Source of the DNA: Nostoc sp. TCL26-01
GTDB lineage: Bacteria; Cyanobacteriota; Cyanobacteriia; Cyanobacteriales; Nostocaceae
Reading direction: 5' to 3'
NCBI RefSeq assembly: GCF_013393945.1
Contig: NZ_CP040297.1
Span: 5,886,809-5,918,808, forward strand
DNA length: 32,000 nucleotides
Part shown: in pieces, positions 1 through 32,000 of the stretch
How the letters are laid out: each line of letters opens with the position of its first letter
How positions within the stretch are numbered: the stretch's first letter is position 1
Notes under the pieces: model-generated
The model's database searches: none
Told to the model about the DNA's origin: nothing
What the model saw: only the letters and a program-made list of their open reading frames with translations
Position numbers and translations under genes: made by a program

Positions 1-50
1 TACTACAAAACTGGGACTTACGCAGTGTCACTAAATTTTCTGGCTTTTTT

Positions 51-83
51 GTCAATAATCAATAGTCAATGGTCAAAATCAAG
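51..83. repeat. STRR-type tandem heptamer array (GTCAATA/ATCAATA/GTCAATG/GTCAAAA units, about 5 copies)
   Basis: Direct reading: gtcaata atcaata gtcaatg gtcaaaa tcaag. 7-nt period typical of short tandemly repeated repetitive sequences of heterocystous cyanobacteria. Confidence 0.7.
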
Positions 84-264
84 TTTTTTTGGACACAAAG
101 TCTTGCGAGTTTAGAGCATTGTCTGCATTGGTTTTGCGATCGTCTCAACAATGCTCTTGAATAGATATGTGAATATATTGTTAATCTTGAGTCCCTCTCT
201 ATTACAGATTAAGAGGGAATTTTGCTACTTAGCGAACTGGAAAAACAGGAGTAAGATGTGACAA

Positions 265-564
265 TTATGACTCTTGTGAATCTTCAATAGTAAGTGAATC
301 TTCAGAGGTAGATTCGACTTCAGTTTCAGGTTCTGGAACGCTCACAGGTTTGGGTTTGGAAGGTTTTGGGCCACGAGCTAGAGCTGGATTAATTGGCTGC
401 TTATTTTCATTCTCAAAGGATGATTTTTTACCTTTACCAGACGAGCGATTACCGCTTGGTTTTGAACTTTTGGGTAAGGGTTCTCTAATATCTCCATTTC
501 CCGAATCTGCGTCAGTATTTGCTTGAGCCTGACGTTCTGATTTTTTGATTGGACGTTCTACCAT
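265..564 (-). CDS. hypothetical small protein, low-complexity Lys/Ser/Pro/Glu-rich (probably disordered)
   Basis: 99-aa ORF with ATG start. No recognisable domain. Composition strongly biased, so coding status is uncertain. Confidence 0.4.
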   Translation of the reverse strand: MVERPIKKSERQAQANTDADSGNGDIREPLPKSSKPSGNRSSGKGKKSSFENENKQPINPALARGPKPSKPKPVSVPEPETEVESTSEDSLTIEDSQES

Positions 565-764
565 TGTTAAATTTGATAAAGATACATTTATGATACATTG
601 GCTTGATGATTATTACATCGTTAAGGATGCTTTTCCTGGGTGAAGGAGTGATGAGTGAGGGAGTGCTGTAAAGCCCTTCTCCTCAAGGAGACACTACGCG
701 AACGGGCATGGCTGTGCTTAGAGCGATAGCGGGGCGATGCAGCCCGTGCTGAGTTATGTTAGGT

Positions 765-1094
765 TTAGATAGATTTTTGGGATTGAAAAATGCGTAATTG
801 CTCTACTATATAGTCTTCTAGTTCTTGTTTTTCTCTACTACTGGCTTTTCTTTGATAAGTCCTGCCTGTTTCTTGGATAAACTTGCGTTTTTCGCTGGGA
901 GAGGCTTTGTATTTTGTTCCGGGTTGTTTCAAATTGTTTTGTAACTCTTCCCAGGTTTGTTCACCTATATTTTCCCCAAGTTTTATCAGGGCTTGAGGGA
1001 GTAAAATTTTTGCTTCTCTTTTAAAATCTTCTTCTGTCTCTAGGTTATTTAAATCTACATTAGTAAAATCAATATTAATCTGGTACTTAGTCAT
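765..1094 (-). CDS. hypothetical protein
   Basis: 109-aa ORF with ATG start, non-repetitive charged sequence, no recognisable motif. Confidence 0.45.
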   Translation of the reverse strand: MTKYQINIDFTNVDLNNLETEEDFKREAKILLPQALIKLGENIGEQTWEELQNNLKQPGTKYKASPSEKRKFIQETGRTYQRKASSREKQELEDYIVEQLRIFQSQKSI

Positions 1095-1145
1095 AGAGAT
1101 ATTGTAGATAAAGCTGATTAATTATCGCACAAAAAAATTATTCTT

Positions 1146-1301
1146 AGAGGGTGTTGGAAAAGTTTTAGTAGGTATAAAAATGTCATTCTGACTGGAGCGG
1201 AGCGTAAGGAAGAATCTGGGTTTTGTGGCACATACCGAGATGTTTCATTCCGCTACGCTGCATTCAACATGACAAAGAAACAGACTTTTCAAACGTCCTC
1301 T
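1146..1301. mobile_element. MITE-like nested inverted-repeat element (non-coding)
   Basis: Outer arms AGAGGGTGTTGGAAAAGT (1146-1163) and ACTTTTCAAACGTCCTCT (1284-1301) match as reverse complements at 15 of 18 positions. Inner arms (tgtcattctgactggagcggagcgtaaggaagaatctg versus the reverse complement of gagatgtttcattccgctacgctgcattcaacatgaca) are also related. The motif class resembles small dispersed repeats common in Nostoc genomes. Confidence 0.45.
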
Positions 1302-1472
1302 TAAAACCGAATGTATTGATACACAGGAATCCGATGTGATGCCTGTATTGGTTTGCCTTGTCAGCGAAACTAAAAAAGGAAGACTTAAGTAGTATGATAA
1401 AAGTGGCGATCGCTCACTAAAAAATTTGACCTATTGATTGATAAATACCTACCCTTATCAGGCAATATTCAG

Positions 1473-2078
1473 ATGTTACAAAAACTATTTCTTCTGTGGC
1501 GGCAAAAGTTGCTACGTTCTATCATCATATACATCTTTGATCAACTCATGATCTGGTTTTGCCTCATGGTCGGGATATTGGGGGTATTTCTCAGCAATAT
1601 TCCTGTCAGTCATGCTCAAGTTGTTTTTTCATCTCCGGTTGTTGTCACTACTAAACCCGGCATCACTGACAACAATCAGCATTCACAAACAATCCCTATA
1701 ACTACTGTATATCGTAGTCCTGACTGTAGCTGTTGTGGTGGATGGATTGACCATTTAAAATCCCAAGGTTTTACAGTCAAAGATATTCCCACCACTAACA
1801 TTGAGGCTATCAAACACAAGTTCAACGTACCTGATAACTTGACCTCTTGTCACACAGCAATTGTTGATGGATACGTCATTGAGGGACACGTACCAGCACA
1901 AGATATCAAACGCCTGCTACAAGAAAAGCCTCAAGTTGCTGGCTTATCGGTTCCACAAATGCCTTTAGGCACTCCAGGGATGGAGATAGGCGACAAAAAA
2001 GACCCATTTAGTGTACTGTTCTTCGACCAAGATCACAAAGTCGGCGTGTTTAGTAACTGGGTGATAGGTGATAGGTGA
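1473..2078 (+). CDS. DUF411-family metal-binding protein (CopG-like, periplasmic or thylakoid-lumen copper-related)
   Basis: Motifs YRSPDCSCCGGWIDHLKSQGF and CHTAIVDGYVIEGHVPAQDIKRLL match the DUF411 signature. Hydrophobic signal-like N-terminus ending VSHA-Q. Start uncertain: ATG 1473 or ATG 1548, and the ORF track opens at TTG 1434. The stop codon lies inside the STRR array. Confidence 0.75.
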   Translation: MLQKLFLLWRQKLLRSIIIYIFDQLMIWFCLMVGILGVFLSNIPVSHAQVVFSSPVVVTTKPGITDNNQHSQTIPITTVYRSPDCSCCGGWIDHLKSQGFTVKDIPTTNIEAIKHKFNVPDNLTSCHTAIVDGYVIEGHVPAQDIKRLLQEKPQVAGLSVPQMPLGTPGMEIGDKKDPFSVLFFDQDHKVGVFSNWVIGDR

Positions 2079-2130
2079 CAGGTGATAGGTGATAAGTGAT
2101 AGGTGATAAGTGATAAGTGATAGGTAGTAG
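2061..2130. repeat. STRR tandem heptamer array (GTGATAG/GTGATAA/GTGACAG, 10 units)
   Basis: Direct reading of 10 consecutive 7-nt units. Overlaps the last 6 codons and the stop of the DUF411 gene. Confidence 0.9.
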
Positions 2131-2207
2131 CAACTATCACTCAATACTCATTACTCAAGACGATCTGCATCCCTCCCCTACCATTAACACCACTCCTCAC
2201 TCAAAAC

Positions 2208-2601
<394 letters not shown>

Positions 2602-2690
2602 TTATTTAACTGTCGGGTACTGGCATTACAGCATCAACTCGCCATTGTTTTTTTATCATACGTTAAATCTTTAAAAGGCACGAAGGTAAA

Positions 2691-2750
2691 GGTTGGGGAA
2701 TGGGTAAGAGGGGACTGGGTACTGGGTATTGGGTAATAGAGTGATGAGTG
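2691..2750. repeat. STRR-like heptamer tract (ACTGGGT/ATTGGGT, STRR1-like, then GAGTGAT/GAGTG)
   Basis: ggttggggaatgggtaagaggggactgggtactgggtattgggtaatagagtgatgagtg; imperfect 7-nt period. Confidence 0.6.
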
Positions 2751-2793
2751 TCGAATTCCTTGGAGACTCACGTTGAATTATGTCCAAATTTAA

Positions 2794-4344
2794 TTAAGAA
2801 ATTTTAGTTAAAAATCCTAAAAGTTTCTTGGTATTAGGTGTGAGAAGCGTGCGACGATATGCGTCTGCGGCTTTTTTGATGGCTTCTGCTTGGGTGGGAT
2901 AGGGATGAATGACGCTACTTAACTTACTTAACCCGATTTTGTGAACAATGGCGGTAGTGATTTCGGAAATCATTTCACCGGCGTGGGTTGCCACAATGGT
3001 TGCACCGATGATTTCATCAGAGCCTTGTTTGTGGAGAATTTTGAGAAATCCGCCTTCTTCCCCATCAGCGATCGCTCGATCTACACTACTAAAAGGAATG
3101 TGTATTGTCTCTACCTTTATCCCTTGTTTTTGCGCTTCCTGTGCATACAATCCCACATGAGCAATTTCTGGATCAGTATACGTCACCCAAGGCATCACTA
3201 AACTACTCAGTTTCGACCTTCCCCAGCCAAAAGGAGAAAACAGCGTATTTTTGATGACAATTCTTGCAGCTGCATCTGCTGCATGGGTAAACTTCCAGTC
3301 CATGCAGATATCACCAGCCGCATATATCTTGGGATGCGTCGTTTGCAGATAATCATTTACCTTCACACCCCGGCGTGTGTCATACTCTACCCCCACCAAT
3401 TCTAAATTCAGTCCTTCCACATTCGGCACACGTCCTGCACCCACCAAAATTTCATCCACTGTTACAGAATCACGATAACCATGAGCAGAAAAGTACAACC
3501 GCTTTCCTTCAGTGACGCTAACTACTTCTTCCACCTTGGCATTTAAAACCAGGCGAATACCTTCTTTAATGAAAACTTGTTGGACAATTTCGGCTGCATC
3601 CGCATCTTCTTTATTTAAAATGTGAGAACCGCTATGTATCAGCACCACCTCACTACCCAAACGCCGAAAGGCTTGTGCTAATTCGCAACCGATGGGGCCT
3701 CCACCAATTACTGCTAACCTTTCTGGTTTTTGGATGAGAGAAAAAACCGTTTCATTGGTCAGATATCCGACTTGCTCAATTCCCAAAATCGGCGGTTTTG
3801 CGGCTCTTGCACCAGTAGCAATCACAGCTTTTCTAAACTTGAGAGTCTTACCTGCAACTTCTACAGTATTTTTGCTAGTAAATCGACCGCTACCTAAGAA
3901 AACATCAACACCCAAGGATGCAAAGCGTTCCACCGAGTCATGATGGCTAATTCCGGCACGAATTCGCCGCATCCTTGCCATAACTGCGGGAAAATCGATA
4001 TCAACTTGTTGTTGGGGAATATTTATTCCCAGATTTTTAGCATTGCCAACTTCCCCTACCAACCGCGAAGATCGGATGATAGTTTTAGAAGGGACACAAC
4101 CCACATTCAAGCAATCTCCACCCATGAGATGCTTTTCAATCAACGCTACCTTTAAACCCAAACCCAAGCCTGCTGCACCCGCCGCCACTACTAAGCCTGC
4201 TGTACCCGCACCAATTACCACCAAGTCATAATTATCAGCTGGTTGGGGATTTACCCAATTGGATGGATGTACATGAGCAACTAATTTCTGATTATACTCA
4301 TCCACTGGGCGGACGATGACTCTCTCTAGCTCTGAATTTGACAT
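2794..4344 (-). CDS. class I pyridine nucleotide-disulfide oxidoreductase, MerA-like / dihydrolipoamide dehydrogenase family
   Basis: FAD motif VVIGAGTAGLVVA, redox-active disulfide GGDCLNVGCVPSK, NAD(P) motif AVIGGGPIGCELA and a C-terminal dimerisation-domain HPYPT motif. ATG at 4344 is preceded by GAGAGG; the ORF track extends to TTG 4371. No NmerA GMTCxxC domain and no C-terminal Cys-Cys pair. Confidence 0.85.
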   Translation of the reverse strand: MSNSELERVIVRPVDEYNQKLVAHVHPSNWVNPQPADNYDLVVIGAGTAGLVVAAGAAGLGLGLKVALIEKHLMGGDCLNVGCVPSKTIIRSSRLVGEVGNAKNLGINIPQQQVDIDFPAVMARMRRIRAGISHHDSVERFASLGVDVFLGSGRFTSKNTVEVAGKTLKFRKAVIATGARAAKPPILGIEQVGYLTNETVFSLIQKPERLAVIGGGPIGCELAQAFRRLGSEVVLIHSGSHILNKEDADAAEIVQQVFIKEGIRLVLNAKVEEVVSVTEGKRLYFSAHGYRDSVTVDEILVGAGRVPNVEGLNLELVGVEYDTRRGVKVNDYLQTTHPKIYAAGDICMDWKFTHAADAAARIVIKNTLFSPFGWGRSKLSSLVMPWVTYTDPEIAHVGLYAQEAQKQGIKVETIHIPFSSVDRAIADGEEGGFLKILHKQGSDEIIGATIVATHAGEMISEITTAIVHKIGLSKLSSVIHPYPTQAEAIKKAADAYRRTLLTPNTKKLLGFLTKIS

Positions 4345-5035
4345 CGGTGGAACCTCTCTCAGCAATATCAAGTTTAGCCCACCCTAATTTTGATATCATT
4401 TTTAAAGGAAATTGGTATAAGAAAGGCATCAAGAAATTGTCTTTTATTTTCTACTGCGACTATAGCCGTTCTCAGATGGATATCTCAAAGCCTCATGGGT
4501 ACAGTTTCATTGTGCTGTGGCATCTGGGAAAGAGTTGTCTTAACTAATACCTCACAATAATTCTATGCGATCGCAGCTACTAAATCGCACGTGCTAAATA
4601 GTTAAGGTTTTTATCACTTCTTTTTCTGAATCAAAGTTTTTTGCTAGTTTGAAATCAGATCTATTTTTTACTCTGGGCAATAAATAATCAAAGCCAGCCT
4701 TGAAAAATTGTATTTAGTAAATGTTGAAAAGTTTACTTGTTAACAATAACTAAATTTTTCTTACATTGACTGATAAATTAACTCAAACGGCTTTTTCACA
4801 ATTCTGTTCACTTAGACTACAAGGGTTTACTTAGTACACTTAACCATAAAAAGGGGTCAGAAATATCGAGGCTTGATGTTAGGTTTCACTTCGTTTTACC
4901 CAACTCATGAATGATTGCATTCCATGCCTTTTTGTGGTGAGATGTACCCAGGTTTTAGATAGCTATAGGCTCTGGTGTTCGCGGCATTAAGAGCTTTGTA
5001 AGAACACTACAAACTAAAAACTGAGGACAAAAATC

Positions 5036-5518
5036 ATGTCCAAATCATTCACAACTTTACTCGCAGGAATCCAAGCACTGAGCATTTGGGGCTTAACCAC
5101 AATTGCAATGATTTCTTTACCAGAATCGGCACAGGCTATTTGTGCAGCCAACCCCATGGATGGTGTTTGGCAAAATGTGAATCCTAATACTCGCTCCCTA
5201 GTGAAAGCCGAATATCGCTCTAGTTGCCATGATGTGATCTTATGTCCAAATGGCAACTGTCAACCCCAACCCACTGATGTGGGAAAAATCCGGCTCTATG
5301 GTTCCTGCCATCCCACCGCCTGTGACTGGGGCTGGACAAATGTTTACCAACAGGCTCCGTGGGTGCGGGGAAAATATAACCAGGGATTTGCTGATAAATG
5401 GGTGTGGGCTAGGATACAAAATAATCAATTAGAGGTAATCACATTAGCTCAATTCAAAGACAACAGTGGTCGGGCTGACTATGCAACTAAGGATTACTTC
5501 CAAAAAACCTCTCCCTAA
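5036..5518 (+). CDS. secreted cysteine-rich hypothetical protein
   Basis: 160-aa ORF with ATG start 5 nt after GAGGA. Signal peptide MSKSFTTLLAGIQALSIWGLTTIAMISLPESAQA followed by 6 Cys. Confidence 0.55.
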   Translation: MSKSFTTLLAGIQALSIWGLTTIAMISLPESAQAICAANPMDGVWQNVNPNTRSLVKAEYRSSCHDVILCPNGNCQPQPTDVGKIRLYGSCHPTACDWGWTNVYQQAPWVRGKYNQGFADKWVWARIQNNQLEVITLAQFKDNSGRADYATKDYFQKTSP

Positions 5519-5524
5519 TGGTAA

Positions 5525-7219
5525 TTAATCCTGAAAAATCATAATATTACCAGAATAACAAGCTACCCAAACTTCCCTAGTTTGTGGATCGTAAGTAATG
5601 CCGATGGGATTAGGTTCAACATTGACTTTTTGTAAAACTTTCATGTCACTAGTACGGACTTTACTAACTGTATTTTCACCGTAGTTCACAACGTAAAGCC
5701 TTTGACCATCATCCGATAAAACCATGCTTCTGGGAGCATTACCTGTAGAGACTTTCTGGACTAACTTGCCTTGAGGTAAACTAATCTTGGCTATTTTACC
5801 TTCACCATTTAAAGACGCATAAAGGTATTTACCAGCCGGATCAATATTCAGATGACGTGGCGAATGACCAATATTTCTGAGCCATTTGACAGAAAAATCT
5901 CTGAGGTCAACTTCAGCAATTTCGTAGGAACCCATGACAGCAACATAGGCTTTTTCTGATGTGGCATTGACAGCAATTCCGCGCGGATATCGACCTAATT
6001 TAATCCTGTGAATTTCCTGATTTTTCTGAGCGTCTACCACACTCAAATCCCAAGAACACCAGTTACTTACGAGGATTAATTGTTCATCGGGAGAAGTGGC
6101 GACAAATTTGGGTACAGAACCAACCGGAATCACACTATCAATCTTCAGAGTTTCGGTATTGATGCGATATAAAAAACTCTTGTCAGTATTTTGGGATGGA
6201 TTGCATTGATCACTACCAGGATTGTTAAAGCCACGACCATACATTTGATAGTTAGACACCCAAGCATACTTGCCGTTGTGGGAAAAACTAGCCTCAACTG
6301 GAGCGCCTTTATACTTACCTTTAAATTGAGAATAACCGTATTTTGACAAATCTACTTCGTCAGGAATTACTTTAACTAACTTATAGTCTCGATTGTAGAC
6401 AGTAATATTATGATTATACATCATATTCTGGGCAAAAAATAGACCATTCCCTGAATAAACTACCGATTTTGGGGAAATTTTGCCAGAAATAGTTTTAATT
6501 AGTGTCATCTGCCCTGAAGGACTAGGAGCATTGACTGGAGCATTTTCGAGGGGTTGAGAAGTATCTTGGATGAATGGTTGTAGTGGAGTTGTGTTTGCGA
6601 GTGATGAGGCTAATACCCGCGAACTCGATTCTAAAACTGATGATGTTTTTTGTCCGACAATCCCATCAGCATAGAGCTTGTTAGCTTTTTGGAATTTTAT
6701 CACGGCTGTTGCTGTTGCCGTGTCAAACTTGCCTGTAATTACTCCCAAAAAATATCCGTCTGCTTGCAGTTTTTCTTGCAGAGAGATGACGCGATCGCTT
6801 TCGTCACCCTTTTTCAGCGAAGATTGAGCAGCTACCTGTGCTGGTTTATCCACCGGAGCTACATTAGATTCCAGTAAAACCAAAGTTTCCCTACCAACAA
6901 CCCCATCAGCAGTTAATCCATGAGCTTTTTGGAATTTAATCACAGCTGCTTCCGTGACAGCACCAAAATATCCTGTAGGCTCTTGGTTAAAATATCCAGT
7001 TGCTTGCAGCTTTTGTTGGAGAGCCACCACTTGCGCATTTCTGTGACCTTTTTTGAGAGCCACGGCTGGGTTAGAAAAATTCAATGAACCCATCGCAAAG
7101 GAAACCGCTAGCATCAAAGCTCTGCTGCTATTTGTTGTCCAATTTAGTTTTTGTACGCAGACATCGTTGGCAGATGTCTCATAAGTCTCAGCTAAATGCA
7201 AGTAAGCAAGTGTGTCCAT
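5525..7219 (-). CDS. peptidoglycan-binding (2x PG_binding_1) / YVTN-type beta-propeller repeat protein
   Basis: Two repeats of the type VxxLQxKLQAxGYF...G(Y/K)F...T..AVIKFQKA..L.ADG(V/I)VG. The C-terminal part has repeated GxxPRG(I/M)A/V..DG..LYV(V/S)N-type YVTN propeller motifs. ATG 7219 gives MDTLAYLHLA, an N-terminus common in cyanobacterial proteins; the ORF track opens at TTG 7237. Confidence 0.75.
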   Translation of the reverse strand: MDTLAYLHLAETYETSANDVCVQKLNWTTNSSRALMLAVSFAMGSLNFSNPAVALKKGHRNAQVVALQQKLQATGYFNQEPTGYFGAVTEAAVIKFQKAHGLTADGVVGRETLVLLESNVAPVDKPAQVAAQSSLKKGDESDRVISLQEKLQADGYFLGVITGKFDTATATAVIKFQKANKLYADGIVGQKTSSVLESSSRVLASSLANTTPLQPFIQDTSQPLENAPVNAPSPSGQMTLIKTISGKISPKSVVYSGNGLFFAQNMMYNHNITVYNRDYKLVKVIPDEVDLSKYGYSQFKGKYKGAPVEASFSHNGKYAWVSNYQMYGRGFNNPGSDQCNPSQNTDKSFLYRINTETLKIDSVIPVGSVPKFVATSPDEQLILVSNWCSWDLSVVDAQKNQEIHRIKLGRYPRGIAVNATSEKAYVAVMGSYEIAEVDLRDFSVKWLRNIGHSPRHLNIDPAGKYLYASLNGEGKIAKISLPQGKLVQKVSTGNAPRSMVLSDDGQRLYVVNYGENTVSKVRTSDMKVLQKVNVEPNPIGITYDPQTREVWVACYSGNIMIFQD

Positions 7220-7533
7220 AGTTGGGGAAGTAACCAAGACCAGGATATATTTTGTAAAAATTATAACTCATTTATTTATTTATACTTATAAAATTGGTCA
7301 ACTGTATAATATGTTTTGGCAAATGGGGATGAAAGGCGATCGCCCTACTTATACCAATTCAAAATTCAAAATTAAGCAAGCCAGATATAACAAGGGTTTG
7401 AAAGTGTGTATCTGTTGCATTCTTTTTTCAAATTGGTATGAGGGCTGCCAAATCCACACGGTTATCTAGTCTTGCTGACTAGTGATTTTCGTGGAATCAG
7501 GAGAGAAGTATCACCGACAACAGGTATCAGAAT

Positions 7534-8340
7534 TTACAACAAATCTGGGTTTTCTCCCAGTTCTAACAAGCGTGCTGCTAGACGTTCAGCACGTTGACGT
7601 TCTTGTTCCGCACGTTGGCTTTCTTGTTCCGCACGTTGGTTTTCTTGTTCAGCACGCTGGCTTTCTTGTTCCGCACGCTGGACAGCTGCTTCTTCTGGCA
7701 ACAATACTAAATTTCCAGTCTGATCATAAAATCTTAGCCACACACCCGTTTCTCTATCAATACAACCTTCCCAGGTTCCCAAATAAAAACCTAATGCTTC
7801 GCACCAAAGCCAGCCACGACTATCTAGTTCCAGGGGTTGATATTTCTGGTAAGAATCTAGATGCCAACCTTGGAGTGAGTTGGGATCAAATGGGTTAAAG
7901 ATAAAATAATCTGGTGTGTGAAAGACCCTTTCATATAATTGTTTTTTGGTAACTTTGTCTATTCTCTGGGTGCTTTCTGATAAAAGCTCAACAATCACAT
8001 CTGGATAACGTCCATTTTCATCCCAGACAACCCAACCTTGACGAGGATAACTACCATCAACATCTAAGACAACAAAAAAATCAGGCCCCTTAAAATCACG
8101 GTTTTTCACTTGGGCGCTGCTGTAATATACAAACATATTACCCCCCGTGAAGTAATCATTACGGTCTGCCCAGGCTTGCTGTAATGACCGAATTAGAGCA
8201 TTAATGGCGATGCGATGGCGGTTGCTTTCCAAAGGTACTCCGTCGTCAAAAATTAAATTTGTAGGTGGCGTAGGTGGATCTATCCACTCCGCTATTTCCT
8301 CTGGTGGGTTGGTTACTGCTGTGGTGGTTTCTAGAGACAT
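7534..8340 (-). CDS. Uma2-family (DUF820) restriction-endonuclease-like protein with C-terminal AEQESQR heptad repeats
   Basis: Typical Uma2 layout (LESNRH.., PDFFVVLD, PDVIVELLSEST) and the C-terminal tail RAERLAARLLELGENPD seen in cyanobacterial Uma2 proteins. Confidence 0.8.
   Translation of the reverse strand: MSLETTTAVTNPPEEIAEWIDPPTPPTNLIFDDGVPLESNRHRIAINALIRSLQQAWADRNDYFTGGNMFVYYSSAQVKNRDFKGPDFFVVLDVDGSYPRQGWVVWDENGRYPDVIVELLSESTQRIDKVTKKQLYERVFHTPDYFIFNPFDPNSLQGWHLDSYQKYQPLELDSRGWLWCEALGFYLGTWEGCIDRETGVWLRFYDQTGNLVLLPEEAAVQRAEQESQRAEQENQRAEQESQRAEQERQRAERLAARLLELGENPDLL
7586..7684. repeat. 21-bp tandem repeat, about 4.7 copies, in frame inside the Uma2 gene
   Basis: Units tcagcacgttgacgttcttgt / tccgcacgttggctttcttgt / tccgcacgttggttttcttgt / tcagcacgctggctttcttgt plus a partial unit. 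They encode AEQE(S/N/R)QR repeats on the minus strand. Confidence 0.9.
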
Positions 8341-8739
8341 AATAATAACGCTCCCTTATTAGCATTGACCCATTTTTTATCATAATATCTAAACTACCAA
8401 AAAGCGGGGAAACCACTGAATAATTTACACAATAACTCTGGTAATTTACGGAAATTGCTTTAAATGCAGAGACTGTATTATATCAGCCTGGTCTTAATTA
8501 ATTAAAAAGGTTAATTTACGAGCATATTACAGAGTTTAATTGTCGCATCAGATTTTTTGCACATCCTTTGAAGATTTTTATTTATTTTGATAGTTGAAGT
8601 AAAATATTATGCAAGGATAATATATATAAAGATAGTGAATAATAACCAGCATCAATAATAGAAAATTCTTTGATTAAGTTTAGTCAAGCTAATAGCGATC
8701 GCTCACAATTTTACTATAAATAAAATTTTCAGGTTAAGC

Positions 8740-8859
8740 AGTGAGGGAGTGCTGAGTGAGGGAGTGAGGGAGTGCTGAGTGCTGAGTGCTGAGTGAGGGA
8801 GTTCTGACCAATGACTATTGACTAATGACCAATGACTAATGACTATTGACCAATGACTA
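8740..8859. repeat. composite STRR block: (GAGTGCT/GAGTGAG/GGAGTGA)n then (ATGACTA/ATGACCA/TTGACTA)n
   Basis: Direct reading. About 66 bp of the first heptamer family is immediately followed by about 54 bp of a TTGGTCA-type (STRR2-like) family, ending at the AAGGAG Shine-Dalgarno of ftsH. Confidence 0.9.
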
Positions 8860-8869
8860 AGGAGTAATT

Positions 8870-10777
8870 ATGTCAGTCGAAACTGATGGCAATGGGGAAA
8901 TTAAACCACCAGAAACTAGACCGTTTGGGGGTAGTTTCATACTGTGGTTGGCATTTCTCATTTTGTTAAATTTGATTCTGTTTGGTCAACCCCGCTATCC
9001 ACAAGTACCCTATAGTGATTTTGTTTCTCAAGTTGAGGCTGGTCAAGTTGCTCGTGTTGTCATTAGTTCTGACCGGATTGAATATGAATTAAAATCAGTA
9101 CCGACTACAGAAAAATCGCGTCAGATATTTGCTACTGTACCACTGCCAACAGATACAGAATTACCCAAAATTCTGCGACAATATAATGTCCAAGTTTCAG
9201 CTATTCCTGCTAATCACAACAGTTGGATTTCTATTTTACTCAGTTGGATATTACCACCATTGATTTTTATTTTCATTTGGGGTTTTTTAATTAGCCGAAG
9301 TCAGATGGGAGGGCCAGCCGCTTTAACAATTGGTAAAAGCAATGCCCGCATTTATGGACAAGGTACAACAGGGGTAACTTTCAATGATGTGGCTGGTGTT
9401 GACGAAGCCAAAGCCGAACTACAAGAAATTGTTGATTTTCTCAAAAATGCCGCTAAATACACTCGCTTGGGCGCAAAAATCCCCAAGGGTGTGTTATTAA
9501 TCGGCCCTCCAGGTACAGGTAAAACATTACTAGCAAAAGCGATCGCAGGTGAAGCGGGAGTGCCGTTTTTTAGTATTTCTGGCTCAGAATTTATCGAGTT
9601 ATTTGTGGGTATTGGTGCAGCACGGGTACGTAATTTATTTGAGCAAGCCAAACAACAAGCGCCTTGTATCGTGTTTATTGATGAGTTAGATGCTTTAGGT
9701 AAATCACGAGGCGGAACTGGCCCGATTATCGGTGGTAATGATGAGCGAGAACAAACTCTCAACCAATTACTATCGGAAATGGATGGTTTTGATCCCAACA
9801 CAGGTGTGATTTTGTTAGCTGCAACCAACCGTCCAGAAGTGTTAGATCCGGCGTTGCGTCGTCCTGGTCGATTTGACAGGCAAATTTTGGTAGACCATCC
9901 AGATAAAATAGGCAGAGAAGCTATTCTCAAAATTCATGCCAAATACGTCAAGTTAGCCACTGATGTAGACTTAACTAAATTAGCTGCCAGAACTCCCGGA
10001 TTTGCTGGCGCAGATTTAGCCAACCTCGTCAATGAAGCCGCACTCTTAGCAGCCCGACGCAACCATGAACAGGTGATTATGGCTGATTTCCAGGAAGCAA
10101 TTGAGCGATTGTTAACAGGTTTAGAGAAAAAGTCACGGGTATTGAGTGAAATGGAGAAGAAAACAGTTGCCTATCATGAAGTTGGTCATGCGTTGATTGG
10201 GGTTTTAATGCCTAGTGCAGGGAGTGTGGAAAAAATTTCTGTTGTACCGCGTGGTATAGGTGCGTTGGGCTATACATTGCAATTACCAGAAGAAGACCGT
10301 TTTTTGATGACAGAAGATGAAATTCGTGGCAGAATTGTTGCTCTTTTAGGTGGACGTTCGGCAGAAGAATTAACTTTTGGCAGGGTTTCTACTGGTGCTA
10401 GCGATGATATTCAAAAAGCCACTGATTTAGCTGAACGGTTTGTCACACTCTATGGTATGAGTCAGAAACTAGGGCCAATTGCCTTTGAGAAGATACAACA
10501 ACAGTTTTTAGAAGGGTTTACTAATCCTCGTCGGCCAGTGAGTCAAAAGATTTCTGAGGTGATTGATTGGGAAGTAAAAGAAATAGTGGATGGGGCGCAT
10601 CAAATTGCTTTGAAGATTTTGATAACTAATCAAGAACTATTACGAGAAACATCTGAAATCTTATTAGAAAAGGAAGTTTTGGAGGGGGAAGAATTGCGAT
10701 CGCATCTCCACCGTGTCCAAAAACCCCCAGAAATGGATGAATGGTTGCAAACAGGATTGCTTTCTTTGCCAGCGTAG
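8870..10777 (+). CDS. ftsH: ATP-dependent zinc metalloprotease FtsH
   Basis: Two N-terminal TM segments, Walker A GPPGTGKT, Walker [32 protein letters not shown] and zinc site HEVGHA. ATG lies 5 nt after AAGGAG. Confidence 0.95.
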
Positions 10778-10791
10778 AAATTTGGGCTTAA

Positions 10792-12045
10792 TTAACGAAT
10801 GCCATCATTATCTATGGCGTTGTATGTGTCATCGGGTGAGAGTCCCAACCAAGGATCAGAATTAGGCGTGAGAAATAGTTGAGAGTATACCTTTTCGTTT
10901 AAGATTGTGATATTACTCGTCTGATTATTTGTCATAAACCACTGATGAATTTGACTGTGTAGCATATATTCATTTCTGACTGTATCTATAGCCATTGCCG
11001 TTTCAAATTTATTCACCAATTTTGACAGATTATCTGTGGGAGTTTTAGCGGACTGGAATCTTTTTGCTTTGATCAAAGCAATGCTATTTTGATCTAGTTT
11101 GGCATCAGCTAGATAAAGTTGCCCTAGCTTGTTCCAAGCTTCCTCATCAGTAACTTTTGCTAAGGTATCAGGGCTGTTAGGTTGTATATTTCTGAGTAGT
11201 GGACGCTCTACAATCATCTTGGAAACTGCCAAAGAACCTGCGACTGTTGCTGTTGGTTGAGTCGTGTTACTTGGTGATGCCGTCAGCCTGGGGGGAGAAC
11301 TGATACCCAACTTCGATAAATCATTTGTCCACTGGGTTTGGATAGCTTGCAGGCGATCGCTATGATATTTTTGTAAGAAGCGATCGCGATTGACACCAGC
11401 AAGTTGACGATATTCCTTAGCTGCTACCTCAGCTTGTTGCAATTGGCGTAAAAAAGCTTTGGGACTATACAATCCAGGAATAGCATCAAGCGGACGACCA
11501 GAAGCATCTAATATATAGTGAATACTATTACCTGTAATTGTTCTTTCTAACTTGCGTCCATCACCAAAATCAATCGTCACCTTGGGTACAGGACGTACTG
11601 ATTGCCAGTGTAAAATGAAACGGTCTTGCAATAATTTTGATATTTCTGCATTAGGATAAAGTGCCACGCGGAAAAACCGACTATTTGCACAACTCAAATC
11701 TTGATCAAGTTTACCCAACAACCGCAGAGATAAAATTGGTTTACCGCTAGCTTGTGCTGCTGCTTTGGCTTGTTCTAAGTCAGTGTACCAATAAAGACGA
11801 GAAGCGTAACAATCTCGTTGCTGACACAGTGCATCTAAAGCTATTCTCACATTGGGATTATTCAGTTGATTAGCATAAGTTTTTAAAAATACTTGCAACC
11901 CCTGATTTCCCTGTTTCCGTAGAGTCGTCACTTCTTGAGATAACTGAGATGCTTGACTTACCGGATTTTGAGCCTCAGCAGCTGGCAGAAAGCTCAAACT
12001 GATGAGCATTAACACACAGGGAGTTTTCAGAGGACTAAATTTCAT
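10792..12045 (-). CDS. secreted hypothetical protein, possible thioredoxin-fold (Thioredoxin_7/DUF255-like) domain without a CxxC
   Basis: Signal peptide MKFSPLKTPCVLMLISLSFLPAAEA. The segment WYTDLEQAKAAAQASGKPILSLRLLGKLDQDLSCANSRFF...GNSIHYILDASGRPL resembles thioredoxin-like domains, but the functional call is weak. Confidence 0.55.
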   Translation of the reverse strand: MKFSPLKTPCVLMLISLSFLPAAEAQNPVSQASQLSQEVTTLRKQGNQGLQVFLKTYANQLNNPNVRIALDALCQQRDCYASRLYWYTDLEQAKAAAQASGKPILSLRLLGKLDQDLSCANSRFFRVALYPNAEISKLLQDRFILHWQSVRPVPKVTIDFGDGRKLERTITGNSIHYILDASGRPLDAIPGLYSPKAFLRQLQQAEVAAKEYRQLAGVNRDRFLQKYHSDRLQAIQTQWTNDLSKLGISSPPRLTASPSNTTQPTATVAGSLAVSKMIVERPLLRNIQPNSPDTLAKVTDEEAWNKLGQLYLADAKLDQNSIALIKAKRFQSAKTPTDNLSKLVNKFETAMAIDTVRNEYMLHSQIHQWFMTNNQTSNITILNEKVYSQLFLTPNSDPWLGLSPDDTYNAIDNDGIR

Positions 12046-12184
12046 ATATTTTCTTCACAGCAGAAGCATTAACTAATAGATTGGAGATGCAAATTATATG
12101 CAACCCTATCTACCTGATAAGAAGTAAAAACGCCGTGAAAGTTTCACCTTACCTTTGTGTCTCTGTCTTGAAAAGTTCAGATGC

Positions 12185-12259
12185 CTGCGGCAAGCCGCAA
12201 AGCGTCTACGGAGGAAACCTCCGCTCCGACTTTTCGCTGTGCCTCTGTGGTAAAAATCA
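12185..12259. repeat. small dispersed repeat (Nostoc-type), copy A
   Basis: Core CAAGCCGCAAAGCGTCTAC and tail CCTCTGTGGTAAAAATCA recur at 25748-25801 as CAAGCCGCGAAGTGTCTAC ... CCTCTGCCTTTAAAATGA. Contains the perfect hairpin CGGAGG-aaa-CCTCCG. Confidence 0.5.
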
Positions 12260-12263
12260 TCCT

Positions 12264-13496
12264 TTAAACATTCCCCAGACAAACTTGCTCATAACGCTTA
12301 CCTGCCATATCCCAAGTAAACTCAGCTTCTACCAATTGTCTACCATTGTGAGATAACTGCGATCGCATCTCTCCATCTTCAAACAGTTGACTAATAGCTG
12401 TGATATATTCTGCTGGTTGATTAGCTCGGAGTGCTGTTAACGATATATTATCACCATCAACAGCCAGTCCTTCTAAACCGCGATCGCTAGCTACCACTGG
12501 TACACCTGCTGCCATTGCTTCTAAAGTCTTATTTTTAATCCCAAAACCCGTTCTCAACGGCACTACACAGACAGTAGATTGATGTAGATAATCTACCATT
12601 GACGGCACTTTACCAGTCACAATCACACCGGGAATCTGATGAAGATTTAAAACTTCTGCTGTCGGTCTTGCACCAACAATGCTAAAAGTAGCATCAGGAT
12701 AACGCTTTTGTAATTCTGGGAATACATCTAACGCAAAGAAACGCGCTGCATCAATATTGTGAGAAGCATCCATAGCCCCCACAAAGATTAAACTATGTCC
12801 ACCTGGGTCTTGAGAACGACAAGGAAACAAATTTAAATCAACACCATTGGGAATAACCTTAATCTCAATATCCGGACGAAGTTTGAGAAATTCTTGGCGA
12901 TCGTCTTGTGTTGTCACCACAATCTGCGAAAATTTACTACAGTAGCGCTGTTCGTAACGCTTCAAGACAAGAGAGAGGTATAGGCGATCGCGTAGAGCAT
13001 TTTGAGCTGCACCCATCTCTAAATGATCCCGCATCCAGCCGTAAACTGAACTGTGAACATCTATCACTGTATTAACAGTATTACGAAACTCCGGACGGAT
13101 GTATATTTCATTCACACTATGCTCACAGGTAATCACATCATACTTCTTCCCCGCAACGCAACCATCAACAAAAGCTTGAATCTGCGGTGAATAACGATGT
13201 AAAACATTAGGTGGTGTCGCCTTTACCACAGACTCTATAAACCGTGACGTTTTCGCCAACAACCCAGTTACCATATTTCCCGACTGGGGTTCCGGCGGTA
13301 GAGGAAAAATCACTAGTTCACCAACATAGTTACGTAGTTCTGCCACTTCATCATCCGACACACCCTTGTTATACTGTGTCACTAAAGTCACGTCATGATT
13401 TTGCTGGAGGTACTTGAGTAAATTAAAAGTTCTAATTTCCGTCCCGCCACGGCTAGGTGGATAAGGAAACGTTGATGACAGCATCAAAATACGCAT
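12264..13496 (-). CDS. glycosyltransferase family 4 (GT-B, Glycos_transf_1)
   Basis: N-terminus MRILMLSSTFPYPPSRGGTEIR and C-terminal GFGIKNKTLEAMAAGVPVVASD (E-x7-E-type region) typical of GT4 enzymes. Confidence 0.85.
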   Translation of the reverse strand: MRILMLSSTFPYPPSRGGTEIRTFNLLKYLQQNHDVTLVTQYNKGVSDDEVAELRNYVGELVIFPLPPEPQSGNMVTGLLAKTSRFIESVVKATPPNVLHRYSPQIQAFVDGCVAGKKYDVITCEHSVNEIYIRPEFRNTVNTVIDVHSSVYGWMRDHLEMGAAQNALRDRLYLSLVLKRYEQRYCSKFSQIVVTTQDDRQEFLKLRPDIEIKVIPNGVDLNLFPCRSQDPGGHSLIFVGAMDASHNIDAARFFALDVFPELQKRYPDATFSIVGARPTAEVLNLHQIPGVIVTGKVPSMVDYLHQSTVCVVPLRTGFGIKNKTLEAMAAGVPVVASDRGLEGLAVDGDNISLTALRANQPAEYITAISQLFEDGEMRSQLSHNGRQLVEAEFTWDMAGKRYEQVCLGNV

Positions 13497-13722
13497 ATAA
13501 ACTCTATAATCCTTTAAATAATTAGTATTTTTTCTAACTTGCTACTGCTACTTGTAAAATATAGCCGCAAATCATGTCAATATCCAAAATCGCCTTGTAT
13601 ACTTAGTAAAAACCAAACTAAATTTATATCTTACCCAACCAACAAGCATCTAAATATTTGTATTCATATAAAAGATAGACCAAAATCAAAGTTAGCTCTC
13701 AGCCAGAAATTCTATTTAAATT

Positions 13723-14676
13723 ATGAATAACCAACCACTACTATCTATAGTTACGCCGACATTAGGCAAATTTTCTGATTATTGGCTAGAAAATCTTTTA
13801 AAAATCACAGGTTCTGTCCAATTCATTTTAGTTTATCCTCCCAACACCAAAATTAGAACTATAGATGACCCCAGAATTACAGTAATAATCAGTCCCTACA
13901 AAGGCGAAATGCCACAAAGATTTGTGGGTTTACTCAACGCCCAAGGAAAATATCTTTTAGCCTTAGATGACGATGACTTTGTACATCCACAAGTGACTGA
14001 CTCAGTAGCTAAATACTTTCACCGATTTCCCGAAAGTTGGGTGCTGAGATTACAAAAACTCAATATCGATATTAACGACGAAAAACGCATCAAACAACCT
14101 TGGGAACCAATACCCGACATCGAACAACTAGATATCTGTAAAAAAACACCAGAAAATCCTTATCCCTACCAAAAAGGCAACTTTCAAGGCTTATTAGAAG
14201 TTCCCATCGCGCCCTTAAACAAAAACTTTGATTGGCGTTACTTAATCTGGCCTTTCATCAACAGAAAAGACAATGACGGATATCACTTTGAAAACTTCAA
14301 TAACATCATTTGGCGCACCGACTTAATTCAACAAGCACTCCCCGAACTTTCCCAAGCCACAAAAGTTTTAGGCGCAGTCACTTGGATACCTTCAAGCGGG
14401 TTTGATAGACTGTCTGGTTTATTTGTTCAAGCTAACTTTTTCGAGAAAGATGCTATCATCGGTCACTGGATGCCGAAACCAGAACAAATCCGATACATCG
14501 ACAAAGATCCAGCCTTAAAGCCACCAAGGTTTCATGTCATTTCTGATGCGTTATTAGTCAAGCATTTTCCTCAATATGGTTATTTGTGGAATCTGGTATT
14601 TAGTAAATTATATGGTGTGCCGAGAACAGCAGGTAAGTTAATCAAGTTAAAGTTAGTGAAGAAAGCAGTAAGATAA
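13723..14676 (+). CDS. probable glycosyltransferase family 2-like protein
   Basis: N-terminal LLSIVTPTLGK and acidic motif LLALDDDDF fit a GT-A fold (DxD-like). The rest is not recognisable. Divergent from the GT4 gene. Sampled lines have low GC, about 33%. Confidence 0.55.
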   Translation: MNNQPLLSIVTPTLGKFSDYWLENLLKITGSVQFILVYPPNTKIRTIDDPRITVIISPYKGEMPQRFVGLLNAQGKYLLALDDDDFVHPQVTDSVAKYFHRFPESWVLRLQKLNIDINDEKRIKQPWEPIPDIEQLDICKKTPENPYPYQKGNFQGLLEVPIAPLNKNFDWRYLIWPFINRKDNDGYHFENFNNIIWRTDLIQQALPELSQATKVLGAVTWIPSSGFDRLSGLFVQANFFEKDAIIGHWMPKPEQIRYIDKDPALKPPRFHVISDALLVKHFPQYGYLWNLVFSKLYGVPRTAGKLIKLKLVKKAVR

Positions 14677-14705
14677 TATTTTCCTCTAATAATCGAAAAT
14701 ATGAG

Positions 14706-15527
14706 TTAGCGAATTTCTGCTATCTTTCTAAGTTTTTGATAGGTTTCTCTTCCAAAACTTTTAATTTTATATTCTCCAGATTTAGTTGATTTGTCTAGAT
14801 TTTTCCAAGTTAAACCTTGGTTAGATTTTAGCCAATACTTAACAGCTTCTAATGCAGCCGAAATTTGCTTAGAATACATTCCAGCATCTTTTAATTTTTC
14901 TTCTATTTCCTCATGAGTTGCTGTTAATAAATTTATTTTTGGTGGTAAAGGGGGATCAATTTTTTGAATAAGTATTTCCAACTTAGATAATAATTGATTT
15001 AATTGGTTTTCAATAGTTATGATTTTTTCATCAAAATTAAATTTTTCTTTTGTCTGACTAGTAGCAGATACTAGTTGGTTTAATTTGGTATAAATTGGGG
15101 TTATTTTTTGATCAATTAATTTACCAATATCTGTATGTTGGGTTTCATCTATTCCAAAATGACTGTCGCTACTCAGCAACTGCTGCATTTCTTCTTTAGC
15201 AGCAGCAGCTTGCTCGTTTGTCATATCAAATACCCAAACCCAGAGTTTCTCAATATCAAGTTCTTTAGCAATTAAACACCAATCAGCACCGTAGACAAGC
15301 TCATATTCTTCTTCTTCAGTGTATGCTTCAGTACGGCGTACAATGAGAGGAATTAAATTACTCTTATGTTGATTTAGAGAATCTTCTATTATCTGACGAC
15401 TTTCTAACGAAATATTTTGTTGTTCAGAATCAGGTATGGCAATTTGAAAAGTATAAACCTGACCATGACTAATTGGTTCAATACCTAAATTTGCTCGAAT
15501 ACGAGAGCGGCGTTCTGAACTATCCAT
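14706..15527 (-). CDS. ParB/Srx-like N-terminal domain protein with degenerate arginine box, central coiled coil and C-terminal ComEA-like helix-hairpin-helix
   Basis: aa 40-100, SLESRQIIEDSLNQHKSNLIPLIVRRTE..YELVYGADWCLIAKELDIEKLWVWVF, aligns by eye to ParB box I/II (L..SI...G...P..VR...Y.IIAGERRxRAAK..G....V) with GERR replaced by GADW. aa about 195-273, INLLTATHEEIEEKL.DAG...KQISAALEAVKYW...GLTWKNLD...KIKSFGRETYQKL, resembles the ComEA HhH_3 pattern INtAt.eeL..lpGIG...A..I..yR...G.F.s.edL..v.GiG.kt.ekl. The ATG overlaps the upstream stop by 8 nt (ATGGATAG). Confidence 0.6.
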   Translation of the reverse strand: MDSSERRSRIRANLGIEPISHGQVYTFQIAIPDSEQQNISLESRQIIEDSLNQHKSNLIPLIVRRTEAYTEEEEYELVYGADWCLIAKELDIEKLWVWVFDMTNEQAAAAKEEMQQLLSSDSHFGIDETQHTDIGKLIDQKITPIYTKLNQLVSATSQTKEKFNFDEKIITIENQLNQLLSKLEILIQKIDPPLPPKINLLTATHEEIEEKLKDAGMYSKQISAALEAVKYWLKSNQGLTWKNLDKSTKSGEYKIKSFGRETYQKLRKIAEIR

Positions 15528-17031
15528 TATTTTTTAAATCTCCATTTGTAATTTGAATTAAATGATTAGCTAAATTTATATACCGTTCTAAAACTTTTTG
15601 TGCAGCTTCTTTATCTTGAGATGTTAACCTATCGTCAAATTCACCTTGATACAGTGGATATCCTTTATCTTGACAAACAGAAACAATATTCAGACGCGGA
15701 ATCCAAGTAGTTTCTGGAAAAAGCTCCACTTTGTTCATTCCACCGCTCTTTTCTAAGATATCAAAAAGTCTTACAACCATAGACTTGTTATAACTGGAAG
15801 ATTTTTGATCATACATACTAACAGCTATCCCTAAAATAGGTAAAGGTTCATCTGTTAACTGCTCTACCTCATTTGTTCTATCCAATACATATTCCAAAGC
15901 TCGAATTGCATACGCTGATAACTGAGTAGGAATCAGGATAGCTGATGATGCCATTAACGATATACTGTTAACTTTACCAAAAGAGGGAGGTGGATCGATA
16001 AGTACAAAATCATAATCATGTTTTTTCAGTTTTTTTGCTAATAAACGATCACTATCTACTGTCTGGTTAAGAGTAGTTTCCATTCGACTCAAGCGAATAT
16101 GTGATGGAACTAAGTCTAATTGAACATCTCCCCAACTTGTTGTAACTATTGTGTCTTCTAACTTAGTTCTAGGTTCAGTCAGTAGATGGGTAATATCTTT
16201 TTTTCCTTTCTGCTCAATGTCATCCAATGGATCTATTCCTAGTCCCATTGTCAAGTTAGCTTGAGCATCAATATCAATTAGCAAGACACGCTTACCTAGC
16301 TTGTTTAAAGCAGCAGCAAGATTTATAGTAGTAGTTGTTTTTCCTACGCCTCCTTTGTTATTAAATACTGTAATAATCATCGATTTTTTGTCCTTCTTAA
16401 TATTTGAAAGTTCAACTTTTTCTTCTGTAGTCTGCTGATTTGGTGCAGAATTTGCTTTAGTTTTGTTAAATAAACCCAGCATACCTTCTTGTTTTAATGC
16501 TTGCGAAATTGAATTTAAAAACTGTAACCGAATATTTTGTTGAGTTTTATACACAATAGATGTAAAGTTTAAATAAGTTTTTTTAGATAAAACTTTATGA
16601 AACAGGCTGTATTTATCAATAAGAGTTGGTTGTGAATACTCTGCTATCGTTGTAATTTTTTCTTCACAATTATAAAGTATACGAAAGTTATAACCATTGG
16701 TTAATAGACCAAGAACAGATCCTGTACTCCTCATATAATTATTAATCTGCCAAACACTGTGAGCAATGTTCTTACTAGGTGCTTTTACTTCAATAATTAA
16801 ATAAGCAGGTATGACTAACTTTGAGTCTGGTTGCCCTACTAAAAAATCAAGTTTGGATTGTAAAACTACTACTTGAGATTGCCAGTCAGCACTAGTATAT
16901 CCAAGAATACGCAAGAGAGGAATTACCACTTTTTGCTCAACATCAGACTCATTACTACTTAATGTAATTGCTCGAAAAATGTTTTGCAGAGTTGAGATGT
17001 AATCAGCATTCATACTACCATAGTAATACAT
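15520..17031 (-). CDS. fusion protein: N-terminal HsdR-N-type PD-(D/E)xK nuclease-like domain + C-terminal ParA/Soj/MinD-family deviant Walker A ATPase
   Basis: aa about 25-120: E32, D62 (KLDFLV), E81-x-K83 (IIEVK), Q95 (WQINNY) and TNGYNF, the layout of type I restriction enzyme R-subunit N-terminal (HSDR_N/HSDR_N_2) domains. aa 218-503: NNKGGVGKTT (K226, K231), LLIDIDAQANLT and FVLIDPPPS, which are ParA Walker A, A' and B. ATG at 17031; an alternative ATG at 17013. Confidence 0.8.
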   Translation of the reverse strand: MYYYGSMNADYISTLQNIFRAITLSSNESDVEQKVVIPLLRILGYTSADWQSQVVVLQSKLDFLVGQPDSKLVIPAYLIIEVKAPSKNIAHSVWQINNYMRSTGSVLGLLTNGYNFRILYNCEEKITTIAEYSQPTLIDKYSLFHKVLSKKTYLNFTSIVYKTQQNIRLQFLNSISQALKQEGMLGLFNKTKANSAPNQQTTEEKVELSNIKKDKKSMIITVFNNKGGVGKTTTTINLAAALNKLGKRVLLIDIDAQANLTMGLGIDPLDDIEQKGKKDITHLLTEPRTKLEDTIVTTSWGDVQLDLVPSHIRLSRMETTLNQTVDSDRLLAKKLKKHDYDFVLIDPPPSFGKVNSISLMASSAILIPTQLSAYAIRALEYVLDRTNEVEQLTDEPLPILGIAVSMYDQKSSSYNKSMVVRLFDILEKSGGMNKVELFPETTWIPRLNIVSVCQDKGYPLYQGEFDDRLTSQDKEAAQKVLERYINLANHLIQITNGDLKNNG

Positions 17032-17042
17032 TTAGTTGTATC

Positions 17043-17073
17043 ATTATATCCCAAAATGTTTACTGTGTAGCAA
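17043..17073 (-). promoter_or_regulatory. putative sigma70-type promoter of the nuclease-ParA/ParB-like cassette (consensus -10 TATAAT, weak -35 TTGCTA at 19-nt spacing)
   Basis: Minus strand reads TTGCTAcacagtaaacattttgggaTATAATgatacaactaaATG. The -10 (17048..17043) lies only 11 nt from the ATG, implying a near-leaderless transcript. Sequence only, no experimental support. Confidence 0.3.
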
Positions 17074-17082
17074 ATTTTGCTT

Positions 17083-17355
17083 TCATTGAAAAAACATTAA
17101 GCTCTCTGGAAAATCGTTAGGTAAGGCGTACATATCAAACATTGTAGTGGCGATCGCTGTTTTGTCTTCCAAGCACTTACGATTTAATTGGGGCTTGATT
17201 TTGGCATAACTGACCACCCCACCCTTACCAGTAGAACTGGTTTTGACAAGAATCGGATTGAGGTAGATATTTTTCTCTAGAAAATACCCGTAAAGCAATT
17301 CTCTAACAAAAGTTTCCTCAGTTTGCCCTTCTACAAAAACATTGACTCGAATCAT
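17083..17355 (-). CDS. DUF4276-family (Toprim-like) protein, apparently 3'-truncated remnant
   Basis: MIRVNVFVEGQTEETFVRELL matches the DUF4276/Toprim N-terminal (V/L)VEGxTEE motif; later GGVVSYAKIKPQL and TTMFDMYALPNDFP. Only 90 aa from ATG 17355, whereas I recall family members being roughly twice that length. This ATG overlaps the upstream TGA (ATGA). The ORF ends exactly at a GC-content breakpoint. Confidence 0.6.
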   Translation of the reverse strand: MIRVNVFVEGQTEETFVRELLYGYFLEKNIYLNPILVKTSSTGKGGVVSYAKIKPQLNRKCLEDKTAIATTMFDMYALPNDFPESLMFFQ

Positions 17356-18440
17356 CGTGCTGGTCTCCCGCCTAGAAGATTCTTCCGCCAAAGCTCACCC
17401 AAGCTATAATCTAATAGCCATGCTGACAACTCATCCTGATTCAGCCTGCGTAGGGAGGATGTCCCTTGATTACGGTCTACAACAATCACATCGTTAGCCA
17501 CAAATTCGTTGAGCAGTTCGACGGACTGAGTAGAAACAATCACTTGTTTAGAGGCAGTACGCATCAGCGCAGCCAGCACTGTAATAGCATAGGGATGAAG
17601 TCCTAGTTCTGGCTCATCAACTAGAATAGTTTCTGGCTGGAGGTCTTCAGGTTGTAGAAAAACCGTTGCTAAACACATAAAACGCAGCGTACCATCCGAA
17701 AGCAAGTGTGCCTTAAACGGAATATCCTGTCCTCGCTCAAACCATTCCAACTCAATCACTTCCTTGTTTTGAGGAACAGGACGCAGATAAAAGTCCCCAA
17801 AGAACGGTGCAACAAGCCGAATGGTTTTGATGATTCTTTGATAGGATGCCGGGTAACTGTCACGCAACAGATAGAGAAAGGATGCAAGGTTGCGGGCATC
17901 AGGACGCAGATAAGCATTGTCATTGATACCGTGCAGTTGTTTTATGTAAGCACTGTCACTCGTATCATGAAAATGATAAACTCGCCATTGCTGCATGGCT
18001 GACAAAACATACTGATTAATTTGGGTTTCTGTGCCAGTGAAAGCTTTTGTCTCAAAATGACCTCTACCTAGTTCATGTTCACCACTCATGTTCCACCAAA
18101 AGGATTCTCTAGCGAACATCAAGCGATTATCTTTGGTTGCTTCCAAGGTGGCGAAGTACCCATTATCACCGAAGTATAGCTGAAACTCTAATTGCTCCGT
18201 TGTTTTCCTGCCAAAATGCAATAAGGCATCAGGACTGCCTTGGCGACTGACAAAAACTTGTAGGTTCTGCTCCAGCAACTGCCCAACCATGCGGAAGAAG
18301 CCGATAAAATTGGATTTTCCTGCCCCATTAGCGCCAATCAAAATATTCAGTCTGGAGAATTCCAAGTCACACGAGGCAATTGACTTGAAGCCTTTTAAGA
18401 CTATTCTCGACAATTGTTTGTTACTGTTCATCCCCGTCAT
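17352..18440 (-). CDS. ABC/SMC-type 'AAA family' ATPase (AAA_21/AAA_15-like, OLD/PARIS AriA-like class)
   Basis: Walker A IGANGAGKSNF, ABC signature-like LSDGTLRFMCL, Walker B ILVDEPELGLHP and H-loop STQS. ATG 18440 lies 8 nt after GGAG; the ORF track opens at TTG 18455. Confidence 0.85.
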   Translation of the reverse strand: MTGMNSNKQLSRIVLKGFKSIASCDLEFSRLNILIGANGAGKSNFIGFFRMVGQLLEQNLQVFVSRQGSPDALLHFGRKTTEQLEFQLYFGDNGYFATLEATKDNRLMFARESFWWNMSGEHELGRGHFETKAFTGTETQINQYVLSAMQQWRVYHFHDTSDSAYIKQLHGINDNAYLRPDARNLASFLYLLRDSYPASYQRIIKTIRLVAPFFGDFYLRPVPQNKEVIELEWFERGQDIPFKAHLLSDGTLRFMCLATVFLQPEDLQPETILVDEPELGLHPYAITVLAALMRTASKQVIVSTQSVELLNEFVANDVIVVDRNQGTSSLRRLNQDELSAWLLDYSLGELWRKNLLGGRPAR

Positions 18441-18585
18441 AGAACAGTCTCCCAATAAACAGGATTTTTAGCTGCTAGTTTCATTTTATTTTGTATATGA
18501 GTATATTTAATTTTGTTCAGCCATTTAACGCAGACAAGTTGGTAATTAGATCACAATAGATATGTAGCCTGTTGTTTATCCAACC

Positions 18586-19950
18586 TTGAATCAACCTAAC
18601 TCCGTGGGAAATTTGCAAGAAACTCATTTAAACCGCGCCCGTGCCAGTCTTAGACAAGCACTGTCTTGGTATGGATATCTTCGCAAGTCAGGACATTTAT
18701 CATCTAACCCAGAATTGGCTGGTTTTGTGAAGCCAGAATTGGAAATATTAAACGCCACACTCAGCAAGCTAGACTCTAATGTGATTAGAATTGCCGTTTT
18801 TGGGTTAGTGAGTCGGGGTAAGTCGGCGGTGTTGAATGCCTTGCTGGGGAGTAAGATTTTGCAGACTGGCCCCCTTAATGGTGTGACGCAATGGCCGCGT
18901 TCTGTGCGCTGGCAACCGGGTGACAAGGTGATAGTAGAATTAATTGATACACCTGGGCTGGATGAGATTCAGGGAGAGTCACGGGCAAAAATGGCGCGGG
19001 ATGTGGTGCAGCAGGCTGATTTGATTTTGTTTGTAGTATCTGGTGATATTACCCGGACTGAATACCAAACACTGTTAGAATTAAGACATGCGCAAAAACC
19101 ATTGATTTTGGTATTTAATAAGATTGATTTATACCCGGATACAGACAGGGGAGCAATTTATCAAAATCTACAACAACTAGGTGCGGGGAATCCCCAAGCC
19201 AAGCCTTTGTTACCAGATGAAATTGTCATGGTGGCGGCGGAACCTGCACCGATGGAAGTCAGGGTGGAATGGCCTGATGGGAGGGTGAGTTACGAATGGG
19301 AAACACCACCGCCACAGGTACATGAACTTAGACAGACTATTTTAAACATTCTCAACCGAGAAGGCCGATCGCTCTTAGCTTTAAATGCCCTAATTCAAGC
19401 ACGGGATGCCGAAGCAGCGATCGCTCAAAAAACTATTGACATCCGCCAACAAGAAGCGGAAGATATCATCTGGCAATTTACTAAGTACAAAGCCCTGGCT
19501 GTGGGGTTAAATCCTGTGGCTTTTTTAGATATCATCGGGGGAACCTTTGCTGATTTAGCGCTGATACGTTCCTTAGCACGGTTGTATGGCTTGCCCATGA
19601 CTAGCTTTGAAGCTGGGAAAGTTTTTAAAACCATTTTATTCAGTTCTGGTGGCTTATTACTGGGAGAATTGGCTAGTGGTTTGCTCTTTGGTTTAGGTAA
19701 GAGTACTGCGGCCTTAACCAGTGGGGATAATCCTACCAATATTACTGCCTTTGCGGGGAGTGCGATCGCTCAAGCCGGAATCGCTGGTTATGGAGCCTAT
19801 GCTGTGGGGAAAGCTGCCCAAATATATCTAGAAAAAGGCTGCACTTGGGGACAATTAGGTGCTAGTACTGTCATTCAAGAAATCCTTTCACAAGTAGATA
19901 AAAATACAATTCTGTATCGGTTGCAACAAGAATTAGGTATGAAATATTGA
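18586..19950 (+). CDS. GTP-binding protein with C-terminal DUF697 membrane-associated domain
   Basis: G1 GLVSRGKSAVLNALLG, G3 DTPGLDE, G4 NKIDL and a glycine/alanine-rich hydrophobic C-terminus typical of DUF697. Start uncertain: TTG 18586, GTG 18604 or TTG 18613. Confidence 0.8.
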   Translation: MNQPNSVGNLQETHLNRARASLRQALSWYGYLRKSGHLSSNPELAGFVKPELEILNATLSKLDSNVIRIAVFGLVSRGKSAVLNALLGSKILQTGPLNGVTQWPRSVRWQPGDKVIVELIDTPGLDEIQGESRAKMARDVVQQADLILFVVSGDITRTEYQTLLELRHAQKPLILVFNKIDLYPDTDRGAIYQNLQQLGAGNPQAKPLLPDEIVMVAAEPAPMEVRVEWPDGRVSYEWETPPPQVHELRQTILNILNREGRSLLALNALIQARDAEAAIAQKTIDIRQQEAEDIIWQFTKYKALAVGLNPVAFLDIIGGTFADLALIRSLARLYGLPMTSFEAGKVFKTILFSSGGLLLGELASGLLFGLGKSTAALTSGDNPTNITAFAGSAIAQAGIAGYGAYAVGKAAQIYLEKGCTWGQLGASTVIQEILSQVDKNTILYRLQQELGMKY

Positions 19951-20270
19951 GAATAAATAAAAATTATTTCCCTGATTGATAAATTGTCAACTTCTATCAA
20001 ATTCCCCTGATAATTGCCCCCAAATTTGATTTTTAGAGGCAATATAAAAGGAATGGCAGGAATTTGCTCATAGTCAGACTACTACAGCATTTTTACCTGT
20101 GGTCATTAGATATGAAAAGACGAGAATTCCCAAGCAGATTTGCTCAAAATATGGCGGTTTTTACCACCACACTTTCTTGGGAAGCTTATCTAAACTAGAA
20201 ATTGTCAGTTCTTAAGAGCATAAGAGCTTACAGAGAATGTTAATCTCACTAACAAAAGGTGATCAAGCTC

Positions 20271-20549
20271 ATGACAATGACCTTTGATGTAGCTTCAGCT
20301 AATGCCAACTCTAATCAAAACGGAGCTACCAATTTAGAAACAGCTATCTTAACAGCTATTACCGAAGCACGTAACACTTGTGAACAAACAGGTGATGGTT
20401 CGGCTAATTGTGCTGTAGCCTGGGATATCGTTGAAGAATTACAAGCAGAAAAATCTCACCAACTACAAGCCAAAAAACATAAAAATTCTCTAGAAAACTT
20501 CTGTGACCGACATCCAGAAGCGCTAGAATGTCTGATCTACGACGTTTAA
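20271..20549 (+). CDS. cp12: CP12 (Calvin-cycle GAPDH/PRK regulatory protein)
   Basis: Core AWDIVEELQAEKSH, N-terminal Cys pair CEQTGDGSANC and C-terminal Cys pair CDRHPEALEC followed by IYDV. ATG 20271; the ORF track opens at GTG 20259. Confidence 0.85.
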   Translation: MTMTFDVASANANSNQNGATNLETAILTAITEARNTCEQTGDGSANCAVAWDIVEELQAEKSHQLQAKKHKNSLENFCDRHPEALECLIYDV

Positions 20550-21364
20550 GATTGAGCAAAATTAGCGATCGCTGATTGGGTGATTTGTTGAATTGCTGTT
20601 AAATCTGGTGGTGGTATTTCATTTTGGGTTCCTAACCACAACAGATATTCAATATTTCCCGCCGGGCCTGTAATGGGTGACCAAGTTAAACCCTGGTATT
20701 TCCAGCCCAATGCTTCAGCTACTTGCAAAACCTGAAAAATAGCATCAGCTTGGTCGTCAGGATTACGTACAACCCCTTTTTTACCCACACGGGCTTTTCC
20801 CACCTCAAACTGTGGCTTGACTAGCAACACCGCCTCACGGGGCAATTGAGTCAGTCGCCAGACAGCCGGGAGAATCTTCGTTAAGGAAATAAACGATACA
20901 TCCACCACCGCTAAATCCGGAAGAGGATCGTCCTCACCGTATAAATCCTCAGCTTGGAGTTGCCGTAAATTGGTACGTTCTCGCAACTTCACCTGGGGAT
21001 TATTTCGTAAACCCCAATCGGTTTGTCCATAACCGACATCAACGCCATAAACCAGTTTAGCGCCGGCTTGCAGCAAACAATCAGTAAAGCCGCCTGTAGA
21101 AATCCCACCATCTAAACAAACCCGGTCAGTTACAGGAATAGCGAATAATTCCAAAGCTTTGGCGAGTTTCTCACCACCACGGGAAACAAACCGCGATCGC
21201 TCTTTAATCTTAATCTCAGCCGCCGCATCAACTTCTGTCCCCGGCTTATCAATCACCTGTTGATTTACCATCACTTCCCCCGCCTGAATTAACCTCTGTG
21301 CCAAGGTGCGAGAATTACATAAATCCAACTCTACTAATAATGTATCGAGTCGTTGCTTAACCAA
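20546..21364 (-). CDS. tlyA: TlyA-family rRNA (cytidine-2'-O)-methyltransferase (S4 + FtsJ domains)
   Basis: N-terminal S4 RLDTLLVELDLCNSRTLAQRLIQAGEVMVNQQ, FVSRGGEKL, SAM motif CLDGGISTGGFTDCLL and VDVSFISL. TTG start. Confidence 0.85.
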   Translation of the reverse strand: MVKQRLDTLLVELDLCNSRTLAQRLIQAGEVMVNQQVIDKPGTEVDAAAEIKIKERSRFVSRGGEKLAKALELFAIPVTDRVCLDGGISTGGFTDCLLQAGAKLVYGVDVGYGQTDWGLRNNPQVKLRERTNLRQLQAEDLYGEDDPLPDLAVVDVSFISLTKILPAVWRLTQLPREAVLLVKPQFEVGKARVGKKGVVRNPDDQADAIFQVLQVAEALGWKYQGLTWSPITGPAGNIEYLLWLGTQNEIPPPDLTAIQQITQSAIANFAQS

Positions 21365-21489
21365 TTAACTTGACTCTCCCGATAATATTAAACTGATGAT
21401 ATTCATCTTTGAGCGATCGCCAGATAACTAAATTGCCTTCTATTTTAAGGATAAATGAATAGTAAAAATCAACCCTACCGATAACTTTT

Positions 21490-22167
21490 ATGACTCAAAC
21501 ACAAGGCGAACTAAAGCTACTTACTTTCGATGAATTTATCGCATGGTATCCAGAAAACTCAGAAGTGCGTTACGAATTACATGATGGGGTGATTGTTGAG
21601 ATGCCTAAGCCCAAAGGGGAGCATTCTAATTTGGCTGGTTTTTTGATTGAAGAATTACTCATCGCCATTAGAGAGATGGGTAAGCGTGGTATCTGGACTA
21701 TACCTAAAGAGTCTATTATTAAACCATACCGTGAGAGGTCAGGGTACGAACCGGACATTATTGTTTTAAATCAAGAAACTATTAATACTGAGACACGCTG
21801 GAAAAAAGAATCAGTTATCCATAATGCTAGTTCGGTCAAACTAATAGTTGAAGTAGTTTCAACCAACTGGCAAGATGATTACTACGATAAGCTGCGTGAC
21901 TATGAAGCTATGGGTATACCTGAATATTGGATTGTGGAGGACACTGCGTTGGACGGGTTTCCCGGCTTGAAGCAAGTGTCCGTTGATTATGCAGCCTTGG
22001 GTGGACGTGTATTTATTGGTAGTCCCAAAGTTCCCACTATTTTCGTCTGTGAATTGATTGATGGTGAATATCAAATGACACCCTTTAGAGAAACAAACCT
22101 AATAGTGTCTCCTACTTTTCCACAGTTGAATCTAACCGTACAACAAATTCTTGACTCGGTAATTTAA
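21490..22167 (+). CDS. Uma2-family (DUF820) restriction-endonuclease-like protein
   Basis: LTFDEFIAWYPE...YELHDGVIVEMP.P.GEHS, EPDIIVLN, VKLIVEVVS and EYWIV are typical Uma2 motifs. Confidence 0.8.
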   Translation: MTQTQGELKLLTFDEFIAWYPENSEVRYELHDGVIVEMPKPKGEHSNLAGFLIEELLIAIREMGKRGIWTIPKESIIKPYRERSGYEPDIIVLNQETINTETRWKKESVIHNASSVKLIVEVVSTNWQDDYYDKLRDYEAMGIPEYWIVEDTALDGFPGLKQVSVDYAALGGRVFIGSPKVPTIFVCELIDGEYQMTPFRETNLIVSPTFPQLNLTVQQILDSVI

Positions 22168-22205
22168 TCTGATTAGGGATCTTGTTGACGCTAGCCATTG
22201 GTGCA

Positions 22206-22538
22206 TTATGATAAAGCCAGCAGCGATAAGCTCTCATCTTCATAAAATAATTTGATTGCGTTAAAATCTCGACGCAGCAAATTTTCAACTTGCAATGTTG
22301 AACAGTTTCCCAGGCGAAGCCAAATAACTTTTGGTGGATTTCCAAAGACTAAGCTTAGGTCGTGCATATCTGCATCTTTTGAGACAATCATCAAATTATT
22401 GTTTTTTGCATAATCCCAAACTATTGGATCTATTGCTGCTTTCATACCCACACCTCGAACATGAAGCGAATTGGGGAAAAGATCGCTCAAACGGTTCGGC
22501 AACTTGGGCGACAAGTTTTCATCAAAAAGTAATTTCAT
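22206..22538 (-). CDS. DUF5615-family PIN-like (Mut7-C-like) putative toxin
   Basis: MKLLFDENLSPKL...L...FP.S.HV...G...A.D..VW.YA..N...IVSKDADM fits DUF5615. ATGA overlap with the upstream DUF433 gene. Confidence 0.8.
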   Translation of the reverse strand: MKLLFDENLSPKLPNRLSDLFPNSLHVRGVGMKAAIDPIVWDYAKNNNLMIVSKDADMHDLSLVFGNPPKVIWLRLGNCSTLQVENLLRRDFNAIKLFYEDESLSLLALS

Positions 22539-22765
22539 GGGGATAGTGGAGCAGTCATAAACCGACGCTCACGGTCAGCAGCATAAGCAATGCAGGCTTT
22601 TAAATCTTCTCTTGTCAGGTCGGGAAAATCGTCGAGAATCTCTGCTTCGGTCATATCGGAAGCTAGGTATTCCAGCACTTCATAAACTGTAATTCGCAAG
22701 CTGCGTACACAAGGTTTACCACCGCGTTTATTTGGTTCGATCGTGATGTAGTTTCGGTAGTTCAT
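22535..22765 (-). CDS. DUF433-family putative antitoxin
   Basis: ITIEPNKRGGKPCVRSLRITVYEVLEYLASDMTEAEILDDFPDLTREDLKACIAYAA is the canonical DUF433 pattern. Confidence 0.85.
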   Translation of the reverse strand: MNYRNYITIEPNKRGGKPCVRSLRITVYEVLEYLASDMTEAEILDDFPDLTREDLKACIAYAADRERRFMTAPLSP

Positions 22766-22782
22766 AGTTGAAATTATCGTAC

Positions 22783-22799
22783 TTGTGTCCTCGACACAA
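22783..22799. promoter_or_regulatory. 17-bp perfect palindrome TTGTGTC-ctc-GACACAA, candidate operator of the DUF433/DUF5615 operon
   Basis: Direct reading. Lies 18-34 nt upstream of the DUF433 ATG (22765). TA operons are commonly autoregulated through palindromic operators. Confidence 0.3.
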
Positions 22800-22883
22800 T
22801 ACTAGCGCGATCGCCCCTCACCATAGTTTAAATGGAACAACAACTCACGGGGATTGCGTGTCCATCAGTCACAATACCTGAAA

Positions 22884-23156
22884 TTACTTAACTACACGCT
22901 CCATGACACCACCAAAAGATGCAGCAACGTTATATCCGATTTTGATACCAAATAGTCGCGCGTTTGGGTGTTTCTCGCTCAAATAGTCAGCAGCGCGTAA
23001 GCCATTTTCATCAACTTGATAGTCACCTGTCTCAATGTCAATGATGACCATCTTGCCAATATTCTCTTCTACCTCCACTTCCTGACGGATTCTACTTTCA
23101 TATAGTTGCTTTGCATGTCGGGCAACCTCTTCACGGCTTAACAGAATTGCTTGCAT
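22884..23156 (-). CDS. hypothetical protein (conserved-looking small cyanobacterial protein)
   Basis: ATG at 23156 (MQAILLSREE...); the ORF track extends to TTG 23216. No domain that I can name with confidence. Confidence 0.5.
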   Translation of the reverse strand: MQAILLSREEVARHAKQLYESRIRQEVEVEENIGKMVIIDIETGDYQVDENGLRAADYLSEKHPNARLFGIKIGYNVAASFGGVMERVVK

Positions 23157-23403
23157 AATTTGACTCCCGATCGCTACGCCATTTCTGTGTACCCCTTCAT
23201 AGTATCTTACGAACAAACGACAAATTATGGGTGAAGTGCGTTAGCGGAGCTTACCGTAGGTATCGCATTACCTCTCACCTGAAAATCACAACTCAAAGAT
23301 CACCTCTCGCTACGTCTCCATCGAAAGATTGAGGGTGATTGACCAGACTGCATAAGTATCTTAATAGAGGTAAAGTTTTTATACTCTCTCTTTGCCAAAC
23401 ATT

Positions 23404-24354
23404 ATGTTGACGGTTTTAATATCCTCCTTGGTGTTGACGTTTCACAACGTTACGGTGCGAGTGTTGTTTTCTGAACATCTCTTACTGGGGTTATTTTTAG
23501 TTGGTGGATACGTAAAACCGGATTTGCCAAATTCGTTTTTGTTGATGTTTCTGCGGATGCTGTTAGTGGTTCCACTTATGGCATCTCTGGCATTTAAACT
23601 ATATCCATCTGCCCTGCAAGAGTTACGAGAGTTGTTCAGCCGTCAACGCTGGGATGTGATGTGCCAAGCTTTTGGCTGTGGGATATTGATGTTTTTATAT
23701 ATTGCTTCACTCTACATTGCCATTGGCTTAATTCCTACAGGCATTGCTTTAACTCTCTTTTTCACCTATCCTGTATTCACAGCGTTGCTAGCTTGGAGAT
23801 TTTTTGGCGATCGCCCGACACTTTTCCGTTGGTTAGTGATGGGTATTATTCTCCTGGGTGGTGTCTTAACAGTTCCCCCATCTTCTGATGCCTATAGCAG
23901 CAATGACATTACAATAGGTATCCTCGCCAGTGTTGGTTCTGGGATTATTTACGCCTTTTATAATGTCATCGCCCAAAAATGTCTAGAAAAATTCCATCCA
24001 ATTCCCTTCACATGGATTAGTTTTGCTTCTACTCTGCTGCTTTCTGGTGTGAGTTTACTATTCTTTTCACCGCCTAGTAGTCAACTTGACTGGACACCCA
24101 TATGGATTGGCAGTATATTTTCTGGGTTAGTCAGTTTTATCGGACATACACTAAACAATCAAGGAATTCGCTTGATTGGTGCAACTAAAGCCTCTATCAT
24201 CGGTTCTAGCAGTCCAGCATTAACAGCATTAGTGGCCTGGGCAACAATTAGCGAAACTTTAAACCTGATTCAGAGTGTGGGGATTGGTGTTGTCACTTTG
24301 GGAATTGCTTTGTTGAGTGGAGAGGGATTTTGGCGTAAGCGTCGCTCATTGTAG
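23404..24354 (+). CDS. EamA/DMT-superfamily transporter
   Basis: About 10 predicted hydrophobic helices in two halves, with a G-rich C-terminal helix (GIGVVTLGIALLSG) typical of EamA repeats. ATG 23404; an in-frame TTG at 23392 is also possible. Confidence 0.75.
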   Translation: MLTVLISSLVLTFHNVTVRVLFSEHLLLGLFLVGGYVKPDLPNSFLLMFLRMLLVVPLMASLAFKLYPSALQELRELFSRQRWDVMCQAFGCGILMFLYIASLYIAIGLIPTGIALTLFFTYPVFTALLAWRFFGDRPTLFRWLVMGIILLGGVLTVPPSSDAYSSNDITIGILASVGSGIIYAFYNVIAQKCLEKFHPIPFTWISFASTLLLSGVSLLFFSPPSSQLDWTPIWIGSIFSGLVSFIGHTLNNQGIRLIGATKASIIGSSSPALTALVAWATISETLNLIQSVGIGVVTLGIALLSGEGFWRKRRSL

Positions 24355-24457
24355 ATCACTTTAACAAATTCAGGGTATAAAGTTGTTACTCACTGACACC
24401 TTTATACTCTTTGTCAAAACCTCTCTTTTCTCTGTTACTGCGTAAGTTCGATTCTGT

Positions 24458-25111
24458 ATGCTTTATTCTGCTATTTTTTTTGATTTAGATGGCACTTTAA
24501 CAGATCCTCAGCCAGGGATCACTCGCTGTTTTCAGTATGCCCTTTCAGAACTCGGTTACAGCCCACCTGATGCAGATGAATTGCATTGGTGCATTGGCCC
24601 CCCTATTCAAGATAGCTTTTCGCAGTTATTGAAAACTGGTGATGATGCAGTGCTACAACAAGCTATTTCACTTTATCGGAGTCGCTTTGCCACGATAGGA
24701 TTATTTGAAAACTCGCTGTATTGCCAAATTCCCGAAACTCTCAAAACCCTGCGCTTGGCTGGCTATCAAACTTTTGTAGCGACATCAAAACCATATATTT
24801 ATGCCACCCGCATTATTGAACATTTTGGCTTATCGTCACTGTTTGATGGTATTTATGGTAGTGAACTCGATGGCAGACGGAGTTTGAAAGGTGAGTTGAT
24901 TCAGCATATTTTAGTCAAAGAAAATTTCTCACCGTCTGATGTAGTTATGGTAGGCGATCGCCAACATGATATCATTGGGGCCAAGCAAAATCAGGTAACT
25001 GCAATTGGTGTTACCTATGGTTATGGAACGCAAGCAGAATTACAAGCCCACGGTGCTGATTTGCTTGCTCATTCTCCAGATGAAATTGCCAAATTATTGG
25101 TTCATAGCTAA
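24458..25111 (+). CDS. HAD-superfamily hydrolase (phosphoglycolate phosphatase-like, subfamily IA)
   Basis: Motif I FFDLDGTLTD, motif II VATSK and motif IV VGDRQHDIIGA. Confidence 0.85.
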   Translation: MLYSAIFFDLDGTLTDPQPGITRCFQYALSELGYSPPDADELHWCIGPPIQDSFSQLLKTGDDAVLQQAISLYRSRFATIGLFENSLYCQIPETLKTLRLAGYQTFVATSKPYIYATRIIEHFGLSSLFDGIYGSELDGRRSLKGELIQHILVKENFSPSDVVMVGDRQHDIIGAKQNQVTAIGVTYGYGTQAELQAHGADLLAHSPDEIAKLLVHS

Positions 25112-25116
25112 GAACA

Positions 25117-25728
25117 ATGAATTTCACCACTGGAAAAAATAAGGAATCAGAAGATCCAGAAGCGATCGCTTCTATTCCTCCACTAGTCAAAAAAGCCGAA
25201 TCCTTAGCAGCACAAATAGATTTTACCCAATCTTCTCTGCCAGAAGTCGGTCTTCTTTTACGTGTTCTCACAAGTCACATCACACAGGGACGAATTGGTG
25301 AAATTGGTAGTGGCTGTGGTGTCGGTGCTGCTTGGATTGTCAGTAGCTTACATCCTGATAGTCAATTCATTACTGTAGAAATTGATTCCCATCTAGCCAC
25401 AAATGTTCAACAATTATTTATAAATAGATCCAATGTTACTGTACTTCAAGGTGACTGGCATGACTTACTCACTTATGCCCCCTTTGATTTGTTATTTGCT
25501 GATGGTGGAAGAGCAAAAATTGTTGAACCGGAAATATTAATTACTGCCCTCAAGCCTGGAGGTTTTATTTTGTTGGATGATCTCACACCCGAAGAATATT
25601 GGCCTCCAGAATGGCAAGGAAGGAGTGATCCCATCAGAGAATTTTGGTTGAAAGATACTCGCATTATAGCTACTGAAATTCGTGTCACAGCAAAAAGTGC
25701 AGTAATTTTAGCAACGCGCATTCAATAA
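25117..25728 (+). CDS. class I SAM-dependent (O-)methyltransferase
   Basis: Motif I IGEIGSGCGVGAAWI, post-I acidic TVEID and LLFADGG. Lies 5 nt downstream of the HAD gene, so probably co-transcribed. Confidence 0.75.
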   Translation: MNFTTGKNKESEDPEAIASIPPLVKKAESLAAQIDFTQSSLPEVGLLLRVLTSHITQGRIGEIGSGCGVGAAWIVSSLHPDSQFITVEIDSHLATNVQQLFINRSNVTVLQGDWHDLLTYAPFDLLFADGGRAKIVEPEILITALKPGGFILLDDLTPEEYWPPEWQGRSDPIREFWLKDTRIIATEIRVTAKSAVILATRIQ

Positions 25729-25747
25729 ATTTTTCTTTCTGTACTTT

Positions 25748-25801
25748 CCTCCGCGTAGCCTTCAACAAGCCGCGAAGTGTCTACCTCTGCCTTTAAAATG
25801 A
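25748..25801. repeat. small dispersed repeat (Nostoc-type), copy B
   Basis: Shares CAAGCCGC(A/G)AAG(C/T)GTCTAC and the CCTCTG..T..AAAAT tail with 12185-12259. Confidence 0.5.
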
Positions 25802-25872
25802 TTAACTCTGTACCTCATTTACTTAGGAATTGCTATAAACCCAATTGTTGAATATTTTTATCTAGCAGTCTT

Positions 25873-26301
25873 TTAGTATCTAATACTTGGGAAAAGTAGA
25901 ATATCTACTATTTCGCCAACTGTTAGCCCTAAAACTGCTAAGACTGTTAAAATCCTAAAAGAATCTAGTTTTTTAAACCCAGAGAAACGTAGCTCTAAAT
26001 CAGCTAATAAAGTAGTTGCTACAGGAATAACAAATAAACTAAATAACAATGACCAAATGGCAACTAAACCAATAGATGCACTCAAGGCTAAAACAACAAT
26101 TAAGGTGCGAGAACCAAAAGAAAGTAACCGCTCTAACCAAGCAAAACTTCTCCGCACTACAACCATTGCCATAGTAGCGATAAAAGCTCCCACTAACCAA
26201 ATAATGTGATGCGCGGCCAGATACCATCCTAAAAGAGCATAGGCTAGCCAGAGTAATATTAAAGACATTACAGGGATTTTATGAAAATATTCTATATTCA
26301 T
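25873..26301 (-). CDS. hypothetical integral membrane protein (4 predicted TM helices)
   Basis: 142-aa ORF with ATG start, almost entirely hydrophobic segments separated by short basic loops. Confidence 0.55.
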   Translation of the reverse strand: MNIEYFHKIPVMSLILLWLAYALLGWYLAAHHIIWLVGAFIATMAMVVVRRSFAWLERLLSFGSRTLIVVLALSASIGLVAIWSLLFSLFVIPVATTLLADLELRFSGFKKLDSFRILTVLAVLGLTVGEIVDILLFPSIRY

Positions 26302-26484
26302 ATTCCTAAACTTAAATAATAATCATGGATGCAGTATATTAATCTGTTAACAAAGACACGATTATACAGAGAAAAGGCTTTGCAAAAATTATTATTAATT
26401 TAAATTAATTATAGATAAATAGCTCACATACTATGTATCCATATGATACCCTATTTTTATTGATGAAGTCGATTATGTTAGCGT

Positions 26485-27021
26485 TTATTCAAGTTGCAAT
26501 AGCTCAATAGTTGACTTGAGCCAATCAATATAAATCTGTTCACGGCGCATAATTAATTCCTGTATTAGTTGATAGACTAGTTGCTCACGATCTGCTAGGG
26601 TTTCATTAAATGGAGAGAGCTTGATAGTTTGACAATCATTAACTTTTTCATAGTGAGCAGCTAATTGTTTTTCCAGCAAATTAACGATCGCCTCATTGGG
26701 TAACTGCGTCGCAAAAAATAATTGTACAAGCAAAGGTTCGCGGATGGTAGGTAAGGATTGGGAGCATTGCAGCCAGCGCAACAACTCAGCGTTTCCGGCT
26801 GCTGTAAGACTGTAGACTTTACGGTTCGGGCGATCTTGTTGAATTTCTACATTACAGGTAATCCAATCTTGCTCCAGTAGCTTTTCTAAAGTTTTGTAAA
26901 TATGTGCTTGATCTGCTGGCCAAAGGTGAGCCAGACATTTGTCAAAACAACTCGTTTTCAGATCATAACCTGTCATGTTTTGCTTTTGCAGGAAACCAAG
27001 AATTGCGTGTGCTAGAGACAT
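26485..27021 (-). CDS. PadR-family transcriptional regulator (with C-terminal Vir_act_alpha_C-like domain)
   Basis: N-terminus AILGFLQKQNMTGYDLK....W.A.QAHIYKTLEKLLEQDWI...........RKVYSLTAAG is the PadR winged-helix signature. Confidence 0.85.
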   Translation of the reverse strand: MSLAHAILGFLQKQNMTGYDLKTSCFDKCLAHLWPADQAHIYKTLEKLLEQDWITCNVEIQQDRPNRKVYSLTAAGNAELLRWLQCSQSLPTIREPLLVQLFFATQLPNEAIVNLLEKQLAAHYEKVNDCQTIKLSPFNETLADREQLVYQLIQELIMRREQIYIDWLKSTIELLQLE

Positions 27022-27237
27022 AGACGGTTTTCCGAAAATAAAGTAGTGAAAACTATATTTGATAACTCCTATATTGATTATGCTAATATATGAATATTCT
27101 TATATAGAAAAGACACAACAAAGCACAGGTCATCAAACTCACGTTCTTAACAAAAAAGCCCTGACGATGGTTGTCATGATCTAAATGAAAAATTATTCAA
27201 GTTATTAAAGAATATCGTCACGGGAGGACAATTTCCA

Positions 27238-27648
27238 TTGACTTCTAACATACTCTTACAAAGGATACATCAACATCAATATCTAAGTAATTTACGTAAC
27301 AAGTTACTAAGACTCCACAAGGTTTTACTAGATGCAGAACGCATTACTTATGAACAAGTTCGTGGTAGAGTTTCCAGTGGAGAATTTTTGCAACTTGTGA
27401 TTGGTCATGAGCAATTTGCTTGGTTACATTGTATTTCTGAATTAGTGGTGCAAATTGATGAAATACTCGCAGCCGATGAACCTTTATCGATAGATAGCGT
27501 TAAAGCTTTAACTGCTCATATCCGCACCTTACTTTCACCATCAGAGGAGGGTAACACCTTTGCGAGAAAATACTATACTGCTCTCCAGGATGAACCTAGT
27601 GTGGTGCTAGCTCATGCAGATGTGTCACAGTTGCTAGCAGTTAAATAA
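27238..27648 (+). CDS. hypothetical protein
   Basis: 136-aa ORF with no internal Met. TTG start 9 nt after GGGAGGA. Helical-looking non-repetitive sequence, followed by an STRR array and hairpins. Confidence 0.55.
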   Translation: MTSNILLQRIHQHQYLSNLRNKLLRLHKVLLDAERITYEQVRGRVSSGEFLQLVIGHEQFAWLHCISELVVQIDEILAADEPLSIDSVKALTAHIRTLLSPSEEGNTFARKYYTALQDEPSVVLAHADVSQLLAVK

Positions 27649-27650
27649 TA

Positions 27651-27687
27651 GGGGATAGGTGATAGGTAATAGGTGATAGGTGATAGG
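27651..27687. repeat. STRR tandem heptamer array (GGTGATA/GGTAATA, about 5 units)
   Basis: ggggataggtgataggtaataggtgataggtgatagg, same family as 2061-2130. Confidence 0.85.
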
Positions 27688-27738
27688 AAAACTCTGTTGT
27701 TTTCCTCCTTTATCTATTTTCTTAACATTAGCTAAATT

Positions 27739-27777
27739 AAAGCACCGCTAGATATCTGGCGGTGCTTTGCTTTTGTT
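27739..27777. terminator. rho-independent terminator-like hairpin between convergent genes
   Basis: AAAGCACCGC (27739-27748) pairs perfectly with GCGGTGCTTT (27759-27768) around a 10-nt loop, followed by gcTTTTgTT on the plus strand. A weaker hairpin GGAAAAC-tctgtt-GTTTTCC lies at 27686-27705. Confidence 0.6.
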
Positions 27778-27809
27778 ACAGATTTATAGTCAGTTAATAC
27801 TAGGAAAAA

Positions 27810-28163
27810 TTAGGAATTTTCATGCTCTTGGTGATGATTTGTTTGTATGTCAGTTTCTAATAGCCTGGACATAAATACATCTGGTTTTCTGCTCACAACA
27901 GACACAACTTTATCAATCCCAACTACTTCACTGATTTTGACAATCATTTCCCACAAAGTATCTTCTTCGGTATCTTTGTTGTGAGTTCTGTGTTTAAACC
28001 ATAACAAATCATCCCACACCCCAATAATCGTGGCGTAATACCATTTATCTCTTATAAGTATCCAGATTTCTTGCTCTAGGTAGGTTTGTAGAATAGATTT
28101 CACAGTTAATGCAGTAGTAAAAAACGATGTGGTAAATACTATGTGGGTGTAGAGTACAAACAC
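27810..28163 (-). CDS. hypothetical protein
   Basis: 117-aa ORF with GTG start and no recognisable domain. Coding status uncertain. Confidence 0.35.
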   Translation of the reverse strand: MFVLYTHIVFTTSFFTTALTVKSILQTYLEQEIWILIRDKWYYATIIGVWDDLLWFKHRTHNKDTEEDTLWEMIVKISEVVGIDKVVSVVSRKPDVFMSRLLETDIQTNHHQEHENS

Positions 28164-28410
28164 AATCGTGTGAATACGGAATAAATCAAAGCTTTTGACA
28201 ACATTGGTACTGAAGAAAATTTTCTATCAATCAACACAGAGTATAAATAGTTGCCCATTATCGCAAAGCGATCGCCTCCACTCATTTTCACTCATCTGGT
28301 TAAATGTAGTCCGAAATACATTTTTTCGGGCATAATGCAGATATATTGCAAAAACATCCATCTTTAGATTGAACACACATCTATCTCTAGGTATAAATAT
28401 TGCAGCAAGG

Positions 28411-31113
28411 ATGAGATACTGGCTCGCCAAATTAGCAATCTGCACATTATTGCTCTACAATCTGCTGTTGGGAACGAATTATGCCACAGCAGAACCATTC
28501 GCTGATATCCAGCAATTAAATCTATTTTCCAGAGAAACGTATCTACAAGAAGATTTTGGGCGATTTCGGCAGCTAGTTCCAGATACAACTAAACTAGAGG
28601 GACTATTCACACTTTATCGTCAAGAAAACTCTGGCGAAATTTACTTAGCAATTAAGCCAGAACAGCTCAACAAAAACTATCTAGCTACAGTGACACTAGA
28701 ATCAGGTGTAGGCGAAGGGGGAATTTATAGCGGATTACCTCTGGCTGACTACCTATTTTATTTCCAGCGAGTCAACCATAATTTACACTTTGTTGTACGG
28801 AATGTGAAATTCCGCACAGCAGATAATGAACCAGAAAAGCGATCGCTTGCTCGTTCCTTTAGCGATTCAGTTCTGTATTCATTAGCTATAGACAGCATTG
28901 ATCCCTATAGCAAAAATATTTTAGTTAACCTCAATTCTCTGTTATTACAGGATTTTCCAGGCTTAACTGCTTTATTAAAATACTCTCTCCAAGCTGACTA
29001 CCGCTTAGAAAAAAACACATCCTATTTTGACAGAGTTAACAGCTTACCAGAAAACTTAGAGATTGAAGCAATTTATGGTTTCTCTGCCTTAGAAGGAGCA
29101 GATTTAGTAACTTTACCTGACAGCAGAGCGCTGAATCTTAAAGTACATTATAGTTTCTCACAATTACCAGAAAATAACGGCTATATCCCCAGACTCGCTG
29201 ATGATCGAGTGGGATACTTTATCACTGCTTTCCAAGATTTCTCAAACCAGCAAACTCAAGAACCATTTGTCCGTTATATTAATCGTTGGCATCTAGAACC
29301 CACTGATCCTAGCGCACCTTTATCTCCCCCCAAACAACCGATTGTGTTTTGGATTGAGAATGCTGTACCACCTTCCTACCGTCAAGCAATTCGTGAAGGT
29401 GTGCTGATGTGGAATCAAGCATTTGCTCAAGCCGGATTTGTCGATGCGATTGAAGTTAAGCAAATGCCAGATGATGCTGACTGGCAACCAGCTGATATCC
29501 GTTACAATACAATTCGTTGGTTTAATTCTCTGGATGCAGGTTTTGCTAAAGGCTTGATGCGCGTCAACCCACTCACCGGTGAAATCTTAGATGCAGATAT
29601 TATCATCGATGCCAATATGGTGCGATCAGTTCAGCAAGAATATCGCGTATTGATAGGTGAGTCAACAGTCAATAGTCAATGGTCAATAGTCAATGGTCAA
29701 CAGTCAAGAGTTAAGAGATTGGGAAACCGCAACCTTCTGCCAAACTCTCAATGTATGGATGAAAACTCACCTTTAACTTCCCAAAGGGAGACAGAAGTTT
29801 GTTACAGCCACGATGCTTCCGAACAAGCCGCTATGGGGGCCTTGGCTTTGTCGCTGTTGCACAACACTAAACCCAGTAGTGCTGACATGACAAAGTATGT
29901 ACACGAATATTTGCGTTATCTAGTAGCTCATGAAGTCGGGCATACTCTTGGCTTACGCCACAACTTTCACGGCAGTACCATGTTAGCACCGGAGGAATTG
30001 AATAATACGGAAGTTACCCACACTAAGGGTTTAGTGGCTTCGGTGATGGACTACCTACCAGTGAATATAGCCCCCCAAGGAGTAGAACAAGGGGACTATT
30101 TTCCGCAAGTAATCGGCCCTTACGACGAATGGGCGATCGCCTATGGTTACAAGAATAGCCCACAAATAGCAGAAAAAAGTTTTTTAGAAAACATTGCTTT
30201 AGCATCGCCGCAACCAGAATTATCTTATGCCACAGATGAAGATATTTGGGATATCAATCCTCTGGCTAATGTTTGGGATATGAGTAGCGATGTTCTAGTT
30301 TATTCCCAATGGCAAATGGATAACGCGCGGATGATGTGGCAACGTCTAGATGACCATGATTTACCAACTGGGGAAAGTTATAGTCATCTGCGTGTCTTAT
30401 TTAATCGAGTCCTAAAATATTATTTTCGTAACGCTAGTTTACTGGCTCAATATATCGGTGGACAATCGTTTCGTCGTCTCCATGCTGGTGATGAGGGTTC
30501 CTGGGCATTTGTACCTGTTCCCCTGGCTAAACAACGTCTAGTATTGACAAAAATACAAGAATATGTATTTGCTGAAGATGCTTTTAATTTTTCACCACAA
30601 TTATTGCATCAGCTAGCGCCATCACGTTGGCAACATTGGGGTAGTCCTATTCTCAATCACCGTCTTGATTATCCCATCCACGAGAGTATTTTAAGCTGGC
30701 AAACTACCATATTGCGATCGCTCTTAAATAGCGACAGGCTGCATCGTTTGCAAGATATCGAATTTAAAACCACGCCAGGAGAAGCATTTTCCACAGCAGA
30801 ACTGTTTGACACCATACAACAAGGTATTTGGACAGAAGTTTTTACCCAAGAGAAATCCCAGTCAATTTCCAGTATCCGCCGTTCATTACAACGGGAACAT
30901 TTAGATATTTTGTTAGAGATGGTGTTGCATAATGTGGATGCACCTGAAGATGGGCAAACCCTAGCTTGGTATGAATTGCGCCAACTACAAAACGCCATTG
31001 ATAGCCAGTTACAAAAATTTGCCACAGAACTAGATATTTACACACTAGCTCATTTAGAATTTTCTGGCGATCGCATCACCAAAGCCTTAAACGCCACATT
31101 ATTCTCTCAATAA
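28411..31113 (+). CDS. secreted zinc-dependent metalloprotease (DUF5117/DUF4953-type zincin)
   Basis: [16 protein letters not shown] zincin motif. N-terminal signal-like [21 protein letters not shown] from ATG 28411, preceded by AAGG; the ORF track opens at TTG 28369. The length and FxRYINRW / WFNS-type segments fit the large DUF5117/DUF4953 metalloprotease family. Confidence 0.85.
29661..29709. repeat. STRR heptamer array (7 units: GTCAACA GTCAATA GTCAATG GTCAATA GTCAATG GTCAACA GTCAAGA) inside the metalloprotease CDS
   Basis: Direct reading. Translated in frame as [16 protein letters not shown]. Preceded by tgataggtga, which resembles the GTGATAG family. Confidence 0.9.
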
Positions 31114-31721
31114 TCCAACTCCCGCCGCCCTTCCAAAGCTCTAGCTAATGTTACCTCATCAGCGTATTCTAAATCCCCACCCACAGGTAAACCAAAAGCA
31201 ATTCGAGTCACCTTCGTAAATGGTTTGAGTAATTGACCTATATATAAAGTTGTCGTCTCACCCTCCACACTGGGACTAATCGCCAAAATCACCTCTTGCG
31301 GTTTTTGCTGACTCACTCGTCGCACCAACGCCTGAATAGTCAACTGTTCCGGGCCGATACCGTCTATGGGAGAAATCACCCCACCTAAAACATGATACTT
31401 ACCTTTGTACTCGCGGGTTTTTTCCAAGGCAATCACATCACGAGAGTCAGCCACCACACAGATAGTGCTGTTATCTCGATTAACATTGCGACAAATTTCA
31501 CACACAGGTTCAGCCGACAAGTGAAAACAGACAGAACATAAACCTATCTGTTTTTTAGCTTCAATTAAAGCTTGTGCCAAAGCTTCGATTTCAGATTCTG
31601 GGCGCTTTAAAATGTGCAAAGCCAGCCGTTGAGCAGATTTAGGGCCAATTCCCGGTAGGCGTTGCAGTTGTTCAATTAACCGTGCTAAAGGGCGTGCGTA
31701 AACCGTAGTCTTGTCTCCAAT
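31107..31721 (-). CDS. recR: recombination protein RecR
   Basis: C4 zinc finger [16 protein letters not shown], Toprim [14 protein letters not shown] and C-terminal [20 protein letters not shown]. The conserved N-terminal HhH ([32 protein letters not shown]) is in frame upstream of the first canonical start (TTG 31619). There is no ATG, GTG or TTG between the in-frame TAA (31730..31728) and that point, so the 5' end given here (ATT 31721) is tentative. Confidence 0.85.
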
Positions 31722-31801
31722 TGTTACTTAACTATGATGACATTTGTTCACTGTATCTCATCGTCATTTGAGCTTCCTGCCTATACCTCAATACAGAATA
31801 A

Positions 31802-31842
31802 TTTAAGCGCCAGACTAAGATTTTACTTAGCTGGCGCTTAAA
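31802..31842. other. long near-perfect hairpin (TTTAAGCGCCAG-a-CTAAG / CTTAG-CTGGCGCTTAAA)
   Basis: A 17-bp interrupted stem with a 6-nt loop (atttta), in the ORF-free region upstream of recR. A second hairpin GGGGTC-n14-GACCCC plus TTTT lies at 31866-31895. Confidence 0.4.
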
Positions 31843-32000
31843 TCATGCTTAATTTTGTTAACCTTGGGGTCTTTAAAATTAGTTTGACCCCTTTTAAATT
31901 AATGTGCTTATAATCAAGGTCTTTATATTGGCTGACCTCGTTTGAACATTTACAAGTTTCTCAGAGAATTTTGGGATCTCGTAATTTCCTAATATTTTTT

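Follow-up and report, generated by a model that had tools for sequence, protein, structure and literature searches.

The 32,000-nt stretch of the Nostoc sp. TCL26-01 chromosome analysed here (the window) carries a run of four co-directional minus-strand open reading frames that almost certainly make up two independent modules, adjacent by accident. Genes 1 and 2 (17083-18455) are very probably the remnant of HEC-01, a candidate phage-defence pair of PADLOC. Genes 3 and 4, a nuclease-ParA fusion and its ParB-like partner, are an uncharacterised, self-contained two-gene operon, long-resident in chromosomes across the cyanobacteria. The overall explanation that we tentatively prefer, at rather under an even chance, is that of two modules in which the pair is a genome-maintenance nuclease-ParA.

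The layout described in an earlier, sequence-only reading of this DNA was recovered at the same coordinates, with four packed, co-directional frames, an ATGA stop/start overlap between genes 1 and 2 (17352-17355), a 51-nt gap (17032..17082, minus strand) containing a TATAAT at 17043-17048, and 8 nt shared by genes 3 and 4 (15520-15527). Gene 1 lies at 17352..18455 on the minus strand, with an uncertain start codon (TTG at 18455, or ATG at 18440 or 18431), and is followed by gene 2 (17083..17355), whose reading frame spans 17083-17391 and whose real ATG at 17355 gives a protein of 90 aa. Gene 3 (15520-17031) probably starts at M7 (ATG at 17013), the position favoured by NCBI and by the alignment of homologues, in which case the gap to gene 2 becomes 69 nt. 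Gene 4 occupies 14706-15527. The gap marks the boundary between the modules and is a possible promoter of the downstream pair; a consensus scan reported no -35/-10 pair there, the TATAAT having no matching -35, and its 14 promoter-like sites compare with 13.7 expected, showing no enrichment.

Gene 1 matches the PADLOC HEC-01A profile PDLC04175 over almost its whole length (E 4.4e-151, positions 3-362 of 363) and Pfam AAA_21 (E 6.7e-25), which bears out the earlier assignment to the ABC-type ATPases; its translation has a Walker A motif (GANGAGKS) and a Walker B motif (ILVDEPE), and the gene is apparently intact. Gene 2 had been taken for a remnant of a DUF4276 protein (Toprim superfamily), and it is indeed one: it matches only positions 1-69 of 192 in the Pfam DUF4276 profile, and positions 1-85 of 168 and 6-96 of 230 in the PADLOC HEC-01B profiles. 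It thus holds the N-terminal third to half of HEC-01B and stops at 17083; since only 51 nt separate this stop from the next gene, the remainder has been deleted. Lacking the C-terminal half to two-thirds of the DUF4276/Toprim partner, this copy of HEC-01 is probably dead, with its ATPase intact. HEC-01 has already been named as a candidate defence pair (bioRxiv 10.1101/2024.01.29.577857); tests in E. coli showed no defence by it. The expectation that no named system would be matched therefore fails for genes 1-2 and holds for genes 3-4, for which PADLOC v2 returned only Walker-A-level matches and no named system, and for which we found no paper describing a nuclease-ParA/ParB-like pair.

The first proposal, that the four genes are a single undescribed system for defence or maintenance, has their shared direction and tight spacing in the window in its favour, and we now regard it as next to impossible. 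HEC-01 genes were next to the pair in 0 of the 29 related loci examined, an adjacency seen only in this window, whose copy of HEC-01 is strain-specific; HEC-01B is truncated; GC shifts sharply at the junction (0.436 vs 0.325); and in blastn the DNA homology to relatives covers only the coding sequences of the pair, from ~17020-17031 to 14709, and reaches no further towards HEC-01 than the start codon of the fusion. The idea that the pair is a cassette which landed in an older defence locus is not supported either: the pair is widespread in cyanobacteria and keeps some synteny with a GT4 gene, so the order of events looks reversed.

At the sequence level, the fusion joins an HsdR-type PD-(D/E)xK nuclease whose catalytic signature is intact to a Soj-type ParA whose ATP-binding site is intact, in agreement with the sequence-only reading. 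The nuclease domain (residues ~20-135; 16627..16974, minus strand), delimited from Pfam, Foldseek and alignments, matches HSDR_N_2 at residues 28-119 with 26.9 bits (cutoff 25). A model of residues 1-215 (pLDDT 83) resembles the nuclease domains of HsdR, BpuSI and DrdV best, the Foldseek matches being HsdR 3h1t (E 9.5e-4, prob 1.0), 9y1l, BpuSI 3s1s and DrdV 7lo5. The nuclease motifs E28, D62, E81-x-K83 and Q95xxxY99 are invariant in the alignments; D62, E81 and K83, together with K226 and K231 of the ParA domain, are so across 33 homologues, and 14 distant fusions retain the D and the ExK. A helical linker with a low-confidence spacer follows (residues ~136-215; 16387..16626, minus strand; model and alignment), modelled as helices at 134-191 with pLDDT <50 at 191-215, and it differs in length and sequence among homologues. 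The ParA domain (residues ~216-503 and the stop codon; 15520..16386, minus strand) matches Pfam AAA_31 at residues 219-395 (E 5e-46); its deviant Walker A NNKGGVGKTT (K226, K231), D253/D255 and Walker B D346 are all invariant. Between orders the sequence identity is 57-60%, and the mean column identity is 63%.

Gene 4 has no match in Pfam, and its ParB/Srx-like nature emerges from structure and from its relatives. The N-domain of its model has a pLDDT of about 90, and the top Foldseek matches are only ParB, Noc, KorB, PadC and sulfiredoxin (prob 1.0, E 4e-5); the protein also matches the PHROG "ParB-like partition protein" (E 1.4e-4), and its orthologues give sub-threshold to significant matches to Pfam ParB_N. 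The chain begins with a basic helix (residues 1-16, MDSSERRSRIRANLGI; 15480..15527, minus strand; modelled at 3-14), in which I10 and L14 are invariant and R6 nearly so. The Thermosynechococcus orthologue retains R6, R9 and LG, and by analogy with the canonical ParA-binding motif of ParB, LG-R/K-GL (PMC12704722), this helix is a candidate peptide for stimulating the ParA ATPase. The ParB/Srx-fold domain follows (residues ~17-118; 15174..15479, minus strand), and then a central coiled-coil or low-complexity helical region (residues ~119-195; 14943..15173, minus strand) with long model helices at pLDDT 35-74, variable length and many indels among homologues, for which a PDB profile search returned coiled-coil proteins only. 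The protein ends in a basic four-helix domain (residues ~196-273 and the stop codon; 14706..14942, minus strand; pLDDT about 94). The arginine-less ParB/Srx fold thus stood, and the ComEA-like HhH tail that had been read into this end did not: HHH_3 is found by Pfam in 0/23 partner tails, a PDB profile search did not find ComEA, and hhalign against true HHH_3 tails of orthologues gave a probability of 2.4%. Orthologues carry HHH_3 (L108, 39.9 bits) or Rho_N/SAP (L021, E 4e-11) at the same position, and sequence comparison shows the C-terminal domain to be swappable, being a known DNA-binding module in some orthologues. No specific DNA-binding domain of the HTH or RHH type was found in the partner. 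The overlap of the genes suggests that fusion and partner are probably translationally coupled.

Wherever the sequence of a related genome locus extends beyond the fusion gene, the partner gene comes directly next (18/18), and the same is true of 9 further loci save one that has no partner; the two genes overlap by 4-8 nt. In T. vestitus BP-1 the orthologues, tll1395 and the next gene, lie between leuA and clpB and likewise overlap by 8 nt. The top 15 fusion homologues lie on contigs of the same size as those with partner homologues, and named members of the family are nearly all cyanobacterial. Neither the full fusion nor the partner occurs on any of the 72,556 plasmids of PLSDB, and the pair was not found on viral contigs; the window holds no rep, conjugation, phage or tRNA genes. 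As argued earlier, then, this is not a locus for plasmid partition. Searches for a loading site or for centromere-like repeats near the pair found none. Housekeeping genes flank the pair in roughly half of the neighbourhoods that are annotated (L022, L025, L026, L027, L108 and L109) and in a streamlined genome of 2.6 Mb. The neighbourhood in the window has FtsH and Pyr_redox genes in common with L025, and a loose synteny with a downstream GT4 gene is seen in several Nostocales (L004, L005, L021, L023). Nostocales neighbourhoods are variable, with toxin-antitoxin (TA) genes (adjoining the pair in L023), AAA_16, FtsK-exonuclease genes and HEC-01 itself. The GC3 of the pair follows that of the host across a range of 0.19 to 0.52, which speaks for long residence. 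In 16/16 loci it is lower than the mean of the flanks, and often lower than that of any gene nearby. One genome has an extra intact partner copy, 95% identical, and a partial copy was also seen. Several features of the pair are conflict-like, namely the restriction-type nuclease, low GC3, tail swaps, the extra partner copy and the variable neighbourhoods, as are short N-domain ORFs, present on long contigs, and the occurrence of the family in Thioploca and Ca. Electrothrix MAGs.

The pair may serve in defence, though this is rather unlikely. The nuclease-ParA would be an innate defence or anti-plasmid system that scans and cuts foreign DNA, and the pseudo-ParB a self-marker or safety catch releasing it from the host nucleoid. 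The invariant catalytic signature of a restriction-type nuclease, the persistently low GC3, the tail swaps and extra partner copy, the apparent transfer to Thioploca and Electrothrix, and the island-like Nostocales neighbourhoods with HEC-01, TA modules and STAND-like AAA_16 genes all fit this role, and the absence from plasmids is what an anti-plasmid device might show. Defence systems usually also travel on phages or plasmids, however, where the pair is never found; it is not in PADLOC v2, its GC3 argues for long residence, its conservation between orders is very high, and plain housekeeping flanks are common, even in the streamlined genome. The same absence from plasmids weighs against another reading, in which the nuclease-ParA would be the toxin of a toxin-antitoxin or addiction module and the ParB-like protein its antitoxin, since addiction modules thrive on plasmids. 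The overlapping two-gene operon, its AT-rich composition, the extra and partial partner copies, reminiscent of orphan antitoxins, and the TA genes beside the pair in L023 recall such modules, but for a TA pair the order of the genes and the sizes of the proteins are unusual, both proteins are strongly conserved, and the pair is seemingly long-resident across the phylum, so that we consider this quite improbable.

A non-catalytic ParA/ParB-type system that positions or segregates chromosome copies or other cargo also seems unlikely, more so than defence. The PD-(D/E)xK domain would here be only an extra DNA-binding or regulatory module, likened to the N-terminal domain of type Ia ParA proteins. 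Cyanobacteria are polyploid, several cargos are positioned by ParA-family systems (PMC7182216), and the pair is chromosomal, conserved and set amid housekeeping genes; chromosomal Soj is the nearest relative of its ParA domain, and the partner has a ParB fold, a basic N-terminal peptide and a coiled coil like other ParA adaptors. Yet a mere anchor would not need D, ExK and QxxxY to stay invariant over deep divergence, the partner has neither an HTH/RHH domain nor the CTP-binding arginines, centromere-like repeats are missing nearby, and the fusion is unlike McdA.

We lean towards a maintenance or processing role over both cargo partition and a mobile defence cassette. That the pair is an ATP-gated, DNA-bound nuclease under the control of a pseudo-ParB adaptor has about an even chance. 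ATP would drive the ParA halves into a sandwich dimer on bulk DNA, and this dimerisation would place two nuclease domains on the duplex. The pseudo-ParB would form a dimer through its coiled coil and be anchored to DNA through its tail; by analogy with ParB it may fire the ParA ATPase with its N-terminal arginine helix, and so set the place and duration of the nuclease-ParA on DNA. Its role might then be resident genome maintenance or DNA processing in polyploid cyanobacteria, cleavage included, an assignment we hold tentatively, with the balance somewhat against it.

Among known systems, the nearest solved relatives of the ParA domain are the Soj proteins of H. pylori and T. thermophilus (E 1e-25 to 3e-24), and the matches to McdA (E 4e-10) and MinD (about 1e-11) are both weaker. 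The partner departs from canonical ParB, which has NTP-binding arginines in Box II; in gene 4 this box reads G80-A-D-W-C-L-I-A, with the arginines replaced, and ParB-fold proteins no longer bind NTP once the arginine of Box II is mutated to alanine (PMC12704722).

Analysis of the four minus-strand genes showed that the window holds two separate modules: an HEC-01 half consisting of genes 1 and 2 (17083–18455) and a pair consisting of genes 3 and 4 (14706–17031), a nuclease-ParA fusion and its ParB/Srx-fold partner. All four ORFs were found where the sequence-only reading had placed them, and the junctions it had described are present in the DNA: an ATGA stop/start overlap between genes 1 and 2 (17352–17355), a 51-nt gap (17032–17082) with a TATAAT (17043–17048), and an 8-nt overlap between genes 3 and 4 (15520–15527). 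Gene 2 properly starts at the ATG at 17355 and so encodes 90 residues, while gene 3 may start at M7 (ATG at 17013) according to the NCBI model (497 residues) and the homologue alignment. In a consensus scan the 17032–17082 gap showed no −35/−10 pair, and promoter-like sites were not in excess (14 against 13.7 expected), so the TATAAT is only a lead; searches for promoter or terminator enrichment, Rfam families and tRNAs found nothing. GC content jumps between the two modules (0.436 in the HEC-01 genes vs. 0.325 in the pair).

The surroundings contain no replication, conjugation or phage genes, as had been noted, and no tRNA genes in the window either. The glycosyltransferases previously assigned to the flank were confirmed for 12264–13496, a GT4 gene, but 13723–14676 (plus strand) has no Pfam match at E ≤ 1e-5. 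A 417-residue ORF at 10792–12045 (minus strand) belongs to no Pfam family. The wider region is bracketed by two Uma2-family genes (PF05685, putative restriction endonuclease) at 7534–8340 (minus strand) and 21490–22167 (plus strand), and Uma2 genes also lie near the pair in two of the related genome loci that carry it (L022 and L025).

Gene 1, of the Pfam family AAA_21, is a full-length HEC-01A: it matches the PADLOC profile (PDLC04175) with an E value of 4.4e-151 over positions 3–362 of 363, far more strongly than it matches mad3, AriA, GajA or Old. Gene 2 had been read as a DUF4276 remnant, and rightly so, as only the N-terminal part of the profile is matched (positions 1–69 of 192, and 1–85 of 168 of HEC-01B). 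Because the match is partial and just 51 nt separate the end of the ORF at 17083 from gene 3, the C-terminal half to two-thirds of the protein is gone. DUF4276 has been described as a nuclease domain of the Toprim superfamily that has a catalytic Glu and, after β3, a DxD (PMC12065111); gene 2 of the window does not encode such a full-length HEC-01B. The two genes are adjacent, on the same strand and coupled by the ATGA overlap. HEC-01 was described as PADLOC Hma-embedded candidate 01, an ABC ATPase with a DUF4276/Toprim-like partner, and gave no protection in E. coli against any phage tested (bioRxiv 10.1101/2024.01.29.577857). It is related to the OLD, Gabija and PARIS systems as well as to Mad3/Mad4 of MADS. 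The likeness is confined to genes 1 and 2, has no link to genes 3 and 4, and differs from the described candidate in the shortened HEC-01B. This half of the cluster is a decayed copy of a named, published but unvalidated candidate, and as such already known and ordinary.

A scan of genomes recovered 20 loci. Wherever the sequence continues beyond the fusion gene (18 loci), the ParB-like gene comes directly after it; none of the 20 contains the HEC-01 genes, the DUF697 GTPase or the other window genes upstream of the fusion. Nine further loci, obtained by exact-protein look-ups, agree with one exception: the locus of P0266, a distant nuclease-ParA fusion of 434 residues, has no ParB-like gene 3′ of the fusion and is the sole departure from the pairing that we saw. 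The sequence-only reading had asked whether the ParB-like gene always follows, and the answer is that it does so almost always, in 18 of 18 scan loci but not beside P0266. A PALP-domain gene and an SMC_N/AAA_15/AAA_21 ATPase gene are found 3′ of that fusion. Homology between the window and all relatives in blastn runs from ~17020–17031 to ~14709–14753, which is exactly the two coding sequences, and the contigs that carry the top 15 fusion homologues are identical in length to those of the partner homologues. No HEC-01 gene was found beside the pair in any other genome examined. The proposal that the four genes form a single system is essentially excluded, and the history proposed with it, of a cassette that landed in an older defence locus, seems to run the wrong way round: it is the pair that appears to have been resident for long.

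The folds of both proteins were settled only by structure prediction followed by Foldseek, since sequence profiles against the PDB gave nothing useful (nothing below E 0.6 for the N-terminal domain of the fusion, and coiled-coil noise only for the partner). The N-terminal domain of the fusion scores just above the Pfam gathering score for HSDR_N_2 (26.9 vs. 25), and the AlphaFold model of residues 1–215 (pLDDT 83, pTM 0.74) is best matched by an HsdR fragment from V. vulnificus (PDB: 3h1t; E 9.5e-4, probability 1.0), alongside 9y1l (a putative restriction endonuclease), BpuSI (3s1s) and DrdV (7lo5) with probabilities of 0.99–1.0. Both this fold and the D…ExK plus QxxxY signature bear out the HsdR-N-like PD-(D/E)xK domain that had been claimed. 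The ParA half (ParA/AAA_31, E 5e-46 in Pfam) is nearest to chromosomal Soj (E 1e-25 to 3e-24), ahead of MinD (~1e-11), McdA (4e-10) and ParF (1e-8). The ParA domain alone follows the nuclease, and no SF2 translocase, methyltransferase or specificity module or subunit was found in the fusion or its operon.

Deviant Walker A motifs follow the consensus KGGxGK[ST], and the fusion carries NNKGGVGKTT. Across 33 homologues (mean column identity 63%), E28, D62, E81, K83, Q95, Y99, K226, K231, D253, D255 and D346 are invariant, D253, D255 and D346 being the Walker A′/B aspartates. Fourteen distant fusions keep the D and ExK, with the Q sometimes replaced by K. Judged from these residues, the catalytic and ATP-binding motifs of the fusion are intact, and a nuclease domain on a Soj-like ParA has been carried unchanged from Thermosynechococcus to Nostoc.

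The partner falls into no Pfam family at threshold (ParB_N included) and no NCBIfam family. Its predicted structure (pLDDT ~90 for the N-terminal domain, ~94 for the tail) has top Foldseek matches that are all of the ParB fold, namely pNOB8 ParB-N, Noc, ParB, KorB, PadC and sulfiredoxin (probability 1.0, best E 3.8e-5). A weak match to a ‘ParB-like partition protein’ was obtained in PHROGs (E 1.4e-4), and orthologous partners match ParB_N with E values from 0.08 down to 8e-9. Box II, the CTP-binding motif of ParB, reads GxxRxxA, canonically GERRxRA. The alignment places G80-A-D-W-C-L-I-A at this position, with W83 invariant and D82 nearly so; the partner at locus L108 has GHFE here and that of T. 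vestitus GKEV. The description of an arginine-less ParB is therefore upheld, the ParB/Srx fold by Foldseek and the missing arginine at Box II. As ParB-fold proteins mutated at the Box II arginine no longer bind NTP (PMC12704722), a canonical-type NTP switch is unlikely in the partner.

The N-terminus of the partner forms a conserved basic helix, seen in the alignment and the model, in which I10 and L14 never vary and R6 hardly does; Thermosynechococcus retains R6, R9 and the LG. By analogy, this helix resembles the ParA-activating LG-R/K-GL peptide of ParB (PMC12704722). Neither an HTH nor an RHH was detected in the partner with Pfam and NCBIfam, and the model consists of the ParB/Srx domain, a coiled coil and a four-helix tail. 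With the partner, the ParB-CTPase fold, which was surveyed recently, gains a natural ‘pseudo-ParB’, and the survey may have missed the core family because it searched with Pfam ParB_N at the gathering cutoff (PMC12704722).

The ComEA-like HhH tail proposed for gene 4 did not hold. HHH_3 was found in 0 of 23 window-type tails, the PDB profile search returned no ComEA, and hhalign gave a probability of 2.4% against the true HHH_3 tails of orthologues, so that the HhH identity failed all three tests. Genuine HHH_3 domains do occupy the same position in orthologues (39.9 bits in the L108 partner, of a sister subfamily, and in several Nostoc proteins), and the partner at locus L021 has a Rho_N/SAP domain there (E 4e-11); the tail is thus an interchangeable module. 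Both variants are known nucleic-acid-binding domains, and the window's own tail is basic, with no match to a Pfam or NCBIfam family.

The nuclease-domain profile, searched against 1.84 billion representative proteins, matched just 15 clusters at E < 1e-30 and 69 at E < 1e-10, and 10 of 10 fusion-length matches sampled from E below 1e-13 were HSDR_N-ParA fusions. Named cyanobacterial members come from Thermosynechococcus vestitus BP-1 (tll1395), Pseudocalidococcus, Leptolyngbya, Geitlerinema, Baaleninema, Planktothrix, Trichodesmium, Crocosphaera, Chamaesiphon, Pseudanabaena, Prochlorothrix and a Sericytochromatia MAG; those outside the cyanobacteria come from Thioploca, Ca. Electrothrix and one Actinomycetota-labelled MAG. 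The BP-1 fusion is 40% identical to that of the window. A partner homologue of 262 residues (32% identity, hhalign 99%) comes directly after it, here too overlapping by 8 nt, and leuA and clpB flank the pair. The Thioploca and Candidatus Electrothrix MAGs, from large filamentous non-cyanobacteria, carry fusions of a second subfamily (P0279 and P0482), which suggests lateral transfer or binning contamination. The second subfamily also includes ORFs of 150–260 residues on long contigs (P0417, P0437, P0407 and P0414) that comprise the nuclease domain, in some cases together with the beginning of ParA, e.g. 193 residues on 1.28 Mb in Planktothrix agardhii and 204 residues on 4.4 Mb in Trichothermofontia. 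They could represent pseudogenes, split genes or domains that stand alone; the matches listed in the search behind them were all short proteins, which inform on taxonomy and not on the frequency of fragmentation.

Homologues of the pair lie on Mb-scale chromosomal contigs, with housekeeping flanks at six loci (L022, L025, L026, L027, L108 and L109). None of the 72,556 plasmids in PLSDB carries a full-length fusion or partner, and IMG/VR viral contigs yielded generic ParA domains only, never the pair. The Nostocales loci show loose synteny with the downstream GT4 gene, and between or upstream are variable genes (an extra ParA, TA pairs, AAA_16, an FtsK-exonuclease and, in the window, HEC-01). 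As a clock for allelic replacement the syntenic GT4 is ambiguous, the window copy being ~58% identical to all others and the fusion 56–79%. In every locus the pair is richer in AT than its flanks, and its GC3 lies below the flank mean in 16 of 16 loci (the window and 15 others), often below that of every neighbouring gene, while rising with host GC3 from 0.19 to 0.52. A recent insertion specific to the window was rejected as the source of the GC dip, because the shift is present in all 16 loci and GC3 tracks that of the host. This fits long residence with a gene-specific AT bias, which low expression, a cis-acting role of the DNA or transfer may have caused.

Several loci differ in what surrounds the pair. 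One locus has a further intact ParB-like gene (L023:13474–14301) that shares 95% identity with the one in the operon and is situated 1.1 kb downstream of it, surrounded by toxin-antitoxin genes of the DUF2281/PIN type. In another, an extra N-terminal ParB-like fragment directly follows the operon (L016:8304–8681); both could be orphan partner copies. A plain ParA-like gene (~290–310 residues) is found ~300 nt upstream of the fusion in divergent orientation in several Nostocales loci, at L021:6787–7689 and L024:8807–9691, as well as in L006 and L015, a position taken in the window by the HEC-01 remnant. Near the pair, L024:13272–18019 encodes an 861-residue protein with 3′–5′ exonuclease (DNA_pol_A_exo1), PDDEXK_1 and FtsK translocase domains, adjoining large AAA_16 NTPase genes; together these may be another DNA-targeting module, so far uncharacterised, and degraded pieces of both are present at L023:4260–9210. 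In L025, from a cyanobacterium of a distant order, an FtsH gene is directly upstream of the pair and a Pyr_redox gene, 65% identical to window 2794–4371, is 1 kb downstream. Both families also occur within 12 kb of the pair in the window (2794–4371 and 8870–10777), and an ancient neighbourhood is possible.

From the established behaviour of ParA/Soj and ParB, we infer that the ParA half would dimerise on DNA in an ATP-dependent manner and so juxtapose two nuclease domains. The pseudo-ParB would be a dimer held by its coiled coil and tethered to DNA by its tail, and its N-terminal helix would trigger ATP hydrolysis by ParA, gating both residence and cleavage. ATPases of the ParA/MinD family act as positioning switches, and none is known to carry a nuclease; the pair suggests an undescribed way in which DNA cleavage could be coupled to a cycle of ATP-dependent DNA binding. 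A non-catalytic positioning role is improbable, and a toxin-antitoxin function is very unlikely. An innate defence or anti-plasmid function is somewhat doubtful. Resident genome maintenance or DNA processing is the role that we put forward, tentatively.

More speculatively, the pair could represent a previously unrecognised class of ParA-driven DNA-surveillance nuclease in cyanobacteria, in which a Soj-type ATP switch would spread a restriction-type nuclease over DNA and a catalytically dead ParB-fold adaptor, bound to DNA via its interchangeable tails, would pick spared versus cut DNA through local stimulation of the ATPase. The persistently AT-rich locus of the pair might then be its loading site. 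If true, this would give polyploid cells a new way to tell their resident chromosomes apart from DNA that is foreign or surplus. The pair could bear on chromosome-copy management or foreign-DNA resistance in polyploid cyanobacteria, including barriers to genetic engineering, and the idea is directly testable because two tractable strains have orthologues: T. vestitus BP-1 (tll1395 with the gene after it) and Nostoc punctiforme.

The earlier view that the pair fits no named system agrees with the lack of a PADLOC model for it. PDC-M28B gave 30–42 bits in core and distant fusions, only up to profile position 166 (the Walker A region), and was rejected, as were marginal matches to mad2 and mad8 of MADS; partners had no PADLOC match. 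Literature searches on tll1395, on ParA combined with HsdR or a nuclease, and on the ParA/ParB proteins of cyanobacteria brought up no paper that describes the family. With chromosomal ParABS (Soj/Spo0J) the pair shares a deviant-Walker-A ParA nearest to Soj and an overlapping downstream partner with the ParB N-domain fold and a conserved basic N-terminal peptide, but its ParA bears an N-terminal HsdR-type nuclease domain, and its partner lacks the Box II arginines and an HTH and has a coiled coil and a swappable tail. Unlike plasmid-type par loci, the pair is not on a plasmid or prophage; a search for parS-like or centromere repeats found no repeat arrays or close inverted repeats in 13400–18700. 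The flanking gaps are only 51 and 29 nt, and such a site may lie elsewhere or within the genes.

The N-terminal domain of the fusion shares its fold and D…ExK plus QxxxY signature with type I HsdR and the type IIG/IIL enzymes (BpuSI, DrdV), whereas the nuclease is joined to a ParA switch ATPase and not to an SF2 translocase or methyltransferase, and the operon has no methyltransferase or specificity subunit, its neighbours being the ParB-like and glycosyltransferase genes. McdA/McdB and PadC-ParA likewise combine a ParA-family ATPase with an adaptor that has an N-terminal ParA-interaction peptide and a coiled coil, but neither includes a nuclease. PadC is a ParB-fold adaptor like the partner and differs in binding CTP, for which the partner lacks the arginines. 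McdB is a small, largely disordered protein (PMC7182216), unlike the folded ParB/Srx domain of the partner, and the ParA domain is far from McdA (E 4e-10 vs. 1e-25 for Soj); an McdAB identity was rejected on both counts. GmrSD/SspE/BrxU-type systems (ParB/Srx-like DUF262 NTPase and nuclease) share the theme of a ParB/Srx fold combined with a nuclease for DNA targeting. There, a single protein joins an NTPase-active ParB-like domain to an HNH nuclease, whereas in the pair the ParB fold is arginine-less and the PD-(D/E)xK nuclease sits on ParA. The pair can be classed as a variant of the two-protein systems of the ParA/ParB type, in which a nuclease is fused to the ParA and the partner is a pseudo-ParB.

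Follow-up and report, generated by a model that had tools for sequence, protein, structure and literature searches.

A cyanobacterial Soj-like ParA ATPase joined to a putative restriction-type nuclease head and encoded with a ParB-like partner

ATPases of the ParA/MinD class are understood as positioning switches, which move cargo and carry out no chemistry on DNA. Here we analysed a window of 32,000 nucleotides from Nostoc sp. TCL26-01, in which a ParA-type ATPase carries a nuclease-fold head. An earlier note on this DNA had treated the protein as stand-alone; we find that its gene and that of a ParB-like partner together make up a conserved two-gene module. With type Ib ParABS systems (Soj/Spo0J) the module shares a deviant Walker-A ATPase bearing the signature lysine, for which the nearest structures are Soj of H. 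pylori and T. thermophilus, and a two-gene operon whose ParB-fold product has a basic N-terminal peptide. Unlike those systems, its ParA has an extra N-terminal nuclease head and stalk of ~215 aa, parS-like repeats were not found around the operon, and plasmid matches are nil. The partner likewise differs from canonical ParB in having neither GERR/ENLQR motifs nor an HTH; HhH, HeH or Rho_N domains are present instead.

The head resembles that of HsdR (EcoR124I), a PD-(D/E)xK fold with D...ExK and QxxxY motifs, as seen in both the HSDR_N_2 and the Foldseek matches, and in both cases the nuclease is tethered to an NTPase. The Q-to-Y spacing of 4 in the fusion equals that of Q179/Y183 in EcoR124I, whose cleavage activity requires the QxxxY motif (PMC2475608). 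Beyond the head the fusion has a single further domain, and this NTPase is a dimerisation switch of the ParA type where HsdR has an SF2 translocase. Unlike in type I restriction systems, HsdM and HsdS genes are not nearby.

Two further comparisons are informative. The ParB-like protein of the archaeal plasmid pNOB8 (ParA-AspA-ParB system), like the partner described here, has no classical centromere-binding HTH. The N-terminal domain of the partner matches pNOB8 ParB-N (Foldseek 5k5d, E 7.5e-5); unlike pNOB8, the module is chromosomal and cyanobacterial and has no AspA-like adaptor gene, and the pNOB8 ParA has no nuclease head. The concept of an NTP-dependent switch acting on a DNA nuclease effector is shared with the OLD/Gabija-type ABC-ATPase nucleases and the STAND-nuclease Avs-like proteins, and a head of the HSDR_N_2 type also occurs on a NACHT NTPase (protein P0303), among NTPase-plus-nuclease modules. 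The module differs from these in its ATPase class (SIMIBI ParA/MinD), in having no significant PADLOC membership, and in being neither mobile nor recurrent beside defence genes. Our literature searches, which included the Thermosynechococcus homologue tll1395, found no description of the fusion or of the two-gene system, and the fusion is unmentioned in MacCready et al. 2020 (PMC7182216).

The fusion gene and its nuclease head

The strand of the reading frame, absent from the earlier note, is minus. The gene and the elements of its nuclease head are as follows.

15520..17031, minus strand: fusion gene, 503 aa from the first ATG, with nuclease head, helix, linker and ParA
16588..17007, minus strand: HsdR-N/RecB-type PD-(D/E)xK nuclease domain, ~residues 9-148
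16948-16950, minus strand: E28 codon, nuclease head
16846-16848, minus strand: D62 codon, nuclease head
16789-16791, minus strand: E81 codon, nuclease head
16783-16785, minus strand: K83 codon, nuclease head
16747-16749, minus strand: Q95 codon, nuclease head
16735-16737, minus strand: Y99 codon, nuclease head

The frame and every motif previously quoted from it are present (KLD62FLV, IIE81VK83, WQ95INNY99, TNGYNF, NNKGGVGKTT, LLIDIDAQ and FVLIDPPP). Translation probably begins at M7 (17013), giving 497 aa: this methionine is the start in 86 of 120 aligned homologues, and the NCBI model for Nostoc sp. TCL26-01, an 'AAA family ATPase', is 497 aa long and 100% identical to the fusion. The Pfam architecture PF13588+PF13614 is widespread in cyanobacteria and already auto-annotated; none of the fusion, the partner and the clade II protein (see below) reaches a curated NCBIfam cut-off. 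Scans for promoters and terminators around the operon returned counts equal to the shuffled expectation. By eye, a TATAAT box can be seen 13 nt before the first ATG.

Residues 28-119 match Pfam HSDR_N_2 (PF13588) at 26.9 bits (E 5e-6; curated cut-off 25), and by manual count the same family is precomputed on roughly 110 of the 120 listed homologues. It corresponds to COG2810, 'predicted type IV restriction endonuclease', and heads of this type also occur on HsdR-length proteins. Searching the head sequence against PDB chains gave zero matches even at E 10, and a comparison of folds was therefore needed. In the AF2 model the nuclease core has pLDDT > 90, and its best Foldseek matches in the PDB are HsdR (3h1t), a putative restriction endonuclease (9y1l), the BpuSI nuclease domain (3s1s), Cas4 and EcoR124I HsdR, with modest E-values (1.5e-3 to 7e-3), probabilities of 0.98-1.0 and TM scores of ~0.4. 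Pfam, AF2 and Foldseek thus agree with the assignment of the N-terminal domain proposed earlier.

Conservation of the active site is stringent. D62, E81, K83, W94, Q95 and Y99 are each unchanged in 120/120 homologues, so that the catalytic set described in the earlier note stands except for its first acid: E32, the residue named there, is kept in 97/120, versus 117/120 for E28. Clade II and Thermosynechococcus tll1395, at 25-43% identity, retain the triad; within clade II, D and ExK are found in 120/120 sequences and QxxxY, searched as a loose pattern, in 65/120. Because the catalytic residues are so conserved, we argue that catalysis, and not DNA binding alone, is under selection. The head is apparently an active HsdR/RecB-type PD-(D/E)xK endonuclease, an activity that we infer from these residues.

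The ATPase domain, the linker and an internal start

The remainder of the fusion contains the following elements.

16489..16584, minus strand: long alpha-helix that follows the nuclease core, ~residues 150-181; it may serve as a stalk or in dimerisation
16381..16467, minus strand: disordered K/E-rich linker, ~residues 189-217
16391-16395, minus strand: internal Shine-Dalgarno-like AAGGA, in the linker
16378-16380, minus strand: conserved internal ATG (M218)
15523..16380, minus strand: Soj-like ParA ATPase domain, residues 218-503
16336-16356, minus strand: Walker A KGGVGKT of the ParA domain

As had been noted, the ParA part is complete. It matches Pfam AAA_31/CbiA (residues 219-410, E 5e-46) and contains Walker A with the signature lysine (K226/K231 in NNKGGVGKTT), Walker A' (D253/D255 in LLIDIDAQ) and Walker B (D346 in FVLIDPPP). 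K226-GGVG-K231-T, D253/D255 and D346 are each at least 99% conserved, in a domain where most columns are at least 90% conserved. The nearest solved structures are HpSoj (6iub, 1.4e-25) and TtSoj (1wcv), with E-values of 1e-25 to 1e-24; the P1-type ParA 3ez9 matched at 1.5e-6 vs 1e-25 for Soj, and the SopA model gave 45 bits against a cut-off of 725. A type Ia identity (P1 ParA/SopA) was rejected on these much weaker matches and on the N-terminus, which has a nuclease fold and no winged HTH. Soj-type ParAs have no N-terminal HTH. Since the ATPase is nearest to this type, the nuclease is an addition to it, and does not stand 'instead of the usual HTH' as first suggested. From the homology to Soj we infer that the ParA part may form an ATP-dependent sandwich dimer and bind DNA non-specifically.

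In the AF2 model the helix (144-175 in model numbering) has pLDDT 91-96. Weak Foldseek matches to SAS-6/XRCC4 head-plus-stalk structures are a hint only. The linker has pLDDT < 50 and is poorly conserved and gap-rich in the alignment; its length varies among homologues, and the frame is always kept. The AAGGA (16395-16391) in the linker and the ATG at 16380 that follows the linker are both where the earlier note had placed them, and its suggestion of an internal start gains strong comparative support. M218 is present in 116/120 homologues, and in 50 of 53 loci the internal ATG has an SD-like motif upstream, vs 5% background. Codon -5 upstream of the ATG shows a synonymous bias to G-ending codons, and as judged from these alignments the motif is maintained through synonymous codon choice. 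The comparative data thus support a putative head-less ParA isoform made from the internal start. Spacing of the motif is long, with GGA at -13, ~10-11 nt ahead of the ATG. The motif is inconsistent in clade II and in Gloeomargarita, and the latter also lacks Met at the M218 position.

The partner gene, distribution and neighbourhood

The second gene and the regions of its product are as follows.

14706..15527, minus strand: partner gene, 273 aa, overlapping the fusion by 8 nt
residues 1-16: Arg-rich N-terminal peptide of the partner
~residues 17-124: ParB/Srx-fold domain without CTP motifs
between the ParB/Srx-fold and C-terminal domains: variable coiled-coil region
~residues 201-273: HhH-like C-terminal domain

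The partner lies directly downstream of the fusion in 54/62 loci, the 8-nt overlap being that measured in the window. Its sequence returned noise only from the PDB. ParB_N was matched in 29 of 37 family members (best E 3e-6), and the AF2 model gave Noc, ParB, pNOB8 ParB-N, KorB and Srx as top Foldseek matches, with a probability of 1.0 for Noc, ParB and KorB. At the GERR position the partner has GADW (in G-A-D-W-C-L-V-A), of which G80, D82 and W83 are invariant in the family, and at the ENLQR position it has EEMQQ; these positions were assigned by eye against B. subtilis Spo0J. In our reading, the CTP-binding motifs GxxRxxA (GERR) and ENxxR are thus missing from the partner. Basic N-terminal peptides like the one found here stimulate ParA ATPases, and in the partner R6, I10 and L14 of this peptide are conserved. 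Searches of the partner for a centromere-binding HTH gave zero matches, and a repeat search for parS-like sites around the operon gave two-copy matches at chance level only. Among relatives the C-terminus is exchanged between HhH-like, Rho_N/SAP/HeH and HHH_3 domains, and we propose that an HhH or HeH module may give the partner non-specific DNA binding.

The 62 loci come from one genome scan with one strict peptide pattern and represent a lower bound. The fusion is intact in ~53 of them, from Nostoc to Gloeomargarita and Gloeobacteraceae, and confident relatives are present in 61, of which 60 lie on contigs whose label is cyanobacteria or uncultured; Gloeomargaritales and Gloeobacteraceae are included in the set. 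Outside cyanobacteria we found one contig labelled Candidatus Obscuribacterales and one Actinomycetota protein match, both in MAG bins. More than 100 protein clusters contain the continuous fusion ORF. Clade II, at 25-33% identity, has an identical architecture, and in Nostocales clades I and II share one syntenic slot.

The module was seen only in chromosomes. Using tblastn, the head and the partner had zero matches in 72,556 plasmids and the head had zero in 50,697 phage genomes; IMG/VR gave one weak match (25% identity). In complete genomes the module is surrounded mostly by housekeeping genes, and the identity of relatives declines roughly with taxonomy. Inheritance of the module is vertical and chromosomal. 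In Synechocystis PCC 7339 and in loci L027, L047 and L051 the module occurs in fragments, and it is dispensable. Its distribution may be patchy; this pattern also fits an accessory or defence role.

Across the 62 loci only the fusion and its partner recur: we found no recurrent defence neighbour and no linked hsdM or hsdS. The sole methyltransferase gene in the neighbourhood within the window encodes an FtsJ-type rRNA methyltransferase (20546-21364). PADLOC v2 returned weak, partial matches for the fusion, the best being PDC-M28B (35.5 bits, residues 169-255 only, the Walker-A region) with mad2 and mad8 at E ~4e-3, and zero matches for the partner; a significant match of both genes to one defence system was not found. 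In the window the operon adjoins a HEC-01 defence pair, and a Uma2 nuclease is nearby. A functional link with the HEC-01 pair was rejected, as the pair is absent beside every other locus and its HEC-01B is truncated. One relative adjoins an AAA_15/AAA_21 gene.

A candidate ATP-gated nuclease and competing explanations

We assign a probability of about 0.45 to the reading that we favour, in which the operon is a chromosomal two-gene module for an ATP-gated, ParB-like-regulated nuclease that acts on DNA and is tuned by isoforms. Nuclease activity, ATP gating, stimulation by the partner and the biological role are all extrapolated from the features described above. Gene 1 would supply a nuclease head joined through the long helix and the flexible linker to a Soj-like ATPase, and gene 2 a protein of ParB fold in which the basic N-terminal peptide remains but the CTP-binding motifs and the site-specific HTH have been lost. 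Binding of ATP would drive formation of a ParA sandwich dimer on DNA and bring two nuclease heads together, such that cutting or nicking would be licensed only in the ATP- and DNA-bound state. The DNA-bound partner might then trigger ATP hydrolysis, and so reset or localise the enzyme. Head-less ParA made from M218 could enter mixed dimers and tune the share of two-headed complexes.

As to what such an enzyme does, we incline to a function in maintaining, resolving or segregating the cell's own chromosomes in the multicopy cyanobacterial nucleoid, more than to classical immunity. More broadly, and with a confidence that stays short of even odds, many cyanobacteria may possess an undescribed class of machine, in which a ParA-family ATPase is itself the nuclease. 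Its gate would be ATP-dependent dimerisation on the nucleoid, a ParB-fold partner that works independently of CTP would reset it, and a head-less isoform from the conserved internal start would titrate it. Its task would be to act on the multicopy chromosomes of the cell itself (copy resolution, segregation, turnover) or to provide a new form of ParA-based immunity. If true, in either role it would be the first of the ParA/MinD ATPases to contain a catalytic DNA effector. A ParA family strongly conserved in many cyanobacterial lineages and equipped with what looks like an active restriction-type nuclease would widen the range of the ATPase class, and the interest is increased by its pairing with a ParB-fold protein that has given up both CTP binding and the recognition of specific DNA sites. 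To our knowledge, many polyploid cyanobacteria lack a canonical ParABS system; the module offers a concrete candidate for how such organisms handle a chromosome present in many copies. The internal ribosome-binding site is conserved at the nucleotide level, which makes the two-isoform scheme directly testable. Should the role prove to be defence, the architecture would be new to immunity.

Defence against foreign DNA, in which the ParA switch and a ParB-like sensor would permit the restriction-type nuclease to attack phage or plasmid DNA, is somewhat unlikely in our estimate. By analogy, such a system could be likened to NTPase-plus-nuclease immune modules and to type IV restriction enzymes that combine a ParB fold with a nuclease; GmrSD-type enzymes carry ParB-fold domains. 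The head belongs to a type that is a typical restriction effector (COG2810) and is shared with HsdR-length proteins and the NACHT NTPase; gene decay in some strains, shuffling of the partner's C-terminal domain, and the genes next to the operon (HEC-01 and Uma2) and to one relative (AAA_15/AAA_21) fit this explanation as well. Against it stand the PADLOC results, the want of any repeated defence neighbour over the 62 loci, the housekeeping contexts in complete genomes, and the plasmid, phage and IMG/VR searches. The ATPase is, moreover, very strongly conserved with identity that roughly tracks taxonomy, and since HEC-01B is itself truncated the adjacency in the window looks incidental.

A Soj-like ATPase paired with a ParB-fold protein bearing a basic N-terminal peptide would also suit a positioning or segregation system, in which the head binds DNA or a DNA structure without cutting and replaces the non-specific DNA-binding surface of Soj. 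In keeping with this, the equivalent of the known non-specific DNA-binding Arg of Soj appears to be replaced (IPRLNIV vs IPRNIRL in Soj, not rigorously aligned), and some PD-(D/E)xK folds have been turned into binding modules. However, binding-only nuclease folds normally lose their catalytic residues, and here E28, D62, E81, K83, Q95 and Y99 hardly vary between Nostoc and Gloeobacteraceae, or in clade II. Centromere-like repeats are also absent near the operon, and the partner has neither the HTH nor the CTP clamp motifs by which ParB serves as a cargo marker; we regard this explanation as improbable. That the fusion is a functionally meaningless artefact of assembly or annotation, or a recent lineage-specific accident in which a frameshift joined two genes, has a negligible probability. 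An RBS-like motif and a conserved Met lie just where the two domains meet and could, taken alone, suggest two genes, but the continuous ORF in ~53/62 independent genomes and in the protein clusters refutes an artefactual fusion and bears out a single gene with no frameshift split, as do the variable linker that always holds frame and the same domain order in clade II.

Architecture of the fusion protein and its partner

The module consists of two genes, which we classify as a ParA/ParB-like pair that carries its own nuclease effector.

15520–17031, minus strand: fusion ORF, 503 aa
14706–15527, minus strand: partner gene, sharing 8 nt with the fusion gene in the window
within 17032–17060, minus strand: perfect TATAAT box, 13 nt 5′ of the first ATG (17031)

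The database entry 100% identical to the fusion ORF is a Nostoc sp. TCL26-01 'AAA family ATPase'. Pfam assigns residues 28–119 to HSDR_N_2 (PF13588; 26.9 bits, curated cut-off 25) and residues 219–410 to ParA-type AAA_31/CbiA (E 5e-46); no NCBIfam model reached its cut-off in a scan of the protein. M7 (17013) is likely the true start, since most homologues and the NCBI gene model begin there. Given the position of the TATAAT box, transcription may begin at or shortly before M1, which would leave a very short leader for M7.

In an alignment of 120 homologues (56–100% identity), D62, E81, K83, W94, Q95, Y99 and G108 are invariant, N112 is kept in 120/120, T111 and G113 in 119/120, and E28 in 117/120. 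The head carries the D...ExK triad and QxxxY, the signature of RecB/HsdR nucleases; in EcoR124I, efficient cleavage needs Q179 and Y183 of the QxxxY motif (PMC2475608). An AlphaFold2 model of residues 7–217 (mean pLDDT 83.5, core above 90) has an alpha/beta core followed by a long helix (about residues 150–181) and a disordered linker (189–217). A sequence search of the head against PDB chains gave no match. Foldseek's top-ranking PDB structures comprise an HsdR fragment (3h1t), a putative restriction endonuclease (9y1l), the nuclease domain of BpuSI (3s1s), a Cas4 and EcoR124I HsdR; E values are modest, from 1.5e-3, with probabilities of 0.98–1.0. The motifs quoted in the earlier note are all present in the ORF, and its refuting condition of a non-nuclease fold or unconserved catalytic residues does not apply, given the HsdR and BpuSI matches and the invariance of D62, E81 and K83.

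The deviant Walker-A ATPase in residues 218–503 is complete (K226-GGVG-K231-T, D253/D255, D346), and across the family conservation reaches 90% or more in most columns. Its nearest solved structures are chromosomal Soj proteins (Helicobacter pylori, 1.4e-25; Thermus thermophilus, 3.9e-24), and matches to P1 ParA and SopA-type proteins are far weaker. As is established for the family, Soj-type ParAs have no N-terminal HTH, and so the nuclease head has been added to a Soj-type ParA and does not, as first proposed, replace the usual HTH.

Conservation in the partner is concentrated in the first ~120 residues, and ParB_N was matched in 29 of 37 family members. Its AlphaFold2 model (pLDDT 79, rising above 90 in both terminal domains) has structural matches to Noc, to ParB of three species and to the ParB-N domain of pNOB8, as well as to KorB, PadC and sulfiredoxin. 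Read by eye against the canonical motifs, GERR has become G-A-D-W (G, D and W invariant) and ENLQR has become EEMQQ; on these sequence grounds, the arginine-rich CTP motifs are gone. No HTH was detected in the partner. At the N-terminus lies a short basic peptide, SERRxRI, in which R6 is nearly invariant, and by analogy we infer a resemblance to the ATPase-stimulating peptides of ParA partners. A variable coiled coil leads to a C-terminus that is either a domain of ~60 aa specific to the family, in which an HhH-like motif reads 'F-G-x-x-T-Y-x-K-L', or a module of the Rho_N/SAP/HeH or the ComEA-type HHH_3 kind; common to all these types is putative non-specific nucleic-acid binding. Taken together, the features of the partner are those expected of a ParA activator and not those of a clamp at a centromere.

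A candidate internal start at M218

M218 opens the ParA domain and is kept in 116/120 clade I proteins (the group of the query itself), and 116/120 proteins of the divergent clade II have an equivalent Met ('MK[TVI]IAVYHNKGG'). In the 53 intact clade I loci, we searched for GGAG, GAGG or AGGA 5–16 nt upstream of the ATG.

Motif statistics upstream of M218
Strict Shine-Dalgarno-like motif: 50/53 loci; background 5.3% at all in-frame positions, 3.7% at other internal ATGs
G-ending synonymous K/E/Q codon at −5: 40/47; background 28% in the same genes

Of 40 distinct local amino-acid contexts, 37 retain the motif, in a linker that is otherwise poorly conserved. For the codon bias, the binomial p is ~3e-16, a value that overstates significance because the loci are phylogenetically related. 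The GGA core lies at −13, a rather long spacing, and among the loci compared clade II has the motif inconsistently and Gloeomargarita lacks it. These patterns indicate constraint at the nucleotide level, as an internal ribosome-binding site would be expected to impose. Given motif, codon bias and conserved M218 together, translation in the core of clade I probably also yields a head-less ParA isoform of 286 aa.

Distribution and divergent relatives

A scan with the head alignment and a single strict peptide pattern, covering one genome for each GTDB species, returned at least 62 loci. Several contigs are labelled just 'uncultured bacterium'; the others are cyanobacterial, bar L041, a Candidatus Obscuribacterales MAG (44% identity), and L062, a Verrucomicrobia MAG with a weak 34%-identity match and no fusion ORF detected. 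The loci span Nostoc, Oscillatoriales, Leptolyngbyales, Gloeomargaritales and Gloeobacteraceae, and identity drops roughly with taxonomic distance. The partner, the sole other recurrent gene across the 62 loci, lies directly 3′ of the fusion gene in 54, overlapping it, a few nt away or up to ~190 nt away. The fusion ORF is intact in ~53/62, and the exceptions are mostly contig ends and the decayed loci L027, L047 and L051. Since the homologue of Synechocystis PCC 7339 is also fragmented, as in these three loci, the module is dispensable. In L047 (7968–9477), the ParA domain ends past the Walker A region (234 aa) with the partner still directly next; in L027 (7971–8696), the gene is truncated to 241 aa with no partner after it; and in L051 (7977–9400), it is broken into 283-aa and 196-aa pieces.

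Searched against 1.84 billion representative proteins, the head profile returned 15 clusters at E ≤ 1e-30 and, below these, many proteins of 434–490 aa. The latter, clade II, also combine HSDR_N_2 with AAA_31, keep D...ExK at 25–33% identity to the query, and are widespread in Synechocystis, Planktothrix, Trichodesmium, Pseudanabaena and Chlorogloeopsis. A ParB_N + HhH partner follows the clade II fusion in 5/6 loci examined; the clade II protein P0269 has no partner gene directly downstream. The Chlorogloeopsis clade II pair occupies the same syntenic slot as the clade I pairs of other Nostocales, with a divergent ~300-aa plain ParA upstream and glycosyltransferases downstream, and the clades thus act as alternatives at a single ancestral locus. 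HsdR-length proteins carry the head as well, and one 510-aa protein (P0303), in which the same HSDR_N_2 head is joined to a NACHT/NB-ARC STAND NTPase, shows it to be a portable effector joined to different NTPase switches.

A clade-I-like member, tll1395, is present in the model strain Thermosynechococcus vestitus BP-1, with an overlapping 262-aa gene. The domain pair already appears in automatic annotations (PF13588 + PF13614; at JGI, 'BcsQ/predicted type IV restriction endonuclease'). A full-text literature search of incomplete coverage, which leaves room for earlier mention elsewhere, returned no description of the fusion, the partner or tll1395.

Mode of action, genomic setting and role

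The catalytic residues are retained across the entire phylum, and ATP-dependent dimerisation on DNA is the hallmark of ParA-class ATPases. With the activator-like partner, these features make an ATP-gated nuclease the best-supported model, in which we infer every step past domain identity. ParA dimerisation would set two nuclease heads side by side on DNA, stimulation of hydrolysis by the ParB-like partner would reset the complex, and head-less ParA would dilute two-headed dimers. The invariance of the catalytic set makes a head that binds DNA without cutting it less likely.

Neither head nor partner was matched by tblastn in 72,556 plasmids, nor the head in 50,697 phage genomes; IMG/VR gave one match, at 25% identity. 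Where genomes are complete, the module sits among housekeeping genes: leuA in Thermosynechococcus, the rpsJ-tuf-fus-rpsG-rpsL cluster in Synechocystis PCC 7338 and coaX in Pseudanabaena. The window itself also contains the following:

17083–18455, minus strand: HEC-01 candidate defence pair, directly upstream of the fusion gene
21490–22167, plus strand: Uma2-family putative restriction endonuclease (PF05685, E 4e-36), ~4.5 kb from the module

The HEC-01A match is an AAA_21 ATPase of 367 aa (E 4e-151). The DUF4276/HEC-01B ORF, just 102 aa and covering profile positions 1–85 of 168, is apparently truncated and ends ~50 bp before the fusion-gene start; the pair adjoins the module in no locus other than the window.

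We lean towards a role on the cell's own DNA (probability roughly 0.45) over defence, because the module is chromosomal, vertically inherited, surrounded by housekeeping genes and very strongly conserved. The same features count against defence, which we consider rather unlikely, although the restriction-type head, the dispensability of the module, the domain shuffling of the partner and the adjacent HEC-01 pair in this window would all fit it.

Other genes occur near the module in subsets of loci. A plain Soj-like ParA (294–301 aa, ~30% identical to the fusion ATPase), absent from the window, lies divergently just upstream of the fusion in ~20 loci of several orders (L013–L030, L040, L043, L044, L052; for example L014 6833–7717, minus strand) and beside the Chlorogloeopsis clade II fusion (L070 6573–7478); it may be a third module component. 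Convergent to the partner gene in L013 (10326–16075, minus strand) and 8–10 other Nostocales loci is an operon, itself an unusual combination, that encodes an 858-aa protein with 3′-5′ exonuclease (RNase D-like), PDDEXK_1 nuclease and FtsK/SpoIIIE translocase domains, then a ~700-aa AAA_16 ATPase and a 283-aa protein without a family. Just upstream of the fusion, 11 Nostoc loci (L001 7498–7869 and 10 others) carry a gene for a small zinc-ribbon membrane protein (~123 aa), and at the equivalent position Thermosynechococcus (L063 5488–5982) encodes a 164-aa Cys-rich membrane protein.

Follow-up and report, generated by a model that had tools for sequence, protein, structure and literature searches.

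We propose, with a probability of about 0.6, that the ParB-like protein encoded in the stretch of Nostoc DNA analysed here (32,000 nt, hereafter "the window") serves as a CTP-independent partner of a ParA protein fused to a nuclease domain, that it is tethered generically to nucleic acid, and that the two proteins form a cyanobacterial chromosomal module. Instead of a classical centromere clamp, the ParB-like protein represents a so far uncharacterised form of the ParA/ParB machinery. Judging from its sequence, the ParB-like protein is very unlikely to act as a CTP-gated clamp on parS, because Boxes I-III of ParB are replaced, an HTH domain is absent, and no centromere-like repeats are found nearby. 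A previous sequence-only reading of the same DNA had considered a CTP-dependent sliding clamp unlikely, and this view is upheld by the comparisons described below, in which Boxes I-III find no counterpart and neither an HTH nor nearby centromere repeats are detected. Our search of the literature, which covered the pair, the N. punctiforme accessions and HsdR-ParA fusions, returned no study of the pair.

The gene pair and the ParA fusion

The start codon of the ParB-like gene overlaps the stop of the ParA-fusion gene located upstream of it, with an overlap of 8 nt (ATGGATAG). This arrangement is by no means restricted to the window: in about 70 of the 80 species loci a full-length homologue of the ParA fusion lies directly upstream of the ParB-like gene, the distance between the two ranging from -13 to +29 nt. 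These two genes are the only ones co-conserved at the loci, and a third conserved gene is absent. That the gene is almost always paired, and translationally coupled, with the ParA fusion strongly supports the prediction that the ParB-like protein is a dedicated ParA partner, which is also the role proposed for it in the sequence-only reading. Some operons of Oscillatoriales encode two paralogous ParB-like partners.

The true start of the ParA fusion is probably the codon of M7 at position 17013, to judge from the conserved start context and from the RefSeq models of orthologues, which are 497 aa long, as the protein of the window would be. Upstream of the pair we tentatively identified a promoter-like element (Table 1), which in the upstream-region alignment corresponds to TTTACA...TAGAAT/TACAAT at the orthologous Nostoc loci; the consensus promoter scan did not call it because of its 19-nt spacer.

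In Pfam the ParA fusion matches AAA_31 (5e-46), CbiA, ParA and HSDR_N_2 (5e-6), and its nuclease-like domain shows additional weak matches to Cas4, PDDEXK_3 and HSDR_N; a search of the PDB with the N-terminal region gave no match. The candidate catalytic residues of the nuclease-like domain (Table 1) are each conserved in at least 95% of the 68 ParA-fusion homologues. The RecB/HsdR-type motif set is therefore apparently intact in the alignment, and an intact motif set opens a reading of the module other than partition. This motif set of the partner ParA had no place in the sequence-only account of the ParB-like protein.

Table 1. Features of the ParB-like gene and of its ParA-fusion partner (window coordinates)
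Feature	Position	Strand	Basis and details
ParB-fold partner gene	14706..15527	-	273 aa; ORF list
Basic amphipathic N-terminal helix, residues 1-16 (MDSSERRSRIRANLGI)	15480..15527	-	pI 11.5; AF2 helix 3-14
ParB/Srx-fold domain, residues 17-121	15165..15479	-	AF2, Foldseek, hhalign; without Box I, II, III motifs
G80-A81-D82-W83, replacing the ParB P-motif GERR (GxxR)	15279..15290	-	Translation; HMMER and hhalign, same register
Disordered acidic linker, then coiled coil, residues 122-192	14952..15164	-	AF2; homologue lengths vary
Small basic four-helix C-terminal domain, residues 196-273	14709..14942	-	AF2 pLDDT 97; pI 9.6
Partner gene, PD-(D/E)XK (HSDR_N_2) + ParA/MinD-type ATPase fusion	15520..17031	-	503-aa ORF; Pfam
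Nuclease-like N-terminal domain of the ParA fusion	16657..16974	-	E28, D62, E81-x-K83, Q95-x-x-x-Y99 (RecB/HsdR-type)
ParA ATPase domain, deviant Walker A NKGGVGKTT	15523..16386	-	Pfam and NCBIfam ParA-family matches, residues 218-410
Promoter-like TTGCTA-N19-TATAAT upstream of the pair (tentative)	17043..17073	-	Sequence and upstream alignment

Domain architecture of the ParB-like protein

Searches of the PDB and PADLOC with the single ParB-like sequence returned nothing useful, and the full-length profile matched only coiled-coil proteins in the PDB. Because we regard these latter matches as artefacts of the coiled coil, the protein was split into domains for the searches. Across residues 18-121 the AF2 model reaches a pLDDT of about 90, and with this model Foldseek retrieves Noc, ParB-CDP/CTPγS, pNOB8 ParB, PadC, KorB, Srx, SbnI and SerK with probability 1.0. 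At the sequence level the relationship is more distant. The 273-aa query alone has no match to PF02195 (ParB_N) in Pfam even at E <=1, and none in NCBIfam, yet 22 of 55 homologues match PF02195 at E <=0.01 (best 3e-6), and hhalign relates the N-domain to the verified ParB N-domains of Bsu, Mxa and Tth with a probability of 89.9% (E 1.7e-6). Searched against 1.84 billion proteins, the family profile matches canonical ParBs at E values no better than about 1e-5. The only sequence-profile match of the N-domain in the PDB is Noc. On these profile comparisons the ParB-like protein is homologous to ParB_N, even though it falls under the Pfam gathering threshold. The N-terminal half had been aligned with ParB by eye in the sequence-only reading, which depended on the presence of a ParB/Srx fold; both the structure and the profile searches show this fold.

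The region that holds the nucleotide in canonical ParB is replaced throughout. In the HMMER profile alignment of the N-domain, "YevvyGadw" faces "YELIAGERRW" of B. subtilis Noc, and GADW is likewise aligned with G77-E-R-R80 of B. subtilis ParB. Among 217 family members the fourth position of the motif is W in 194 and R in none, and an acidic residue, D or E, occupies the third in 208; the substitution of an arginine-free GADW for GERR, read by eye before, is therefore common to HMMER and hhalign and to the family as a whole. Box I (QPR, the C-motif) aligns to a variable, non-conserved "DSEQQ", and the Box III (ENxxR) region reads "KEEMQQLL", with neither N nor R, in a part of the alignment that is of low confidence. 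GxxR is nearly invariable among the ParB folds that bind NTPs, and its R-to-A substitution abolishes binding (PMC12704722). The arginine box can accordingly be called lost, as the sequence-only reading did, inasmuch as its arginines are gone; however, the residues found in its place, N57, R64, G80, D/E82 and W83, are the most conserved positions of the family (among 129 non-redundant members, N57 and G80 are each present in 128 and R64 in 122). Given this conservation of the replaced positions, the pocket is remodelled rather than decayed, and it may have acquired a new ligand or become a surface for a partner. The N-domain as a whole is strongly acidic, with a net charge of -14 versus -1 to -6 in canonical ParB.

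The ParB-fold domain is preceded by a conserved basic helix of the form ERRxRIxxxL(G/R)I(K/E)P, in agreement with the basic N-terminal stretch noticed earlier, whose R6, I10 and L14 are conserved: L14 and I10 are each present in 117 or more of the 129 non-redundant members, and R6 in at least 75% of them and in at least 90% of the sequences in alignments A1 and A2. The canonical ParA-binding motif LG-(R/K)-GL is absent from the protein. We infer that residues 1-16 are a candidate ParA-contact or ATPase-stimulating peptide.

On its C-terminal side the ParB fold runs, in the AF2 model, straight into the linker and the coiled coil. Neither Pfam nor this model reveals an HTH in the protein, as the sequence-only reading had noted, and Pfam gives no match to an RHH domain either. 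The model has pLDDT below 50 at residues 122-135 and helices at 134-158 and 165-190, and on direct reading the hydrophobic residues of IENQLNQLLSKLEILIQKI follow a 3-4-3-4 spacing; together with the coiled-coil matches in the PDB, these observations bear out the earlier description of the middle of the protein as a heptad-rich helix. The coiled coil, the length of which varies within alignment A1, is probably a dimerisation spacer.

The C-terminal domain was previously ascribed to the ComEA/HhH_3 pattern. A basic four-helix domain is indeed present there, but its identity as ComEA/HHH_3 is supported neither by Pfam nor by two hhalign tests: none of the 31 query-type C-domains matches Pfam HHH_3 (PF12836) at E <=1, and hhalign of the query-type domain against the HHH_3-type C-domains of relatives yields probabilities of only 3.3% and 3.9%. 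Glycine-hydrophobic-glycine hairpins are not visible on direct reading. The nearest relative appears instead to be the N-terminal HhH2 domain of RlmN/Cfr, and this relationship is weak. The best Foldseek match, RlmN 5hr7_A, is a weak one (TMq 0.58, rmsd 3.0 over 78 columns, probability 0.75, E 0.67) and is colinear with RlmN residues 17-80; pairwise BLASTP with the RlmN N-domain gives 29% identity over 77 columns (E 2e-4), and hhalign a weak score (probability 14%, E 0.0019). The HhH2 fold has been described as binding DNA or RNA without sequence specificity (PMC13001441).

Other members of the family, including distant ones, do match HHH_3, and across 80 loci we distinguished three types of C-domain, query-type, HHH_3 and Rho_N, all of them basic. 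At orthologous Nostoc loci, the flanks of which are 91-95% identical, any of the three may be found. This replacement of one module by another at the same locus argues for generic nucleic-acid tethering, and the C-domain is probably a sequence-independent nucleic-acid tether.

Distribution and comparison with known systems

All 224 homologues of the ParB-like protein are cyanobacterial. At 50% identity the clade falls into about 130 clusters, and Microcoleus has a sister family in addition; a pattern scan matched about 83 species, mostly from filamentous taxa. The locus is chromosomal and single. Neither 72,556 plasmids nor the IMG/VR contigs contain the pair, and on this ground we rejected a plasmid or viral origin. 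Identity among family members tracks taxonomy, and the Nostoc loci are syntenic; in other genomes the pair is flanked by genes of the housekeeping type (GT2, desaturase, Ser/Thr kinase, IleRS). Compared to its surroundings, the pair changes more rapidly than the neighbouring GT2 gene, has its C-domain cassettes swapped, and is more AT-rich than the flanks in 62 of 62 loci. In the window it adjoins a HEC-01 defence candidate. The upstream AAA_21/DUF4276 genes, which we considered as a possible part of the system, belong to this candidate and are unlinked to the pair in other genomes. PADLOC has no match for the ParB-like protein, and for the ParA fusion it gives only weak partial matches (PDC-M28B, 1.5e-9, in the Walker A region; mad2, 0.0046).

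The ParB-like protein shares with ParB/Spo0J the ParB/Srx fold at the N-terminus, a gene position immediately 3' of a ParA-type ATPase, a basic N-terminal peptide, and a C-terminal half that dimerises (here predicted), and it shares with ParABS the adjacent ParA with its deviant Walker A (AAA_31 5e-46, KGGVGKT). It differs from ParB/Spo0J in that the canonical QPR, GERR and ENxxR motifs and the HTH are missing, with GADW in the place of GERR and no parS in the window, and in that a coiled coil and a small HhH2-like domain stand where ParB has its C-terminal dimerisation domain. ParB of the Sulfolobus plasmid pNOB8, the N-domain of which is the second-best structural match (5k5d), is an adaptor whose N-terminal part contacts ParA and whose C-terminal part binds DNA non-specifically, and it is this arrangement that we propose as the working model for the ParB-like protein. 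However, in pNOB8 a third protein, AspA, reads the centromere, whereas no third gene is conserved here; the C-domain of pNOB8 ParB is histone/CenpA-like rather than HhH2-like; and pNOB8 ParB is archaeal and plasmid-borne, while the family described here is cyanobacterial and chromosomal. PadC of Myxococcus (structural match 6ryk) likewise combines a ParB fold and a ParA partner with the lack of parS binding. PadC, however, is a CTP binder with its nucleotide pocket preserved and has a bactofilin scaffold as cargo, whereas the ParB-like protein lacks the pocket arginines and resembles a nucleic-acid binder at its opposite end. With ComEA/HHH_3 the query-type C-domain has in common the position and size of the HHH_3 domain of its relatives. 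Noc provides the best structural match of the N-domain (7ol9), but it keeps GERR and an HTH, has specific NBS sites, is targeted to the membrane by a helix, and works without a ParA partner (PMC12704722). Finally, McdB, HpaB and ParZ are also lineage-specific partners of ParA, in which an N-terminal region interacts with ParA and a coiled coil occupies the centre (PMC7182216; 10.1101/2025.11.19.689047); they are without the ParB fold, and we detected no homology between them and the ParB-like protein. The target of McdB is the carboxysome, that of HpaB a centromere.

Proposed role and alternative explanations

According to our preferred reading, the ParB-like protein would dimerise via its coiled coil and would be held by its C-domain, without sequence specificity, on nucleic acid, most likely the nucleoid, where the ParA fusion would meet its conserved basic N-terminal helix and its acidic, remodelled ParB-fold domain. 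It would not work as a CTP-gated clamp that loads at parS and slides. Contact with the helix and the ParB-fold domain may stimulate or gate the ParA ATPase cycle, and might do the same for the nuclease-like domain. Candidate outputs would be the spacing of many chromosome copies or of the nucleoid, or a controlled processing of DNA. A point against this reading is that a partner that binds DNA everywhere provides no discrete cargo for a classical ParA ratchet.

A possibility that we regard as quite unlikely, yet worth formulating, is that the output of this ParA system is controlled cleavage or processing of DNA on the nucleoid instead of cargo transport. The nuclease, of the RecB/HsdR type, fused to ParA and active, would then be under the control of a ParB-fold protein that needs no CTP and covers DNA non-specifically via swappable HhH2, HHH_3 or Rho_N modules, with the remodelled GADW pocket as the control surface. 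The nuclease motifs, the evolution faster than that of the flanks and the AT-richness in 62 of 62 loci could instead indicate a function in conflict or defence. The ParA fusion would in this case be the DNA-bound effector nuclease of a conflict or addiction module (defence or toxin-antitoxin-like), and the acidic ParB-fold protein its regulator or neutraliser, in the manner of a DNA-mimic-like inhibitor or of a sensor licensing the cleavage of foreign or surplus DNA; positioning would not be the function of the pair. E28, D62, ExK and QxxxY, each kept by 95% or more of the 68 ParA fusions, would fit such an effector, as would the name "BcsQ/predicted type IV restriction endonuclease" given to one orthologue by JGI; the charge of -14 of the N-domain, against -1 to -6 in canonical ParB, would fit such a regulator. 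The rapid evolution relative to GT2 with its cassette swaps, the consistently higher AT content, the restriction to about 83 species in the pattern scan, and the HEC-01 candidate next door point in the same direction. Nonetheless, PADLOC finds no match for the ParB-like protein and only a weak, Walker-A-level one for the fusion, the pair is missing from the 72,556 plasmids and the IMG/VR contigs, its identity follows taxonomy with syntenic Nostoc loci, and its flanks elsewhere are of the housekeeping type rather than defence islands. We consider a conflict module unlikely.

The remaining alternatives concern what the ParB-like protein binds. It could be a centromere binder, using either its C-domain or its remodelled ParB fold to recognise specific sites at other places in the chromosome or in every genome copy, in which case the pair would be a chromosome-segregation system of polyploid cyanobacteria. 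The chromosomal, single-locus, ParA-paired character of the gene would agree with this, NCBI names members of the Microcoleus sister family "chromosome partitioning protein ParB", and other polyploids have centromere binders that partner ParA and are not ParB, such as HpaB in Haloferax (10.1101/2025.11.19.689047). However, the protein has no HTH or RHH domain, and the exchange of its C-domain among close relatives for unrelated generic modules ill fits a conserved specific site. The searches for such sites point the same way: the 32-kb window contains no canonical parS within 3 mismatches, no tandem repeats, and no families of direct or inverted repeats, and palindromes and k-mers in and around the operon at 62-67 loci show no enrichment relative to shuffles. 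The conserved upstream k-mers that emerged from this search correspond to the promoter, the RBS and the start context. The absence of parS-like repeats near the cassette, stated in the sequence-only reading, thus extends to every type of search applied, and we find a centromere-binding role highly doubtful. Alternatively, since the most conserved residues of the protein replace the pocket, a ligand other than CTP could gate it, in disagreement with our main reading and with the sequence-only one. N57, R64/R65, G80, D/E82 and W83 would then form a remodelled pocket for a Mg2+-held nucleotide, a nucleoside or another small molecule, and the self-engagement of the N-domain would still be regulated. 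The pocket-equivalent positions are the most conserved among the 129 non-redundant members, and known ParB folds bind ATP or GTP besides CTP (PMC12704722). Against such a switch, the P-motif arginine is found in 0 of 217 members and the residue adjacent to it is acidic, Box III is missing, the R-to-A change in GxxR kills NTP binding in the proteins examined for it, and 17 of the 28 ParB-fold proteins assayed bound no NTP (PMC12704722); we therefore judge it decidedly unlikely. As a last option, the C-domain might bind a protein assembly, e.g. a cytoskeletal, septal or organelle component of filamentous cyanobacteria, which ParA would position on the nucleoid in the manner of PadC or McdB. The structural matches include PadC (6ryk), an adaptor that connects ParA to bactofilin by means of a ParB-fold protein, the family resides mostly in filamentous taxa, and some Oscillatoriales operons have paired paralogous partners. 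Yet the alternative C-domains, HHH_3 and Rho_N/SAP-like, are nucleic-acid-binding modules, all of them basic, and no conserved third gene is available to encode the cargo, which makes a non-DNA cargo very improbable.

Current models of ParB rest on the CTP switch, on loading at parS and on sliding. The recent survey of the ParB-CTPase fold used Pfam gathering thresholds (PMC12704722), and it probably missed the clade described here, because the ParB-like protein lies below them. In this clade the ParB fold still goes together with ParA, but the motifs that contact the nucleotide have been exchanged for another conserved set, and swappable generic binders have taken the place of site-specific reading of DNA. 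The clade is therefore a natural experiment for asking what use ParA makes of the ParB fold when CTP and parS are taken away. It also draws attention to an unstudied ParA-family machine with a nuclease-like domain in multicellular polyploid cyanobacteria, in which the management of chromosome copies is poorly understood. If the cleavage reading were true, such a machine might serve the management of genome copies or the elimination of foreign DNA in these polyploid filamentous organisms.

A cyanobacterial ParB-like family and its genomic surroundings

There is an 8-nt overlap between the start codon of the partner gene and the stop of the ORF just upstream, which encodes a nuclease-like domain fused to a ParA ATPase. 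Compared as a single sequence with Pfam, NCBIfam, PADLOC and the PDB sequences, the partner has no match. A search of 5.8 billion clusters returned 224 homologues, mainly annotated as "hypothetical", and the named ones are all cyanobacterial (Nostoc, Calothrix, Scytonema, Oscillatoria, Kamptonema, Phormidium, Leptolyngbyaceae and others). In the alignment of 55 homologues about 120 N-terminal residues are highly conserved, the middle varies in length and the C-terminus is of several types; Pfam finds ParB_N in 22/55 (best 3e-6), Rho_N in seven and HHH_3 in three. With the profile of the N-domain (A2), HMMER retrieved only 132 of 1.84 billion representative proteins at E <=1e-3 (113 at <=1e-10), and canonical ParBs with the GERR motif enter the list first at E ~1e-5 to 5e-4. 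By sequence, the N-domain family appears as a discrete clade, limited to cyanobacteria and for the most part to filamentous orders, with no member in 72,556 plasmids or in the IMG/VR viral contigs; database names are hypothetical or "ParB/Sulfiredoxin domain-containing". Since the query falls below the Pfam threshold, a survey of ParB folds that used PF02195 with --cut_ga (PMC12704722) would have missed it.

At about 70 of the 80 species-level loci a full-length homologue of the ParA fusion (~480-520 aa) precedes the partner, its end and the partner start being -13 to +29 nt apart. The exceptions are largely contig ends or frameshifts, and clustering of all ORFs at the loci found only these two genes to be co-conserved (in 75 and 79 loci). 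After them in frequency comes a family-2 glycosyltransferase (GT2), which probably reflects synteny rather than function, because the arrangement is kept in Nostocales and not in other orders. The pair has a lower GC content than its flanks in 62/62 loci (mean 0.383 vs 0.452; in the window 0.325 vs 0.407), and despite this AT-richness its inheritance looks vertical. In the HEC-01 candidate defence pair the A subunit is a full-length AAA_21 ATPase (367 aa, PADLOC 4e-151), while the B subunit (DUF4276, 102 aa) covers positions 1-85 of a model with 168 positions; it is thus truncated, right at the beginning of the ParA fusion's promoter region. Other genomes have a Zn-ribbon gene in this place, and the AAA_21 and DUF4276 genes, showing no linkage to the pair in other genomes, were rejected as parts of the system. 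The FtsH-type and GTPase-like flanking genes seem to be unremarkable chromosomal genes.

In some Oscillatoriales operons the partner is accompanied by a longer paralogue (360-382 aa), in which the shared GADW N-domain is combined with an extended coiled coil, a linker rich in P/K/Q and an end resembling Rho_N; this suggests two partners for one ParA. The 303-aa ParB-like protein that follows a more divergent HSDR_N-ParA (IVDGDFEYYAAAKA, HhH-like C-terminus, "DGDFEYYAA" in the Box II region) falls within a sister family comprising at least 449 proteins, called "chromosome partitioning protein ParB" by NCBI, whose named members come from Microcoleus or other Oscillatoriales and which, judged by eye, likewise lacks the GxxR arginine.

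Features of the window and of orthologous loci (L numbers, coordinates within the locus)
Feature	Location	Strand	Remarks
FtsH-type AAA protease	8870-10777	+	GPPGTGKT ... HEVGHA, read from translation
GT2	13723-14676	+	317 aa, convergent, downstream of partner; conserved in Nostocales loci (19/80), no other orders
Partner ORF	14706-15527	-	273 aa
Partner C-domain (residues 196-273)	14709-14942	-	four helices, pLDDT 97
GADW motif	15279-15290	-	from translation
ParA fusion	15520-17031	-	503-aa ORF
ParA fusion, N-terminal domain	16657-16974		nuclease-like
ParA fusion, probable true start	17013		M7
HEC-01 candidate defence pair	17083-18455	-	PADLOC; directly upstream
GTPase-like protein	18586-19950	+	454 aa, C-terminal half glycine-rich hydrophobic, read from translation
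Longer partner paralogues	L020 7854-9044; L031 7085-8206; L061 3590-4690; L063 5980-7080		
Divergent HSDR_N-ParA, then 303-aa ParB-like protein	L061 675-3097; L063 3213-5599		

The ParB fold and its replaced arginine box

The sequence-only reading had assigned the N-terminal half to the ParB fold and had noted GADW in place of an arginine-bearing GERRxRAA box, and both observations hold. The AlphaFold2 model, built with the 55-homologue alignment, is confident for residues 18-121 (pLDDT ~90), shows a disordered linker at 122-135, gives two long helices (134-158, 165-190) less confidently, and is very confident again in the C-domain. Foldseek against the PDB matches the N-domain at probability ~1.0 to Noc, ParB-CDP, ParB-CTPγS, pNOB8 ParB-N, PadC, KorB, sulfiredoxin, SbnI and SerK, which confirms the ParB/Srx fold. 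The domain is strongly acidic (net charge -14, compared with -1 to -6 in canonical ParB N-domains).

The A2 profile places "YevvyGadwllvakeld" opposite "YELIAGERRWRAVQSLE" of B. subtilis Noc, and hhalign against the ParBs of B. subtilis, M. xanthus and T. thermophilus, whose sequences were checked against the PDB, sets G80-A-D-W83 over G77-E-R-R80 in the same register as HMMER (probability 89.9%, E 1.7e-6). There the Box I motif "YQPRK" faces a non-conserved "DSEQQ" of the partner, and the extended alignment, of low confidence in this region, holds no counterpart of Box III (ENxxR), the helix reading KEEMQQLL. Box II is GADW at 56 of the 80 species-level loci and GVDW, GAEW or GSDW at 13, with GxxR at none; the 217 family sequences collected in total have W at position 4 in 194 cases and R in none, with D/E at position 3 in 208. 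In NTP-binding ParB folds the GxxR P-motif is nearly invariable and its R->A substitution abolishes binding, and of the ParB-fold proteins tested 17/28 failed to bind any NTP (PMC12704722). From this, and from the absence of GxxR throughout the family, we infer with good reason that CTP clamping has been lost. The best-conserved positions in 129 non-redundant members are N57 (in the loop corresponding to the C-motif), G80, E76, Y75, A87 and R64; W83 and D/E82 rank just below. The box has therefore not decayed but is part of a surface remodelled under selection, which may accommodate a new ligand or form a protein interface.

Exchangeable C-terminal domains and the search for a centromere

The heptad-rich middle helix described earlier is borne out by "ENQLNQLLSKLEILIQKI", with hydrophobic residues spaced 3-4-3-4, and the full-length profile matches only coiled-coil proteins in the PDB. 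The C-domain is basic (+6, pI 9.6), and its previous designation as a ComEA/HhH_3 domain survives in part. HHH_3 matches 0/31 query-type C-domains, and with hhalign the HHH_3-type C-domains carried by relatives align colinearly at insignificant probability (3.3%, 3.9%). Foldseek ranks E. coli RlmN (5hr7_A) first, with a TMq of 0.58, an rmsd of 3.0 across 78 columns, a probability of 0.75 and an E of 0.67; HhH-GPD glycosylases and integrase N-domains come lower in the list. The verified RlmN N-terminal sequence aligns with the C-domain from end to end (KINLL...KD(L/A)G...W...N(F/L)D...KL(K/R)x(V/I)AEIR), with 29% identity over 77 columns in pairwise BLASTP (E 2e-4) and an hhalign E of 0.0019 at a probability of only 14%. 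RlmN is structurally near-identical to Cfr, whose N-terminal domain is described as having an HhH2 fold, one typical for DNA/RNA binders that lack sequence specificity (PMC13001441). This likeness makes the HhH fold class plausible, whereas the "ComEA" label lacks support.

Across the 80 loci, 38 partners end in the query-type domain, 30 in a Rho_N-like one and 5 in HHH_3, and in 11 the C-terminus is undetected or truncated. Distant members also carry HHH_3, and the three types are all basic. Three Nostoc genomes (L001, L006, L008) share the gene order Zn-ribbon gene / ParA fusion / partner / GT2. Here identity is 91-95% for GT2, 79-90% for the ParA fusion, 69-81% for the partner N-domain and 20-37% for the remainder of the partner, whose C-domain is of a different type in each (query-type, HHH_3 or Rho_N). 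These figures point to cassette-like domain replacement between close relatives. Small nucleic-acid-binding modules that can be swapped while the N-domain stays constant are compatible with a sequence-independent tether and agree poorly with a conserved centromere. In agreement with the initial observations, neither Pfam nor the AlphaFold2 model reveals an HTH, and the 32-kb window contains no canonical parS with <=3 mismatches and no tandem or dispersed repeats of note near the cassette. What the upstream and downstream regions have in common among orthologous loci is limited to promoter, RBS and start-codon context, and palindromes are not enriched upstream (13 loci vs 12 in shuffles) or inside the two genes (0.61 vs 0.63 per pair).

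The ParA fusion and the possible role of the pair

Pfam assigns residues 28-119 of the ParA fusion to HSDR_N_2 / PD-(D/E)XK-like (E 5e-6) and residues 218-410 to a ParA/MinD-type ATPase (AAA_31 5e-46, CbiA, ParA), whose Walker A NKGGVGKTT is invariant in 68 homologues. In the same 68, E28, D62, E81-x-K83 and Q95-x-x-x-Y99, which make up the complete RecB/HsdR-type PD-(D/E)XK motif set, are kept at >=95%. The domain also has weak Cas4, PDDEXK_3 and HSDR_N matches, and one JGI annotation of an orthologue reads "predicted type IV restriction endonuclease". RefSeq models of orthologues begin at the equivalent of M7 and are 497 aa long, which agrees with the start context being conserved; hence the start is probably annotated 6 codons early. 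Judging from its motifs the nuclease is apparently competent, which is unusual on a ParA.

The best-supported role of the ParB-fold protein is that of cognate partner of the ParA fusion. Its conserved basic N-terminal helix (R6, I10, L14) lacks the canonical LG-R/K-GL motif, and by analogy with the N-termini of ParB, ParG, SopB and McdB it is likely the ParA-contact peptide. We propose that the ParB fold would have given up nucleotide gating to become an acidic, highly constrained interaction module, with the coiled coil as a dimerising spacer and the C-terminal domain as a generic nucleic-acid tether. In this working logic the partner would be nearer to the adaptor-type ParB folds of pNOB8 ParB and PadC than to the ParB clamp.

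What the pair does for the cell may be read in two ways. It may organise the nucleoid or genome copies in polyploid filamentous cyanobacteria; alternatively, it may carry out regulated DNA cleavage as a conflict or addiction system, a reading favoured by its faster evolution and AT-richness relative to the flanks (the latter at all 62 loci) and by the nuclease motifs. The apparently competent nuclease is the main reason for keeping a reading other than partition open. Our literature search found no paper on this pair, and what is new here is a ParA/ParB-type pair of cyanobacteria in which a ParB fold without CTP box and HTH carries modular generic DNA binders and is joined by a nuclease-fused ParA.
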